Shown here: one piece after another, positions 1 to 64,000 of the stretch
Numbering within the stretch: position 1 is the first letter of the stretch
How the letters are laid out: every line of letters begins with the position of its first letter
Source: Nitrospirota bacterium
GTDB lineage: Bacteria; Nitrospirota; Thermodesulfovibrionia; Thermodesulfovibrionales; UBA6898
Reading direction: 5' to 3'
DNA: 64,000 nucleotides
Assembly: GCA_012026685.1 (NCBI GenBank)
Contig: VEOY01000089.1
Location: forward strand, 13,983 to 77,982
The notes under the pieces: generated by a model
What the model was told of the DNA's origin: nothing
The model's input: only the letters and a program-made list of their open reading frames with translations
Database searches by the model: none
Translations under genes and position numbers: made by a program

Positions 1-480
1 AACAAAATAGAGATCTCTGTCCCGCCGGAAAAACTCTGGGGTTTTATCGCTGATCCCGTACGCATCATGTCCTGGAACCCGAAGATCAGAAAGGTCATAC
101 CGGTCACGATCGGAGAACCTAAGGCCGGTTCACAATATCGCATCCGGTATCACCTGATCGGCGGAGAAGGCAACTACGCCGCCGAACTTATGGAATTTGA
201 AGCGCCGGTGCGGTGCGTACTGCATCTGAAGGGGGGAAATCTCCCGACGAAAGGATACATCCAGGAAATCTATGAGATCACAGAGAAGCAGCACGGATGT
301 CAGCTCACGCAGACGATCCTGACAGATCAGGCCGGAATAGGGTTTTTCCGCGCACTGCATGCCAGGCTCGGGCATCTGCTCGGTTCCGGTTCAGCGCGGC
401 GCTATCTCCGGAGACTGAAAAAGCTGGCAGAATCGTCAGAGACAGATCAGGCCAGCCCTTTTGTGCAAGCTTCCCGCTGA
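1..480 (+). CDS. SRPBCC (START/polyketide-cyclase-like) family protein, 5' end cut by window edge
   Basis: Frame 1 is open from base 1 (NKIEISVPPEKLWGFIADPVRI...) into the listed 67..480 ORF. The opening 'PPEKLW..I.D' pattern and small size are typical of SRPBCC proteins. Recognised by eye only. Confidence 0.5.
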   Translation, partial: NKIEISVPPEKLWGFIADPVRIMSWNPKIRKVIPVTIGEPKAGSQYRIRYHLIGGEGNYAAELMEFEAPVRCVLHLKGGNLPTKGYIQEIYEITEKQHGCQLTQTILTDQAGIGFFRALHARLGHLLGSGSARRYLRRLKKLAESSETDQASPFVQASR

Positions 481-482
481 TC

Positions 483-1127
483 TCAGCCTTTATCTACCTT
501 CACTCCCCTGAACGTCCCCATGAGTTCTGCCTTAAGCGCCCCGAACTTGCCGTCGCCGCTGCACCGGATAACGACATTCCGGTAACCTTTTGAGACCTTT
601 TCATACGACGTGAGGATGCTCTGGAGACTGAATCCGTACTTCCTGATGATGTCCGCGACCTCTCTCACCGAACCGGCCCTGTCTTCGACGGTCACGGCAA
701 TTCTATGGCCTCCATGCCTGACGCCCGTGATATCTACAAGTACTCTGAAGATATCCCGGTCAGAGATGATGCCGACCACCTTGCTGTCTTCGACAACAGG
801 AAGAGATCCGATGTTGTTGTCGAACATGATCATTGCAGCTTCTTCAATCGGGGAATCCTGACTTATCGTGAAGACTTTGGCCTTCATCAGGCTCTTCACC
901 CTGGTGGTTGCAAGAAGGTAATGAAGCTCATATATATCAAGTGATGTTGCCCTGGAAGGGCTGAACTCCCTGATGTCCCTGTCTGATATGATGCCTTTAA
1001 GCCTCTCGTCCCTGGTCACGGGGACATGCTTGATCTTCTTCTCCTTCATCAGCTTGACTGCTTCGGAAACGCTGTTTTCAGGAGATATGGTGATCACCTT
1101 TCTTGTCATCCAGTCGGAAACGAACAT
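483..1127 (-). CDS. CBS-pair domain protein with C-terminal ACT-like domain (AcuB-like)
   Basis: 214 aa. Two CBS repeats (VSDWMTRKVITISPE..., GIISDRDI... twice), then a C-terminal regulatory-like domain. Confidence 0.75.
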   Translation of the reverse strand: MFVSDWMTRKVITISPENSVSEAVKLMKEKKIKHVPVTRDERLKGIISDRDIREFSPSRATSLDIYELHYLLATTRVKSLMKAKVFTISQDSPIEEAAMIMFDNNIGSLPVVEDSKVVGIISDRDIFRVLVDITGVRHGGHRIAVTVEDRAGSVREVADIIRKYGFSLQSILTSYEKVSKGYRNVVIRCSGDGKFGALKAELMGTFRGVKVDKG

Positions 1128-1149
1128 ATGCGACCTCCTTGGTTAGGAC

Positions 1150-1869
1150 CTATACTCCCAGATACGCTTTCTTCACATGCTCGTCATTGAGTAGTGCCTG
1201 CCCTGTCCCCTGAAGGGCTATCCTGCCGGTCTCGAGCACATATGCCCTGTCGGCAATCGAAAGGGTCTGCTTTGTGTTCTGCTCAACGATGAGGACTGTG
1301 GTCCCCGCTTCCCGTATCCGCTTTATGACATTGAATACCTCCCGGACAAGGATAGGGGCGAGTCCGAGGGAAGGTTCATCAAACATCATCAATTTCGGCA
1401 ATGACATCAGGCCCCGGCCTATGGCGACCATCTGCTGTTCTCCCCCGCTCAGCGTTCCGGCCAGCTGCCTCCTCCGCTCCCTGAGCCTCGGAAAGAGCTC
1501 AAATACCATCTCCTTCGTCTTCTGCCTCTGTTTCTTCGCCTCACCCTTCAACGAACCCATGTCCAGGTTTTCTTCCACGGTCATCTCCACAAAAAGTCTT
1601 CTCGCCTCAGGACAGAGGGCTAATCCCTTCTCTATGAGTTTGTAGGGTTCGACTTTGTTGATAGGGACGCCGTCAAAGACCACCTCACCGTTTCCGGGCC
1701 TCACTATCCCGGAAATGGTCTTCAGGGTAGTCGACTTCCCCGCTCCGTTCGCTCCGATTAGCGCAACGATCTCACCTTTCTTCACTTCAAAGGCAACCTT
1801 CCATATCACCTGGACATCGCCGTAGAAAACGTCTATGTTTCTTATCTCAAGCACTCTCTGCCTCTCCAA
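1150..1869 (-). CDS. livF: branched-chain amino acid ABC transporter ATP-binding protein LivF
   Basis: Walker A GANGAGKST, signature LSGGEQQ, Walker B MMFDEPS. Last gene of the liv-like operon. The ORF-track start at 1869 is TTG. A GTG at 1854 with a GGAGAGG upstream is an alternative start. Confidence 0.9.
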   Translation of the reverse strand: MERQRVLEIRNIDVFYGDVQVIWKVAFEVKKGEIVALIGANGAGKSTTLKTISGIVRPGNGEVVFDGVPINKVEPYKLIEKGLALCPEARRLFVEMTVEENLDMGSLKGEAKKQRQKTKEMVFELFPRLRERRRQLAGTLSGGEQQMVAIGRGLMSLPKLMMFDEPSLGLAPILVREVFNVIKRIREAGTTVLIVEQNTKQTLSIADRAYVLETGRIALQGTGQALLNDEHVKKAYLGV

Positions 1870-2569
1870 GGTACGCCTCTATCACAAGGGGGTTGTTCCC
1901 TATCTCATGCGGTGTGCCCTCGGCTAATTTCTGCCCGTAGCTTAAAACAACGATCCTGTCGGAAATGGCCATGATGACCTTCATATGATGCTCTATGATC
2001 ATGATGGTTATGCCTCTTTCCTTTATCCTCCGTATGATCCCGATGGACTCATCGAGTTCTGTGGGGTTAAGCCCTGCAAAGGATTCGTCAAGCAAAAGCA
2101 TCTCAGGGTGCGTAGCAAGCGCCCGGGCTATCTCGAGCTTTTTCCTTTTCCCGAGGGGAAGTCCTTTTGATATCACATCCCGGTCATCATACAGCCCGGT
2201 AAATTTGATCGTCTCAAAAGCGATCTCCTCGGCCTGGGCTCTGCTTTTTACGCGCAGGAAAGCTGAGGCTATCACATTGTCAAGGACGCTCATCCTCTGG
2301 AGGGGCCTTACTACCTGGAAGGTCCTGGCGACACCCATCTTGCAGATCTGGTGCGGTTTGAGGCCGGATATCTTCTTCTGGTTGAAATAGACCTCGCCCC
2401 GGGAAGGCGGGTAGAAGCCGTTCACCACGTTGAACATGGTGGTCTTTCCGGCACCGTTCGGGCCGATCAGACCGAGGATCTCACCCTTTTCAACGCCAAA
2501 AGAAATATCGGTCAGCGCCGCAAGGCCGCCGAAGAAGCGTGAAACCCCTTTGACCTCAAGCATTGACAT
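1847..2569 (-). CDS. livG: branched-chain amino acid ABC transporter ATP-binding protein LivG
   Basis: Walker [10 protein letters not shown] and Walker B LLLDE. The listed ORF extends to 2761, but the ATG at 2569 ([15 protein letters not shown]) overlaps the livM stop as TAATG. The extension lies inside livM. Confidence 0.9.
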
Positions 2570-3507
2570 TATGCCGCCTTCCCCATCCTCAAGAGCTTCT
2601 TCAGCTTCGGCAGATCGCCGACAATGCCGTTCGGCAGGAAGATGATGATAACGATCAGCAGAATGCCGAAAAAAGTATGGTGCGCTGCACCGAGCTTGGG
2701 GATGGTCCGGATAAGCTCGGCAAGGAACACCATGATGACCGCACCCACAAAAGGCCCCCAAAAAGTTGCCACACCGCCCACCATGACCACCATGATCGTC
2801 ACAATAGAGATGTCATGCAGAGCGAAGACGATCTTGGGGTCAATGTATCCCATGTAGTTCGTATAGAAAGCTCCTGCAAGTCCGGTGATGATCGCGCTCA
2901 GGCTGAGCGCAATAGTCTTATACAGCGTCGTGTTAATGCCGAGGGACTCGGCCGCGTCCTGGTCCTCCCTGATCGCAACAAAGTAGTAGCCGAGTTTTGA
3001 TTCAATGACCTTTTTCACCAGAAAGAACGCAAGTGCGGCAAGGATCAGGATGATGTAGAAGTACCAGGTCTTCTCGATCCAGGTCCTCTCTCTGATCATG
3101 ATACCGAGATCGCCTTCGGTAATCGTCGTAAGGTTCTCTGCCATGACCCTCAGGATAACGCCCATGGCAAGCGTGCCGAGAGCAAAAAACGGGCCTTTCA
3201 GTCTCAGGCAGATATAGCCGATGACAAGGGCAAAGAGCGTGACAACCATAATGCTGAGAGGCAAACCCCACCAGGCAGAGACTCCCAGCTTGTTATAGAG
3301 TATCCCTGCAGTGTACGCGCCGACGCCGAAAAACGCTGCATGGCCGAACGATACCTGGCCGCAGTAGCCGCCGAGGAGGTTCCATGCCATGCCGATAACC
3401 GACCACATGATCACCAGGATCAGGATGTGCATCCAGTAGGAGCTCAGGCCTATCAGGGGGAGCACAGCGAGAAGTCCGGCAATGATGAGAGGAAGGTATT
3501 TCTTCAT
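2569..3507 (-). CDS. livM: branched-chain amino acid ABC transporter permease LivM
   Basis: Polytopic membrane protein in operon position. The start at 3507 ([11 protein letters not shown]) overlaps the livH stop as ATGA. Confidence 0.85.
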
Positions 3508-4433
3508 TTTCCGAGCCCCTTCTTCTTGAAGAGCGACATGATGCCTCCGGGCACAAATATAAGGGCCGCCACAAATATCATGAATCTGCCCACCGGTGCC
3601 CATCCCATGCCTGCATAGGTGGAAGTCAGGGACTCGAATACCCCGAGGATAAGCCCGCCGACAATGGCACCGACCGTCGAACCGAGGCCGCCGAGGATCG
3701 TGATGACAAAGGCAATGAGCGTAAACTGGCCGCCCAGATCAGGATAGAGATAGTAGATCGGGATGAAAAGGCACCCCGCCGCCCCCACCAGTCCCGAGCC
3801 GAGACCAAAGGTAACAACCCGCATCCTTTCCACATTCACGCCCATGAGCATGGCTGCATCCTTGTCCTGGGCCGTTGCCCGGATGGACTTGCCTATATCG
3901 GTCTTGGTAAGGAAAAACCAGAGGGCGGCCGTGATCATAAGGGCAACGCAGAACGATACCGACCACGGCATGGAAAGCGAAAGCTCGATCGGCGATGCCT
4001 TCCAGTAATCGGACAGGTACCATGCCTTGGTAGCATAATCAACCGGCGTCGTCTTGTAGTCGGATGAGAATATAATTGTAGCGATGTTGGCAAGCACCAT
4101 GCCTATGCCCACGGTAAGGATGACCTGGTTCTCGGGTATGATCGCTTCGACCTTCAGGACCGGATTGATAAGGAATTTCTGGAGCAGTACGCCGAGTAAG
4201 AATAACGCCGGAGCAGCTATAAAGATAGAAAGGTACGGATCGATATGGAATGAGGAAAAAAGCACATAGGCAATATACATCCCGACCATCATCAGCTCGC
4301 CGTGGGCCAGATTGATGATCTTCATGACACCCATGATCAGGGTCATGCCTATGCCGATCAGGGCATACAGGCCTCCCAGGAGGAGGCCTGATATCAGTGT
4401 CTGCAGCAGTACTTCAAGCTGGACCGATGTCAT
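3504..4433 (-). CDS. livH: branched-chain amino acid ABC transporter permease LivH
   Basis: 309 aa hydrophobic permease lying between the binding-protein gene and livM. Confidence 0.85.
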   Translation of the reverse strand: MTSVQLEVLLQTLISGLLLGGLYALIGIGMTLIMGVMKIINLAHGELMMVGMYIAYVLFSSFHIDPYLSIFIAAPALFLLGVLLQKFLINPVLKVEAIIPENQVILTVGIGMVLANIATIIFSSDYKTTPVDYATKAWYLSDYWKASPIELSLSMPWSVSFCVALMITAALWFFLTKTDIGKSIRATAQDKDAAMLMGVNVERMRVVTFGLGSGLVGAAGCLFIPIYYLYPDLGGQFTLIAFVITILGGLGSTVGAIVGGLILGVFESLTSTYAGMGWAPVGRFMIFVAALIFVPGGIMSLFKKKGLGK

Positions 4434-4466
4434 GGCTGTCCTGTATCATCTTCCTCAGGTGGTCTC

Positions 4467-5657
4467 CTACCGCCTTTCCCTCCAGGACGGCATCGGGTAG
4501 ACGTACTTCTTGCTCGCAAACTTTTCAGGCCAGATCGTTTCATGTTCGCCTTTGATTACCTGGAGCACAAGGGTATCGATGAAGTTCTGGTTCTGATATC
4601 CTTCCTTGTCCTCGAATTTAATCGGGCCGAACGCGGTCACGGTATTCGTTGCCTTGAGCGCATTGCGGATTCCGTCCGGAGTCCAGTCCTTGGCCCGTTC
4701 GAGCGCGTCCTTTGTCACATAGAGCGCGGAGTATGCTGAAGCACCGTGGTAGGAAGGAAAGTCGCCGTACTTCTTCTTGTATTTTTCGGCATACTCCTTT
4801 GCGCCGGCGTATTTGAGCTGGGGCGACCAAAGGGTTGCGGTAATCACATACTCAGCCGCGTCCTTGGCATTGTCAATGAACTCAGGGATCGCGAACCCTG
4901 CAGCGCCTCCGGCGAAGAGCTTGGCATCGATTCTCAGCTCCTTGATCTGCTTCATGAGCAGCGATGCGTCCATGACATAGGAAACCATATAGATAACGTC
5001 GGGCTGGGCAGCCTTCACCTTGGAAAGCAGCGGCTTGAAGTCAACTGAACCGGCCTCATACTTTTCCTTCAGGAGAACTTTAATTCCTGTATTCTGGGCA
5101 TCCTTTGCCATTGCCTCGGCGCCTGATGTTCCAAAGGCCGAGCTTTCGTAAAGGATCGCCATGGTCTTCGGTTTTACAATGTTCTTGATGAAATCGATAA
5201 CGCCGTCGCCGTAATGGGCGTTCACCTGGTTCTGGCGGAAGACATATTTATAGTTCTTCTGGGTGATGTCGTCATCTGCGCTCGCGACCACCAGATACGG
5301 GGTCTTCCTTTCCTCGGCGACTGCTGCTACAGCCTTTGCGCAGGCTGAGGTGTATTCGCCGACTATGATAGGCTGCTTCTTCGTATCGATGAGTTTTTCG
5401 ACTATGGCCCGGGCAGTCTCCGGCTTTGCGCCCGAGTCCTCAAAAGAAAGGACAAGTTTATTCTTCTTGATGCCGCCTTTTGCGTTGATCTCCTCGGCCG
5501 CTATCTCGTAAGACCTTTTCATCATCTCGCCGAACTTCGCCTGCTTGCCGGTCAGAGGCAGGGGAATTACCAGATTGAAATCGGCGGCTGCTGCAAATGA
5601 GGAAGCGCACACACTCAGGACAAATACTGCCAACAGGATTACGGCCAAGCGTTTCAT
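4467..5657 (-). CDS. ABC transporter periplasmic substrate-binding protein (LivJ/LivK-like, type 1 PBP)
   Basis: 396 aa with a signal peptide (MKRLAVILLAVFVLSVCASSFAAAA). First gene of the liv-like operon. Confidence 0.85.
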   Translation of the reverse strand: MKRLAVILLAVFVLSVCASSFAAAADFNLVIPLPLTGKQAKFGEMMKRSYEIAAEEINAKGGIKKNKLVLSFEDSGAKPETARAIVEKLIDTKKQPIIVGEYTSACAKAVAAVAEERKTPYLVVASADDDITQKNYKYVFRQNQVNAHYGDGVIDFIKNIVKPKTMAILYESSAFGTSGAEAMAKDAQNTGIKVLLKEKYEAGSVDFKPLLSKVKAAQPDVIYMVSYVMDASLLMKQIKELRIDAKLFAGGAAGFAIPEFIDNAKDAAEYVITATLWSPQLKYAGAKEYAEKYKKKYGDFPSYHGASAYSALYVTKDALERAKDWTPDGIRNALKATNTVTAFGPIKFEDKEGYQNQNFIDTLVLQVIKGEHETIWPEKFASKKYVYPMPSWRERR

Positions 5658-5809
5658 GTTTCCTCCTTGTGGAATATCCTATTCAGTTAAAAGGTTCTTA
5701 TCCGCTTGAATATTATTTAATGGATCGATAACGAAAGTTTATAGCATCTTCCCGTGAAATGCAAGGCGCATGATGGCCAAAGGTATCTCTCCTGTCAGTG
5801 CCTGAGAGG

Positions 5810-6556
5810 TCATGGTTTGTCTGCAACGGACTTGAGATACTCCCTGTTCAGCTTCGCGATAAAAGAGACCTTTATGCCTTTTGGGCAGACCGACTGGCAT
5901 TCATAATGGTTGCTGCAGTTTCCGAATCCTTCCCGGAGCATCGCTTCGGTCATGACACATACGCGCCGGGCAGCTTCGACACGGCCCTGCGGCAGCATAG
6001 CAAGGTGCGTCACCTTGGCCGCGGTAAAGAGCATCGCAGACCCGTTGGGGCAGGCGGCAACACAGGCGCCGCAGCCGATGCATTCAGCCGCGTCCATTGC
6101 TTTTTCCGCGTCCGTCTTGGGGATCAGAACAGCATTGGCATCAGGAACGCCTCCCGTATGCACCGACACATATCCCCCTGCCTGTATGATGCGGTCAAGA
6201 CTGCTCCGGTCAACGATCAGGTCTTTGATCACAGGGAATGCCCTGGCCCTCCAGGGTTCGATATAGATCGTATCGCCGTCCCTGAAATGTCGCATATGCA
6301 GCTGGCAGACCGTGGTCTTCTCCTGAGGACCGTGGGGTATGCCGTTGATAACCTGCGAGCATGACCCGCAGATCCCTTCCCTGCAGTCGTGGTCAAAGGC
6401 GATCGGCTCCCTGCCCTCCCTCGTCAACTCCTCATTGACCTCGTCGAGCATCTCAAGGAACGACATATCAGGGCTTATGTCCCTTGCCTGATACTGCTCA
6501 AGGCTGCCTTTATCTTCAGGGCCGCTCTGTCTCCATACATAGAGAAACAGGTCCAT
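5810..6556 (-). CDS. sdhB: succinate dehydrogenase/fumarate reductase iron-sulfur subunit
   Basis: Cluster motifs [21 protein letters not shown] and CQSVCPKG. The start overlaps the sdhA stop (TAATG). Confidence 0.9.
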
Positions 6557-8484
6557 TATTTATAACTCCTCGTCGCGAGCTGCACGTTTTCGAAAATGAG
6601 CGGCTCCTTATGCAGCTGCGGATTTTTCTCCGGCCCCCCGAACTCCCAGGCGGCGACATAGCAGAAATTTCCGTCGTCACGCTTTGCCTCCCCGTCCGGC
6701 ATCTGGTGCTCGACCCTGAAGTGGCCTCCGCAGGACTCTTCCCGGTGGAGCGCATCGAACGCCATAAGCTCTCCGAACTCGAGAAAATCAGCTACGCGTC
6801 CTGCCTTTTCGAGCTCCTGGTTGAGCCCTGCGCCACTCCCCGGAACTCGGAGATTTCCCCAGAATTCGGCCCGCAGTTCCGGGATAAGCTTCAGTGCCCG
6901 GTTCAGGCTCTCTTTACTCCGCGCCATGCCGACATCTTCCCACATGATCCTGCCGAGCTGCCGGTGGAAATCATTCGCGGTTTTCCTTCCCTTTATCGAA
7001 AGCAGTCTATTCGTGACTGCGGCTACATCTTCCCGTGATCTCCTGAAATCCGGGTGCTGATCATCCGCCGTCCCCGGCCGGATGCCCGCAAGATAGTCCG
7101 CTATGGTATACGATATGATGAAATATCCGTCAGCAAGCCCCTGCATAAGCGCGCTCGCGCCGAGCCGGTTGCCGCCATGGTCGGAAAAGTTCGCCTCGCC
7201 AAGCACAAAGAGCCCCGGTATGCTGCTCTGCAGGTTATAATCCACCCAGAGCCCGCCCATGGCGTAATGCGGTGCGGGATATATGCGCATCGGCCGCTCA
7301 TAGGCGTTCTCGGCGGTTATCTGTTCGTACATGTCAAAGAGGTTCCCGTACCGCTCAGCGATCTTTTCCCTGCCGAAGCGCTGTATGGCATCACCAAAAT
7401 CAAGATAGACGCCCCTTCCGCCGGGGCCCACGCCCCGTCCTTCATCGCATACCTCTTTTGCCGCACGGGAAGCGATATCCCTCGGCGCAAGATTGCCGAA
7501 GCTCGGGTATTTGCGCTCGAGATAATAATCGCGCTCGTCCTCAGGTATCTCATGCGGCTTCCGCTGGTCGTCTTTTTTCTTCGGCACCCATACCCTGCCG
7601 TCGTTTCTCAGGGACTCGGACATGAGGGTAAGCTTGGACTGATGGTCTCCGGTCACCGGAATGCATGTCGGATGGATCTGGGTAAAGCAGGGGTTCGCGA
7701 AAAATGCCCCTTTTTTGTAGGCACGGAAGGTCGCGGTCACGTTCGAACCCATGGCATTGGTCGAAAGATAGAAGACATTCATGTATCCACCGGTACAGAG
7801 GCATACCGCATCGGCTGCATGGCTCCTGATCTCGCCCGTCACCAGGTCGCGGACCGTGATCCCTTTTGCCTCACCGCCGATCAGAACCAGGTCAAGCATC
7901 TCCGTACGCGGGTACAGCCGCACGGATCCCGCCTTGACCTGCCGGGAGAGCGCAGCAAAGGCGCCGAGAAGGAGCTGCTGGCCGGTCTGCCCCCTTGCAT
8001 AAAAGGTCCGGGATACCTGGGCCCCGCCGAAAGACCGGTTATCAAGATATCCTGCATAATCCCGGGCAAACGGGACTCCCTGTGCAACACACTGGTCGAT
8101 GATGCTGCTGCTGATCGTGGCTAGACGGTATATGTTGGCCTCGCGTGCCCTGAAATCGCCGCCCTTGATCGTATCGTAGAAAAGCCGGTAGATGCTGTCG
8201 CCGTCATTGGGATAGTTCTTTGCTGCATTGATGCCGCCCTGCGCGGCGATGCTGTGCCCCCTGCGGGGACTGTCCTGAAAACAGAACGCATGAACCTGAT
8301 ATCCGAGTTCCCCAAGGGTTGCGGCTGCGGACGCTCCTGCAAGGCCGGTGCCCACCACAATGACCCTGTACTTGCGCTTGTTGGCAGGGTTGACAAGCTT
8401 CAGCTCCTGTCTGCGGCGGTCCCACTTTTCCGAAAGAGGCCCCGAAGGGCATTTCCCGTCGAGGATCTTGTACGCGCCGCTCAC
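6556..8484 (-). CDS. sdhA: succinate dehydrogenase/fumarate reductase flavoprotein subunit
   Basis: 642 aa. FAD fold [14 protein letters not shown], and [14 protein letters not shown] with the His for covalent FAD. GTG start overlaps the sdhC stop (GTGA). Confidence 0.9.
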
Positions 8485-9149
8485 TTGAGTATACCCAGCA
8501 GGGCAGCTATCGGTATCGAAAGATAGCCGCTTGCCACCACCGTCGCGGCAACCGCGCCTGCCCTGACAATAAAGCGCTGTGTCCTGTCAGACTGGAGGCC
8601 GAAGCTCTGAAATGAGCTCTCCACGCCATGGAAAAGGTGGAGAAAAAGCGCTGCGACCGCAATGCCGTATATGCACGAGACCGCAAGATGTTGAAAACTG
8701 TAGATCACCATGCCAAGCACATCCGGCCTCCCGGCACTGTCCATGTTCCTGTTTGCGGCATGCTCAGGAAAGATCAGCTGCAGCGTAAAATGGACAAGAT
8801 GAAAGAGCAGGAAACCCCCGATGACCGTCCCTGACCAGATCATGGTCCTTCCCGCAAAGGTCGCCCTCAGGTGCTTTTTTACGAAATACGGCGCAGGCTT
8901 GGCACGTCGGTTCTCAAGCGTGAGCTGTATGCCGAAAAATATGTGCACCGTCACTACGACCGACATGAACAGCCGGTAGGCCCATAGCAATGGCGGTAGT
9001 GCATGAAGACGTTCAGCGTATGCATTTATCCACCCTGAATACACCGTCGTATTTCCCAGCAGATGCACCGCAACAAACAGGATCATCATCCACCCGGTAA
9101 GGGCCATGAAGATCTTCCTGCCTACAGTGCTCCGGGTCAGTTCCGCCAT
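8481..9149 (-). CDS. sdhC: succinate dehydrogenase/fumarate reductase cytochrome b subunit (single 5-TM, type-B-like)
   Basis: Hydrophobic, His-rich helices ([29 protein letters not shown]). The listed ORF runs to 9353 but would overlap the upstream malic enzyme gene. The ATG at 9149 ([12 protein letters not shown]) lies 13 nt after that gene's stop. Confidence 0.75.
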
Positions 9150-9162
9150 CTCGTCCTGCACA

Positions 9163-10566
9163 CTATTTCCTCGCGAGTCCTGTCCTGCGGGCAGCCTCGG
9201 CAACCTCATGGGCAACGAGAGAGGCGACTTTCTTGTCCATGGCGCTGGGGATGATGTGGTCCTCGTGCAATTCATCATCTTTGATGCTGTAGGCAATTGC
9301 ACGCGCAGCAGCGAACTTGACCTCTTCGTTGACGCCTTTCGCCCTGACATCAAGAAGTCCCCGGAATATCCCGGGGTACCCGAGCATATTGTTCACCTGA
9401 TTGGGGTAATCAGACCTGCCGGTTGCCAGGATCTTGACCAGGGAGATCGCATCCTCGGGCGCGATCTCCGGTTCGGGATTCGCAAGCGTAAACACGATCG
9501 GGTCCTTGGCCATGCTCCTGATATGGTCAACTGTCACGGTATTGGGTCCGGCAAGGCCGATGAGAACGTGAGCCCCTTTTACCGCATCAGCAAGGGTGCC
9601 TTTGATCATGCGCGGGTTCGTCTTCCGTGCAATGGCCTGCTTATAGGGATTCATATCCTGCCTCCTGCCCTTATAGATCGCTCCCGCCCTGTCACAGAGA
9701 ATGATGTCCTGTATGCCGTACGCGGCAAGCATGAGGGCATTCGCTATGCCGGCAGCGCCTGCTCCCAGGATGACCACGCGGAACTTCCGCATATTCTTCT
9801 TCAGAAGCCGTGATACATTGATGATGCCGGCGAGTACGACAACAGCAGTCCCATGCTGGTCGTCATGGAACACCGGGATATCAAGCTCTTTTCTCAGCCT
9901 CGTCTCGATATCAAAGCAGCGGGGGGCAGAGATGTCTTCAAGGTTGATGCCGCCGAACGGCGTTGCAATGTTCTTTACGGTCGCAACGATCTCGTCCGGG
10001 TCTTTTGTGCCGAGTGCTATGGGAAAGGCGTCTATTCCGGCAAATTCCTTGAAGATCATTGCCTTGCCTTCCATCACCGGCATGGCGGCTTCGGGCCCTA
10101 TGTCTCCGAGACCGAGTACGGCCGTACCGTCAGTTATTATGCCGACGGCATTGCCTTTTATCGTATAGCGGTAGACATGCTCCTTATGCTCATGGATGTC
10201 CATGCATACGCGGGCAACGCCGGGGGTATATACCTTGGAAAGATCATTCCGGTCCCGCAGCGGCACTTTGTTATGGATCTCGATCTTGCCGCCCTCATGC
10301 ATCAGGAACGTCCTGTCCATGACCCTGAGGATCTTTATGCCGCCGATATTCTTCAGTGCGGAAACGATCTTCTTTTCATGCCGGTCGTCCCGGGCATTGA
10401 CCGTGATGTCGCGGATGATCTTCCCTTTTTCAACGCGGACGATGTCAACGGCGCCGAGGTCGCCGCCTACCTGGCTAATGGTCATGGCGATCTGGGCGAA
10501 CATGCCGATGCGGTTCTCTATCTCTGCGCGGATGGTGATGCTGTAGCTCGGACTTGGTACGCGCAT
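9163..10566 (-). CDS. NAD(P)-dependent malic enzyme with N-terminal ACT domain
   Basis: 467 aa. An ACT-like N-terminus (ITIRAEIENRIGMFAQIAMTISQVGG), then the malic enzyme core (VYTPGVARVC, ITDGTAVLGLGDIGP, ILGAGAAG). Confidence 0.85.
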   Translation of the reverse strand: MRVPSPSYSITIRAEIENRIGMFAQIAMTISQVGGDLGAVDIVRVEKGKIIRDITVNARDDRHEKKIVSALKNIGGIKILRVMDRTFLMHEGGKIEIHNKVPLRDRNDLSKVYTPGVARVCMDIHEHKEHVYRYTIKGNAVGIITDGTAVLGLGDIGPEAAMPVMEGKAMIFKEFAGIDAFPIALGTKDPDEIVATVKNIATPFGGINLEDISAPRCFDIETRLRKELDIPVFHDDQHGTAVVVLAGIINVSRLLKKNMRKFRVVILGAGAAGIANALMLAAYGIQDIILCDRAGAIYKGRRQDMNPYKQAIARKTNPRMIKGTLADAVKGAHVLIGLAGPNTVTVDHIRSMAKDPIVFTLANPEPEIAPEDAISLVKILATGRSDYPNQVNNMLGYPGIFRGLLDVRAKGVNEEVKFAAARAIAYSIKDDELHEDHIIPSAMDKKVASLVAHEVAEAARRTGLARK

Positions 10567-10773
10567 GGCGTCGTTCCTTTCAGCTGATGATTTCCTTATC
10601 CATTTATAAGCGCTCTTAATAGTACCGCATGTCCGGAATCATCATCAAGCCCCTCATGACCGAAATACCGGACGGGTCGGCTCCACCGTCTTCTTTCCGG
10701 AAGAGGTTTTCAAGAAATGCTCAGGCTGACAGAAACGTGAAACATCGTCGAGGACCGGACCGACGGCAAGCAG

Positions 10774-12099
10774 CTACCTGGCCCGTCTGCGGTCCATGAT
10801 GTAGATGCTCTTGGCAAATGACTTCGCATACTGCTTCAGCTCCGCCACTTTCTGGGATATCTCTTTGGGGTCACGCACGAGGGTCCTGTCGGTATTGACC
10901 ACTGCCAGGGATATGGTCATGATGCCGAACATGGCGGGTTTGTCGTTCCGGTCAATGGAGATGATAAACCCTTTCTTCGCATCTTCGGGATCATAATGGG
11001 CCGGGATCCCCCTGTCGAATTCCTCGATGATCCTGCTGCACAGTGTCTGGATCCTGTCGGGTGAACAGATCAGGACAAAATCGTCACCGCCTATGTGCCC
11101 CAGAAAATCTTCCGGCTCCCCGTATTCTTTCTTGATATTGACCAGCAGCTCGGAGAGCCACTTGATGAGGTCGCTCCCCCGCGCATAACTGTAACGGTCA
11201 TTATATGCCTTGAAGTTGTCAAGGTCGATCAGGCAGAACGAGAACCGCTGGGTCTCGTTGAGCCGCACCAGGAGCTCTTTTTCTATGGCAAGGTTGCCCG
11301 GCAGCTTGGTCAGCGGATTGGCATCGAGGTTTATCTCTTCAAGTTCCTTCAGCCGGGAGGACATTTCACGGAAAGATATGGCCAGGTCCGCGAGTTCGTC
11401 TGCCCCCTTGATCTCGGGCATGCTGTCGAAATCACCGCTCCGGATCATGTTCGTCGCCTCTTTGAGCTGTTCTATCGCGGCATTGAGATGGTTCGTAAGC
11501 AAAGAAGCAAAGAGCAGGCCGAAGGCAAAGGACGTGGCGCTCAGGATGATCGTTATGAGCAGGGCCCGTTCGCTCAGGGAATTCGATTCGCTGATGAATA
11601 TGTTCTGCTGCGATTTGATCTGATGGTCAACATCTTTCAGCCCGAGAAGTATTTTTTCGAATACGGTCTTCATGTCCCCGGCCGATACTTCTTCAGCCTC
11701 CCGAACTTTATTTTCCTTTATCAGCTGTGCTTCGCGGGTAAAGTGGGCATCATATCTGTCATGCTGGGAAAGGACGGAGGCTATGAGCGGGCTTATATAG
11801 GTTTCGGTCTTGCCGAGCTCCGTGAGCATTTCCCCGAACTCCTTGCTCCGCATCCAGAAAAGGTTCTCCGCATCCCGCTGCTTGAGCATGAGAAATCGCT
11901 TTTCATACAGGTCCTGGGCAAGAATGTTGTCATTGAGTTTGGTCAGCCGACCGCTGGTCGCGATAGAATTGAAGACCGCATTCTGCGTGATCGTGGTCAG
12001 TTCTTTCAGGCTGAATATGGCATAGAACCCCACCAGAAGCGTAAAGGATATCATGACGATATAGCCGAGGAAGATCTTCTGCCGCAGCGTGAAGCTCAA
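10774..12099 (-). CDS. membrane sensor protein with HAMP and GGDEF-like domain (variant GGDDF motif)
   Basis: N-terminal TM, a second TM followed by a HAMP-like segment, then NPLTKLPGN...FKAYNDRYSYARGSD...GHIGGDDFV. Confidence 0.7.
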   Translation of the reverse strand: MSFTLRQKIFLGYIVMISFTLLVGFYAIFSLKELTTITQNAVFNSIATSGRLTKLNDNILAQDLYEKRFLMLKQRDAENLFWMRSKEFGEMLTELGKTETYISPLIASVLSQHDRYDAHFTREAQLIKENKVREAEEVSAGDMKTVFEKILLGLKDVDHQIKSQQNIFISESNSLSERALLITIILSATSFAFGLLFASLLTNHLNAAIEQLKEATNMIRSGDFDSMPEIKGADELADLAISFREMSSRLKELEEINLDANPLTKLPGNLAIEKELLVRLNETQRFSFCLIDLDNFKAYNDRYSYARGSDLIKWLSELLVNIKKEYGEPEDFLGHIGGDDFVLICSPDRIQTLCSRIIEEFDRGIPAHYDPEDAKKGFIISIDRNDKPAMFGIMTISLAVVNTDRTLVRDPKEISQKVAELKQYAKSFAKSIYIMDRRRAR

Positions 12100-12196
12100 T
12101 GAGATACTCCGGTCATGTTGCCCGGCCCTGAATTATGCATCATGCATTCCCCTCATAAGAGATCTTTGCCGTTTCCCTCGCTGGGTATTGGGAATA

Positions 12197-12934
12197 TTAT
12201 GATCCCGCTCCGCAGACAGGACAGAGGGGGTCTTTGAACCCCTTAAAGGTCCTGAAGGTCATATCATTTCCTGACCAGACAAGGAGCTTTCCTTTCAGCG
12301 GTTTGCCCACCCCAGCAAGAAACTTGATTGCCTCCATGGCCTGAAGCGTTCCGATGACACCCGGTGTTGCCCCCAGTACCGGAAACACCTCCTTGGGAGG
12401 AGATTCCGGAAAGTAACACCTGAGACAGGGTGTTTCGGGTGACTGTATGAAGGTGAGCCGGCCGTCAAGACCCCAGATACTTCCGTGCACCATGGGTATC
12501 TTTTTCCGTATTGCGCATTCATTCAGCAGGTAACGTGTCGGGAAATTGTCCATGCAGTCGAGAATAAGGACGGAGTCGCCTACCAGCTCATCGACATTCT
12601 CTGCCACGATCTTATCGGTAAACGCAATGACCGTTATGTCAGGGTTCAGTTCTTCAAGCGTCTGCTTTGCCGATACGGCCTTATTGACCCCTATCCTGCC
12701 GTGGTTATGCAGTATCTGCCGGTTGAGGTTCGACCAGTCGGGCGAATCAAAATCACAAACGCGTATGTTGCCGACCCCGGCTACTGCAAGATAGATAGAA
12801 ACCGGTGATCCGAGGCCTCCTGCGCCTGCTATGAATACGGTCGAGTCCTTGATCTTCTGCTGGGTCTCTTCGCCCCAGCCTTCCATCATCATCTGGCGGG
12901 TGTATCTTTTCAGTTCTTCTTCGGTAAACGCCAT
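12197..12934 (-). CDS. ThiF/MoeB/HesA family adenylyltransferase
   Basis: YTRQ...GAGGLGSP nucleotide-binding motif, and two CxxC pairs (CLRC, CPVC). The ATG at 12934 has a GGGAGG 6 nt upstream. The listed ORF start at 12967 is less likely. Confidence 0.8.
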   Translation of the reverse strand: MAFTEEELKRYTRQMMMEGWGEETQQKIKDSTVFIAGAGGLGSPVSIYLAVAGVGNIRVCDFDSPDWSNLNRQILHNHGRIGVNKAVSAKQTLEELNPDITVIAFTDKIVAENVDELVGDSVLILDCMDNFPTRYLLNECAIRKKIPMVHGSIWGLDGRLTFIQSPETPCLRCYFPESPPKEVFPVLGATPGVIGTLQAMEAIKFLAGVGKPLKGKLLVWSGNDMTFRTFKGFKDPLCPVCGAGS

Positions 12935-13009
12935 GCCGGTCCTCCCTCTGTTCATGCACGTAAACATGCTATTATGTACAAGGACGGTAATGCGTGAAAA
13001 GTATAGCAG

Positions 13010-15676
13010 ATGTCCGAAAAACCTTCAATCATGCCGGGGTCTGTGAACAATAGCGTCATAGAGCGTTTTTTATCTGCTGCCGGGACATTTCCGGACAATA
13101 TCTCATTCTCCTGGTTCAGGGACGGCTGGAGAAATCTCACCTACCGTCAGGTCTCCAACGATGTCACGGCCATTGCCTCTTTTCTCGTTCAGGCCGGCAT
13201 CCGAAAGACAGACCGGATCGCTATCATCTCGGAGAACCGGCCTGAATGGTGCTCTGCTTATCTTGCGACACTCCGGGCAGGAGGCATTTCCGTGCCCATT
13301 GACGCACAATTGAGCAGCACCGAGGTGCAAAACCTCCTCCTGGCCGCTGACGTCAGCGCTGTCTTCCATAGCAGCACAACGGCCGGTCAGCTGTCTGCTT
13401 TCTTACGGGCAGAAAGTACCGGACCCCCTGTCATGTTCATTGATTTTGACAGCCCGGGATTCGATGCCATACAACATTCTGCGTCTGCGGCCTCCTTCCC
13501 CGTATGCAGCCCCGAAGATACCGCATCGATCATCTATACCTCCGGCACAACGGGAAACCCAAAGGGAGTGATGCTCTCACATAAGAACTTCTGCGCTGAT
13601 GCCGATGCTGCAATTCAGGCCGGGATCGTTTCCCATGAAGATACGGTCCTCGCCATACTGCCCCTGCACCATACCTATGCCTTCATGTGCACGTTCCTGG
13701 TGCCTCTTTTCCTCGGGGGGAGCGTCACCTTTCCAAAGAGCATGAAAGGCCCTGACGTGGTTGCGGCAATCCAGGAGACCGGGGTCAGCGTGCTGGTGGG
13801 GGTCCCTCAACTCCTGGGATTGCTGAAAAACAGCATCCTTTCAAAAATGCAGGCTCAACCAAAGCCCCTGCCGTTTCTTTCCGGCCTGCTTCTGCGCCTC
13901 TCCGGCTTCATGAGGAGGAAATTCGACATCCCGATCGGAAAGCTGGTCTTCGGTCCCGTGCATGGCGCTTTTGGCCCACGCTTCCGGTTCTTTACCAGCG
14001 GCGGCGCCCGCCTCGACCCCTCAATAATGACGGATATGGAAGCCCTCGGCTTTACGGTCCTCGAGGGCTATGGTCTTACGGAGACGTCGCCGATCGTCAC
14101 ATTCAATCCGGTCAATAAGCGGAAGCCCGGCTCAGCCGGAAAGCCGCTCCCTTCGGTCAGCATACGTATCATGGAACCTTCCGGGACCGGTGAAGGAGAG
14201 ATAGAGATCCAGGGCCCCATGGTCATGCAAGGATACTATAAGAATCCTTCTGCGACCAATGAGGTGCTGAGAGACGGCTGGTTCAGGACCGGCGATATCG
14301 GCAGGATGGACCGGGACGGCTACCTTTTTATCACCGGCCGGTCAAAGGAGGTGATCGTCCTCAGCTCCGGCAAGAATATCTATCCCGAGGATGTTGAGAA
14401 GAAGTATCTCGGCGTTAAACTGATCCGGGAGATCTGCATTACCGGAGTAGAACATCAGGGTACCACGGATGCGCTGCACGCGGTGATCGTCCCGGATTTT
14501 GAATATGCGAAACAGTCCGGCATCGCTAATCTTCATGAGGCGATAAAGTGGGAGATCAACACCCTGTCCTCAGAGCTCCCGTCATATATGCGGGTAAAGG
14601 GGTTCTCGCTCCGGAAAGAACCGCTGCCCCGGACCCCTCTCGGAAAATTGCGGCGCTTCCTGATCAGACCGGAACCGCCGCAGGAGGCGAAGCCTCCCGC
14701 AGCAAAGGAGGAGCCTTCCGATCTTCTTGAACGAAGTATCATCGCTGCGATCAGGGAAGTCACCGGCAACGAACAGAAGATCACCGGTGCGGACAACCTT
14801 GAACTGGACCTCGGACTGGACTCCCTCTCGAAGATAGAGCTCGTTGTGGCACTTGAACGAACTTTTTCTCTGAAGCTGCCTGAAACCTTCATGTCCGATA
14901 TCCACACCGTTTACGAGCTGTCCGAAAAGATACGCCTTTCCGCGTCCGGCCGGCAGGTCAAAGAGGTCCAAAGGAGCGGCTGGAGAGAGATCATTGCAGA
15001 GGAACCGCAGGAAGCGATCATGCTGGAACCGCCCGGCTCCCTGATGCTTTGCTCACGGATAGCCCATATGGCACTGAAGGCAATCATGAAGATGCTCTTT
15101 CGCATAGAGACAATGGGCGAGGAGAACATCCCGCCGACAGACCGCGTTATCATCGCGCCGAATCATGCCAGCTACCTTGACGGCTTCGTTGTCGTGCTGT
15201 CTCTTCCGTTTGCACGTTTCCGGAACATGTACCTGCTGGGCATAAGCGATTTTTTTACCGGGTTCCTGAAGAGCCGTTTTGCAAAAATAGCCCACGTAAT
15301 TCCTATCGATTCCTCATCCTATCTGAACCGGGCGCTCCAGACCTCGGCATACGTGCTGCGCCGCGGCTGTTCTCTCTGTGTCTTCCCCGAAGGCGGCCGT
15401 TCTGCGGACGGCGCTCTCCTCGAGTTCAAAAAAGGGGTGGGCATTCTGGCGGTCGAGATGGGGGTTCCTGTTATCCCTGCATATATCAAGGGCGCATTTG
15501 AGGCATTGCCGCGGAGTGCATCGTGGCCGAAACCGGTAAAGATCACGATAACCTTTGGAGCCCCGCTTTCTGCGGCAGATCTCGATCCCGCCCGGAAGCC
15601 CGCGTCCATGGATGACTATGAGTATTTTGCTTCGGTCCTGCAGGAAAAGGTCAGGGAGTTGTCACGGTCGGCGTGA
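13010..15676 (+). CDS. tri-domain fusion: acyl-CoA/acyl-ACP synthetase (AMP-binding), carrier-protein domain, and PlsC-type acyltransferase
   Basis: 888 aa. AMP-binding motif YTSGTTGNPKGV and TGD..GYLFITGRSKE. Phosphopantetheine site LGLDSL. Acyltransferase motifs NHASYLD (HX4D) and FPEGGRS. Confidence 0.8.
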   Translation: MSEKPSIMPGSVNNSVIERFLSAAGTFPDNISFSWFRDGWRNLTYRQVSNDVTAIASFLVQAGIRKTDRIAIISENRPEWCSAYLATLRAGGISVPIDAQLSSTEVQNLLLAADVSAVFHSSTTAGQLSAFLRAESTGPPVMFIDFDSPGFDAIQHSASAASFPVCSPEDTASIIYTSGTTGNPKGVMLSHKNFCADADAAIQAGIVSHEDTVLAILPLHHTYAFMCTFLVPLFLGGSVTFPKSMKGPDVVAAIQETGVSVLVGVPQLLGLLKNSILSKMQAQPKPLPFLSGLLLRLSGFMRRKFDIPIGKLVFGPVHGAFGPRFRFFTSGGARLDPSIMTDMEALGFTVLEGYGLTETSPIVTFNPVNKRKPGSAGKPLPSVSIRIMEPSGTGEGEIEIQGPMVMQGYYKNPSATNEVLRDGWFRTGDIGRMDRDGYLFITGRSKEVIVLSSGKNIYPEDVEKKYLGVKLIREICITGVEHQGTTDALHAVIVPDFEYAKQSGIANLHEAIKWEINTLSSELPSYMRVKGFSLRKEPLPRTPLGKLRRFLIRPEPPQEAKPPAAKEEPSDLLERSIIAAIREVTGNEQKITGADNLELDLGLDSLSKIELVVALERTFSLKLPETFMSDIHTVYELSEKIRLSASGRQVKEVQRSGWREIIAEEPQEAIMLEPPGSLMLCSRIAHMALKAIMKMLFRIETMGEENIPPTDRVIIAPNHASYLDGFVVVLSLPFARFRNMYLLGISDFFTGFLKSRFAKIAHVIPIDSSSYLNRALQTSAYVLRRGCSLCVFPEGGRSADGALLEFKKGVGILAVEMGVPVIPAYIKGAFEALPRSASWPKPVKITITFGAPLSAADLDPARKPASMDDYEYFASVLQEKVRELSRSA

Positions 15677-16345
15677 TGCGGTCAATTTGAGAAGCTGTTC
15701 TTTAGCCTTTTCTTTTACGTACGTCAGTCCCTTTGTGCGCAGGAGATGCAGAACGCGTTCTGATGCAAGGTCCTTCAGGAAGCGTTCTCTTTTTTTTCTG
15801 TCGCAGACAGTCACAAGGGCCTCTTTCCTCAGTTTGCCCATATATTCCAGATAGGCACCCAGTGCAGGTCCATATGTCTTTTCCAGTTCCCTGCGGAGAG
15901 TCCGTGCAAAGGCGGGGCTTTTCCCGGCAGTCGATATCGCCACGGTCAGCGGTCCCCTCTGCACGACTGACGGCGCAATGAAGGTGCATTCATCCGGGAC
16001 ATCTACCACATTGACAAGAGACGGGGCTTCGCGAGCGACCTTGCTGTTCACGGCAGGAGTATCCGTTGCGGCAATGACCAGAAAGCTGTCCTTGAGGTCA
16101 CCTTTCCGGTACCGGCGTGCAATATGCCGTAGGGTATTCTTCTTTTTTTCCCGCAACAGCCGCGTGGTAAGCGTAGGGCTGATGACCGTAACCCTGGCTC
16201 CGCTCCGGATCAGAGTGATGGCCTTTCTCTCGGCGATTGTGCCGCCCCCTACGATAACAGCCTTTTTCCCGGAGACATTAAGAAAAGCAGGATAATAGTT
16301 CACGGAATGCCGGGGAGCTACTTCTTTTCGTCCTTCTTTGACCAT
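15662..16345 (-). CDS. precorrin-2 dehydrogenase / sirohydrochlorin ferrochelatase (siroheme synthase N-terminal type)
   Basis: YPAFLNVSGKKAVIVGGGTIAERK Rossmann opening typical of CysG-N/SirC/Met8. A GTG at 16303 is an alternative start that avoids overlapping bamD. Confidence 0.75.
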   Translation of the reverse strand: MVKEGRKEVAPRHSVNYYPAFLNVSGKKAVIVGGGTIAERKAITLIRSGARVTVISPTLTTRLLREKKKNTLRHIARRYRKGDLKDSFLVIAATDTPAVNSKVAREAPSLVNVVDVPDECTFIAPSVVQRGPLTVAISTAGKSPAFARTLRRELEKTYGPALGAYLEYMGKLRKEALVTVCDRKKRERFLKDLASERVLHLLRTKGLTYVKEKAKEQLLKLTASRRP

Positions 16346-17103
16346 GCCGCAAGCTCTTTCGTGGCCTCTTTTGCGAGTGAGCTGTTCGGATATTTCTGAA
16401 CAAGACGGTTCAGTGCGGATTCGGCCTTTTCCCTCTGGCCGCTCTTCTTATACGCAATGCCGAGACTGAGCAGCACCTTGTCCTCTTTCTTGTAATCGGG
16501 AAAGTGTTTGAGCAGGCCCTCAAGCCGTTCTATGGTCGCCGCATAGGCGCCCTTCTTCAGATAGAATTCACCGACAAGGTATTCATAGTCCGCCATGACC
16601 GTCCTGCACTTTTCGATGCGGATTTCGATCAACTCCTTGTAGGGATTTCTTGGATAGTCCTTTTTCAGCTTTTCGAACTCAACAAGGGCCCTCGCTGCTC
16701 CGCCATACCCGCGCTCCGGACTTTCGATCTGATTAAAATACACCATCGCGATCTGATACTGGGCATAGGAAGCATGCTGATGGTCAGGATATATCTCAAG
16801 GAACTTGCGGTATTCGGCAACAGCAAGGTCGGGTTCTTCTTCTTTTACAAACGTGTCTGCTATCCGGAGCTGGGCTATCGGGGCATATTTCTTGGTAAGG
16901 TCCCTGTTCTTCACTTCAAGGAGAAGGGCGCGCGCCTCCTCGTAATTCTTGCTCTCTATGAGCTTGTTCGCCTTTTCAAACGACCTCTCGGCATTGAATT
17001 CGTCTGTCCCGGACTGTTTTACGGAGGATTTTCCGGAACAGGACAGAAGGACAGCTGCGGTCAGGAAAAGAATTAAAAGCCTCGTTATATTTATGGATTT
17101 CAT
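16318..17103 (-). CDS. bamD: outer membrane protein assembly factor BamD (TPR lipoprotein)
   Basis: Signal peptide with lipobox (LLSCSG), followed by TPR-like repeats. Start taken at the ATG at 17103 (MKSINITRLL). Confidence 0.75.
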   Translation of the reverse strand: MKSINITRLLILFLTAAVLLSCSGKSSVKQSGTDEFNAERSFEKANKLIESKNYEEARALLLEVKNRDLTKKYAPIAQLRIADTFVKEEEPDLAVAEYRKFLEIYPDHQHASYAQYQIAMVYFNQIESPERGYGGAARALVEFEKLKKDYPRNPYKELIEIRIEKCRTVMADYEYLVGEFYLKKGAYAATIERLEGLLKHFPDYKKEDKVLLSLGIAYKKSGQREKAESALNRLVQKYPNSSLAKEATKELAAWSKKDEKK

Positions 17104-17165
17104 CCTGTTATTAAAGCCGTAACGAACAGGTGAAGTCAAGCACCGAAACGACCCGTCCGCCGCGG

Positions 17166-19685
17166 ATGAATCATCCCCCGTTCCTTGCCAAAGCCTCCTG
17201 GCGAGTGCTATCTTTATGCATGAATCTCTTGCATTTTCAGAAACCGAGCAGATATATCAACCACGAGTTCAACGCGCTGCATAAAAAAGCCCCGGTTTCT
17301 GTTGCCCTTGCGTTTCCTGACATCTACGACGTGGGAATGTCACATCTCGGCCTCAAGATCCTGTATAAGATCATCAATGATCTTCCGTTTGCGGTCGCAG
17401 AACGTGTTTTTTCCCCCTGGCCTGACCTTGAAGCCGCGCTGCGGGAACAGGGTGAGCTGCTCTCGTCCCTGGAATCACGGACGCCTCTGCGCATGTTCGA
17501 TGCCGTGGGATTCAGTCTCCAGTATGAACTTTCCTATCCTTCGGTGCTGAACATGCTTGCCCTCGGCGGGATCCCCCTGAGAACAAACGAACGTCTTGAA
17601 CGGGAAGGGATGCCGCTTATCGTGGCAGGCGGTCCCTGCACGGTGAACCCCCTTCCCATGGCGCCGTTTATTGATGCGTTCCTCATTGGCGACGGGGAGG
17701 ATGCCGTTCCGGAGGTCCTTTCGGTCCTCCACCGCTGGAAGGAGGACGGGTCGAAAGACCGGATCGCGCTCCTGAAAGCTCTTTCCGGGATAGAAGGCTT
17801 GCATGTACCCTTCCTCGGAAAAGACTCCGTAACCAGGCGGCGTTTCATCGAATCGCTTGACAGCGCACCTTTTCCTGAAGGCCCGGTTGTACCGTTCACC
17901 GGGATCGTGCATGACAGAGTGAATATTGAGATCTCACGGGGCTGCACCATGGGGTGCCGGTTCTGTCAGGCAGGGATGATCTACCGTCCTGTGCGCGAAC
18001 GCTCGCCGGAAACGGTCATGAAGATCGCAGAGAAAAGCCTCCGCTCCACAGGATACGACACCGTCTCGTTCACCTCGCTCAGTTCCGGTGATTATGGATG
18101 CCTGAATTATCTGATGGGTGAGTTCAACAGGAAGTTCTCTGACAGGCGGATATCTCTCTCCCTTCCATCCCTCCGCGTCGGCTCGGTGAATGAAGGGATG
18201 CTCAGAGAGCTCAGGGCTGTCAGAAAATCAGGGTTTACGATCGCGCCTGAGGCCGGAACAGACAGGCTGCGCGCTGTCATCAACAAAGGCTTCACAGCCG
18301 AGATGTATTCCCACGCGCTCGAAACGCTTTTCAGGGCCGGTTGGCAGAACCTCAAGCTCTATTTCATGATCGGCCTGCCTACGGAAACCGATGAGGACAT
18401 TTCCGCAATCTCCGAGATGGTCCTCCTGGCTATCAGAACGTCCAAGAAGCTTACCGGCAGGAATGTGGCCCTGAGCGTCGGTGTTTCCCCTTTTGTGCCG
18501 AAAACGCATACGCCCTTCCAGTGGTACGGCCAGAACAATATTGAAACCATCATGGAAAAGAACCGGCAGGTCAAGGCTTCTCTCCTGAGAAGAGGGGTTC
18601 AGTTCAGGGGACACGATCCCGAGATGTCCGTTCTTGAGGCTGCTATTTCGCGCGGAGATGAAAGCCTTTCTTTCCTCATTGAAACTGCATGGAAACTCGG
18701 CTGCAGGCTCGATGCATGGAAAGAGTACTTTGATCCGGCGAAATGGTATCAGGCCATGGAGGTCACCGGGATCAGCGCATCGTCCTTTGCAGAGCGGGAA
18801 TACGCACCTGATGCCCGTCTTCCCTGGGAACATATTGACACCGGCATTTCAAGAGAATTTCTCTGGAAAGAATACCAGAACGCTCTCTCTGCCACATTCA
18901 CTCACGACTGCAGAACAGGGTGCCATGCCTGCGGCCTGACGTGCAGGCCCCGGGGTCCGCAGAACACGGCTGCCATACCGCGCACTGCTGCAGGACCTTC
19001 TGCCGAAGGCGCAATCCCTGCTGAAGGTATGTCCATAAAGGTCAGGCTCCGGTATGCCAAAACGCAGACCGTACGTTATCTCTCCCATCTCGAAACAACG
19101 ACAGCTCTCATACGCGCGATGAGACGGGCCTCATTCCCGTTCAAATTCACTGAGGGATTTCATCCGGGTCCCAAGGTCTCCTTCGGGCCCGCCCTCGGCG
19201 TGGGCACTGCGGGGCTGAAGGAATATCTTGATATCGAGCTTATTCCCCCTTTTGATCTGCAGGCCGGTCTCGCGTCCTTGCAGGAGAATCTTCCCGGCGG
19301 GCTCAGGGCAACAGAGCTGAAGGCGATCGGGAAGGGCGAAAAATCCCTGACCGCTTTTGTAGTAAGATATACCTACGAGATCTCCGGTGAACGGGATCTG
19401 TCCCTTGACGCCTGGCTCGGAAACAAGGATAGGATGGTTGAGAGAAAACACGGCTCTTACCGCGTGAGCGATATGGTAGAAGATGTTCAAAATACCGGTA
19501 ATGCCACTTTCGTCCTTACGGTCAAAGACCTCGGCGAGATAAAAGTACGGCTCGACGAACTTCTCCCGCTTGTTTTTGGCCGGCCTGCCGATGCCCTCGG
19601 GATAACACGGCAGTCGATGTATGGCTGGGACGGCAGATGGCAGGAACCTTTGGAGGATGCGATCGCATGGGCAGCGAGATCCTGA
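17166..19685 (+). CDS. radical SAM protein (B12-binding-like N-domain, TIGR03960-like) fused to a DUF2344/TIGR03936-like C-terminal domain
   Basis: KPSRYINHEFN opening and radical SAM motif CTMGCRFCQAG. The C-terminal ~230 aa (VRLRYAKTQTVRYLSHLE...) resembles the protein usually encoded separately beside it. The start is ambiguous among 17130 (GTG), 17166 and 17220. Confidence 0.75.
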   Translation: MNHPPFLAKASWRVLSLCMNLLHFQKPSRYINHEFNALHKKAPVSVALAFPDIYDVGMSHLGLKILYKIINDLPFAVAERVFSPWPDLEAALREQGELLSSLESRTPLRMFDAVGFSLQYELSYPSVLNMLALGGIPLRTNERLEREGMPLIVAGGPCTVNPLPMAPFIDAFLIGDGEDAVPEVLSVLHRWKEDGSKDRIALLKALSGIEGLHVPFLGKDSVTRRRFIESLDSAPFPEGPVVPFTGIVHDRVNIEISRGCTMGCRFCQAGMIYRPVRERSPETVMKIAEKSLRSTGYDTVSFTSLSSGDYGCLNYLMGEFNRKFSDRRISLSLPSLRVGSVNEGMLRELRAVRKSGFTIAPEAGTDRLRAVINKGFTAEMYSHALETLFRAGWQNLKLYFMIGLPTETDEDISAISEMVLLAIRTSKKLTGRNVALSVGVSPFVPKTHTPFQWYGQNNIETIMEKNRQVKASLLRRGVQFRGHDPEMSVLEAAISRGDESLSFLIETAWKLGCRLDAWKEYFDPAKWYQAMEVTGISASSFAEREYAPDARLPWEHIDTGISREFLWKEYQNALSATFTHDCRTGCHACGLTCRPRGPQNTAAIPRTAAGPSAEGAIPAEGMSIKVRLRYAKTQTVRYLSHLETTTALIRAMRRASFPFKFTEGFHPGPKVSFGPALGVGTAGLKEYLDIELIPPFDLQAGLASLQENLPGGLRATELKAIGKGEKSLTAFVVRYTYEISGERDLSLDAWLGNKDRMVERKHGSYRVSDMVEDVQNTGNATFVLTVKDLGEIKVRLDELLPLVFGRPADALGITRQSMYGWDGRWQEPLEDAIAWAARS

Positions 19686-21172
19686 TCAACGTCACACACG
19701 GCGAGACACGAGTTGCGCTCCTTGAGGGCGGTCAGGTCGTCGAGTTCTATGTCGAACGGCTGCGCGATGCAAGCCTCGTCGGCAACATCTACAAGGGAAA
19801 GGTCGTCAAGATCCTCCCCGGCATGCAGTCCGCTTTTGTGGACATTGGCCTCGAAAAAGCTGCTTTTCTGTATGTTGCTGACATCCGCTCCGACACGGAT
19901 GAATACTCCCCGATGTTCGAGGACGAGGACAAGGACCAGTCCATAGAGCTGTATCCCAAGAAGGCCCGCTCGGAAATGCCCATTGACGAAGTGCTTCAGG
20001 ATGGCCAGGAACTGCTGGTCCAGGTATCGAAAAACCCGATCGGCAGCAAAGGTGCGCGGGTCACCTCGTATATAACTTTGCCGGGCCGGTATCTTGTCCT
20101 CATGCCGGACGTCGATCATATCGGCATTTCGCGGAGGATAACGAACGAGGATGAGCGCGCCAGGCTCAAGACCATTGTCGACGCTATCAGGCCCGAAGGC
20201 TATGGTCTCATTATCCGCACCGCCAGTGAAGATTCGTCTGAAGAGGATATCCGGAAAGACCTCGAATTCCTCGTCCTGCTCTGGGAGAACCTGAAACAGA
20301 AAAAAGACCGCGTGCCGGCGCGCGGTCTGCTTTACAGTGACCTTGATCTGGCCTTCCGGTCCGTGCGCGACCTCATGAGCCAGAATGTCGAACGTCTTGT
20401 CATCGATTCCTCCGAAGAGTATCACCGCATCCTCGAGTTCGTGAAGACCTATTTCCCGAAGCTGCTGGGCAAGATCCAGCTGTACGAAGAGTCCGAACCG
20501 ATCTTCGATGCCTTCGGGATAGAGCTCGACATCTCGCGGGCTATCGGCCGCAAAGTATGGCTGAAGTCCGGGGGATACATTGTCGCCGACCAGACAGAGG
20601 CCATGACCGTTATCGATGTCAATACCGGAAAGTTCGTCGGGAAAGAAGGGCTTGAAGACACGATCCTGAAAACGAATCTTGAGGCCGTAAAGGAAATCGC
20701 CTATCAGATACGGCTGAGGAACCTCGGCGGCATCATCATCATAGACTTCATTGACATGGAAAAGCCCGAAAACAGGGAGAAGCTCTTCAGCGCCTTTTCC
20801 GACGCCATGAAACGGGACAGGGCAAAGAACACGATCCTGCATATTTCAGAGCTCGGGCTTATCCAGATGACCAGGAAGCGGGTCCGGGAAAGTCTCGGCA
20901 GGACGCTCTGCACCACCTGCCCGTATTGTGAAGGCAAGGGATTTGTAAAATCTCCCGATACGCTTTCCTATGAGATACTCCGCACGATAAAGAAAATGGC
21001 CCGCCACGGCAGCACGCAGATCATCATCACCGCGCATCCCCTTGTCGCCGAGCTGCTCTCGGACGAGGAGATGCTCGGCATCGAAGATGTTGAAAAGCAA
21101 TACGGTGCAAAGGTGATCATTCGGGCGGACAGCAAGATGCACCAGGAGAACTACGAGGTCAGCTCCCTGTGA
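19667..21172 (+). CDS. rng: ribonuclease G / Rne-Rng family endoribonuclease
   Basis: S1 domain (GNIYKGKVVKILPGMQSAFVDIG) and catalytic core (IIDFIDM). The ATG at 19667 overlaps the preceding gene by 19 nt. Confidence 0.85.
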   Translation: MGSEILINVTHGETRVALLEGGQVVEFYVERLRDASLVGNIYKGKVVKILPGMQSAFVDIGLEKAAFLYVADIRSDTDEYSPMFEDEDKDQSIELYPKKARSEMPIDEVLQDGQELLVQVSKNPIGSKGARVTSYITLPGRYLVLMPDVDHIGISRRITNEDERARLKTIVDAIRPEGYGLIIRTASEDSSEEDIRKDLEFLVLLWENLKQKKDRVPARGLLYSDLDLAFRSVRDLMSQNVERLVIDSSEEYHRILEFVKTYFPKLLGKIQLYEESEPIFDAFGIELDISRAIGRKVWLKSGGYIVADQTEAMTVIDVNTGKFVGKEGLEDTILKTNLEAVKEIAYQIRLRNLGGIIIIDFIDMEKPENREKLFSAFSDAMKRDRAKNTILHISELGLIQMTRKRVRESLGRTLCTTCPYCEGKGFVKSPDTLSYEILRTIKKMARHGSTQIIITAHPLVAELLSDEEMLGIEDVEKQYGAKVIIRADSKMHQENYEVSSL

Positions 21173-22020
21173 GCAAGGAGGCGCCCGAACTGCATGACGC
21201 GAAATTCTCCCGTCTCCTTTCTCTGCTGAAAAATACTGAAAGCGCCGTGCTGGCCTTCTCGGGCGGGGTTGACAGTTCATTCCTGCTCAGGGCCTTGAAG
21301 ATGGCCGGGGTCCGCTTCCTTGCAGTGACCGGATACTCGGAAACGGTTCCTGAAAAGGATATCATGCTGGCCTGCTCTTTTGCCAAGCAGGAAGGTGTTG
21401 AACACCGGGTGGTCAATACCGGTGAAATGCAGAACGAATTGTTCATCGCAAACACGCCTGAACGTTGCTTTTACTGCAAACAGGACCTCTTCCTCAGGCT
21501 GCAGGAGATCGCCGGAGCATGCGGCTATCAATCCCTCTTTGACGGAAGCAATGCTGACGATCTGAACGACTTCCGGCCGGGCAGAAAAGCTGCCGGGCTT
21601 TACGGGGTCAGAAGCCCTCTTGCCGAATGCGGCCTTGCAAAGCAGGACATACGTCTGCTCTCAAAGGGGCTCGGGCTTGAAACGTGGGACCGGCCGGCCT
21701 CACCTTGCCTGTCCTCCCGCTTCCCTTACGGCCAGCGTATAACTTCGGGACTCCTGAAGCGTGTGGAAAAGGCAGAAGAGTTCCTGAGGAGCCTCGGTAT
21801 AAAGACCGTTAGGGTCAGGGTGCAGGGTGACAGCGCGCGCATCGAGCTGCCCTGGCAGGACATGTCCATCATTGTGGAAGAGGAAATGCGCTGCCGCGTT
21901 ACCGAGACTTTGCATGGACTCGGTTTTGCCTTCATCTCCCTTGATCTCGACGGCTTCCGGAGCGGAAGCATGAACCGCTCACTTCCTGAAGAATTGCGAC
22001 ACAACAGCTCTCCTGTCTGA
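21169..22020 (+). CDS. larE: PP-loop ATP-utilising enzyme, LarE-like sulfur transferase (TIGR00268-like)
   Basis: PP-loop AFSGGVDSS and SPCLSSRF with a candidate sulfur-donor Cys. GTG start overlaps the rng stop. Confidence 0.65.
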   Translation: MSKEAPELHDAKFSRLLSLLKNTESAVLAFSGGVDSSFLLRALKMAGVRFLAVTGYSETVPEKDIMLACSFAKQEGVEHRVVNTGEMQNELFIANTPERCFYCKQDLFLRLQEIAGACGYQSLFDGSNADDLNDFRPGRKAAGLYGVRSPLAECGLAKQDIRLLSKGLGLETWDRPASPCLSSRFPYGQRITSGLLKRVEKAEEFLRSLGIKTVRVRVQGDSARIELPWQDMSIIVEEEMRCRVTETLHGLGFAFISLDLDGFRSGSMNRSLPEELRHNSSPV

Positions 22021-22049
22021 CCTTTCGCGGTCTGACTTGCTCCCAGCCG

Positions 22050-23261
22050 ATGGTTTATACTATTGATATGCAGGATTCCCTTATTCCGGACCTCACGCGG
22101 TGCACGCTCTGCGGTAGCTGCAAGGCAGTTTGCCCCACCTATGAGCTGGCCGCTAACGAAGCCATGGGAGCGCGGGGGCGTCTCGCCCTGGTAAAAGGCC
22201 TTACGGAAGGAGCGCTTCCGCCGTCGGCTTTGCTGAACGACCGCCTTTACAGCTGTATCCTCTGCGGCGCCTGTTCGGATATCTGCCCTCTGGGTATCGA
22301 CATCCCGGAGGCTATGTACCGGGGCCGGCACGTGCTCAGAAAATCAGACCGGAAAAGGACATTCCTCAGATATCTCCTCAAGTTCTCCACATCATGGCCT
22401 GACCTGAGTTTCAAACTTCTGTCCGTGAGCCGTGACTTTCTGCTCCCCCTGTTGTCACGGCGAAAGCTCATCCCCTTTCGTCCCGAGATCCCTGATCAGC
22501 CCTTTCATGTCGTTGAACAGGTGCATAAGGTCTCGAAGAAGAAGGGGAGGGTTGCGGTCTTCACCGGTTGCAGCGTGAACTTTTTCCTGCCCCATCTCGG
22601 CGAATCCCTTATCAATGTACTGCAATCCCTGGGATATGAAGTGGTCCTGCCGAAAGATGAGGTCTGCTGCGGCGCGCCGCTGCGGGCGCTCGGCATGGAT
22701 GAGGAAGCTGCTGCTCTGGCGAAGCAGAACCATCGCATCTTCAGCAAGCTTAAGGTAGAAGCTGTTCTGAGCCTCTGCCCGACGTGCACGCTCTCACTGC
22801 AGCATGGCTACAGATCTCTGATCGGGAAATCCATTGACAGGGCGATGGACATTTCTGTCTTTCTTCTCGACAAGCTGGAACAAAAAAGCTTCATTGACAC
22901 GTCGACAACATATCATGATCCCTGTCATCTGAAATACGGTCTCCGGACCTGGAAAGAGCCCCGGGAGATCATCACCAGAGCGGGCCTTGCACTTAAAGAA
23001 CCTTCGGAGTCCGGCTGCTGCGGGTTCGGCGGCACCTTCAGCGTTTCATACCGGGAAATGTCTCAGAACCTGCAGAAAAAGCAGGCCGCCAATCTGATGG
23101 CTGCCGGCGCCGGCACCATTGTCACGTCCTGCCCGGGCTGCATGCTCCATCTGGCACAGGCCATCAAGGACAGGCCGGTGATCCACCTGATTGAACTTAT
23201 CGAAGAAGCATACTGCCTGAGGAAACTCTACCAGGAGCCGGTCCTCGCGCAGACAGCATGA
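22050..23261 (+). CDS. (Fe-S)-binding oxidoreductase subunit with two CCG domains (GlcF/HdrD-like)
   Basis: Two ferredoxin motifs (CTLCGSCKAVCP, CILCGACSDICP) and CCG motifs (EVCCGAP, GCCGFGG). Confidence 0.8.
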   Translation: MVYTIDMQDSLIPDLTRCTLCGSCKAVCPTYELAANEAMGARGRLALVKGLTEGALPPSALLNDRLYSCILCGACSDICPLGIDIPEAMYRGRHVLRKSDRKRTFLRYLLKFSTSWPDLSFKLLSVSRDFLLPLLSRRKLIPFRPEIPDQPFHVVEQVHKVSKKKGRVAVFTGCSVNFFLPHLGESLINVLQSLGYEVVLPKDEVCCGAPLRALGMDEEAAALAKQNHRIFSKLKVEAVLSLCPTCTLSLQHGYRSLIGKSIDRAMDISVFLLDKLEQKSFIDTSTTYHDPCHLKYGLRTWKEPREIITRAGLALKEPSESGCCGFGGTFSVSYREMSQNLQKKQAANLMAAGAGTIVTSCPGCMLHLAQAIKDRPVIHLIELIEEAYCLRKLYQEPVLAQTA

Positions 23262-23331
23262 GCACAGGATTAAAAGCCCTGCTGTTCTGTTATAATGAGA
23301 CAAAACCGCATCACGATCACAGGAGAGCGTA

Positions 23332-23991
23332 ATGAAATTTTTTATCGACACGGCGAACATCGAAGAGATCAAAAAGGCCTGGGAGCTCGGCGTCATAGAC
23401 GGCGTGACGACCAATCCTTCTCTTATTGCGAAAGAGGGAAAAGACCCCGTGCAGATCCTGAAGACCATCTGCGGCATTGTGAACGGACCGGTGAACGGTG
23501 AGGTGGTGGGTGTCACCGCCGACGAAATGCTCAGGGAGGCCAAAGCTCTTGCACGGATCCACAAGAACATCGTGGTCAAGATTCCGATGATCGAAGAGGG
23601 ATTGAAGGCAGTAAAAAAACTATCCTCCATGGGTATAAAGACAAACGTGACACTCATATTCTCCTCAAACCAGGCTCTTCTGGCGGCAAAGGCCGGTGCT
23701 TCGTATGTCAGCCCTATTGTCGGCCGGCTCGATGATATAAGCCATCAGGGTATGGACGTCGTTGCCGACATCATGGAGATCTACGAGAATTATCTCTTCG
23801 AGACCGAGGTGATCGTCGCGAGCGTGCGGAACCCGCTCCATGTCATTGAGGCTGCGCGCATGGGAGCCCATATCGCCACCATCCCGTATGCGGTTATATC
23901 TCAGCTCGCCAAGCATCCGCTTACAGACATCGGTCTGGCTAAATTCCTGAAAGACTGGGAAAAGGTGCCGAAAAAGGAAAAGGGGAAATAA
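23332..23991 (+). CDS. tal: transaldolase / fructose-6-phosphate aldolase (short family 3B)
   Basis: [14 protein letters not shown]...GVTTNPSL opening and the Schiff-base region VVKIP. 219 aa. Confidence 0.9.
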
Positions 23992-24000
23992 GGAGTTCGA

Positions 24001-24216
24001 ATGCCTATTTACGAATACCGGTGCAATCAGTGCAACGAAGATTTTGAGAAACTTGTTTTCGGCAGTCAGGAAGTGGCCTGCCCCAAATGCTCATCCCATG
24101 ACGTGAAGAAGAAGATGTCGGCATTTGGCATGAGCGGCGTGGAAAAGCCGTTCGCAGGTTCTTCGTCCGCAGGATGCACCTCCTGCAGTAAAGGCTCCTG
24201 CAGTTCCTGCAAATAA
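24001..24216 (+). CDS. FmdB-family zinc-ribbon protein
   Basis: MPIYEYRCNQCNEDFE...CPKC opening is diagnostic. Cys-rich tail. Confidence 0.8.
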   Translation: MPIYEYRCNQCNEDFEKLVFGSQEVACPKCSSHDVKKKMSAFGMSGVEKPFAGSSSAGCTSCSKGSCSSCK

Positions 24217-24228
24217 GCTCACTGCCTG

Positions 24229-24654
24229 TTATTTGTCAGAAGCGACAAACGGGTTTGCGCGGAGGATCTTCGATACCCTGAGCGGCGTCCCTTCCATCAC
24301 AAAGACCGCCATGCCCCGTTCTTCACTCCGCCGTCCCGATACCGTCCAGCTGCTTTTCCATGCAATATTCACCATTAGCTGGCTGCCCTCGATCTCTACC
24401 CATCGCGGGGTAAAGAATATATCAACACTGTCATACGGCTTCTTGTTTGCCGTAATATCCTTCAGTCCGGTGTCTGTGGAGTTCCTCTGAAGTGCTGCCG
24501 TATCTTTTTTGATAAACGCGGTCTTTATGGTTTCGGCAAGGGCAAAGGCCTCTGTAGCGGTCCTTGATTCCGGCGATGCCTGCTTTACCTCCTTCTTTCC
24601 GCCGCATGCAACTGCCAAACAGCAGACAAGAAAAACAAGCGCTATTTTCTTCAT
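24229..24654 (-). CDS. hypothetical lipoprotein
   Basis: The ATG at 24654 gives MKKIALVFLVCCLAVACGG, a signal peptide plus lipobox-like Cys. The longer listed ORF start is unlikely. Confidence 0.55.
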   Translation of the reverse strand: MKKIALVFLVCCLAVACGGKKEVKQASPESRTATEAFALAETIKTAFIKKDTAALQRNSTDTGLKDITANKKPYDSVDIFFTPRWVEIEGSQLMVNIAWKSSWTVSGRRSEERGMAVFVMEGTPLRVSKILRANPFVASDK

Positions 24655-24806
24655 GATACCCCCTGAACAGTCATTTTTTCTTTTGGTAATAATACCCCTT
24701 ACCCCCCCTTTTTGCAATAAGCGCTCTCTGCCGGCAAGCACAGAAGGCTCTTGTTTTTGTGTCCTGATAATGCTATTCTTGTGACGTTTTTTATGACGAA
24801 AAGACC

Positions 24807-26339
24807 ATGCTCTCGAAAATTCTCAGCGCAAGCATCTTAGGAATTGACGCATACCCGGTCGAGGTCGAAGTCGACATATCCTCCAGGGGGCTCCCTCATT
24901 TCTCCATGGTGGGCCTTCCGGATACTGCGGTAAAAGAGAGCCGTGACAGGGTGCGTGCCGCACTGAAGAACATCGGCTTCAGCTTCCCCCTCAAGCAGAT
25001 AACGGTCAATCTCGCACCTGCCGACCTGAAAAAAGAAGGGTCTGCCTATGACCTTCCCGTCGCAATCGGCATCATAGCTTCAGAGGGACTCATTGACCCT
25101 GAGGGGGCAAAGGGATATCTCATTACGGGCGAGCTCTCTCTCGACGGGAAGATCAAACCCGTTCGGGGTGCCCTTTCCATGGCTATCAAGGCAAGGGACC
25201 TCGGACTGAAAGGTCTGATAGTCCCGAAAGAGAATGCGCCGGAAGCCGCTGTTGTCCACGGAATACAGATCATCGGGCTGGAAAGCCTGCCGGACGTCAT
25301 ATCCTTTCTCCGCAAGGAAAAAACTGTTGATCCTGTTACTCTGGATATCTCCAGTGCCATGCAGGACCTTTCTCTTTATGAGGACGACTTTTCCGAAGTA
25401 AAGGGGCAGGAACATGCAAAACGCGCACTTGAGGTAGCGGCTGCAGGAGGACACAACCTGCTCCTCGTCGGCCCCCCGGGGTCGGGCAAGACCATGCTCG
25501 CAAAACGTCTTCCCTCCATCCTTCCGGAGATGACATTTGAAGAAGCGCTCGAAACAACGCGCATACACAGTGTTGCAGGACTTCTCAGGGACGGTCAGCC
25601 GCTTCTTGCGACACGGCCGTTCAGGGCCCCCCATCATACCATATCCGATGTTGCGCTCATCGGCGGCGGACAGGTTCCCAAGCCCGGTGAGGTCAGCCTC
25701 GCGCACCACGGCGTACTTTTCCTCGATGAAACGCCGGAGTTTAAACGGAATGTTCTGGAAGTGCTGCGCCAGCCTCTTGAAAACGGAGATGTCACCGTCT
25801 CAAGGGCCGTCGCCTCAATAACGTATCCCGCCTCCTTTATGCTCGTAAGCGCCATGAACCCCTGCCCCTGTGGATATCTCGGTGATCCCAAACATTCATG
25901 CACCTGCACAGCAGGACAGATACAGAGGTACCGCAGGAAAATATCGGGTCCTCTTCTTGACAGGATCGATATCCATGTGGAAGTACCGGCAGTGCCCTAC
26001 AAGGATCTTTCTGCAGACTATGCGGGTGAAAGTTCACGGGATATCTCCCGGAGGGTCGTAGCAACTCGAAAACTGCAGCTGGAGCGGTTTGCGAAAGATA
26101 AGATATTCTGCAACGGGCAGATGAAGACCCGTCATATCAAGAAATACTGCGTCCTTCAGGGTGATGCTCTGGGTATCCTCGAGACAGCGATGCAGAAACT
26201 CGGCCTTTCTGCCCGTGCATACTCCCGCATTCTCAAGCTGTCCCGAACCATCGCTGATCTTGAACGCGCGGAAAATATTGCCTCGAGCCACATTGCCGAA
26301 GCAATCCAGTACCGGACACTCGACCGGGGATTGTTCTGA
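24807..26339 (+). CDS. comM: YifB/ComM family Mg-chelatase-like AAA+ ATPase
   Basis: Lon-like N-domain, Walker [16 protein letters not shown], and CxC Zn-like CPCGY motif. 510 aa. Confidence 0.9.
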
Positions 26340-26427
26340 CCCAAGAGTCCTTCGGGCATTGATGGATTTGCCCTGCCACGACAGGCAATGCTATGCTTGA
26401 CTCTGCCTGGCAGGACAAATAAAATCA

Positions 26428-26503
26428 TGGTGGGCAGTCGCAGAATTGAACTGCGGACACCGGGTTTTTCAGACCCGTGCTCTACCAACTGAGCTAACTG
26501 CCC
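26428..26503 (-). tRNA. tRNA-Phe (anticodon GAA), CCA encoded
   Basis: The reverse complement folds by hand as GGGCAGT TA GCTC AGTTGGTA GAGC A CGGGT CTGAAAA ACCCG GTGTC CGCAG TTCAATT CTGCG ACTGCCC A CCA (76 nt). Confidence 0.9.
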
Positions 26504-26546
26504 ACGGTCTTTAACTATACATATTACAATTTTTGATTGTCAATAC

Positions 26547-28094
26547 ATGGAAAATTCTTTTTATAAAAAACTCTTGACGCTTTTCCCCGCGCTCGCATCG
26601 GGAATCCTTATTGCTCTTGCTTTTCCGGTCGCCGGGCTCTCTGTGCTTGCCTGGGTCGCCTTTGTACCGCTCCTTGTTTCGTTGTGGCCAAAAAGCCCGA
26701 AAGAGGCCTTTGGATCGGGGTTTGCCTTCGGCGTGGTCTATTTCTTCGGAACGCTGTACTGGATCTACCATTCCATGACCTATTATGGCGGTGTTTCTTT
26801 TGTGGCGAGCATCTGTCTTGTCCTCTTTTTATGCTCCTATCTCGCTCTTTTCCCCGCGGTCTTCGCGCTGTTGTTCGCACGGGTATGCCGCGGCACAAAA
26901 CTGCCGGCACTCTTCATTGCTCCGGTCCTCTGGGTAACGTTAGAATTCGCCCGCTCCTATGTCCTGACCGGCTTTCCCTGGTCGAGCATCGGGTACAGCC
27001 AGTATCGGGTCCTTCCCCTGATCCAGATAGCTGATATTTCCGGGATCTATGGTGTTTCGTTCCTGGTTCTCGCAGTAAACGGCGCTCTGGCAGACCTCCT
27101 GCTTGTCAGGAAACGCCTCAGCACGATGCCCCTCTTCCCTCTCTCCCTTACCTTTGTCGGCATAGCCTCCCTTCTGCTGCTTATTGCGGCTACGCTCGGC
27201 TACGGCATGTTCCGTCTCTCTGAACAGCGGCCCGGAGCCCCGGTCACCATCAGTGTCGTTCAGGGGAATATTGAACAGGACCGTAAATGGGAACCAGCAT
27301 TTCAGAATGAGGTCGTGGATATCTATGAAAAGCTCTCACGGAATGCTCTTTCCGCCCGTCCTGCCTTGCTGGTTTGGCCTGAGACAGCGGTACCGTTCTA
27401 TTTCGGTTATGACCAGCGTAATTCCGACCGTCTTATGCAATTCCAGAAGGATACCGGCTCATATCTTCTTTTTGGAAGCGTCTTGGTAAAGAGCCGCGCC
27501 AAAGACAGGGCTGAATTAACTAACAGCGTTGTAATGCTTGACAAAGAAGGAAAAAAGAGCTTTTCCTATGATAAAATACACCTTGTTCCTTTTGGCGAGT
27601 ACGTACCTCTCAGACGCGTTCTCTTTTTTGTAGACAAGCTCGTTGAAGGCATCGGGGATTATGTTCCCGGCCGGCAGTACAACAGAGCGGAAACGGAATT
27701 CGGATCCTTCGGCGCAGTAGTCTGTTATGAAGTTATCTTTCCCGGACTGGTGAGAAAATTCTTTACCCATGGAGGAGATATTATCGTAACGATAACCAAC
27801 GATGCCTGGTTTGGCAGGACTGCCGGTCCTTATCAGCATTTCAGTATGGCGGTGTTCCGGGCGATAGAGAACCGTAAACCCCTGGTACGGGCGGCCAATA
27901 CCGGCATCTCGGGTTTTATTGACAGCAATGGCAGGATCCGGGCAGCTACAGGTCTGTTCACCAGACAGGTTCTGACTGAGAATGTAATAACAGACAGCAC
28001 ACGAACGTTTTATACCAGATACGGGGATCTGTTCTCCTATCTGTGCATCATAATATCGATCGTTATGGCGATCGACATATATTCACGGAGGTAA
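26547..28094 (+). CDS. lnt: apolipoprotein N-acyltransferase
   Basis: 515 aa. Multi-TM N-terminal half, then a CN-hydrolase domain (VWPE, VVCYE). Confidence 0.9.
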   Translation: MENSFYKKLLTLFPALASGILIALAFPVAGLSVLAWVAFVPLLVSLWPKSPKEAFGSGFAFGVVYFFGTLYWIYHSMTYYGGVSFVASICLVLFLCSYLALFPAVFALLFARVCRGTKLPALFIAPVLWVTLEFARSYVLTGFPWSSIGYSQYRVLPLIQIADISGIYGVSFLVLAVNGALADLLLVRKRLSTMPLFPLSLTFVGIASLLLLIAATLGYGMFRLSEQRPGAPVTISVVQGNIEQDRKWEPAFQNEVVDIYEKLSRNALSARPALLVWPETAVPFYFGYDQRNSDRLMQFQKDTGSYLLFGSVLVKSRAKDRAELTNSVVMLDKEGKKSFSYDKIHLVPFGEYVPLRRVLFFVDKLVEGIGDYVPGRQYNRAETEFGSFGAVVCYEVIFPGLVRKFFTHGGDIIVTITNDAWFGRTAGPYQHFSMAVFRAIENRKPLVRAANTGISGFIDSNGRIRAATGLFTRQVLTENVITDSTRTFYTRYGDLFSYLCIIISIVMAIDIYSRR

Positions 28095-28095
28095 C

Positions 28096-29206
28096 ATGCT
28101 CATTCATTCTGAACTCAAAGATGAACTCTCCTCTCTCAGGAAGAAAACTGAGGCCCTCAGAGGGTATCTTTGATATTGACAGGAAAAAGAGCGATATACA
28201 AATAATAACAGAAGATCTTTCTCTGGAACAGGTCTGGTCCTCCCCTGAAAAGTCCAAAGAGCTGCTTAAGGAAAAGGCCCGGCTGGAGAATGTTGTACTC
28301 CCTTTCGGACTGCTTGAGCAGAAACTCCTGTACATTGAAGAATCCATGGGAATCCTTGATGAGGAAGGTGGCGACCTATTCCTGAAAGAAATCCGGAACG
28401 AAATGGTTTCATTCAGGAACGACCTGGAGCTCCTGGAGCTTCAGACCCTGCTTTCGGGAGAGCATGATAAACATAATGCGATCCTCACGATTCATTCCGG
28501 CGCGGGCGGCACGGAAAGCCAGGATTGGGCCCAGATGCTCATGAGAATGTATCTGCGCTGGGCTGAACGTCATGGATGTCAGGCGCAGGTCGTGGACGTG
28601 CAGCCAGGTGAAGAAGCAGGTATAAAAAGTGCCACGATGACAATAAACGGCGATTACGCATATGGCTATCTCCGCTCGGAGGCCGGTGTCCATCGATTGG
28701 TGAGGATATCCCCTTTTGATACCAACAAGAGAAGACATACCTCGTTTGCGTCTGTCATCGTAAGTCCTGAAATTGAAGATGATATTCAGGTCGATATCAG
28801 GGAAGAAGACATTAAGATGGACACGTATAGGGCATCGGGAGCTGGAGGGCAGCATGTGAATAAGACATCTTCTGCTGTGCGTCTTACCCATATGCCGTCA
28901 GGGATCGTGGTCAGTTGTCAGAACGAGCGTTCTCAGCACAAAAACAGAGCTGTTGCCATGAAGGTTCTCAAGGCGCGGTTATTTGACTTGGAAATGAAAG
29001 CGAAAGAAAAGAAGATGGAAGCTTTGGTCGGTGATAAAAAGGAAATTGCATGGGGAAGCCAAATCAGGTCATATGTGCTTCAGCCTTACAGGATTGTCAA
29101 AGACCATAAGACCGGTTCAGAAAGAGGCGATGTAGATTCAGTTCTTGATGGAGATATTGATGTGTTTCTTAAAGAGTCTCTCAAGTTAAAAACAACAAAC
29201 CAGTGA
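28096..29206 (+). CDS. prfB: peptide chain release factor 2, expressed via programmed +1 frameshift at CTT TGA (28168..28173)
   Basis: The ATG at 28096 (GGAGG upstream) opens a 25-codon frame, MLIHSELKDELSSLRKKTEALRGYL, ending at TGA 28171..28173. The +1 frame continues as DIDRKKSDIQ... and carries SPF and GGQ (SGAGGQHVNKT). Confidence 0.9.
28159..28174 (+). other. prfB recoding site: internal SD-like AGAGGG, then TAT CTT TGA T
   Basis: AGA GGG TAT CTT TGA T closely matches the E. coli prfB shift site AGG GGG UAU CUU UGA C. Confidence 0.85.
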
Positions 29207-29267
29207 GTCATCTCCTTTTATTAGTTTTTTATAAAAGATTAGTAATAGAGAATAGGTGCTGTGAAGA

Positions 29268-29276
29268 TGTGGAAAA
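29268..29276. promoter_or_regulatory. DnaA-box-like 9-mer TGTGGAAAA (one mismatch to TGTGGATAA)
   Basis: Read directly from the sequence. Confidence 0.4.
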
Positions 29277-29466
29277 GTTAAATAACCATTTGAAAAATAT
29301 ATCTTTTTTTGTATTATAATTCCGTAAGAAAGAATGGGTCTTTCCTAACATAAAAAAGATGGGATCAATATTTACAAAATACTCACAAGATAATAACGGA
29401 GATGTTGTCTGGTATCAGGAATTAGGATATAATATTCGACCTGCCGAAAATAAAATTATTAACAAT

Positions 29467-29475
29467 TGTGAATAA
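29467..29475. promoter_or_regulatory. DnaA-box-like 9-mer TGTGAATAA (one mismatch to TGTGGATAA), 21 nt upstream of the dnaA ATG
   Basis: Read directly from the sequence. Confidence 0.4.
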
Positions 29476-29495
29476 CTTGTCAGTAAAGGGCTGCG

Positions 29496-30830
29496 ATGAC
29501 GATTGAGGAGATATGGAGTAAAAGCCTTGCCCGGATAGAGCAAAAGGTTGGCGCCAGCGTATTTGAGCTCTGGTTCAAGCCGATAAGGATGATCCAGGTA
29601 AAAGACCAGATGGTTACCCTTGAGATCCCCAACAGGTTCTACAGGGAGTGGATCGACGACACCTATCCAAACCTGATCAAGGATTCACTGGAAACGGCTC
29701 TGGATTTTCCCGTAACACTGAAATACAAGATCGGAGAACAGCAGGACACATCCCAGAAGAAGAACATCGAAAAACTGGAACAAAAGAGGATCAGGCTTGC
29801 GAACAAAGGTATCTACCTCAATCCGAAATATACCTTTGACAATTTCATTAAGGGCATGAGCAATCAGTTTGCACATGCGGCAGCCATAGCTGTGGCAGAG
29901 ACTCCGGGCAAGATCTACAACCCTCTCTTCATTTATGGAGGGGCAGGCCTGGGAAAGACCCATCTGATGAATGCGATCGGCAACAGGGTGATGGAGATGC
30001 GGCATGATGTGTCAATACTTTATATACCGACAGAGCAGTTCGTAACCGAAGTTGTCAGCGCCCTGAGACATGACAGAATGACCGAACTGAAGGAAAAATA
30101 CCGGAACCTCGATCTGCTTCTTCTTGACGATATCCAGTTCATTGCAGGGAAGGAAAGGACACAGGAGGAGTTTTTCTTCACCTTCAACTCCCTGTATGAG
30201 AAGCAGAAGCAGATTGTGGTGTCATGCGATCGTCCCCCGAAAGAGATCAGCGACATCACAGAGAGGCTGAGGTCACGGTTTACCATGGGGCTTATTGCCG
30301 ATATTCAGCCGCCGGACACAGAAACTAAGATCGCCATTATCTACAAGAAGGCAGAGATGATGAACATCCGCAATATCCCCGAGGAAGTCGTTCACTTCCT
30401 GGCAAGCGGGATAAAGTCCAACATCCGGGAGCTTGAGGGGTCTCTCATCCGGATCGCTGCTCAAGCATCGTTTTCCGGCGAAGAGATAACCATTGAAAAG
30501 ACCAAGAAGATACTGAAGGACGTTATTCATGACGACCAGAGGCCGATCACCGTGGAAGCGGTACAGAAGGCCGTATGCGAGTTCTATAGCCTGAAAACGG
30601 CGGATATCAAGGCACGGAGAAGGACCAAGGACATCACCCTTCCCCGTCAGGTCGCCATGTACCTGTCAAAACAGGTTACCGGCTCATCTCTCAGCGATAT
30701 CGGCAAGGCATTCGGAGGGAAGGATCATGCGACCGTTATCTATGCCTGCAAGCAGATGGAAGAGCGCCGATCAAAGGATGAATCCTTCAACCGCATCATC
30801 GAAAATCTTCTTCAGAAGATAAAATATTAA
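29496..30830 (+). CDS. dnaA: chromosomal replication initiator protein DnaA
   Basis: Walker A GGAGLGKTHL, LLLDDIQF, and the C-terminal DNA-binding region (FGGKDHATVIYA). Confidence 0.95.
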   Translation: MTIEEIWSKSLARIEQKVGASVFELWFKPIRMIQVKDQMVTLEIPNRFYREWIDDTYPNLIKDSLETALDFPVTLKYKIGEQQDTSQKKNIEKLEQKRIRLANKGIYLNPKYTFDNFIKGMSNQFAHAAAIAVAETPGKIYNPLFIYGGAGLGKTHLMNAIGNRVMEMRHDVSILYIPTEQFVTEVVSALRHDRMTELKEKYRNLDLLLLDDIQFIAGKERTQEEFFFTFNSLYEKQKQIVVSCDRPPKEISDITERLRSRFTMGLIADIQPPDTETKIAIIYKKAEMMNIRNIPEEVVHFLASGIKSNIRELEGSLIRIAAQASFSGEEITIEKTKKILKDVIHDDQRPITVEAVQKAVCEFYSLKTADIKARRRTKDITLPRQVAMYLSKQVTGSSLSDIGKAFGGKDHATVIYACKQMEERRSKDESFNRIIENLLQKIKY

Positions 30831-30839
30831 GGAGGGGCC

Positions 30840-31940
30840 ATGAAGATTGTCGTTTCAAAGGAAGAACTGCAGGGGAAGCTTTCAAATATTCAGAATATCG
30901 TTGAGAAGAGGAACACCATGCCGATCCTGAGCCACTTTCTTCTTGATGCGAACAAAGGGGGTTCCTCCATCACCGCCACAGACCTTGAGACCGCCCTGCG
31001 GGAACCGCTTTCGGTGAAGGTGGAAAAGGAAGGAAAGATCTGCATCCCTGCCCGGAAGATGTTCGAGATCGTCAGGGAGGTTGAAGGGGACATCATCTGC
31101 GAATCTGTGGATGACCAGTGGCTGAAGATAAAGGCGGGGGCCAGCTCGTTCAGGCTCGCGTGCCTCTCCGCCAAGGAGTTTCCTGCCTGGCCCGGCATGG
31201 AGGATATGGAGGAGATAACAATCCCGGTAGATACCCTTGCAGACCTTATTGAAAAAACGGTTTATTCTGCAGGGGACAGCGATACCCGCTATACCCTCAA
31301 TGGGCTTCTTTTTCACGTTATGCCCGACGGCAGGCTCTCTGCGGTCGGGACAGACGGCCACAGACTCGCGATGATCAGCAAGAAAATAGAAGGGAAGATC
31401 GCGGAAGAAAAAAAGATGATCGTTCCCAAGAAGGCAGCGGCCGAGCTCAGAAAAGTGCTCGACAAGATCGACAGCGCCATCCGGATGACCATGAGCAAGA
31501 ACCATGTGCTTTTCACCATCGGGGACATTCAGTTTCTTACCCGGCTTATCGAGGGAACATATCCCAACTATGAGCAGGTGATCCCGGCATCGAACGACAA
31601 GCGGATGATCGTTGACAGGGCCGCCTTCGCCCGTGCACTTCGCAGGGTGTCGGTAATGGCAAAAGATAAGACAAACGCGGTGAAGATGGAGGTTGATACC
31701 AACAGGGTTGCGGTCGCGTCGTCAAATCCGGATATGGGCGAGGCTGCGGATGAACTGACCGCCGAATACACCGGGGAGAAGATGGTGCTGGGGCTCAATG
31801 CAAGATACCTGATCGACATCATTGATGTCATGTCCTCCGAAAGAGTGATGGTCGATATGCAGGGAGCGCTGCATCCGGTACTTATCAGGGACGAAGGAGA
31901 CCCTGATTACCGGTGCGTTATCATGCCGATGAGAATATAG
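30840..31940 (+). CDS. dnaN: DNA polymerase III beta sliding clamp
   Basis: 366 aa. Typical MKIVVSKEEL...ILSHFLL opening and ending ...VIMPMRI. Confidence 0.95.
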   Translation: MKIVVSKEELQGKLSNIQNIVEKRNTMPILSHFLLDANKGGSSITATDLETALREPLSVKVEKEGKICIPARKMFEIVREVEGDIICESVDDQWLKIKAGASSFRLACLSAKEFPAWPGMEDMEEITIPVDTLADLIEKTVYSAGDSDTRYTLNGLLFHVMPDGRLSAVGTDGHRLAMISKKIEGKIAEEKKMIVPKKAAAELRKVLDKIDSAIRMTMSKNHVLFTIGDIQFLTRLIEGTYPNYEQVIPASNDKRMIVDRAAFARALRRVSVMAKDKTNAVKMEVDTNRVAVASSNPDMGEAADELTAEYTGEKMVLGLNARYLIDIIDVMSSERVMVDMQGALHPVLIRDEGDPDYRCVIMPMRI

Positions 31941-31976
31941 CAGCAGAAAGAAATTAGTCGGGAAATTCAAGGATAG

Positions 31977-34391
<2,415 letters not shown>

Positions 34392-34501
34392 CCCTTGCGA
34401 AGACTGTCGTGACGATACTGAGCTTTCCTTGAGAGAAGAACAGACGATTTCAGGCAGCGGGCAGGGGAGCCATATATAAGAGGAGAAAGGTTTAAGACTA
34501 C

Positions 34502-36931
34502 ATGTCAAAATTACCGGTAAATATAGAAGAAGAGATGAAGATAAGCTACCTTGATTACGCGATGAGCGTGATCATCGGACGGGCACTTCCAGAGGTAAGG
34601 GACGGACTCAAGCCCGTGCAGCGGCGTATTCTGTACGCTATGTTCAGGGAAGGACTGCTTCCGAACAAGAAATATTCCAAGAGCGCGGGTGTCGTGGGGG
34701 AAGTGCTCAAGAAATACCATCCCCACGGCGATACTGCGGTGTATGACGCGATGGTGCGGCTTGCGCAGGACTTCAACATGCGCTACATGCTTGTCGACGG
34801 ACAGGGCAACTTCGGTTCCATTGACGGGGACAGGGCAGCAGCATACCGGTATACCGAAGCACGCATGGCAAAGATCGCGGAAGAGCTTCTTTCGGACATA
34901 GACAAGGAAACCGTTGACTTCATACCGAACTTCGACGAGACGACCGAAGAGCCGAAGGTGCTTCCCTCAAAGATACCGAATCTTATCATCAACGGCGCTG
35001 CGGGCATTGCGGTCGGCATGGCGACCAACATACCCCCGCATAATCTCGGCGAAGTGATTGACGGCCTGCTGATGCTGCTGGACGACCGGAGCACGACGGT
35101 GGAGCAGCTGATGACGGTGATCATAGGCCCCGATTTCCCCACGGGCGGCATTATTCACGGGACAGGCGGAATCAGGGACGCATATGCGACAGGCAGAGGG
35201 CTGGTGAAGATAAGGGCGAAGGCCAAAATCGAGAAGGAACACCGCGGCGGAGAGAATATTATCATCACGGAGATGCCATATCAGGTAAATAAGGCCCGGC
35301 TTATCGAAAAGATCGCGGAGCTGGTGAGGGAAAAACAGATCGAGGACATTTCCGATATCAGGGACGAGTCGGACCGGGACGGCATACGGGTCGTCATCGA
35401 GCTGAAACGTAATGCCATGGCCGAGGTGGTGCTGAATAATCTCTACAAGCACACGCAGATGGAAACGACGTTCGGCATCATCATGCTTGCACTTGTGGGC
35501 GGGCAGCCGCACGTGCTCAAGCTGAACGTCCTGCTCAACCATTTCCTCCAGCACCGGCGGGACGTTATACTGCGGCGTACCAGGTTCGAACTCAGAAAGG
35601 CTGAAGAGCGGGCCCATATCCTGGAGGGGCTTAAGATAGCCCTGGACCATCTCGATGAGATCATCGCGCTCATCAGGAAATCAAAGAACCCGGAGGAGGC
35701 TCGAAACGGGCTGATACAAGGGTATCAGCTTACCGAGGTCCAGGCACAGGCTATTCTGGACATGAAGCTGCAGAGACTCACCGGGCTGGAGCGGGAAAAG
35801 ATCGTCAACGAATATAAGGAGACCCTGAAGGAGATCGAACGGCTGAAGGCCATCCTGGGAAGTGAGAAACTTGTTTCAAAGATCATCAGGGAAGAACTCC
35901 TGGAGATCAGGAACAAATATGCGGACGAACGGAGGACGGAGATAAGCGAGGATACGAAAGAGATCAGGATCGAGGACCTCATTACGGAAGAAGATATGGT
36001 CATTACGCTTTCTCACGAAGGATACATCAAGCGCAATCCGTTGAGTGCGTATCGGAGCCAGCGAAGGGGCGGCAAGGGCGGCAAAGGCATGGAGACCAAG
36101 GAGGAGGATTTTGTCGAGCAGCTCTTCATCGGTTCAACGCATGACTATATGCTCTTCTTCTCCAATCTCGGCAGGCTTTACTGGCTGAAGACCTATCAGC
36201 TGCCTGAAGCGGGCAGGGCCGCAAAAGGGAAAGCGCTGGTGAATCTGCTGCAGCTTTCAGAGGGCGAACGCATCTCAACAGCCCTGCCGGTTCGCGATTT
36301 CAAGGAAGGGTACCTTGTGATGTTCACAAAGCACGGCACGGTCAAAAAGACCGCCCTGACTTCCTACAGCAATCCACGGGGCAAGGGTATCATTGCAATT
36401 GGCCTTGATGAAGGAGATGAGCTCATAGCGGTCAGAAGGACGGGCGGGACCAATGACCTCATCATTGGCACGCGGAACGGCATTGCGATCAAGTTCAATG
36501 AAGAAGATGTGCGGGAAATGGGAAGGACCGCAACGGGGGTCCGGGGCATACGGCTCGAAGAAGGGGATGAGGTCGTTGCTGCTGAAGTGGCAGACGAAAA
36601 GGCGACGATACTCATGGTTGCCGAAAACGGAATCGGCAAGAGAACGCGCTTTGACGATTACCCTCTTCAGGGCAGAGGCGGCAAGGGCGTGATTTCCCTG
36701 AAATTAACGGAGAAAGGCGGAAAAGTCGCGGGCCTGGTCCTTGTTCGGGATGAAGATGAGGTGGTCATGATCACGAGTGCCGGCAAGCTGAACCGCGTCA
36801 AATGTCAGGGCATATCAGTCCTTGGCCGGAATACCCAGGGCGTGAAAGTCATGAATATCGGTGAAGGCAAGATCGTCAGCGTTGCAAAGGTTGCAGAAAA
36901 AGAGAGCGGCGAGGACATCAGCGAGGAATAG
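34502..36931 (+). CDS. gyrA: DNA gyrase subunit A
   Basis: [24 protein letters not shown], active-site [10 protein letters not shown], and a C-terminal beta-pinwheel repeat region. Confidence 0.95.
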
Positions 36932-36979
36932 CATTCATGTGCCGGCAGCCGTCTGGTGCCGTGTCGCGGGATCTGAGCA

Positions 36980-37642
36980 ATGAACGAGGGGCATCTTCTC
37001 TTTGAACGGGGTCTTGAACAGCTTGGCATGCCTGTTACGGAGGCCCAGAGCAGGGCTTTTTCCCTCTACCTTGCAGAACTGAAGAAGTGGAACAGGGCAT
37101 ATAATCTCACCGCGCTCCGGACCGATTCGGATATCATTATCAAGCATTTTCTCGATTCCCTTCTGTTCCTGAAGGTCCTTCCCGGGAGCGTCCGTACCGT
37201 TGCTGACATCGGAAGCGGAGCGGGGTTTCCGGGCATCCCGATGAAGATCATGCGGCCGGACCTTGATATGCTTCTTGTAGAACCTTCGCAGAAGAAAACC
37301 CTGTTCCTTGAGCATATCCTGAGAACGCTCCGCATGGAAGGAATAAAGGTAGCCCATACAAGGGTCGAAGAGTTAGAGGGCGTTCAGGTAGATGCTGCCG
37401 TTACCCGCGCGCTTTTCAGCATACAGGAATTTATCGGCAAGGCCGAGGGAATACTGGGGGGAGATGGTGTGCTTATCCTCAGCAAAGGTCCCAAAGTCAG
37501 CGACGAGGTCAAACAGGTGCGAGGCAGGCAGATAAACAGATACGACTTCGTCCTGCCTTTTCAAAACAGCTCGCGGCACCTTGTTGTTATCAGGGGAACA
37601 CACGTCGGCCCCGGGAATGAAAGAAGCGGTATTATTGTATAA
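36980..37642 (+). CDS. rsmG: 16S rRNA (guanine527-N7)-methyltransferase RsmG
   Basis: WN.AYNLT, DIGSGAGFPGIP SAM motif. 220 aa. Confidence 0.85.
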   Translation: MNEGHLLFERGLEQLGMPVTEAQSRAFSLYLAELKKWNRAYNLTALRTDSDIIIKHFLDSLLFLKVLPGSVRTVADIGSGAGFPGIPMKIMRPDLDMLLVEPSQKKTLFLEHILRTLRMEGIKVAHTRVEELEGVQVDAAVTRALFSIQEFIGKAEGILGGDGVLILSKGPKVSDEVKQVRGRQINRYDFVLPFQNSSRHLVVIRGTHVGPGNERSGIIV

Positions 37643-37651
37643 TAGGTCTCG

Positions 37652-38206
37652 ATGAGGATCACACCGCTCGACATCCAGCAAAAGCAGTTCCCGATGAGAT
37701 TCAGGGGATTCCATGCAGAAGAGGTCTTTGCCTTTCTTGAAGCGATCCGGGAGGAGATCGAGGATCTGCTGAGAGAGAACGCGCAACTCAGGGAGCGCCT
37801 GCAGCAGACAGATGATGAGAGCAGGCGGTTCTGGGAAATGCAGGACCTGCTTGGCAGGACCCTGCAGGAAGCGCATCAGATGTCGGAAGAATACAAGGGC
37901 CATGCGAGAAAAGAGTCTGACCAGCTTCTCCAAACGGCCGCAGAAGAGGCGGAAGAATTGGTAGGACGGTCCCATGAGCAGATCCTGGCACTCAATGAAG
38001 AGATCGTTGAGCTGAGGATGGTGCGGAAGCGGTTTCATGTGGAGATGAAAGAAGTCATCGGCCGCTTCATGCGGTTACTTGACGGTGAAAGCAGCAACAG
38101 GAAACAAGAGTTCAGCCTGCATAGTCTTCACGGGACAGGTGCCGGGGGCGACCTCCCGGAAGACCCTTCAGAGAATAGCTGCCACGGGTCAGTACCTGAA
38201 GATTAG
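37652..38206 (+). CDS. DivIVA-domain protein
   Basis: The opening MRITPLDIQQKQFPMRFRGFHAEEVFAFL is the canonical DivIVA N-terminus. A coiled-coil follows. Confidence 0.85.
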   Translation: MRITPLDIQQKQFPMRFRGFHAEEVFAFLEAIREEIEDLLRENAQLRERLQQTDDESRRFWEMQDLLGRTLQEAHQMSEEYKGHARKESDQLLQTAAEEAEELVGRSHEQILALNEEIVELRMVRKRFHVEMKEVIGRFMRLLDGESSNRKQEFSLHSLHGTGAGGDLPEDPSENSCHGSVPED

Positions 38207-38383
38207 ATACGCGTAGTAGAACGCCATCCCCGCAAAAAATCCTGCGCATAATCCGAGCAGAACGGAAATACATCCCCGGATGATCTTGCCCGCCCGAAAT
38301 TCCATGAACGCCTTGGGGAAAAGCGTTAGAACGCCGAAAAGCAGCATCAGGGCCACAAGCAGCTGCGTTACCGCCCTAACCAT
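38189..38383 (-). CDS. small hypothetical membrane protein (two predicted TM helices)
   Basis: 64 aa, hydrophobic. Its start overlaps the upstream gene's stop by 8 nt, which suggests co-translation. No recognisable family. Confidence 0.4.
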   Translation of the reverse strand: MVRAVTQLLVALMLLFGVLTLFPKAFMEFRAGKIIRGCISVLLGLCAGFFAGMAFYYAYLIFRY

Positions 38384-39023
38384 TACCTAACCCTTCAAGA
38401 GGACACCTGTTGCAGCATGGCGTTGTCCTGCAGAAATCCTTTGCAAGCCGCACCAGAAGAGCGTGGTATTCATTAAAAAGCCGAACATTGTTCCTGATAC
38501 CCGAGTGGAACAGGTGCTGATAGGTTGCATAGGGAAGATCATGGCCCAGTATACCATGCCGGGACAAAATTCTTTTGGTGTACGCGTCGATCACAAAAAC
38601 AGGAAGGCCGAGGGCATACAAGAGCATGGAATCGGCTGTTTCCTGCCCTATCCCGTTGACAGAAAGCAATTTGTTCCTGATTACGGGAAGCGTCTCCCGC
38701 GCCATCAGCTTTACACTTCCCCTGTATTCGGCAACGAGAAATCCGATGAAGTTCTTTAATCGGCCGGTCTTTACATGGTAATACCCGGCAGGACGTATGA
38801 GTGATGCAAGCGCGGCAGGATCAATGGTATGGAGGGCCCGGGCAGAAAGAACCTTGTTCGTCTTGAGGTTCTGTATAGCTTTTTCGACATTTTTCCAGTT
38901 GGTATTCTGGGTCAGTATGGCACCGACTGCTATCTCCAGGGGAGTTTCACCCGGCCACCAGTGCTGCGGTCCGAATGCTCCATACAGCGAGGCATAGATT
39001 GTTTCGAGGACGTTATGCTTCAT
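38376..39023 (-). CDS. endonuclease III-like HhH-GPD domain protein
   Basis: AILTQNTNW and the helix-hairpin-helix LLSVNGIGQETADSMLLY. Cys-rich C-terminus (CRTTPCCNRC). Confidence 0.75.
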   Translation of the reverse strand: MKHNVLETIYASLYGAFGPQHWWPGETPLEIAVGAILTQNTNWKNVEKAIQNLKTNKVLSARALHTIDPAALASLIRPAGYYHVKTGRLKNFIGFLVAEYRGSVKLMARETLPVIRNKLLSVNGIGQETADSMLLYALGLPVFVIDAYTKRILSRHGILGHDLPYATYQHLFHSGIRNNVRLFNEYHALLVRLAKDFCRTTPCCNRCPLEGLGNG

Positions 39024-39432
39024 CTGAAGGAATACGGCTGCGGAGCTTCTTCTTCATCCCTGTCATATGTTTATCGGCAAGCATTTTTTCCTTTGCCCTT
39101 TTCGACCGTTTCCTTTTCTGTCGTTTCAGCTTCTCGATGCGCTTCCGCTCTTCGCTTTCCCTGCCGCGGACCAGGTCGTCAAGCTTATTGAGCAGCAGAA
39201 CGCGGGCATGGTATCTGTTCATCGTCTGGGAACGTTCTTTCTGGCATTTGACCTCGATCCCCGTTGGAATATGCCGGAGATAAACGCACGTCGAGGTCTT
39301 GTTCACGTGCTGCCCTCCTTTTCCGGATGAACGGATAAAGGACTCGTCGATATCTTCCTCATGAAGGCCGAGTGCCTCCATCCGGTCCCTCAGGAGCTTC
39401 TCTTTTGCAGACGATACAGCGAAAAAACCCAT
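39013..39432 (-). CDS. arfB: ArfB-like peptidyl-tRNA hydrolase (RF-1 GGQ domain) with basic C-terminal tail
   Basis: SSGKGGQHVNKTSTCVYLRH GGQ motif, and a Lys/Arg-rich tail (KRQKRKRSKRAKEK). 139 aa. Confidence 0.75.
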   Translation of the reverse strand: MGFFAVSSAKEKLLRDRMEALGLHEEDIDESFIRSSGKGGQHVNKTSTCVYLRHIPTGIEVKCQKERSQTMNRYHARVLLLNKLDDLVRGRESEERKRIEKLKRQKRKRSKRAKEKMLADKHMTGMKKKLRSRIPSDEA

Positions 39433-39569
39433 ATAATACTATACCATCGTTGATTAGATGATAGGGTTGCAGGCAAGGAGATCGGTCCCTGATATATCTT
39501 GCAAAACGGTGATTTTCTGCTATGATGGTGGTACGTATCCCCGACAACATATTACCAGAGGAGGAAGTC

Positions 39570-40220
39570 ATGAAAACAAAGTTCCTTTTTGTCGTTCTTG
39601 CCGCCGTTGTTGCCGTGGTCTTTATCGGTAATGCCGTATCTGAAGCAGCCGATGTGGGAGGCATGATCAAAGAGCAGAAGGAGAAGCTTACCGAGAAGGC
39701 AGGTGGAACACCGGCTCCGGCAGGGAACAATTTCGACGCCAAGATCAAGGAGCAGGAGAAGCTTATTGATAAGTCTGTAGCATCAAAAGCAATTTCAAAA
39801 GATGAGGCGAAGATACTTCGTGAGAACCTGGATGGTGTCAAGAAACGTAATACAAAGGCTTCGGCGGACGGGAAAATGAGCGAGAGCGAAAAAGACAAGA
39901 TCCAGAGCATGCTGGACAGGAACAACCGGATGATTACTGACAAGAAGAACAATCCCGTAAAACATTTTTCGCGACCGGAGGTCACGACAAGATTTGAGAT
40001 TCAGCAAAGGAGCATCGATAAAGGCGTAAAGGCCGGCCAGCTTACGAAACAGGAGGCAGCGCAGCTGCAGGATAACCTTGCGAAGGCCAAGGCAAAGCAC
40101 GCGTCACTTACGAAAGATGGAAAGTTCACACCGGCAGAGGAGGAAAAGATCCAGGAGATGTTGGATAAAGACTCACAGATGATTGAAAGTAAAAGGGGCA
40201 ATGAGCAGAAGAAGAAATAG
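39570..40220 (+). CDS. secreted hypothetical protein with two ~70-aa helical repeats
   Basis: The ATG at 39570 follows GAGGAGG. Signal peptide MKTKFLFVVLAAVVAVVFIGNAVSEA. The internal duplication is visible (..ISKDEAKILRENL..ADGKMSESEKDKIQSMLD.. versus ..LTKQEAAQLQDNL..KDGKFTPAEEEKIQEMLD..). Confidence 0.6.
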   Translation: MKTKFLFVVLAAVVAVVFIGNAVSEAADVGGMIKEQKEKLTEKAGGTPAPAGNNFDAKIKEQEKLIDKSVASKAISKDEAKILRENLDGVKKRNTKASADGKMSESEKDKIQSMLDRNNRMITDKKNNPVKHFSRPEVTTRFEIQQRSIDKGVKAGQLTKQEAAQLQDNLAKAKAKHASLTKDGKFTPAEEEKIQEMLDKDSQMIESKRGNEQKKK

Positions 40221-40250
40221 CTGAGATATATTTCCGCTTCAATTGAGATA

Positions 40251-40293
40251 AAGAAGGGCGGGAGGCGAGCATATCAAATCCCGCCCTTCTTTT
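40251..40293 (+). terminator. rho-independent terminator
   Basis: 13-bp perfect stem AAGAAGGGCGGGA / TCCCGCCCTTCTT, followed by TTT. Confidence 0.8.
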
Positions 40294-40319
40294 GTGGTTC
40301 CGCTGCATGAATCCTCTTA

Positions 40320-40328
40320 TGGTATAAT
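40320..40328 (+). promoter_or_regulatory. extended -10 promoter element TGGTATAAT
   Basis: A TGnTATAAT match about 80 nt upstream of the 40411 ATG, just after the terminator. Confidence 0.4.
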
Positions 40329-40410
40329 CAACGGACAGGGCTGCATACGCGTTCATCCAGGCTTCCGTGCGAACATACCCTGCAAGACATACCATACCAA
40401 GGAGAAAATA

Positions 40411-41130
40411 ATGAAACGCATTCTCGTTCTCAGTATCAGCATCATGTTTGTTTTTATCGTGCAGACGACCGCGTTCGGCGCATCTTCTCAGGGCAATACC
40501 GTACCAGCATCAGCAGGCATTTCCGGCAAAGTGGTCGATACCATGGACAGCGGGGGCTACACGTACGTCCAGCTCGAACAGGGCGGGAAAAAGACTTGGG
40601 TGGCAGCTCCGAAGATGAAGGTAAAGAAGGGACAGGTACTGACTTTCAGGCCCGGCATGGTGATGGAGAACTTTGAGAGCAAGACACTCAAGCGCAAGTT
40701 CGACAGGATCATTTTCTCTGACGGCCTTGTTGACCAGCAAGGCAAAGCGGCAGGAGATGCCGGCGCCACGGGGAGCAAGGCACAGACTGCCCCTGCAGAG
40801 AAGGTGAGCGTTGCAAAGGCAACCGGGTCCAATGCGTATACCGTTGCTGAGCTTTATAAGAACAAGAAGTCCCTGAACGGCAAAAGCGTGACGGTAAGGG
40901 CAAAAGTAGTGAAAGTGACCGCAGGAATAATGCAGATGAACTGGGTGCATCTTCAGGACGGTACCGGTGACGCAAATAAGGGTACTCATGATATTGTTGC
41001 GACCTCTCCGACTGAACTTCCGGCAAGCGGAGACGTCGTGACTGTAAGCGGAACGCTCGCACCAGACAAGGATTTCGGCAGCGGCTATAAGTATGCGGTC
41101 CTGATTGAAAAGGCAACCTTCAAGAAATAG
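40411..41130 (+). CDS. secreted hypothetical protein (two beta-rich, OB-fold-like halves)
   Basis: The ATG at 40411 follows AGGAG. Signal peptide MKRILVLSISIMFVFIVQTTAFGA. No family recognised with certainty. Confidence 0.55.
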   Translation: MKRILVLSISIMFVFIVQTTAFGASSQGNTVPASAGISGKVVDTMDSGGYTYVQLEQGGKKTWVAAPKMKVKKGQVLTFRPGMVMENFESKTLKRKFDRIIFSDGLVDQQGKAAGDAGATGSKAQTAPAEKVSVAKATGSNAYTVAELYKNKKSLNGKSVTVRAKVVKVTAGIMQMNWVHLQDGTGDANKGTHDIVATSPTELPASGDVVTVSGTLAPDKDFGSGYKYAVLIEKATFKK

Positions 41131-41165
41131 TCTGCACAGGTTAAGCCCCGGAGGTAACAGTTTCT

Positions 41166-42431
41166 ATGCTTGATGCGCGATATGTAAGGGACAATGTTGA
41201 ATCAGTCAGACAAGCCCTGAAAAAACGGGGCTATGAGTTCCCCCTTGCCGAGTTCCTTCGGGTCGACGAAAAAAGGATACTGATCCTGCAAGAAACGGAA
41301 GAACTCAGGAACCGCCGCAATGTTGTTTCAGAGGAGATCGGTAAGCTGAAACGCCAGAAGGCGGATGCTGCACCCCAGCTTGAGCAGATGAAGGAGGTAT
41401 CTGCCCGGCTGAAGGAGCTTGATGAAAAACTCACGAACCTGGAAGCAGAAACAAGGGCGCTACTTCTTTCTATCCCGAACATTCCCCATGAGTCCGTCCC
41501 CGTTGGACGGGACGAGAATGAAAATGTCGAAGTCAGGAAATGGGGCAGTCCGCAGCAGTTTGATTTCGAACCTCTGAACCATTGGGACATTGCCGAGCCG
41601 CTCGACATCGTGGATTTCGACCGTGCGGCAAAGATATCCGGTGCACGGTTTGCTCTTATGAAGGGCGAGGGTGCCCGGCTTGAACGCTCACTGATGAACT
41701 TCATGCTGGATATCCATACAGACAAGGGCTACCGGGAGATATTTCCGCCCATTATCGTCAACCGGGACAGCATGACCGGAACAGGGCAGCTTCCAAAGTT
41801 CGAGGCCGAACTCTTCAGGGTCGCTGATCCGGAATTTTATCTCATTCCCACGGCTGAAGTTCCGGTTACTAATATCCACAGAGATGAGATATTGAAGGAA
41901 GATGACCTCCCTGTTTATTACACCGCGTACACGCCGTGCTTCCGTCGTGAGGCAGGATCGTATGGCAAAGACACGAGAGGCCTTATCCGGCAGCACCAGT
42001 TCAACAAGGTGGAACTGGTAAAGTTCGTGAAGCCGGAGGACTCCTATGAAGAACTGGAAAAGCTTACCGGAGATGCCGAAGAGATCCTTCAGAGGCTCGG
42101 ACTGCCGTACAGGGTCATCACCCTCTGTACCGGAGATATGGGCTTTTCTTCTGCCAAGACCTATGACATCGAGGTATGGCTCCCCGGACAGCAGAGATAT
42201 CGCGAGATATCTTCCTGTTCAAATTTCGAGGACTTCCAGGCGCGGCGGGCAGGAATCCGCTTTAAGCGGGAAGGAAAAAAAGGTACGGAGTTTGTACATA
42301 CGCTGAATGGTTCGGGTCTTGCAATCGGCAGAACGCTCGTAGCCGTGCTCGAGAACTATCAGCAGAAGGACGGGACAGTAGTCGTTCCCGAAGCGTTACG
42401 GAAGTATATGGGCAGGGAAAAGATACAATAG
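41166..42431 (+). CDS. serS: serine--tRNA ligase
   Basis: [10 protein letters not shown] opening, N-terminal coiled-coil arm, and class II motifs ([25 protein letters not shown]). Confidence 0.95.
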
Positions 42432-42625
42432 GTGCCTCATCTATCCGAGAGCAGCAAGAGCAGTAGATCATGTCATTACGATTCGGGAACATGCCACCTG
42501 CGAGGTCCGGCGAGGCAATGCTACGGCAAAGAGTTCATGGCCAAACCGTGGCGGTCGGGGGAACAGGGCAGGATGAAAGCGGCTGACCCGTGACGGTTCA
42601 TCAGGTAACGGACAGAAGAACGGAA

Positions 42626-42649
42626 GGGCGCCATGATGGCGCCCTTTTT
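42626..42649 (+). terminator. rho-independent terminator
   Basis: GGGCGCC ATGAT GGCGCCC followed by TTTTT. It lies ~190 nt after the serS stop. Confidence 0.8.
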
Positions 42650-42700
42650 ATGTGATAGTCATGTTGTTTGAAAAATAAGCTGTTTTCCTGAAAGGACACG

Positions 42701-43462
42701 CTATTTCTTGGGCGCTGTCTTCTTATTTTCAGGCTTCTTTGCTGCGGGTGCAGCAGGATGCTCTTTATTGTCGGTCGCATCTTTTATCGAGATCAGCTCT
42801 ACTTCGAAGATCAGGGTAGCGTTCGGTCCGATCACCGAGCCCGCACCACGGTCGCCATATGCCAGATCAGAAGGGACAAACAGCTCCCAGGTCGAGCCTT
42901 CCTTCATGAGCTGAAGGGCTTCTGTCCACCCCTTGATCACCCCCTTGACCGGGAAGGTTGCAGGTTGTCCACGTTTATAGGAACTGTCGAATTCTGTACC
43001 ATCGATAAGCTTGCCCCTGTAGTTGGTGACGACCGTATCGGTCTCCTTCGGCGTTTTGCCCGTGCCCTCCTTGATAACCCTGTATTGCAGACCGCTCGGC
43101 AGGGTCTTGACCCCTTCTCTTTTCTTGTTTTCGGCGAAGAAGGCCTCGCCTTCCTTCTTGTTCTTTTCGCTCATCTCTTTTGTCTTCTCAGCCTGCTTTG
43201 CAGCAAGGTCCTTCTGGAACTTCATAAGCGTTTCCTGGACCTCCTGCTCGGACAGCATGAGCGGTGTGCCGGAAATGACATCCTTTATGCCCTTTGCGAA
43301 CATGTCTGTGTCGACATCGATCTCCTGGCGTTTCAGTTGGGTGCCGGTTGCTACTCCCATGCTATAGCTGAGCTTTTCCTTTTCCGATTTGAACCCCTGC
43401 GATTCGGCATAAACAATGCCTGCAAGCAGCAGGACCAGTACTGCCGTTACGACTGATTTCAT
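42701..43462 (-). CDS. FKBP-type peptidyl-prolyl isomerase (FkpA-like, periplasmic)
   Basis: Signal peptide MKSVVTAVLVLLLAGIVYA, an N-terminal helical domain, and the FKBP core (YRGKLIDGTEFDSS...GWTEAL...LIFEVEL). Low-complexity C-terminal tail. Confidence 0.85.
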   Translation of the reverse strand: MKSVVTAVLVLLLAGIVYAESQGFKSEKEKLSYSMGVATGTQLKRQEIDVDTDMFAKGIKDVISGTPLMLSEQEVQETLMKFQKDLAAKQAEKTKEMSEKNKKEGEAFFAENKKREGVKTLPSGLQYRVIKEGTGKTPKETDTVVTNYRGKLIDGTEFDSSYKRGQPATFPVKGVIKGWTEALQLMKEGSTWELFVPSDLAYGDRGAGSVIGPNATLIFEVELISIKDATDNKEHPAAPAAKKPENKKTAPKK

Positions 43463-43523
43463 GCATATGCTCCTTTCAAATTTTAGCGACATATCTACAT
43501 TATGCATCCCTTCTGTGCGGGAA

Positions 43524-44372
43524 TCAAGGCGGCGTGCAGGGACAGACCGCGTCAGCCTCTTCCTTCAGCAAACGTGCCGTATGCTCGTCCAACCCGCTTG
43601 AGCGAATAAAGGTTTCAAGTTCCATGTCTGCTATATCCTGCGCGAGCACGATGTCTGCGCGGAAAAGCGTATCGAGCATGGAACGCCTGACCGAATGGAG
43701 GACCGTGACCGGGTAAAGCCTCTTCTCCTCAATGAGGCGTTCGAGGCTGTTTTTTTCAGGGTAGCGCCAGCTTACAATTCTGAGCCCGACACATTCTGCG
43801 TATTGGATGGCGTCGGTCGTGCAACGGGTATTGGTGACCAGCCAGCCGTCAGAAAAGATCATGCCGTTGACGGGATACTTTTCAGCAGCCTTCTGGATAT
43901 CCTGAAACCGGGCCTGTACATACAGTGCGATCTTCACGTCCGTTGCCTTGCCCGCATCCCGGTGATATTTACATTCGATGAAGGACCACGCGTCATTGTT
44001 CCGTGCGATGACATCGATTTCGTGCTGAACGCAGAATCCCTGAACGATGCGGCCGGTTTCGACCGCATAGCCGTGGCGACTGAGGATTTTGCCGAAGTAC
44101 TTTTCGAAAGGGTAACCGGATGGCCCGAGAGAGAAAATGGCCTTCTTGAGAGAATAGCGCATGCCCGACGCGTGGTTGTATTTTCTGAGCAGGCGTTTTG
44201 CCCTGCGGTAGATATCCCGCGTCCGGGTTGCGGGCAGGATCTGCTGTTCAACTTCCCGGGCGATGGCCCCGGCTTCGTCAGCCGGCGCGCCTGACCGGAT
44301 AAGGGAATTGATCAGTTTCTTTATGTCAAAGTCTTCCTTGAGCCCCGAGGCTTTTGTGATGGCGACCGGCAT
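43524..44372 (-). CDS. ATP-cone domain fused to a PD-(D/E)XK (Mrr/restriction-endonuclease-like) domain
   Basis: The N-terminal ~80 aa resemble an ATP-cone (KASGLKEDFDIKKLINSLIRSG...). The core carries HEIDVIA...FIECKYH, a D...ExK nuclease motif. Confidence 0.6.
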   Translation of the reverse strand: MPVAITKASGLKEDFDIKKLINSLIRSGAPADEAGAIAREVEQQILPATRTRDIYRRAKRLLRKYNHASGMRYSLKKAIFSLGPSGYPFEKYFGKILSRHGYAVETGRIVQGFCVQHEIDVIARNNDAWSFIECKYHRDAGKATDVKIALYVQARFQDIQKAAEKYPVNGMIFSDGWLVTNTRCTTDAIQYAECVGLRIVSWRYPEKNSLERLIEEKRLYPVTVLHSVRRSMLDTLFRADIVLAQDIADMELETFIRSSGLDEHTARLLKEEADAVCPCTPP

Positions 44373-44395
44373 GGGATATTCTACCTTATCAGGAT

Positions 44396-44417
44396 CCGGA
44401 TTTCTCCGAAAATCCGG
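44396..44417. repeat. 8-bp perfect inverted repeat CCGGATTT(N6)AAATCCGG in divergent promoter region
   Basis: Read directly. Sits between the ATP-cone nuclease gene (minus) and cysK (plus). Confidence 0.5.
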
Positions 44418-44490
44418 GTATCGAAATGATATAATTAAAGAAAGCGCCCAGTTATATCACTAAATAAGTCTTACTAAGGGGAGAAAGCCG

Positions 44491-45420
44491 ATGAAGCTGT
44501 ACCAAGATGTCCTTTCCATGATAGGGAACACGCCGATGGTGAATATCCGCCGCATGACAGACACCGCTGACGCTGAGATATGGGCAAAGCTTGAGGGATG
44601 TAATCCTGGCGGCTCAGTAAAGGACAGGATAGCGCTTGCGATGATAGAGACCGCTGAAAGAGAAGGAAAGATCGGGCCCGGGGGAACGATCGTTGAACCA
44701 ACGAGCGGCAACACCGGGATAGGTCTTGCGATGGTTTCCGCGATCAAGGGCTATCATCTCATACTTACCATGCCCGAAACCATGTCCATGGAGCGACGGC
44801 AGCTCCTGCAGGCATACGGTGCCGAACTGGTGCTCACCGAGGGTAAAAAAGGCATGAAAGGGGCTGTGGATAGGGCTGCCGAGATACAGATGGAAAATCC
44901 GTCCTACTTCATGCCGCAGCAGTTCGAAAACTGCGCAAATCCGGAAGCGCATATGAGGACGACAGCGGTCGAGATCCTCAATGATCTGGGCTGCCCTCCT
45001 GACGGCTTTGTCGCAGGAGTGGGCACCGGCGGTACGATCACGGGTGTTGGCCACGTGCTCAGACAGAAAAATCCGGATGTCTGGATAGCGGCGGTTGAGC
45101 CAGCGGCATCTCCGGTGCTTTCGGGGGGTAAGGCAGGACCCCATAAGATAGCCGGCATCGGGGCTGGATTTGTGCCTGGTGTACTGAATGCGAGTGTCTA
45201 TAATGAGGTCATTCCTGTCAGCGAGGGAGATGCCGCCGAAACAGCCCGTCTTATGGCAAAGATGGAGGGCATATTGCCCGGGATATCGTCAGGGGCTGCG
45301 ATGTGGGGAGCGCTCAGGGTGGCACGGAAGCTTGGTGCGGGAAAGAAAGTTGTCGTTATCATACCGGACAGGGGAGAGAGATATCTCAGCACCGGACTTT
45401 TTGCCCCTGAATCACCTTAA
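44491..45420 (+). CDS. cysK: cysteine synthase A (O-acetylserine sulfhydrylase)
   Basis: IGNTPMV, the PLP-lysine region NPGGSVKDR, and TSGNTGIGLA. Confidence 0.9.
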   Translation: MKLYQDVLSMIGNTPMVNIRRMTDTADAEIWAKLEGCNPGGSVKDRIALAMIETAEREGKIGPGGTIVEPTSGNTGIGLAMVSAIKGYHLILTMPETMSMERRQLLQAYGAELVLTEGKKGMKGAVDRAAEIQMENPSYFMPQQFENCANPEAHMRTTAVEILNDLGCPPDGFVAGVGTGGTITGVGHVLRQKNPDVWIAAVEPAASPVLSGGKAGPHKIAGIGAGFVPGVLNASVYNEVIPVSEGDAAETARLMAKMEGILPGISSGAAMWGALRVARKLGAGKKVVVIIPDRGERYLSTGLFAPESP

Positions 45421-46664
45421 CATTCATAGGTAACCCAGGAGACCCTGTTTCTGCCCTGCCCTTTTGCCTTATAGAGGCCGTTATCTGCGCGAAGAAGCAG
45501 ATCGTTGGCAGAACTGTCCTCGGTTGTTGCTGAGGCAATGCCGATGCTCACCGTGACCGGGTCCTTGATCGTGATGCCGGCTCTTGCGTGCAGGGATTCT
45601 GCAATCGTTTCGCGGATCCTATCCGCAAGGTGAAGCATATTCTCGAAGGTCGTGTCCGGCAGGACTACAAGAAATTCTTCGCCTCCGTACCTCCCTGCAA
45701 TATCATAGGCCCGGATAGAGCGCACGATCATTCCTGCCGTTTCTTTCAAGACCATGTCGCCGGTCGGATGGCCGTAGGTGTCGTTGATATCCTTGAAGTG
45801 ATCTATGTCGAGCATCATGCATCCCAGCTGCTTTTTCAGGCGCATGGCCCGTTCAAACTCCTGATTGAAACGGGTCAGCAGATGCCTTCGGTTGAACAGG
45901 CCGGTCAGGTCGTCCGTGATCGCCATAGTCTCAATCTGTTGCCGCGCCTCGGCAATCTTCCGTATGAGTCTCTTCGTGAAATAGAGGCCGATGCCGAAAA
46001 GGACCGAGATGCTGATAAAACCGAAGGCGATGAAGATAAAAGTATAGGTATCCTGGATTTTCTTGATATCCTTAACGTCAAAGGTCACACTGATGCCGCC
46101 GCGTACCTGGCCCATCCGGTATCCCTGAACAGCGTGACATGTCAGGCACGCGTGTTCAACAAAAAGCGGCGCCATATATCTGAAGTACGTCTTCCCTTCC
46201 AGTTGTTCGGTCTGAAAAGCCTCTTTTTCCCCCTGCTCGAACAGTTTCAGCGCTTTTTCCTCGAATGCATCAGGCTTATTGTCAGGGTTCAGGGGGTTGA
46301 GACTCGTGATGCGAAAGCGAAAGAGTCCCTCCTGCTCGGCATATTCTGAGATCTCGCGGGTCATGAGCGCCGGGTTCTTTTTCGTGAATAGCCGGCCGTC
46401 GGTTGTCTTGATGTCGGGGTCGGCAAGGTAGGGGTTTGATGTCATCCCGTCTTTCTTCTCGACATATATCCCGCCATGAGCTGCGTTCCATTTTCTGGTG
46501 ATCACGATACTGTGGAAGAGCGATCTCGCCTCGGTCCGGGCCTGCTCATAGATGAGTTTCCTGTTCGTGGCTGTCACGACAGAGAAGATGATGACCAGGC
46601 AGAACAGAAAGACGAGTCCCGCGGAAAGTGCAAAGCTTCTGTAGATGGTCCGCTCTGGATCCAT
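45417..46664 (-). CDS. diguanylate cyclase with N-terminal DUF3365-like sensor domain carrying a CxxCH heme-c motif
   Basis: TM, then a periplasmic-like domain with CLTCH, a second TM, then a GGDEF domain (DDLTGLFNRR, RYGGEEF). An RxxD I-site (RAYD) lies 5 residues upstream. Confidence 0.8.
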   Translation of the reverse strand: MDPERTIYRSFALSAGLVFLFCLVIIFSVVTATNRKLIYEQARTEARSLFHSIVITRKWNAAHGGIYVEKKDGMTSNPYLADPDIKTTDGRLFTKKNPALMTREISEYAEQEGLFRFRITSLNPLNPDNKPDAFEEKALKLFEQGEKEAFQTEQLEGKTYFRYMAPLFVEHACLTCHAVQGYRMGQVRGGISVTFDVKDIKKIQDTYTFIFIAFGFISISVLFGIGLYFTKRLIRKIAEARQQIETMAITDDLTGLFNRRHLLTRFNQEFERAMRLKKQLGCMMLDIDHFKDINDTYGHPTGDMVLKETAGMIVRSIRAYDIAGRYGGEEFLVVLPDTTFENMLHLADRIRETIAESLHARAGITIKDPVTVSIGIASATTEDSSANDLLLRADNGLYKAKGQGRNRVSWVTYEC

Positions 46665-46716
46665 TTCATAGTTTAACGGTTTTCACGGAAATTTTTGTGA
46701 TATAATCCACAACACC

Positions 46717-47757
46717 ATGGAGCTGAAACGGCTGGTAAAAAGAGAGGTGGCCCGGCTCAGGGCGTATCAGGCAACAGAGGTCCCCTGCAGGGTGAAACTC
46801 GATGCAAACGAAAGCCCGTATGGATTTCGTGTTGCGCTCAAGGCTGCCGCAGCTGTCCGGACCAACCGGTATCCGGATCCCGAGGCAAAGAAGCTCAGAA
46901 AAATACTTGCCGGAGAGCTTGGTGTGATGCCGCAGAACATTCTTCAGGGAAACGGATCAGACGAGATCATCTATAACCTTGTGGCCACATACGGCGGACC
47001 GGTTTTGTATCCTGTTCCGACATTCTCCATGTACGGCATCATCAGCCAGATACTTGGCGAGAAGAAAGTCATCGTACCGCTCGACAGGGAATTCGACCTC
47101 GATGAAGGGAAGATGCTCAAGGCCATCCGGAAAAGCAGGCCGAAGATCGTATTTTTGAGCAGCCCGAACAATCCGACGGGAAACTGCTTTTCTTCAGACA
47201 GAATCCTGAAGATTGTAGAGGCATCTCAAGGGATCGTTGTTGTGGATGAGGCATACCAGCCGTTTGCGAGCGAAAAGGGTTTTTTGCCACTGCTCAAGGA
47301 CTACAGGAATCTTGTCATTATGAGGACGCTGAGCAAGATAGGGCTTGCTGCGCTTCGGTTCGGGTTTCTTGCTGCTGATGAAGAGATAATCGAAGAGGTG
47401 AACAAGGTCAGGTTGCCGTTCAATGTCAATGCGCTTTCGCAGGCGGTTGCGGTTGAAGCGCTGAAGGACAGGAAGGCGCTGAGGACTGCGGTTGTCGCGA
47501 TCGCCGCAGAAAGGGACCGGCTTATGCAGGCCATGGAGGGCATCGGCGAGATAACGCCATTTCCATCAGAGGCGAACTTCATCCTCTTTCGGGTCTCAGA
47601 CCCGGCAAAAGTCCATGCCGGGCTTCTCAGAAGAGGCGTACTGGTGAGGAATGTTGCTGACGCCGTGAAAGGCTGCCTGAGGGTTACTGTCGGGACACCT
47701 CAGGAGAACAGGATATTCCTGCATGCACTCAGGAGCTGTACGGGAAAATCTTCATGA
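46717..47757 (+). CDS. hisC: histidinol-phosphate aminotransferase
   Basis: KLDANESP opening, SSPNNPTG, and the PLP-lysine region RTLSKIGLA. Confidence 0.9.
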   Translation: MELKRLVKREVARLRAYQATEVPCRVKLDANESPYGFRVALKAAAAVRTNRYPDPEAKKLRKILAGELGVMPQNILQGNGSDEIIYNLVATYGGPVLYPVPTFSMYGIISQILGEKKVIVPLDREFDLDEGKMLKAIRKSRPKIVFLSSPNNPTGNCFSSDRILKIVEASQGIVVVDEAYQPFASEKGFLPLLKDYRNLVIMRTLSKIGLAALRFGFLAADEEIIEEVNKVRLPFNVNALSQAVAVEALKDRKALRTAVVAIAAERDRLMQAMEGIGEITPFPSEANFILFRVSDPAKVHAGLLRRGVLVRNVADAVKGCLRVTVGTPQENRIFLHALRSCTGKSS

Positions 47758-47769
47758 CGGGGAGAGCTT

Positions 47770-48357
47770 ATGAGAACAGCAAAGATTGAGAGAAAGACGA
47801 GGGAGACCCAGATCCTCGCAGAAATGAACCTGGATGGGACCGGTAAATACGCAATAAAAACGCCGATACCCTTTTTCGATCATATGCTTACCCTCATGTG
47901 CAAGCACGGACTCTTTGACATGAGGCTGAAGGCCAAGGGCGATGTGGAAATAGACGACCACCATACGGTCGAAGACACGGGGATCGTACTCGGCAAGGCT
48001 TTGAAGCAGGCACTGGGGGACATGAAGGGCATTGTCCGGTATGGCCAGTCATCCGTGACCATGGATGAGGCCCTGGCGGAGGTAAGCCTTGATATCAGCG
48101 GAAGACCGTATCTTGTCTACAATGTCTCGTTTCCCAAAAAGAGCAAACTGCGCGAGTTCGATCCTGATCTGATCGAGGATTTTCTGCGGGCATTTGCCGG
48201 GAGCGCCGGTATTACGCTCCACGTGAATCTGTCATACGGAAGGAATACCCACCATATAATCGAAGCGATATTCAAGGCCCTTGGCAGGGCACTGAAACAG
48301 GCGGTTTCCCTCGACCCACGGGTCAAAGGAGTTCCCTCTACCAAAGGTACCCTGTAG
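47770..48357 (+). CDS. hisB: imidazoleglycerol-phosphate dehydratase (monofunctional)
   Basis: RKTRETQI, FFDHML, DDHHTVEDTGI, and NTHHIIEAIFKA. Confidence 0.95.
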   Translation: MRTAKIERKTRETQILAEMNLDGTGKYAIKTPIPFFDHMLTLMCKHGLFDMRLKAKGDVEIDDHHTVEDTGIVLGKALKQALGDMKGIVRYGQSSVTMDEALAEVSLDISGRPYLVYNVSFPKKSKLREFDPDLIEDFLRAFAGSAGITLHVNLSYGRNTHHIIEAIFKALGRALKQAVSLDPRVKGVPSTKGTL

Positions 48358-48370
48358 TTCAGATATTCCG

Positions 48371-49057
48371 GTGGGCGGCATGCATGTGCAGCAACTGATC
48401 CCCCTGGAAGATATCCGGTATGTTCTTTTGGACATGGACGGAACTCTTCTTGACAAGTATTTTGATGACTATTTCTGGGAGCACCTGCTGCCGGAAAAGT
48501 ACGCTGAGAAAAAGAACATCTCTTTTGGCAGGGCAAAAGAGGCGCTGTTGAACAAGTACAGGATGCATGAAGGAACGCTGAACTGGACAGATATTGATTT
48601 CTGGTCCAGAGAGGTCGATATCGATATCCCCGCGCTTAAAGAACAGATACACCATCTCATCGAAGTGCATCCTCATGTTGAGGATTTCCTCAGGATGCTC
48701 AGAAAGCACAGGAAAAAGGTCTTTCTGGTGACAAATGCGCACTACAAGGTTCTTGATATCAAGCTCAGGAAGACGGAGATAGGGAAGTATTTCGATGCTG
48801 CGATCACGTCGTTCGAGATGGGCTACCCCAAGGAAAACCTTGCCTTCTGGGAAAAAGCACAGAAGAGACTCGGGTTCGACAAGGAAACGACCCTCTTCAT
48901 CGACGATACCGAAGCGGTCCTGAGGACGGCAAAGCAGTACGGCATACGGTATATTCTCTATAAGGCATATGCCAGCTCGAAGACACATAAAGGATCATCT
49001 GCTCATTTCCCTGCTATTGAGGACTTCCGGCAGCTCATGTTCCCTGACAGGAAATAA
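48371..49057 (+). CDS. HAD-superfamily hydrolase (YrfG-like nucleotidase/phosphatase)
   Basis: HAD motif I LLDMDGTLLD and motif IV-like FIDDT. GTG at 48371 or ATG at 48380 as the start. Confidence 0.75.
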   Translation: MGGMHVQQLIPLEDIRYVLLDMDGTLLDKYFDDYFWEHLLPEKYAEKKNISFGRAKEALLNKYRMHEGTLNWTDIDFWSREVDIDIPALKEQIHHLIEVHPHVEDFLRMLRKHRKKVFLVTNAHYKVLDIKLRKTEIGKYFDAAITSFEMGYPKENLAFWEKAQKRLGFDKETTLFIDDTEAVLRTAKQYGIRYILYKAYASSKTHKGSSAHFPAIEDFRQLMFPDRK

Positions 49058-49112
49058 GAAGGGCGGGCCGATCGATTGTTTCTCTCACGGAAATAGCTTA
49101 CAATAGACACCT

Positions 49113-50837
49113 ATGACAGAACTTCAGGAACTGATTTTTGAGCTGACCAAAGAGCCGAAGATCGCCTATTTTTCCATGGAAATCGGCGTGCATAATGACA
49201 TCCCGACCTACAGCGGCGGTCTTGGCGTGCTTGCGGGCGATACCATCCGTTCAGCAGCCGACCTCAAGCTGCCCATGGTGGCTGTCACGCTGATGAGCAG
49301 GAAAGGATATTTCATCCAGGAGCTTGACAGCTCGGGAAAGCAGACCGAACTGCCGGCAGTGTGGGACCCCGCTGCGTATATGCAGCTCCTTCCCCAGAGA
49401 GTCATGGTCCAGATAGACGGTAGAGATGTACAGGTACAGGCGTGGCTCTATACGGTCAAGAGTCTTACCGGCGGCAGCATCCCGGTCTTCTTCCTCGATA
49501 CCGACCTGCCGGCGAACGCACCCGAGCACCGCGAGATCACGGCGCAGCTGTACGGAGGGGGCCAGGAATACCGTCTCAAGCAGGAGATCGTCCTCGGCAT
49601 CGGCGGCGTGAGAATGCTGCATGAACTGGAGTTCGAGATACGGAAATTTCATATGAATGAGGGCCATGCAAGCTTTCTGACGCTTGAACTTCTTAACCGC
49701 TTTAAAAAACCTATCGAAGATGTCTGGGATGAAAAGCTTGTCTGGGACAAGAGGGCGGTAAAGAACCTCTGCGTCTTCACTACCCATACCCCTGTTGAAG
49801 CAGGCCATGACAAGTTCCCGTATGATCTTGTCACGAAGGTCATGGGAGAGATCGTTCCTCTTTCCCTGCTCCAGGAACTCGCCGGAAGAGATGGTCTCAA
49901 TATGACGCTTCTTGCGCTTAACCTCAGCAGGTATATCAATGGCGTGGCGAAAAAGCACGGGGAGGTTTCCCAGAGCATGTTCCCGGGATACGAGATCCAT
50001 GCGATAACAAACGGTGTACATTCGTACACCTGGACCTGCGACAGCTTCAAGAAGATCTTTGACAAATATCTCCCTGGCTGGGCAAATGAGCCGGAGCTTT
50101 TCGTCAGGGTAGGCCGCATTCCTGACGAGGAGCTCTGGGAAGCTCACATGGTGGCAAAGCGGCATCTTCTTGCCTATATACAGCGGCAGGCCGGGATTGA
50201 GCTCTCGCCGGACATCCTTACTCTTGGCTTCGCGAGAAGAGCAACAGCATATAAACGGGCAGACCTCCTGTTCCGGGACCTGGAGCGGCTTGAGGCAATA
50301 GGGTCGGGCAAGCTCCAGATCGTCTACGCGGGCAAGGCCCACCCGAAGGATATGGCAGGCAAACAGCTTATTCAGAATATTTTCAATTACAAGGAAAAGC
50401 TCAAAGACAAGATCAGGATCGTCTATCTTACGAACTATAATATGGACATAGCGCTTAAGATCGTATCAGGGGTTGATATATGGCTGAACACACCGCTCAG
50501 ACCCCTTGAGGCGTCCGGCACAAGCGGAATGAAAGCTACGCATAACGGCGTTATGAATTTCAGCGTTCTTGACGGATGGTGGATCGAGGGACATATCGAG
50601 GGATACACCGGATGGTCCATAGGTCCTGCTCCCCAGGAACTGACCCCCGGGGCTGATGCAGATGCCCGTGATGCTGAAGATCTCTACCACAAGCTGGAGC
50701 ATGAAGCGATCCGTATCTATTACCATGACCGTCATACGTGGACGCGGATGATGCAGAATGCAATCGGCAAGAATGCCTATTATTTCAATTCACACCGTAT
50801 GATGAGGCGCTACGTTACCGAAGCATATCTGAGATAG
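49113..50837 (+). CDS. glgP: alpha-glucan phosphorylase (GlgP family, short type)
   Basis: YFSMEIG...YSGGLGVLAGD opening and the PLP-lysine region EASGTSGMKA. Confidence 0.9.
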   Translation: MTELQELIFELTKEPKIAYFSMEIGVHNDIPTYSGGLGVLAGDTIRSAADLKLPMVAVTLMSRKGYFIQELDSSGKQTELPAVWDPAAYMQLLPQRVMVQIDGRDVQVQAWLYTVKSLTGGSIPVFFLDTDLPANAPEHREITAQLYGGGQEYRLKQEIVLGIGGVRMLHELEFEIRKFHMNEGHASFLTLELLNRFKKPIEDVWDEKLVWDKRAVKNLCVFTTHTPVEAGHDKFPYDLVTKVMGEIVPLSLLQELAGRDGLNMTLLALNLSRYINGVAKKHGEVSQSMFPGYEIHAITNGVHSYTWTCDSFKKIFDKYLPGWANEPELFVRVGRIPDEELWEAHMVAKRHLLAYIQRQAGIELSPDILTLGFARRATAYKRADLLFRDLERLEAIGSGKLQIVYAGKAHPKDMAGKQLIQNIFNYKEKLKDKIRIVYLTNYNMDIALKIVSGVDIWLNTPLRPLEASGTSGMKATHNGVMNFSVLDGWWIEGHIEGYTGWSIGPAPQELTPGADADARDAEDLYHKLEHEAIRIYYHDRHTWTRMMQNAIGKNAYYFNSHRMMRRYVTEAYLR

Positions 50838-50843
50838 CCGCTT

Positions 50844-51170
50844 CTACTCCTGCTGCTTCCTGCAGACAGGGCAGTCCTCGTGTTCAGGAACGAAGCTCCC
50901 GCATTTTCGACACTGCACGAGGGCAATCGTCCGCTTCCTGCCGCAATATCCGCAGACATCATCATTATGACCGATCGGACGTGAACAGCCGGGGCATAAT
51001 AGTGTTGCCCGCTTCTCTGCTCTCAGGGAAGGGAGAAAGGCTATGATGACCGTCATCAGGGGAAAAATGAAGCAGGCCAGCGCCCAGAAAAATATGTTCC
51101 GGCCTTTCTTTGCGGCGAACAGACCGCCGACCGCTCCCGCGATCAGCTGAAGAACGACGAGACGGGCCAC
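50844..51170 (-). CDS. small membrane protein with C-terminal double zinc-ribbon
   Basis: Two hydrophobic helices, then CPGC...CGYCG...CRKCG...CPVC. Confidence 0.55.
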   Translation of the reverse strand: MARLVVLQLIAGAVGGLFAAKKGRNIFFWALACFIFPLMTVIIAFLPSLRAEKRATLLCPGCSRPIGHNDDVCGYCGRKRTIALVQCRKCGSFVPEHEDCPVCRKQQE

Positions 51171-51175
51171 AACGA

Positions 51176-51964
51176 TCAGCCGTTCAGCAGGGCAAGGGCC
51201 TTTTTGTGGAGCACCCCATTCCCTGCTGCGAGCAGACTGGTCGATCTGTTCAGTCCCAGCTCAAGGATGTCCAGGTCGTTTCCCCGCATGTCGGTAATGA
51301 TTCCGCCGGATTCTTTTAGGAGGAGAAATCCTCCCGCAAAATCGAAACTGCGCGATGCAGATGCTGTGACAAAAGCACTGACAGAACCGCATGCAACATA
51401 GGCAAGATCAAGAGCGGTCGCTCCCATGCAGCGTATTTTATTTGCTGCCCTGAGAAGTGGTACGATCGCCGGCAGATCCCGGGACGGAGATGACGCCTCG
51501 TAGGCGACGACGGAGAATTCTTCTTCCTTCTGGCCCTGCATGGTGTTGCCGAGGAAAAAGGCGTTGTGTCCTTTGGTTGCCCAGAACGCGTCGCCATTGA
51601 CAAGATTAATGACATACGCAAGATAGATATCTCCTGCAGTGGTTCCCTTGGCTGCGGCGATGGAAGCGCCGTAGAATGGTATACCATTGACAGCGTTCCT
51701 GCTGCCGTCAATGGGGTCCACCAGGACGACCGTCCCGCCTCCATGGAGATGGATGACGCCCGCCTCTTCAGAGATGAGGGTAAGCGGCTCCTTCAGGGCT
51801 TCAAGGCCCAGGATAATGATCTCTTCTGCGAGCCGGTCAATATGATATGTTCTGTCGCCTCCTGCGCCTGTGCCTTCAGGGTCTCTTAGGCGGGAGGAAT
51901 GTTTCAGGGGCGAAAGCTCACGGTAGAGGGATTTTCCTATATTCTGCAGGTCCTTGGTATGCAT
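51176..51964 (-). CDS. inositol monophosphatase family protein (IMPase/FBPase type)
   Basis: ISEEAG, VDPIDGS, and ALDLAYVA motifs. 262 aa. Confidence 0.85.
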   Translation of the reverse strand: MHTKDLQNIGKSLYRELSPLKHSSRLRDPEGTGAGGDRTYHIDRLAEEIIILGLEALKEPLTLISEEAGVIHLHGGGTVVLVDPIDGSRNAVNGIPFYGASIAAAKGTTAGDIYLAYVINLVNGDAFWATKGHNAFFLGNTMQGQKEEEFSVVAYEASSPSRDLPAIVPLLRAANKIRCMGATALDLAYVACGSVSAFVTASASRSFDFAGGFLLLKESGGIITDMRGNDLDILELGLNRSTSLLAAGNGVLHKKALALLNG

Positions 51965-51994
51965 GTCAGTTTTTTTGACGGGATATGCAGGTGC

Positions 51995-54900
51995 TCAGGG
52001 GAGGAGATTATGTTCCCGCAGTTGCCTGAGATCCCAGACAAGGGTGGTCGGGGCCGCATCCTTTTTCAGGGAAAGTTTGAGCAAAGTGCTGTCAGGAGCC
52101 AAAGTCTCTATCGGAAAGGCACAGTAAAAAATGATAGAGACCGGTGCTTCTTTCCGGTAAAACGTTTTTATTCCCTTTACTTTCTTTTCAGGCAGCGGGT
52201 TCACGTCTGCGCTGCCGGCTGACAGCAGGATCCGGGAGTAGGGATCATTTGCGATTACCGGATCGAGCCCTTCCCGGGGCGCGCTGACGTTTACTTTAAA
52301 GTACAGGTAATGCTGAAAGTCAAAAAATGAGCGGTCCGCCGGTTCCTCTGACTTCAGGACAAGCGGTTCGGTGATAAGAGTTGCCTGGAATTTAAGCCCA
52401 TCAGCAGCGGATCGGTTGAGCAGGGCGAACAACTCCTCGTATGAGAGTTCTCTTGAGAGCGTGGCCGGTTGCACCGTAGTTCGATCAGCCAATACCAGAA
52501 GACCGGTATTGTATGCATAGAATGTTGCTCCGATGATGACGATGAGAAGAGTGGCAAGAAGCGCATAGGGGCGGGAATGCTTTCCGCCGCGGGGCGCGGC
52601 ATTTTCTGCTGTCATCATCCGGACGGGCAGGGTCTCGGTCTTTTTCTGTGAGCGCCCTTCGGATGTCTCCGGAGCTGCCGGCAGATCGGACCGCAGAGAA
52701 TCATTTTCACGCATGCTCTGTTCGAGTTTGGACCGCAGATCAGCGAGGGCCTCGGCATAAGAAGAGAGTTCTCTTTTCATTTCATCGATCTGCAGATCTT
52801 TATTTTTTTGCAGAAGTTCCATCCCGGTCTTCTGTTTGATCAGCTCATCAATCAGTCGCTGGTTTTCGTTCTCAGAAAGCTGACCGGTTTCCTGAATCTC
52901 TTTGAGCCTGTTTTCGAGAGCAGTGCTCCCGAGCTGTGACTGCTCAAGGGTTGCCTGCTGTTCCGCCGTCTTGCTGATCAACGCGATATTATCTGAATTG
53001 AGCTGGTTGATCTGCTGCTCTTTTTCCGCGATTGCTCTGTTGAGAGAAATGATCTCGTCCTTCAGATGCTCAAAGGTCTCCTGGTATTCGCGAACATTTC
53101 GGAGGAGTTGATCTTTTTCGGCATCAACAGGTGCAGAAGCCGGTTCACTGCCTGATGAGGCCTTTTCCAGCTCGAATATCCGCTGCTCCAGGAGCCCGCT
53201 GCTTTCCCGTATTGCTTCGCACTCTGCCATGGCTTGCGCCAGAGAACGATCTTTTTCTGGGATGAGCGAAGAAAGGCGCTCCTGCTCACCGGCCAGTTCC
53301 CGCAGCTTTTCTAAGGCATCCCTGAGTTGCGTTTCGATAAACTCCCTGTTTTGCAGCGATTCCTCTATTTGTGACCGATAAGATGTCAGTTGCTTCTCTC
53401 TCACGTTGAGCGCTTCTTTCAGCCTGTCCGTTTCATCCCTCAGAACAGATGTCTCTTTCATCAGATCCGCTTCACGCGAGGAGAGAAGTTCTTTCTCCTC
53501 GAGTTGGTCCGAGGAGAGGACGGTGAGCATCTCGTTTTTTTCGAGGAGCTGCTGGTTGAGGATGAGGACCTGTTGTCTGAGGGCGGCAACCTGGGACTCG
53601 GTCTCGGCGGCTGCCTGTTGCGCGAGGTCCCTTGAGCGGGAGAGTTCCTGCAGGAGGTCGGCAGCAGCTTTATCCTTCTCCGCAGCGGCGGCTGCAAACG
53701 CGGTATTCTCCCTGGCCAGCTCATCGATACGGGCATCGGATTCAACAGTTTTCCGCTGGAGGAGAGCCTTTTCATCACTGTTGGTTTTAATAATCTTCTC
53801 AGTTTCTGAGGCTGCGCTCCTGAAGTCATCGATCTCTTGTATGAGGCGGTCATTCTCTTGTTGCAGGTCCTGCAGGGACTGTCCATGCAGTTCATGCAGC
53901 GAAGAGATCTCTTCTTTCTGTTTTCGGTAGTCGTCGGTGATCTCGATAAAAAGCTCATCTTTTCGGATCAGCTCATCGTTCAGGGCGGAGATTTTTACAT
54001 TCAGGTCAAAAAGCTCTTTTGCAAAGAGGGAGTTCTCTTCCATTTTATTGTCTATGGACTGGGATAGAGAATTTATTTTTTCCAGGAGCGCGGGGATCTG
54101 CTCATGCAATTCCGTGTCCTTGTGCATGAGCGCTTCGCTGAGGGAGGCGACTTTTGTCTGCACTTCGTCGATATGATGTATCTTGCTCTCTATGGCAGAG
54201 GTCAGTTCGTCGATGTCGATCCGCAGGCCGGCAATCTCCTCGCTGTATTCCGCGATCTTCTGCTGCAATTCTTCTTCAGCGCGGGTCTTGTCTGCGGAGA
54301 GACGGTCAATCTCTGCCCGGGCATGATAGAGCTCTGCTTTGGCCTCATCACGGTCAAGCGCCATCTCGTGAAGCCGGGAATCGAGTAATACTGCTTCCGG
54401 CGAATCGTCACGAACGCGTTCGGATGGGCTCTCGAAGGAAGCCCCATCTTTGTTCAGGGACAATTCCTGCTCCGGCGAGGATTGGGCCCGGAAGTGCTTC
54501 AGTTCCTCGATGGCCGAAGAGAGCCTTGACTCAAGCTCTTCCTTTTCTTTCAGAAGGGTGTGTGACATCTGGCTGTCAAGGACGGAAATGTTCTTTTGGT
54601 CGCGGTCGAGGTTAGCGAAGATACGGTCTTTTTCCGAAAGCAGTTTTTTGTTTTCTGTTATGAGATCCTCGATCTTCTTCTTGAACTCAGAGACCTCCAT
54701 ATTTCTGAGTATGTCGAAGTCAAGGAGCTTTTCCTTCATCTTTCGGTGACTTTCGGAGAGTATTTTAAGGGAAAGTGTAAGATCCGACTTGTCCTTCTCG
54801 AGGTTCTTGATCGCGTCACTTTGCTGCATGATCACGGATTCGAGCTGGTTCTTTTCTTTGGCAACGGTAAGAAACTTTTCCTTGATCACTTCCGGCTTGC

Positions 54901-55009
54901 TTGAAGATGATGCGGAAGAAGCTGACGGAGGCGCTGCAGGGATGGCCCCTGAAGGTTTTTTCTGGTCTTGCGGTTTGCCACTCTCTTCTGAGCCCGGCGA
55001 CTCAATCAT
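51995..55009 (-). CDS. very large coiled-coil protein with a single C-proximal TM helix and ~160-aa extracytoplasmic domain
   Basis: 1004 aa. Low-complexity Pro/Ser/Ala N-terminus, then ~750 aa of E/K/L/Q-rich heptad-like sequence. One hydrophobic segment (YALLATLLIVIIGATFYAYNTGLLVLA), then a non-repetitive C-terminal domain. No family recognised. Confidence 0.7.
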   Translation of the reverse strand: MIESPGSEESGKPQDQKKPSGAIPAAPPSASSASSSSKPEVIKEKFLTVAKEKNQLESVIMQQSDAIKNLEKDKSDLTLSLKILSESHRKMKEKLLDFDILRNMEVSEFKKKIEDLITENKKLLSEKDRIFANLDRDQKNISVLDSQMSHTLLKEKEELESRLSSAIEELKHFRAQSSPEQELSLNKDGASFESPSERVRDDSPEAVLLDSRLHEMALDRDEAKAELYHARAEIDRLSADKTRAEEELQQKIAEYSEEIAGLRIDIDELTSAIESKIHHIDEVQTKVASLSEALMHKDTELHEQIPALLEKINSLSQSIDNKMEENSLFAKELFDLNVKISALNDELIRKDELFIEITDDYRKQKEEISSLHELHGQSLQDLQQENDRLIQEIDDFRSAASETEKIIKTNSDEKALLQRKTVESDARIDELARENTAFAAAAAEKDKAAADLLQELSRSRDLAQQAAAETESQVAALRQQVLILNQQLLEKNEMLTVLSSDQLEEKELLSSREADLMKETSVLRDETDRLKEALNVREKQLTSYRSQIEESLQNREFIETQLRDALEKLRELAGEQERLSSLIPEKDRSLAQAMAECEAIRESSGLLEQRIFELEKASSGSEPASAPVDAEKDQLLRNVREYQETFEHLKDEIISLNRAIAEKEQQINQLNSDNIALISKTAEQQATLEQSQLGSTALENRLKEIQETGQLSENENQRLIDELIKQKTGMELLQKNKDLQIDEMKRELSSYAEALADLRSKLEQSMRENDSLRSDLPAAPETSEGRSQKKTETLPVRMMTAENAAPRGGKHSRPYALLATLLIVIIGATFYAYNTGLLVLADRTTVQPATLSRELSYEELFALLNRSAADGLKFQATLITEPLVLKSEEPADRSFFDFQHYLYFKVNVSAPREGLDPVIANDPYSRILLSAGSADVNPLPEKKVKGIKTFYRKEAPVSIIFYCAFPIETLAPDSTLLKLSLKKDAAPTTLVWDLRQLREHNLLP

Positions 55010-55071
55010 GCCGTTACCTGTAGTTCCTGACCATTTTCTGCGTACCTTGCTGAAATCAGCATACTAAAAAG

Positions 55072-55107
55072 TACTAAATTTGAGATGTCCTGTCAATAAA
55101 TTTAGTA
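55072..55107. repeat. 10-bp perfect inverted repeat TACTAAATTT(N16)AAATTTAGTA upstream of the coiled-coil gene
   Basis: Read directly at 55072..55081 and 55098..55107. Nearby direct repeats of AGATGTCC (55083 and 55143) and TTTGAGAT. Confidence 0.6.
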
Positions 55108-55153
55108 AATACAAGAGTTTTTGAGATTTATCAGCAAGCTGCAGATGTCCGGC

Positions 55154-55423
55154 CTACCATGCGAGAGAAAGCAGGCATTTGAGGTCAGACTGCAGGACAT
55201 TGAACTTGCAGTTCAGGACCATACATTGTCTCGAGCGGTAACAGTGGCCTTCTTTGATAACTACGTGTACTGAGATCCCGGTGCGCTCGCGGTGCGGGCA
55301 GAGGATATGAAGCTTGCCGGTTGCTTCTGAATAGTGGGTATCTTTCGGCGCATACCTCATGGGAATATTATACTTTATCGCGTAATGGGAAGGCATGGAG
55401 ACAGTTATGAAACCCGGCAACAA
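55154..55423 (-). CDS. small Cys-rich hypothetical protein (start uncertain)
   Basis: ORF only, with no family recognised. Internal ATGs at 55396 and 55360. The 55360 ATG sits just after a GTATAAT hexamer. Confidence 0.3.
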   Translation of the reverse strand: MLPGFITVSMPSHYAIKYNIPMRYAPKDTHYSEATGKLHILCPHRERTGISVHVVIKEGHCYRSRQCMVLNCKFNVLQSDLKCLLSLAW

Positions 55424-55757
55424 TTACACGGGTTATAATGAACATATGGCGAATGGTGGTGGCGATAAAAAGAACATATCGCGGCATATCCTCCCTGCTG
55501 CAGCGAATTTGATGGGTCTCTGTTTTGTTATATTCAGCATGCTCAAGGCCTATCAATTCGCTGAGCGAACCCTCTTGGACGAACTGACCGCAGGAACAAT
55601 GTTATTATTCCTTGCTTCAAGTCTTTTTTCCTACGGATCGATACGGGCAAAAAACGGCGGTGAGCGATGTGAAAAGATTGCTGATCTGTTTTTCCTCGCT
55701 GGTCTTACATGCATGACCCTCATTTCGGTTTTCTTTGTGTTGGATATCATCAAGTGA
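55395..55757 (+). CDS. hypothetical membrane protein (three predicted TM helices)
   Basis: Hydrophobic segments LPAAANLMGLCFVIFSML, GTMLLFLASSLFSYG and LFFLAGLTCMTLISVFFVL. The ATG at 55407 has a better-spaced GGAG than 55395. Confidence 0.5.
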   Translation: METVMKPGNNYTGYNEHMANGGGDKKNISRHILPAAANLMGLCFVIFSMLKAYQFAERTLLDELTAGTMLLFLASSLFSYGSIRAKNGGERCEKIADLFFLAGLTCMTLISVFFVLDIIK

Positions 55758-55898
55758 AAAGTGCGAGTGCTGCAGCAACCTCTTATCTGACGATCAATGC
55801 TCCTTGATTCAGCCCGCCAGCGGTCAGTTGGCGCATAACACTGCAAGAAAAGCTCTGTTCATGCCTGTCAACAGACCCATGAAAGAAGCAGTTCTTGT

Positions 55899-56804
55899 TC
55901 AGAGGGAACGAATGAAGGTGTCAAGTCGTGCTCTGTCAGGGCCTTCCAATGAAAGAAATTCTACACCGACATCAAAAGAGGGATTCCCGTTTTTTGTCCT
56001 CGGTAGAATGGAAGCTATTCTGCCCCTGATCATAATGGGTTTAACCTCATGCGGCAGCGGAAGACCCATAAAGTAATGGTTTCCCATTTCCGGAGCATCG
56101 TCGCTTTCCATCAACATGCCGCAGAGACTGATCGTCCTGACATTCAGTATTTTGGGGCTTTTCAGAAAGGCTTTTATATGAGGTGTGATGGAAAAACGCA
56201 ATGGGCTCGGCTTGAATTCATCGCTAATCCTCGTTTCAAAAGGTGCGCCGAAATTTCTCATAAAATCTTTGAGGCTTACGATCTCGTCCGATGATATATT
56301 CTGGAACTGAAGTCCTGAGATGAATTGCTTATGCGTACTGTCATCACCGCGGCTGGCGCGTATCCATACAGCTTTGCACCTGAGAGAGCGCGACATCTTA
56401 TCATTCCCGATAGTTAAGAGGAATGTCCTGCCGGGCTGAAGACGCCTGTTTGTGTGAATGCACGCACCGCTGATACTGATGTTCTGCAGATCGACCTCCT
56501 CGATGGTGACCATGTGCGTGTGAAGGTCCATTCCCTGCAGCGAATAGCGTGGATATCGTCTTTGTCTTGTGTAGGCCGGCTTTTCAGCCATGGTCGTGGC
56601 AGTTTTTTCCTTGATAGGTGAATTTTCTGGTGTGTTTGTCTTTGACAGGAACCTGCCGGTTTCTGAAGGGAGATTATCTTGCTTTTCCGGGAAACGCCAC
56701 CAGAGAGATTTCAATTTACCTAACACCCCCATAATATCATCATATCTTGCAATTGCTGTTCCATGACGCATTGCTTGAATCTTTGGAGGCCGTATTTCCG
56801 ACAA
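55899..56804 (-). CDS. tandem PilZ-domain protein (first domain canonical, second degenerate)
   Basis: Domain 1 has RRYPR (RxxxR) and NISISG ((D/N)xSxxG). Domain 2 keeps only TISLCG. The listed start is TTG. ATGs at 56771 and further in are alternatives. Confidence 0.65.
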   Translation of the reverse strand: MSEIRPPKIQAMRHGTAIARYDDIMGVLGKLKSLWWRFPEKQDNLPSETGRFLSKTNTPENSPIKEKTATTMAEKPAYTRQRRYPRYSLQGMDLHTHMVTIEEVDLQNISISGACIHTNRRLQPGRTFLLTIGNDKMSRSLRCKAVWIRASRGDDSTHKQFISGLQFQNISSDEIVSLKDFMRNFGAPFETRISDEFKPSPLRFSITPHIKAFLKSPKILNVRTISLCGMLMESDDAPEMGNHYFMGLPLPHEVKPIMIRGRIASILPRTKNGNPSFDVGVEFLSLEGPDRARLDTFIRSL

Positions 56805-56917
56805 CTCATTGATTAATAATATTATTGTAATATGTTCTATAAAAAATGAGCAGACTGGTTATCAAGGAAAATTATCGTAATAAGACCCATAATGTGGGGA
56901 ATTACATGATGGAAGGA

Positions 56918-56994
56918 TGGTGCCCCCTGCATGATTCGAACATGCGGCCCCAGGTTTAGGAAACCTGTGCTCTATCCTACTGAGCTAAGGGGGC
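56918..56994 (-). tRNA. tRNA-Arg (anticodon CCT), CCA encoded
   Basis: The reverse complement folds as GCCCCCT TA GCTC AGTAGGATA GAGC A CAGGT TTCCTAA ACCTG GGGCC GCATG TTCGAAT CATGC AGGGGGC A CCA (77 nt). Confidence 0.9.
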
Positions 56995-57033
56995 GTAAGA
57001 CCGTGATCAGAGAACGGTGCTTGGTAACAGCAA

Positions 57034-57486
57034 CTATAACAGCTCAAAAACCTTATCAACAGCTTCTTTTGCATCCTTCGCAGGGACGATCCCCCGGATT
57101 TCCCATGTGCCGATGCCAACCACCGGTTTGTTCATCTGGAGACCGAATGCTATCTCGGACAGAGTTCCGTACCCACCGCCAACTGCGATAAAGGCGTCTG
57201 CTGTGCGGGCTATGATAACATTTCTCCCGATACCCAGTCCAGTTGCGATCGGGACGTCTATATAGGAGTTTGCATCTTTCGTATGGTCCTGCGGCAGAAT
57301 GCCGACCGTTATGCCGCCTGCATTTTTGGCACCTCTTGATGCTGACTCCATGATACCATGCAGACCCCCACAGACGAGCAGACCACCGTTCCGGGCTATC
57401 AATCGCCCGACCTCTTCAGCCTCTTTTTTAAGTGCCCGGTCAGCCCTGCGGCCACCGATCACGGCAATCAGGGGCGGCCGGTTCAT
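57034..57486 (-). CDS. TIGR00725-like / LOG-family Rossmann-fold protein
   Basis: IAVIGG...LVCGGLHGIMESASRGA...GILP...ATGLGIGRN...IAVGGGYGTLSEIA pattern. Confidence 0.75.
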   Translation of the reverse strand: MNRPPLIAVIGGRRADRALKKEAEEVGRLIARNGGLLVCGGLHGIMESASRGAKNAGGITVGILPQDHTKDANSYIDVPIATGLGIGRNVIIARTADAFIAVGGGYGTLSEIAFGLQMNKPVVGIGTWEIRGIVPAKDAKEAVDKVFELL

Positions 57487-57743
57487 TGTTGAGCTGTTAT
57501 TTCCGGGGGTGCAACGGTCACCATCTTCACCCAGGCGATCTCAGACTTTACCCTCTCCTGTATGGACCTGACCAGGTCCATTCGTGTCATGTGTCAACGC
57601 CAGCAGTAGCCGGTCGGCCGAATGCGAACATCCTGCTCTTTTATGTCAACGAATTCAATGTCTCCTCCAAGATTGGTGAACCGGGGCTTCAGATCATTGA
57701 TGATCTGCTTGATTTTCTCGATATCTTCTTCTATATTTCCCAT
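57483..57743 (-). CDS. NifU-domain protein with in-frame UGA (57594..57596) at the second Cys of CxxC: candidate selenoprotein, not in the ORF track
   Basis: Hand translation: MGNIEEDIEKIKQIINDLKPRFTNLGGDIEFVDIKEQDVRIRPTGYCWR-[TGA]-HMTRMDLVRSIQERVKSEIAWVKMVTVAPPEITAQQ*. AAGGAG lies 5 nt before the ATG. The terminal TGA overlaps the next gene's ATG (ATGA). It matches the NifU C-terminal pattern ..IRP.L..GGD.E.VD....V.V...G.C..C..s..T....I... Confidence 0.7.
57562..57581 (-). promoter_or_regulatory. SECIS-like hairpin AUGGACCU-GGUC-AGGUCCAU starting 12 nt after the in-frame UGA
   Basis: 8-bp perfect stem with a GGUC apical loop. Its position and loop resemble the E. coli fdhF SECIS (loop with essential G and U). 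Confidence 0.55.
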
Positions 57744-57796
57744 GTAACTCCTTCATCCTGAAAAATTGACAATAATTTTAGCAGATTGGAGAATGT

Positions 57797-58300
57797 TTGG
57801 ACATCATTGATATCATAAGAACACGCCGCAGTGTCCGGAAGTTCACGGAGGAGGCGGTATCTGACGAGGTTGTGGATGCGATTCTTGAGGCAGGGAGATG
57901 GGCGCCGTCAGGGCAGAACAATCAACCCTGGCGATTTGCTGTAGTCAGGGACAGGGAGATCATCACTGAAATATCTAAACTGACGCATTACGGCAGGATA
58001 GTCCTTGGTGCTCAGGTGCTTATTCCGGTCTTTCTCGATACAGCAAGGATCTATCACAGGGAGAAGGACATACAGGGCGTGGGTGCATGCCTGCAGAACA
58101 TGCTGCTGGAGATCCATTGTCTGGGCCTGGGTGGGGTGTGGCTCGGTGAGATCATTAAGAGCAATATCCAGATGAAGAGCGTGCTCGGCCTTGCTGACGA
58201 TCTGGAGCTTATGGCTGTTATCGCGCTTGGATGGCCTGCGGAGAATCCGCGTATAACGAAACGCAGATCGTTGGATGAATTGACCGTCTATCGGGATTAA
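57797..58300 (+). CDS. nitroreductase family protein
   Basis: DIIRTRRSVRKF opening and SGQNNQPWRF. TTG start with a GGAG 8 nt upstream. Confidence 0.8.
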   Translation: MDIIDIIRTRRSVRKFTEEAVSDEVVDAILEAGRWAPSGQNNQPWRFAVVRDREIITEISKLTHYGRIVLGAQVLIPVFLDTARIYHREKDIQGVGACLQNMLLEIHCLGLGGVWLGEIIKSNIQMKSVLGLADDLELMAVIALGWPAENPRITKRRSLDELTVYRD

Positions 58301-59229
58301 TTCCTGGCGGCCGCAGTCTTAGGAATATATGCTCTTCCCTGCGTAGCGTTCCTCTTCTCGAGGTTCTTCTCAATATCATTCAGAATGCGGTGTCTGTTCT
58401 TGCCCCACTCCGGGGCGATGAGGATATCATCGGGCGCTGTTGCGAAAAGCCGCTGAAAAACAATATGCGGGGATGTTTGTTCGAGGAAATCGACTACGAA
58501 GTCCAGGTATTCATCGTATCCGAAAACCGGGAACGGGCTTTCCCGATATATCAGGGCAAGCGGGGTATCCTTTATAATCTGGAGCTGGTGCATTTTAAGG
58601 AAATCTATGGGGAGATGTGACAATTCACCTGCCATGGCAAGCGTTTCGCTGCGGGTCTCCGTGGGAAATCCTGCGATCAGGTGGGCTCCGATATGGATGC
58701 CCCTGCCCTTTGTCATATCCACTGCGCGGAGAAAGGTGCTGTAGTCGTGTCCGCGCTGTATGAACTCGAGACTCTTGTCATGCATCGATTGAAGCCCATA
58801 TTCGACCAGTATGAAATATTTCGATGCAAGAGATTCAAGGAGCTCTATCTTTGGCAGGTCTACTGCGTCCGGACGTGTGCCGATCGCAAGGCCTATAACG
58901 TCAGGCGCTGCGAGTGCTTCCCTGTACAGCTTTTCGAGTTCATCGACAGGGGCATAGGTATTGGTGTATGCCTGAAAATAGACCAGGAACTTGGCAGCCT
59001 TGAAGCGTTTTGTTGTGTGGGCAATACCGTTACGAACCTGCCCGGAAACGGACAGAGAAGGTTTACAGGAGGTCGGCCTGAAACTGTCATTGTTGCAGTA
59101 GATACAACCTGAGAACCCGAGAGTGCCGTCGCGGTTCGGGCAGGTGAAGCCGGCATCCACATTCACTTTGTAGACCGTGGTGCCGAATGTCTTTCGCATA
59201 TATGCGCCGAAGGAATTGTAACGCTGCAT
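58297..59229 (-). CDS. TIGR01212-like radical SAM protein (YhcC family)
   Basis: FTCPNRDGTLGFSGCIYCN cluster region. 310 aa. Confidence 0.75.
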   Translation of the reverse strand: MQRYNSFGAYMRKTFGTTVYKVNVDAGFTCPNRDGTLGFSGCIYCNNDSFRPTSCKPSLSVSGQVRNGIAHTTKRFKAAKFLVYFQAYTNTYAPVDELEKLYREALAAPDVIGLAIGTRPDAVDLPKIELLESLASKYFILVEYGLQSMHDKSLEFIQRGHDYSTFLRAVDMTKGRGIHIGAHLIAGFPTETRSETLAMAGELSHLPIDFLKMHQLQIIKDTPLALIYRESPFPVFGYDEYLDFVVDFLEQTSPHIVFQRLFATAPDDILIAPEWGKNRHRILNDIEKNLEKRNATQGRAYIPKTAAARN

Positions 59230-59267
59230 TATTCATTATCGGCCTTTGGAGAGCACCCTGTCAAATT

Positions 59268-59846
59268 TCATGGTGCGTTTGGGTCGTTATGGTTAGAATG
59301 CTCATGGTGTAAGGAAATGCTCGGCTCTATACCCTGGGATGACAACCACTGTTCGATCTCGTTTTTAGCAACCTTTGCATTAAAACTGTACCAGAGCTTT
59401 CGTTCCTTCGGATAGGGGCTGAGCGTGTTCTTGAAATTTCTGAATGATCCCTGGCCGTCGAGTGCCTGAAGTAGCATGCTGGCGAGCCGACGGTTTTCGA
59501 GGGTTTCCGCGAAGGCTTTCATCGCAGCGTAGGCATTTGCAGGTTTGCGCTCCGGTATGCGCTCGTAGCGGGCCTGCTCGTGCATGAAGATATCCAGGGC
59601 GAGCTCTACCTCGTCTTCTACCCAATCGGGAATATCAGGGATTTCGTCCGGCTGCACATCTTCGAAATCTTCCATGTCGTCGTCGTAGCTGTTTGAAAGG
59701 AGGTCCTGTGCCAGGCGGATTATCTCTGAGGAGAGAATGACGATCTCGCCCGTTTGCTTGTCGAGGAAGTAGTCGAAGGCATTACGCTCCGTGTCCTCCT
59801 GTGCTTTTTGGATCTCGTCGAAATTGATGACGAGCTTTTTCATCAT
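59268..59846 (-). CDS. UPF0158-like acidic hypothetical protein
   Basis: The opening KLVINFDEIQKAQED...FLDKQTGEIVILS resembles UPF0158 members. Assigned from memory only. Confidence 0.45.
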   Translation of the reverse strand: MMKKLVINFDEIQKAQEDTERNAFDYFLDKQTGEIVILSSEIIRLAQDLLSNSYDDDMEDFEDVQPDEIPDIPDWVEDEVELALDIFMHEQARYERIPERKPANAYAAMKAFAETLENRRLASMLLQALDGQGSFRNFKNTLSPYPKERKLWYSFNAKVAKNEIEQWLSSQGIEPSISLHHEHSNHNDPNAP

Positions 59847-61747
59847 AGCGCCGCTGTAAGCCGGTAGAGGGCGGGATAGTCATGCCTGGTTTTTTCTGCT
59901 TCCTCTTTCAGGTAGGCAAGCGCCTGGGGAATGTGATCGAGGAAATATGGTTTGCCTTTTATTGCGGAGAGATAGCCATACGCGCCGAGCGCCTGCATAT
60001 GGCGCTGAAGCCTGCAGGGAAGGAGAGCTTCCCTGAAAGCATGGGTATCGAAATTCGGTTTCTCGTCTTTCATCCGTTTGACGTAGTAAGAAAGGAGCGT
60101 TTGGCGCGTATGTGAAGCCAGGCAGTGATAGGGATCCCAAAGTATGGATGCAATGTCATATGCAGCTGGTCCCATGCGGGCACCCTGGAAATCGATAACG
60201 TGCGGTTCGTTGTTATTCGTGATCATAATATTCTGGGATTGAAAATCGCGGTGGACGACCACCTTGTCGAACGAATCGACGGTAGAAGCCAGCTTCTTGA
60301 AATCTGCATGCAGAAGATCTTCATCAGGTGGGGCGATAGTATGATGTGCGTGAACGAAATGTTCCATAAAGTAACTAGTCTCCCACAACAGATGTTCCTG
60401 ATCAAAGACTCTGGCAAGAAGTTGCGGGCAATCTGTCACATGGGCGGTTATATCCGTATGAAGAATCACGAGTATATCGATAACCCTCCTGTACATGGTT
60501 TCCATGGTGACTTGTGATCGTCTGCACGCTATCCATGCATAGAGGGAGATGTCCCCGAGATCCTCAACGATTGCTGTTTTCTCGCTCTCGTTGTAGCGGA
60601 GTATCCCCGGAACAGGGACGCCATGTTTCTTGAGGAATCGGGAGAGGGCAAGGTGACGCTCGTAGTCCCTGTCGGCTTCGGTACAGCTCATAAGAACGTA
60701 TGAGGTTTCCCTGCAGGTTATGCGGAAGTACGACCTGTCAGATCCTCCCGTGCCTATGCAGACCGCCCTGATTCTGCCGTCAGTGTCGCCACAATCTTTC
60801 AATAATGAAGATGAAATGGGAGCGGTCCTGAAGATTTCATCCGGCGTTATCGCAACACGAAATCCATTGCCGATAATGCATTGTCTTGTCACTGACCCTG
60901 AGGAGACATGTGCTCCCGGCAGCAAAATAGCATCTGCGATGAACGCATTTTCATCAAGGGTACATCCCTTCTCGATAACGACAGTCCCCTGCAGTTTCGT
61001 TTTTCCGCAGTCGACCGAGCCATGCGCGTATACGTTTTTCCCCTGCTTTTTCAAGATGTCAAATACGGCAGCTGCATAGGCGTTTGGCGTGCCGATGTCT
61101 GTCCAGGAAGCTCCGGAGAAGTCTATCGTTCCTACAACATTTCCATCTGACATCGCCCTGAGCCATGCATCGACTACACTTGAGGGCCCATCCGGAAGAT
61201 AACCAAGAAATGCCGGAGAATATACTGCTATTCCCATAAAAGCAATTTTACATAATCCAGAGTCTTCTCTTTGAGGCTGTATGCCCACGTGGCGCAGAGC
61301 GCCCTGCCTGTCAATCCAGACATTGTTGAATTGGCTGTGATCATGTACTGCGAGCGTTGCGATATTGCCGGATGACTCATGCCTCCTGACAAGTGCCGTT
61401 AGATCTATATCTGAAAGGATGTCAGAATTGTGCACGATGAATGTCGAGCAGTCAAGAAAGGCTGATGCATTTCTTAGTGCCCCGCCTGTTCCGAGTATCT
61501 GAGCCTCATGATAGAGCCTCAGACTGCCAGAGTATGCTGAAAGCGATGCCCACGACTGTATCTGCTCCCAGCAATGATGCATGTTGACAGCGATCTCGTT
61601 TGGTGAAAGAGAGGAAATGCGATCAAGAGCAAATTCAATGACCGGTTTTCCTATCACGGGAAGGAGAGGTTTGGGCAAGAGGTCTGTTATAGGTCTGAGC
61701 CGCTCGCCAAAACCGGCAGCAGGAATGAATGCGTTAAGAGTGCCCAC
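59843..61747 (-). CDS. fusion of sugar-1-phosphate nucleotidyltransferase (MurU-like, with beta-helix segment) and APH-family sugar kinase (AmgK-like)
   Basis: N-terminus: PAAGFGERLRPITDLLPKPLLPV. Middle: hexapeptide-like repeats. C-terminus: VVHRDFQSQNIMI...IDFQGA kinase motifs. GTG start overlaps the upstream stop (TAGTG). Confidence 0.7.
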   Translation of the reverse strand: MGTLNAFIPAAGFGERLRPITDLLPKPLLPVIGKPVIEFALDRISSLSPNEIAVNMHHCWEQIQSWASLSAYSGSLRLYHEAQILGTGGALRNASAFLDCSTFIVHNSDILSDIDLTALVRRHESSGNIATLAVHDHSQFNNVWIDRQGALRHVGIQPQREDSGLCKIAFMGIAVYSPAFLGYLPDGPSSVVDAWLRAMSDGNVVGTIDFSGASWTDIGTPNAYAAAVFDILKKQGKNVYAHGSVDCGKTKLQGTVVIEKGCTLDENAFIADAILLPGAHVSSGSVTRQCIIGNGFRVAITPDEIFRTAPISSSLLKDCGDTDGRIRAVCIGTGGSDRSYFRITCRETSYVLMSCTEADRDYERHLALSRFLKKHGVPVPGILRYNESEKTAIVEDLGDISLYAWIACRRSQVTMETMYRRVIDILVILHTDITAHVTDCPQLLARVFDQEHLLWETSYFMEHFVHAHHTIAPPDEDLLHADFKKLASTVDSFDKVVVHRDFQSQNIMITNNNEPHVIDFQGARMGPAAYDIASILWDPYHCLASHTRQTLLSYYVKRMKDEKPNFDTHAFREALLPCRLQRHMQALGAYGYLSAIKGKPYFLDHIPQALAYLKEEAEKTRHDYPALYRLTAAL

Positions 61748-62925
61748 TAATAGATCAGATACCTCCTTCTGATCTTTTCATCAAAAACAGTGAGTTCTTT
61801 TTCCCACCATGTCTCCATGGTGTCAAGAGATCTCCCCTGCTCTATGTCCTCTCTGAATCTGTTCGTTCCGGCAAGAATATCTATGGGCAGGAGCTTTTTC
61901 TCATATTCGTATGGTGGCTTTTTCCATCCGAACTTGGTTGGATACAGCTCGAATATGGTCTTCAATATGGCGGCTGCGGTCTTGAACGGTCTGAACTGTC
62001 TTTTGTCTGTGACATGAATCTGGGCCCCTCCACAGAGCTTACCCGCATGTTTCTGGAATGTAGGAAGAAAATGCAGCGGCCTGAAGACAGCCCCCCTCAG
62101 CATGTGGCTGTTCAATATTCTTACCATAGCGTCAGGATCTATAAAAGGAGCGCCGAATATCTCGAACGGACGAGTTGTGCCCCTTCCCTCGCTGAGATTC
62201 GTTCCTTCGAGAAGGCACATGCCGGGATATACGGCTGCTGTTTCCTGTGTCGGCATATTGGGTGAAGGAAGCACCCATGGGAGTCCGGTCTGATCAAACC
62301 ACATGTCCCTTTTCCATCTCTTCATGGGTATTACAAAATACATCAGATCGGAATAGTATACATCTTTCAGGTATAGGCCTATCTCCCCGATTGTCATACC
62401 GTGCCTGACAGGCAGTCTGTGGAGGCCGACAAATGAAGCATACTCGGGCCTGAGCACCGGCCCCTCGACTTGTCTGCCGCAGATGGGATTTGGCCGGTCA
62501 AGAACAACAACAGCCTTGCCCATTTCCTGGCAAGCCTCCATGACAAGTGCCATGGTCCATATGAATGTATAAAAGCGGGCTCCTACATCCTGGAGGTCAA
62601 TGATCATGAGATCGATATCCTTAAGCATTTCAGGTCTGGGTTTTCGGGTCTTTCCATAGAGACTATAGACAGGAATCCCGGTCTTATTGTCCCTGAAACC
62701 CTGCCATTCGATCATATTGTCCTGGGTCTCGCCCCATAGTCCATGCTGTGGGCCGAACAATGAAGAGACGGTAAATTTTGAAGACTGCATGCATCGTGTG
62801 GCGGTTGGCAGCAGCATGCTGTTCACTGATGCGGGATGGATCAGTAGTCCAGCCCTGGTATTTTTCAACTCCCGGGGCCACTCTTTTTCCAGAAGATCAA
62901 CGCCGGTCTTGACGGTGGATGGCAT
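61747..62925 (-). CDS. namZ: DUF1343 / NamZ-like exo-beta-N-acetylmuramidase family protein
   Basis: 392 aa. The GLLIHPASV...LFGPQHG...IDLQDVGARFYT pattern is typical of DUF1343. Confidence 0.7.
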   Translation of the reverse strand: MPSTVKTGVDLLEKEWPRELKNTRAGLLIHPASVNSMLLPTATRCMQSSKFTVSSLFGPQHGLWGETQDNMIEWQGFRDNKTGIPVYSLYGKTRKPRPEMLKDIDLMIIDLQDVGARFYTFIWTMALVMEACQEMGKAVVVLDRPNPICGRQVEGPVLRPEYASFVGLHRLPVRHGMTIGEIGLYLKDVYYSDLMYFVIPMKRWKRDMWFDQTGLPWVLPSPNMPTQETAAVYPGMCLLEGTNLSEGRGTTRPFEIFGAPFIDPDAMVRILNSHMLRGAVFRPLHFLPTFQKHAGKLCGGAQIHVTDKRQFRPFKTAAAILKTIFELYPTKFGWKKPPYEYEKKLLPIDILAGTNRFREDIEQGRSLDTMETWWEKELTVFDEKIRRRYLIY

Positions 62926-62948
62926 GATTCAGCTGTGCGGTAATATCG

Positions 62949-63473
62949 TCAGTCCAGAAGCAGATCCCTGATCATCATGGTAAGTTCTTTGATGCGGAGA
63001 TCACGATTCTGATCGGTTATTTCAAGGAGGACCACGTCCTCTCTCTTCCTGATATCGTTAATAAAGCCTGTGCCCTTATCTGCGATAGCCGCTATAACGG
63101 GCTTATTGGAATCCAGAAGCTCGGGAATGAGCTTTAAGAACTTCTTGGATGCACACTCCACTTTTCCTATTTCATCGATCATGTAAAGGCCTGTCTTTTT
63201 TTCTCTTGAGAAGGTCTTGTCAAGGAAATCATCGAATGTTCTGACATCCACCTTGTATTTTCCCACACTGACCTTGCTTTTCAGCTTTGTATGGGCAAAA
63301 ACCCTGCTATCCCCAAAGAGGTTTGCCACTTCGAAACCTACTCTACTCTCGTCTTCGATTATCTCGGAGGTGATAAATCCTACCGGGTTGAATTCCTTGA
63401 ATATGACACACAGTCTCTTGATGATCGTGGTTTTTCCCGCGTCTGGTGCTCCGGTTATCATGATATTTTTCAT
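62949..63473 (-). CDS. THEP1-like nucleoside-triphosphatase (COG1618-type P-loop NTPase)
   Basis: MKNIMITGAPDAGKTT Walker A and LYMIDEIGKVE Walker B. 174 aa. The start overlaps the parB stop (ATGA). Confidence 0.7.
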   Translation of the reverse strand: MKNIMITGAPDAGKTTIIKRLCVIFKEFNPVGFITSEIIEDESRVGFEVANLFGDSRVFAHTKLKSKVSVGKYKVDVRTFDDFLDKTFSREKKTGLYMIDEIGKVECASKKFLKLIPELLDSNKPVIAAIADKGTGFINDIRKREDVVLLEITDQNRDLRIKELTMMIRDLLLD

Positions 63474-64000
63474 GGCAGTAATATGTCGAGCAGCCTGTTA
63501 AGCTCCTCCAGAGAATAGTATTCTATCTCTATTTTCCCCTTCTTTTTATTTTGTTGAACAATATGGACCTTTGTTCCCAAATTTCTGATAAGTTTTTCCT
63601 CAAGAGAAGCTATCTGGGGGTCTCTTTCTGGCCGTATTTTAACAGGGTTAGCCGGTTTTTTGGCTAATAATTCGGCCTCGCGAACGCTCAGGCCGTTCCT
63701 GACAACCTTTCTGGCGGCCTCGATCTGGTTATTGCGTCCTTCTATGGATAGCAGCGCGCGCGCATGACCCATGCTGAGCTTCCCAGTGTAGATCATATCC
63801 TTTATCTCCACAGGAAGCTTGAGAAGCCTCAGGTAATTAGCAACTGTTGCCCGCTCTTTCCCGACCTTGTCTGCCAGTTCTTCCTGCGTAAGATTGAACT
63901 CCTGCATGAGAGTGTTGAATCCTTCGGCTGTCTCGATAGGGTTCAGCTGCTCTCTCTGGATATTCTCAATCAGCGCCATTTCGAGGGAATCACGGGAGTC
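63470..64000 (-). CDS. parB: ParB/Spo0J partition protein, N-terminus beyond window edge
   Basis: ALIENIQREQLNPIE box, HTH (TQEELADKVGKERATVANYLRLL), and LSMGHARAL. The frame stays open to base 64000. Confidence 0.85.
   Translation of the reverse strand, partial: DSRDSLEMALIENIQREQLNPIETAEGFNTLMQEFNLTQEELADKVGKERATVANYLRLLKLPVEIKDMIYTGKLSMGHARALLSIEGRNNQIEAARKVVRNGLSVREAELLAKKPANPVKIRPERDPQIASLEEKLIRNLGTKVHIVQQNKKKGKIEIEYYSLEELNRLLDILLP

Follow-up and report, generated by a model that had tools for sequence, protein, structure and literature searches.

An in-frame UGA at the second ligand position of a stand-alone Nfu-type domain: a probable uncatalogued selenoprotein family of Nitrospirota

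Selenium has a precedent in iron-sulfur (Fe-S) cluster biogenesis. The HesB-like selenoprotein, an IscA/A-type carrier (TIGR01911) with a U-x-G-P motif, carries selenocysteine (Sec) in place of a cluster-ligand Cys and is listed as experimentally verified in a 2026 inventory of prokaryotic selenoproteins (PMC13188914); the precedent invoked in an earlier, sequence-only reading of the locus described here is therefore a real one. HesB-like selenoproteins occur in Sec-rich anaerobes. The same inventory treats C-x-x-U as a redox-type motif and describes selC in Nitrospirae as embedded in or overlapping selB (PMC13188914), and Thermodesulfovibrio genomes were reported to contain selA, selB, selC and selD (PMC5389517). 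Single-domain Nfu proteins (PF01106), such as Arabidopsis CnfU (2z51) and its Staphylococcus epidermidis counterpart (1xhj), are of the Cys type. Here, we describe a locus in a 64-kb stretch of DNA (the window; 64,000 nucleotides of contig VEOY01000089.1) from a Nitrospirota bacterium that in all likelihood is a genuine selenoprotein gene, encoding an 86-residue, stand-alone Nfu-type domain in which Sec replaces the second ligand Cys. The gene is referred to below as Sec-NifU.

The gene and its Nfu domain

Annotation of the window leaves a 310-bp intergenic stretch (57487..57796) in which the only ORFs, 49 and 35 aa long, are sub-threshold. Read on the minus strand, it yields a continuous gene at 57483..57743. 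A Shine-Dalgarno sequence, AAGGAG (57748..57753, minus strand), can be read directly, with a 4-nt spacer to the ATG start codon (57743..57741); 49 codons then lead to an in-frame UGA (57594..57596, minus strand), the putative Sec codon of a C47-W-R-U50 motif, and 36 sense codons separate this UGA from the terminal TGA (57485..57483). The terminal TGA shares bases, as ATGA, with the start codon (57486..57484) of the next gene. Translation of 57743..57483 gives the predicted product MGNIEEDIEKIKQIINDLKPRFTNLGGDIEFVDIKEQDVRIRPTGYCWR-U-HMTRMDLVRSIQERVKSEIAWVKMVTVAPPEITAQQ. The sequence-only reading had proposed this minus-strand gene with its ribosome-binding site, its start, its 49 and 36 codons around a TGA and, at 57486..57483, its overlap with the downstream ATG; every one of these elements is in place. 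Reassignment of the genetic code was ruled out, as TGA is a normal stop here, terminating 24 of 57 long ORFs in the window.

The earlier proposal that both halves of the gene belong to one NifU C-terminal domain also holds. Against the Pfam NifU profile (PF01106; E=7.9e-14, 52 bits with a cutoff of 27), the read-through product aligns from position 1 to position 66 out of 67, while the N-terminal half alone matches positions 1-38. Equivalog-level assignment to NfuA (TIGR03341/NF008392) or to NifU proper (TIGR02000) was missed, with 15.6-40.4 bits against cutoffs of 268-273; the gene consists of the C-terminal Nfu module only, without the added N-terminal domains of NfuA and NifU. Alignment to the Nfu structures 2z51, 2jnv and 1xhj places the TGA column on the second Cys of G-A-C-G-S-C, and the column is likewise Cys in a Cys-type paralogue from the related locus L001 and in protein P0116, in agreement with the claim that the TGA takes the place of the second Cys in G-x-C-x-x-C. 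The first motif Cys (C47) is invariant and the UGA codon fills the second position, so that recoding would produce C-x-x-U. Across the subfamily, the motif reads G-[YF]-C-[WYH]-R-U-H-x-T-R: an invariant His stands in for the Pro that normally follows the second Nfu Cys, and unusual residues (W/Y/H and R) flank the position. Because of this Pro-to-His swap and these flanks, the chemistry of Sec-NifU may differ from cluster carriage.

Conservation of the TGA and of a SECIS-type hairpin

The TGA was found in 36 of 36 related loci (27 + 5 + 4), and the downstream frame is kept in all of them; loss of that frame in relatives sharing the TGA was the observation that the sequence-only reading had named as speaking against recoding. 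The loci carrying the TGA have diverged to dS of ~0.9-1.6, and in related loci the frame past the TGA ends at, or overlaps, the start of the next gene. In the Thermodesulfovibrionales-type clade, dN/dS is 0.133 past the TGA versus 0.075 before it, as expected of a downstream frame under purifying selection. Public databases hold the family in truncated form. About 105 of 112 profile matches are protein clusters ending exactly at the TGA residue, 36 of 43 database matches are exactly 49 aa long, and representatives 35-58% identical, drawn from 1.84 billion proteins, also stop there. Members are deposited as fragments of 46-57 aa; NCBI entries of 48-49 aa carry the name hypothetical protein or NifU family protein. 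Among the ~105 clusters, no orthologue with a Cys codon (TGC/TGT) was detected; the only full-length matches, 31-40% identical, are Nfu proteins of the ordinary G-A-C-x-G-C-P type. The family seems to have no form other than the Sec one and, as far as sampled, is confined to Nitrospirota and Thermodesulfovibrionales-like anaerobes.

Several candidates were set aside during this comparison. Two proteins, P0037 (93 aa) and P0043 (70 aa), are not Cys forms: they represent the TGA gene called with a frameshift. Locus L016 matched at residues 49-79 only and has an assembly gap (NN), and L029 lacks the motif at 29% identity.

A bacterial SECIS-type hairpin, AUGGACCU-GGUC-AGGUCCAU (57562..57581, minus strand), is predicted from its fold, from published bSECIS constraints and from covariation. 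As first described from the letters alone, it has a perfect 8-bp stem beginning 12 nt past the UGA and a GGUC loop; the hairpin runs from 57581 to 57562, with the loop at nt 24-27 (U of UGA = 1). The bSECIS constraints call for an apical loop of 3-9 nt, an upper stem of 4-16 bp, a G in the first two loop positions, a UGA-to-loop distance of 16-37 nt and a minimum free energy of <= -7.5 kcal/mol; the window hairpin lies within all of these (4-nt loop, 8-bp stem, GG, 20 nt, -11.7 kcal/mol). Perfect 8-bp hairpins number ~13 per strand across the 64 kb, as compared with 7 +/- 3 in Markov simulations, so the chance that one begins 12 nt downstream of any particular TGA is roughly 1e-3. Its folding energy is unexceptional against dinucleotide shuffles of the 61-nt region (z=0.26), and comparison with synonymous recodings of its peptide gives P=0.12. 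Since these energy tests on the single hairpin are weak, the statistical support rests on the comparison of relatives. The synonymous-recoding tests pooled over six lineages by Fisher's method give P=4e-4. Normalised synonymous entropy for the hairpin codons is 0.18 versus 0.62 (Mann-Whitney P=0.004-0.007), and synonymous sites within the hairpin are frozen, with Leu encoded by CTG in 19 of 19 cases and Val by GTC in 19 of 19.

The stems vary by lineage yet stay paired (GGACCU/AGGUCC, UGGCCU/AGGCCA, AGCCCU/AGGGCU, GGGCCUC/GAGGCCC and GGCCCUG/CGGGGCC). Across lineages, 91% of cells are paired, a value that none of 500 shuffles reached, and slid registers pair <=61% of cells; three pairs have changes on both sides, as have 10 cells. 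Of the 22 distinct sequences, ~8 (L020 and the R-A-I subclade) have a single internal mismatch in the stem; these stems fold locally at only ~-5 to -7 kcal/mol, which barely reaches or misses the model's -7.5 threshold. The G/GU loop signature of SelB-binding SECIS elements is kept in every lineage. No bacterial SECIS model of Rfam matched, either over the window at the gathering threshold or over 57400-57800 at E<=10. Rfam matches over the window comprise two tRNAs and chance matches only.

Decoding of the UGA

Searches for selA, selB, selD and tRNA-Sec, using tblastn with E. coli SelA, SelB and SelD against 295 kb of related loci and ARAGORN on the window plus nine loci, found none of these genes in the 64-kb window or in the 295 kb. 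Nor were other candidate selenoprotein genes seen in the window: an unfiltered scan for in-frame TGA returned 94 candidates and was too noisy, and the filtered scan left two non-coding-looking extensions. Three Nitrospirota MAG loci that carry the family (L038-L040) are more informative. Each encodes a canonical Sec-FdhA 5 kb from the family member, with TGA at codon 187 in the context ARI-U-HSATV, and the NCBI-derived records for L039 and L040 call it as a single 1,023-aa product. These loci also contain a DsbA-like gene (DYQ-U-PHC, a U-x-x-C motif) and a rhodanese-like gene (VVY-U-ASGSRS), each with an active-site TGA, and all three TGA genes lie within 8 kb. The Sec-FdhA and the two active-site-TGA genes together indicate that those carrier genomes decode Sec; for the window's own genome, we infer the same capacity.

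By analogy with E. coli fdhF, a ribosome arriving at the UGA of codon 50 would meet, 12 nt downstream, a SECIS hairpin displaying a G-rich GGUC loop, which would recruit SelB-GTP-Sec-tRNASec. Sec would then be inserted at codon 50, and the remaining 36 codons would be translated up to the stop codon, which shares bases with the next gene's ATG. Read from the genes alone, Sec is the very probable residue at this UGA, as supported by the comparative evidence.

One alternative is that the UGA and hairpin serve, at least in part, to insert Cys through a tRNASec-like tRNA-Cys (selC*), in which case maturation would yield a C-x-x-C Nfu of the ordinary kind. Such selC* genes were reported from Thermodesulfovibrio and from contigs probably derived from Nitrospirae, and a form with a UCA anticodon was shown to be able to translate a Sec-UGA as Cys (Mukai et al., 2016; PMC5389517). 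However, only some selC* tRNAs have this anticodon, and dedicated SelB*/CysRS* partners are on record for Deltaproteobacteria rather than for Nitrospirae (PMC5389517). Moreover, were Cys equally good at this position, TGC or TGT variants would be expected among the clusters, where there are none, and ARAGORN revealed no selC* gene in the window or in nine related loci. Cys insertion is very improbable.

In bacteria, a C directly after UGA makes for a leaky context. SECIS-independent read-through could therefore be envisaged, with a tRNA-Trp or another tRNA suppressing the codon by near-cognate pairing and the hairpin, whose energy is modest, merely slowing the ribosome. A Trp in place of a conserved metal-ligand Cys would, however, destroy the motif; the SelB-type loop signature persists in every lineage, and carriers hold canonical Sec-FdhA together with two further active-site-TGA candidates. 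This makes simple suppression highly improbable.

A split domain, in which the TGA is a true stop and a 49-aa N-terminal fragment joins a separately initiated C-terminal fragment of 30-35 aa, finds some encouragement in the window, where an ATG lies two codons past the TGA and opens the 35-aa ORF; elsewhere, too, gene prediction occasionally yields a small second ORF (for example, L008 241-330). But this start is unconserved, the second codon being ATG, GTG, GTC, GTA, TAT, ATT, TCC, TTC or GGC depending on lineage, and the first ORF has no Shine-Dalgarno sequence at its 3' end. Directly past the TGA, in frame, comes the invariant His of the motif, which independent initiation further downstream would not need. 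We therefore hold two separate products to be extremely improbable. Lastly, the public records, which list a 49-aa hypothetical protein or a fragment of the NifU family, might suggest a relic in which a nonsense mutation struck a former Cys codon and left residual downstream similarity, but this reading is effectively refuted by a TGA shared by all 36 loci at such divergence, by the low downstream dN/dS, by the conserved and covarying hairpin, and by the lack of any intact Cys-form orthologue as an ancestor for decay, just as the sequence-only reading had preferred recoding to a pseudogene.

Neighbourhood, possible function and relation to known systems

The gene downstream of Sec-NifU (57034..57486, minus strand) encodes a SLOG cluster-4/TIGR00725 protein (PF18306, E=8e-44; TIGR00725, 125.5 bits) and, because its ATG overlaps the Sec-NifU stop, is probably translationally coupled to it; the arrangement recurs in L001, L003, L006, L008-L010 and other loci. 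On the other side lies a divergent nitroreductase-family gene (57797..58300, plus strand; PF00881, E=2e-27), a neighbour conserved in the Thermodesulfovibrionales-type clade only, followed by a gene for the radical SAM tRNA-modification enzyme MnmL/YtqA (58297..59229, minus strand; TIGR01212, 308.9 bits against a cutoff of 180). In L031, L034 and L038-L040, mnmL (TIGR01212, about 300 bits) is directly upstream on the same strand with gaps of 6-16 nt; in the window, the inverted nitroreductase gene stands between the two. In one lineage (L030, L033 and L037), the upstream gene is proS, not mnmL. YhcC/MnmL was described as a radical SAM enzyme with a [4Fe-4S] cluster and anaerobic activity (bioRxiv 10.64898/2026.05.18.725915).

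Proposals on function, less certain than the recoding, draw on domain homology and gene neighbourhood. Sec-NifU is probably a homodimeric Fe-S cluster carrier with mixed Cys/Sec ligands; alternatively, it could be a redox partner working through a C-x-x-U selenenylsulfide. The O2-sensitive [4Fe-4S] enzyme MnmL/YtqA, encoded next to it in several lineages, may be its client there. A bolder combination, in which an obligate-Sec Nfu lacking any Cys form is a dedicated maturation or repair partner of MnmL/YtqA and Sec is a direct Fe-S(e) ligand, is tentative and on present evidence unlikely; if true, Sec-NifU would be the first Fe-S carrier in the Nfu class with a Sec ligand. More speculatively still, Sec-NifU could connect the xnm5s2U wobble-uridine pathway, which yields the substrate for 2-selenouridine formation, with the handling of selenium.

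Regarding catalogue status, Table 1 of the 2026 inventory, which covers 119 prokaryotic selenoprotein families and subfamilies, has no entry for NifU, Nfu or PF01106 (PMC13188914). The Sec-NifU product matched no dedicated NCBIfam model, and a literature search found no paper pairing NifU with selenoprotein families. Very probably, then, Sec-NifU is an uncatalogued selenoprotein family that uses standard recoding. The prokaryotic selenoproteome would thereby gain a family overlooked both by screens for Cys/Sec pairs and by NCBI annotation, and the hairpin in combination with G-[YF]-C-[WYH]-R-U-H-x-T-R offers a simple signature by which annotation can be corrected across Nitrospirota MAGs. An Nfu with a selenolate ligand would also amount to an experiment of nature on the tuning of cluster binding and transfer by the nucleophilicity and pKa of a ligand. 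The recurring MnmL adjacency suggests a concrete client enzyme.

Among known systems, the Cys-type single-domain Nfu proteins, including the two structures named at the outset and the 73-aa paralogue in L001 (16718-16939), share with Sec-NifU the same full-length domain, the G-G-D...G-x-C-x-x-[C/U] register and a small, stand-alone size. They differ in having G-A-C-x-x-C-P-x-[SA] where Sec-NifU has its own motif with UGA (Sec) as the second ligand, and the two groups are only 26-40% identical. The HesB-like selenoprotein is similar in that an Fe-S-biogenesis domain likewise takes Sec for a ligand Cys; however, it belongs to an unrelated fold and family, has another motif and is already catalogued, and Sec-NifU gives no TIGR01911 match.

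The SECIS element of E. coli fdhF, whose likeness to the present hairpin was remarked on from the outset, also lies in the coding region immediately past the UGA, which in both genes is followed by CAC (Sec-His). The resemblance stands with some qualification: the GGUC loop is the same but sits at nt 22-25 in fdhF, a shift of 2 nt, and fdhF has a bulged U and an extended lower helix, whereas the Sec-NifU stem, a predicted SelB site, is a plain 8-bp helix; the stems show no sequence similarity. Finally, the C-x-x-U spacing is common to the redox selenoproteins of the 2026 table (SelW-like, AhpD-like, GrdA, HdrA and others). Those proteins have thioredoxin-like or other folds, whereas the motif in Sec-NifU occupies the metal-cluster-ligand position of the Nfu fold.

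A NifU-domain gene with an in-frame TGA

The minus-strand gene termed Sec-NifU opens with an ATG at 57743, preceded by a Shine-Dalgarno-position AAGGAG (57753..57748; 4-nt spacer), and runs through 49 sense codons to an in-frame TGA (57596..57594) and a further 36 to a terminal TGA (57485..57483) that forms ATGA with the overlapping start codon of the SLOG/TIGR00725 gene (57034..57486, minus strand). The ORF listing holds just two sub-threshold pieces at this site (49 and 35 aa), and the 49-aa fragment from this organism (a Nitrospirae MAG) has been deposited as a hypothetical protein (NJD56049.1). When Cys is put in place of the TGA, the product matches positions 1-66/67 of Pfam NifU (PF01106) at 52 bits (cutoff 27), whereas the 49-aa piece by itself matches positions 1-38 only. 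Alignment to the PDB with phmmer pairs ...TGYCWR[TGA]HMTRM... with ...QGACGSCPSSTM... in plant and bacterial Nfu structures; the TGA thus falls on the second Cys of the ligand motif. Direct reading of the minus strand and these alignments bear out a sequence-only reading, which had described the ribosome-binding site, ATG, codon counts, in-frame TGA and ATGA overlap, a single NifU domain over both halves, and a TGA in the second Cys column. Sec-NifU therefore falls within the PF01106 domain family; assignment as an NfuA or NifU-proper equivalog was rejected by NCBIfam model comparison.

Among 5.8 billion proteins searched, 43 relatives came up, of which 36 are exactly 49 aa long, five have N-terminal extensions but the same ...C-W-R terminus, and the other two are frameshifted calls. 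TGA occupies the Sec codon in all 27 loci retrieved for the Thermodesulfovibrionales-type clade, to which the window's gene belongs, followed in each by H-[MVY]-T-R-[MI]-D-L-V...W-V-K-M-V. Nine more loci, drawn from five lineages further away, also keep the TGA, the frame and a hairpin. Among 20 distinct sequences (dS about 0.9-1.6), dN/dS is 0.075 upstream of the TGA and 0.133 downstream, which shows that the 3' part is translated in the TGA-spanning frame; intact downstream coding, claimed earlier for the window, was likewise found in all TGA-carrying loci examined. In L016 (GTDB representative UBA6905), mid-gene sequence including the TGA is replaced by NN (10000-10012), with about 150 nt removed; this is an assembly or masking artefact.

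An exhaustive phmmer search of 1.84 billion representatives with the 49-aa piece picked up relatives that are 35-58% identical, almost all being short proteins that stop at the same position. A family profile built from ten read-through sequences matched 112 proteins, about 105 of them truncated forms. Only six matches were full-length, all ordinary G-A-C-x-G-C-P Nfu proteins at 31-40% identity, and no Cys-form orthologue of Sec-NifU was detected among the 112.

The hairpin downstream of the UGA

A hairpin, AUGGACCU-GGUC-AGGUCCAU (57562..57581, minus strand), starts 12 nt past the UGA. Its likeness to E. coli fdhF, proposed from the sequence alone, was upheld by direct comparison: fdhF also has UGA-CAC, and its GGUC loop lies at nt 22-25, versus nt 24-27 in the window (U of UGA = 1). 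The consensus bacterial SECIS (bSECIS) model specifies a loop of 3-9 nt, a stem of 4-16 bp, G in the first two loop positions, a spacing of 16-37 nt and an MFE <= -7.5 kcal/mol (2026 review, PMC13188914); the window's hairpin lies within these constraints (4 nt, 8 bp, GG, 20 nt and -11.7 kcal/mol, respectively). By itself it gives weak support: its energy is unexceptional when set against dinucleotide shuffles (z=0.26), and recoding the peptide synonymously 2,000 times gave P=0.12. However, the chance of a perfect 8-bp hairpin in any one given place is roughly 1e-3.

Within the clade, the loop-forming codons are invariant (Leu CTG and Val GTC, each 19/19), while other Val, Leu and Arg codons of the gene are free to vary. 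Hairpin codons have a normalised synonymous entropy of 0.18, versus 0.62 for the rest (Mann-Whitney P=0.007; 0.004 for codons with at least three synonyms). Between lineages, the encoded peptide differs (MDLVRS, MDLVQV, IGLVEA, MALVRG, VALVRG, IALVEG, VGLVEA), yet a stem is retained, its register i+j being 51 or 52 and its loop carrying G/U. In a formal count over eight lineages, pairing holds in 91% of cells, and both sides have changed in three of seven pairs (pair 20-32, for example, is C-G, G-C or A-U). The paired fraction, the number of double changes and the covariation score were each beyond the reach of all 500 shuffles, and slid registers gave at most 61% pairing. Synonymous-recoding tests gave P=0.02-0.045 in each of the four most distant lineages tested and P=4e-4 by Fisher's combination over six lineages. 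In about 8 of 22 distinct sequences the stem has one internal mismatch, and the folding energy reaches only -5 to -7 kcal/mol. The evidence that decides against chance is comparative.

The Leu-Val pair itself (positions L57-V58 of the family's protein alignment; window 57570-57575) is invariant across the whole Sec family, whereas Cys-type Nfu does not conserve it (2z51 has T-M-K-M-G). Because its codons form the SECIS loop, this protein-level invariance may be RNA-imposed.

Evidence for selenocysteine decoding in the host lineages

In the 64-kb window, neither tRNA-Sec nor sel genes were found, nor any other convincing gene with an in-frame TGA. Three Nitrospirota contigs with a family member (L038-L040) carry three further TGA genes within 8 kb of the NifU gene. 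The first, taken as the internal positive control of Sec decoding, encodes a Tat-signal formate dehydrogenase alpha subunit (L038:14827-17898, L039:14803-17874, L040:13038-16109; minus strand) with a single in-frame TGA, codon 187, whose surroundings (...HQARI-U-HSATVAALAESFGRGAMTNHW) are canonical; JGI contig L038 splits the gene into 186 + 820 aa, whereas the NCBI-derived L039 and L040 give a single product of 1,023 aa. The second, a minus-strand DsbA-like/Thioredoxin_4 gene (L038:13133, L039:13109, L040:11508) that is split into two fragments or uncalled, has an active-site TGA (...VEFLDYQ-TGA-PHCRG..., U-x-x-C) and probably belongs to the known DsbA-like selenoprotein family. The third, a plus-strand rhodanese-domain gene (L038:18416, L039:18392, L040:16627) called as a 52-74-aa fragment, has its TGA in the catalytic-loop position (...PTVVY-TGA-ASGSRS...) and is probably a rhodanese-type selenoprotein.

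Thermodesulfovibrio is reported to have a complete selA/B/C/D set (Mukai et al., PMC5389517), and in Nitrospirae selC is reported to be embedded in or to overlap selB (2026 review, PMC13188914). The carrier-contig TGA genes and these published sel genes support Sec decoding in the family's hosts and, indirectly, suggest it for the window's genome. The main residual rival is insertion of Cys, not Sec, at the UGA through a selC*-type tRNA, as documented in related organisms (PMC5389517). Selenocysteine is nonetheless strongly favoured, and Sec-NifU very probably constitutes a selenoprotein family. A reassigned genetic code is excluded, as the rest of the window uses TGA as a normal stop codon, which closes 24 of 57 long ORFs.

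Gene neighbourhood, function and known selenoproteins

Clade members share the order mnmL/ytqA radical SAM gene (58297..59229, minus strand, in the window), inverted nitroreductase gene (57797..58300, plus strand), Sec-NifU, SLOG/TIGR00725 gene (stop/start overlap) and tRNA-Arg(CCU), which in the window comes directly past the SLOG gene at 56918-56994 (minus strand). This tRNA lies downstream of the SLOG gene in every clade relative scanned for tRNAs (L001, L003, L006, L010, L012-L016), and the NifU-SLOG-tRNA-Arg arrangement is conserved. In three other lineages (L031, L034, L038-L040), Sec-NifU follows mnmL on the same strand after a gap of 6-16 nt, the radical SAM genes scoring about 300 bits on TIGR01212 (tRNA-modification radical SAM protein MnmL/YtqA). 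In one lineage (L030, L033, L037), the upstream gene is proS, not mnmL; here a conserved 75-aa ORF (L030:551-778, L033:661-888, L037:10355-10582), with no Pfam or NCBIfam match, is found about 165-175 nt beyond the called 5' fragment of Sec-NifU, about 55-75 nt past the true stop.

Within Sec-NifU, synonymous sites of codons 9-13 (GAG AAA ATC AAG CAG; window 57705-57719) are invariant in 19/19 distinct sequences, and a 7-bp palindrome (CAGATCA-TTGA-TGATCTG; 57690-57707) lies just downstream. A sigma-70-like site on the plus strand (57709-57737; 9/12 matches) overlaps these codons and could be the divergent nitroreductase promoter.

In Nfu-type proteins, a C-x-x-C pair that bridges the dimer holds the [4Fe-4S] cluster, which is passed on to radical SAM enzymes, LipA and MiaB among them. 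The [4Fe-4S] enzyme YhcC/MnmL of E. coli is sensitive to O2 and produces nm5s2U under anaerobic conditions (bioRxiv 10.64898/2026.05.18.725915). Our best inference is that Sec-NifU would act as a cluster carrier with Sec and Cys ligands or as a C-x-x-U redox helper, often serving MnmL, a function considerably less certain than the selenoprotein claim. Invariant R49, H51, T53 and R54 around the Sec, together with loss of the canonical Pro, suggest modified chemistry. An ordinary 73-aa Cys-type Nfu (...TGACGSCPMSTMTL...) lies 6.5 kb from the Sec form in the same genome (L001:16718-16939, and likewise L002:7344-7565; both minus strand), so the Sec gene stands beside it as an extra paralogue and has not replaced it. 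None of this type was found within the 64-kb window.

Placement in a catalogued selenoprotein family was rejected: Table 1 of a 2026 inventory of 119 families and subfamilies has no NifU/PF01106 entry (PMC13188914), and no NCBIfam model covering Sec-NifU was matched. No prior description of a NifU selenoprotein was found in the literature searched. The family is real, conserved and previously uncatalogued, and its recoding mechanism is very probably standard: Sec-NifU would work like any bacterial selenoprotein gene, with a SECIS geometry resembling that of fdhF, and its nearest precedent is the HesB-like (A-type carrier) selenoprotein.
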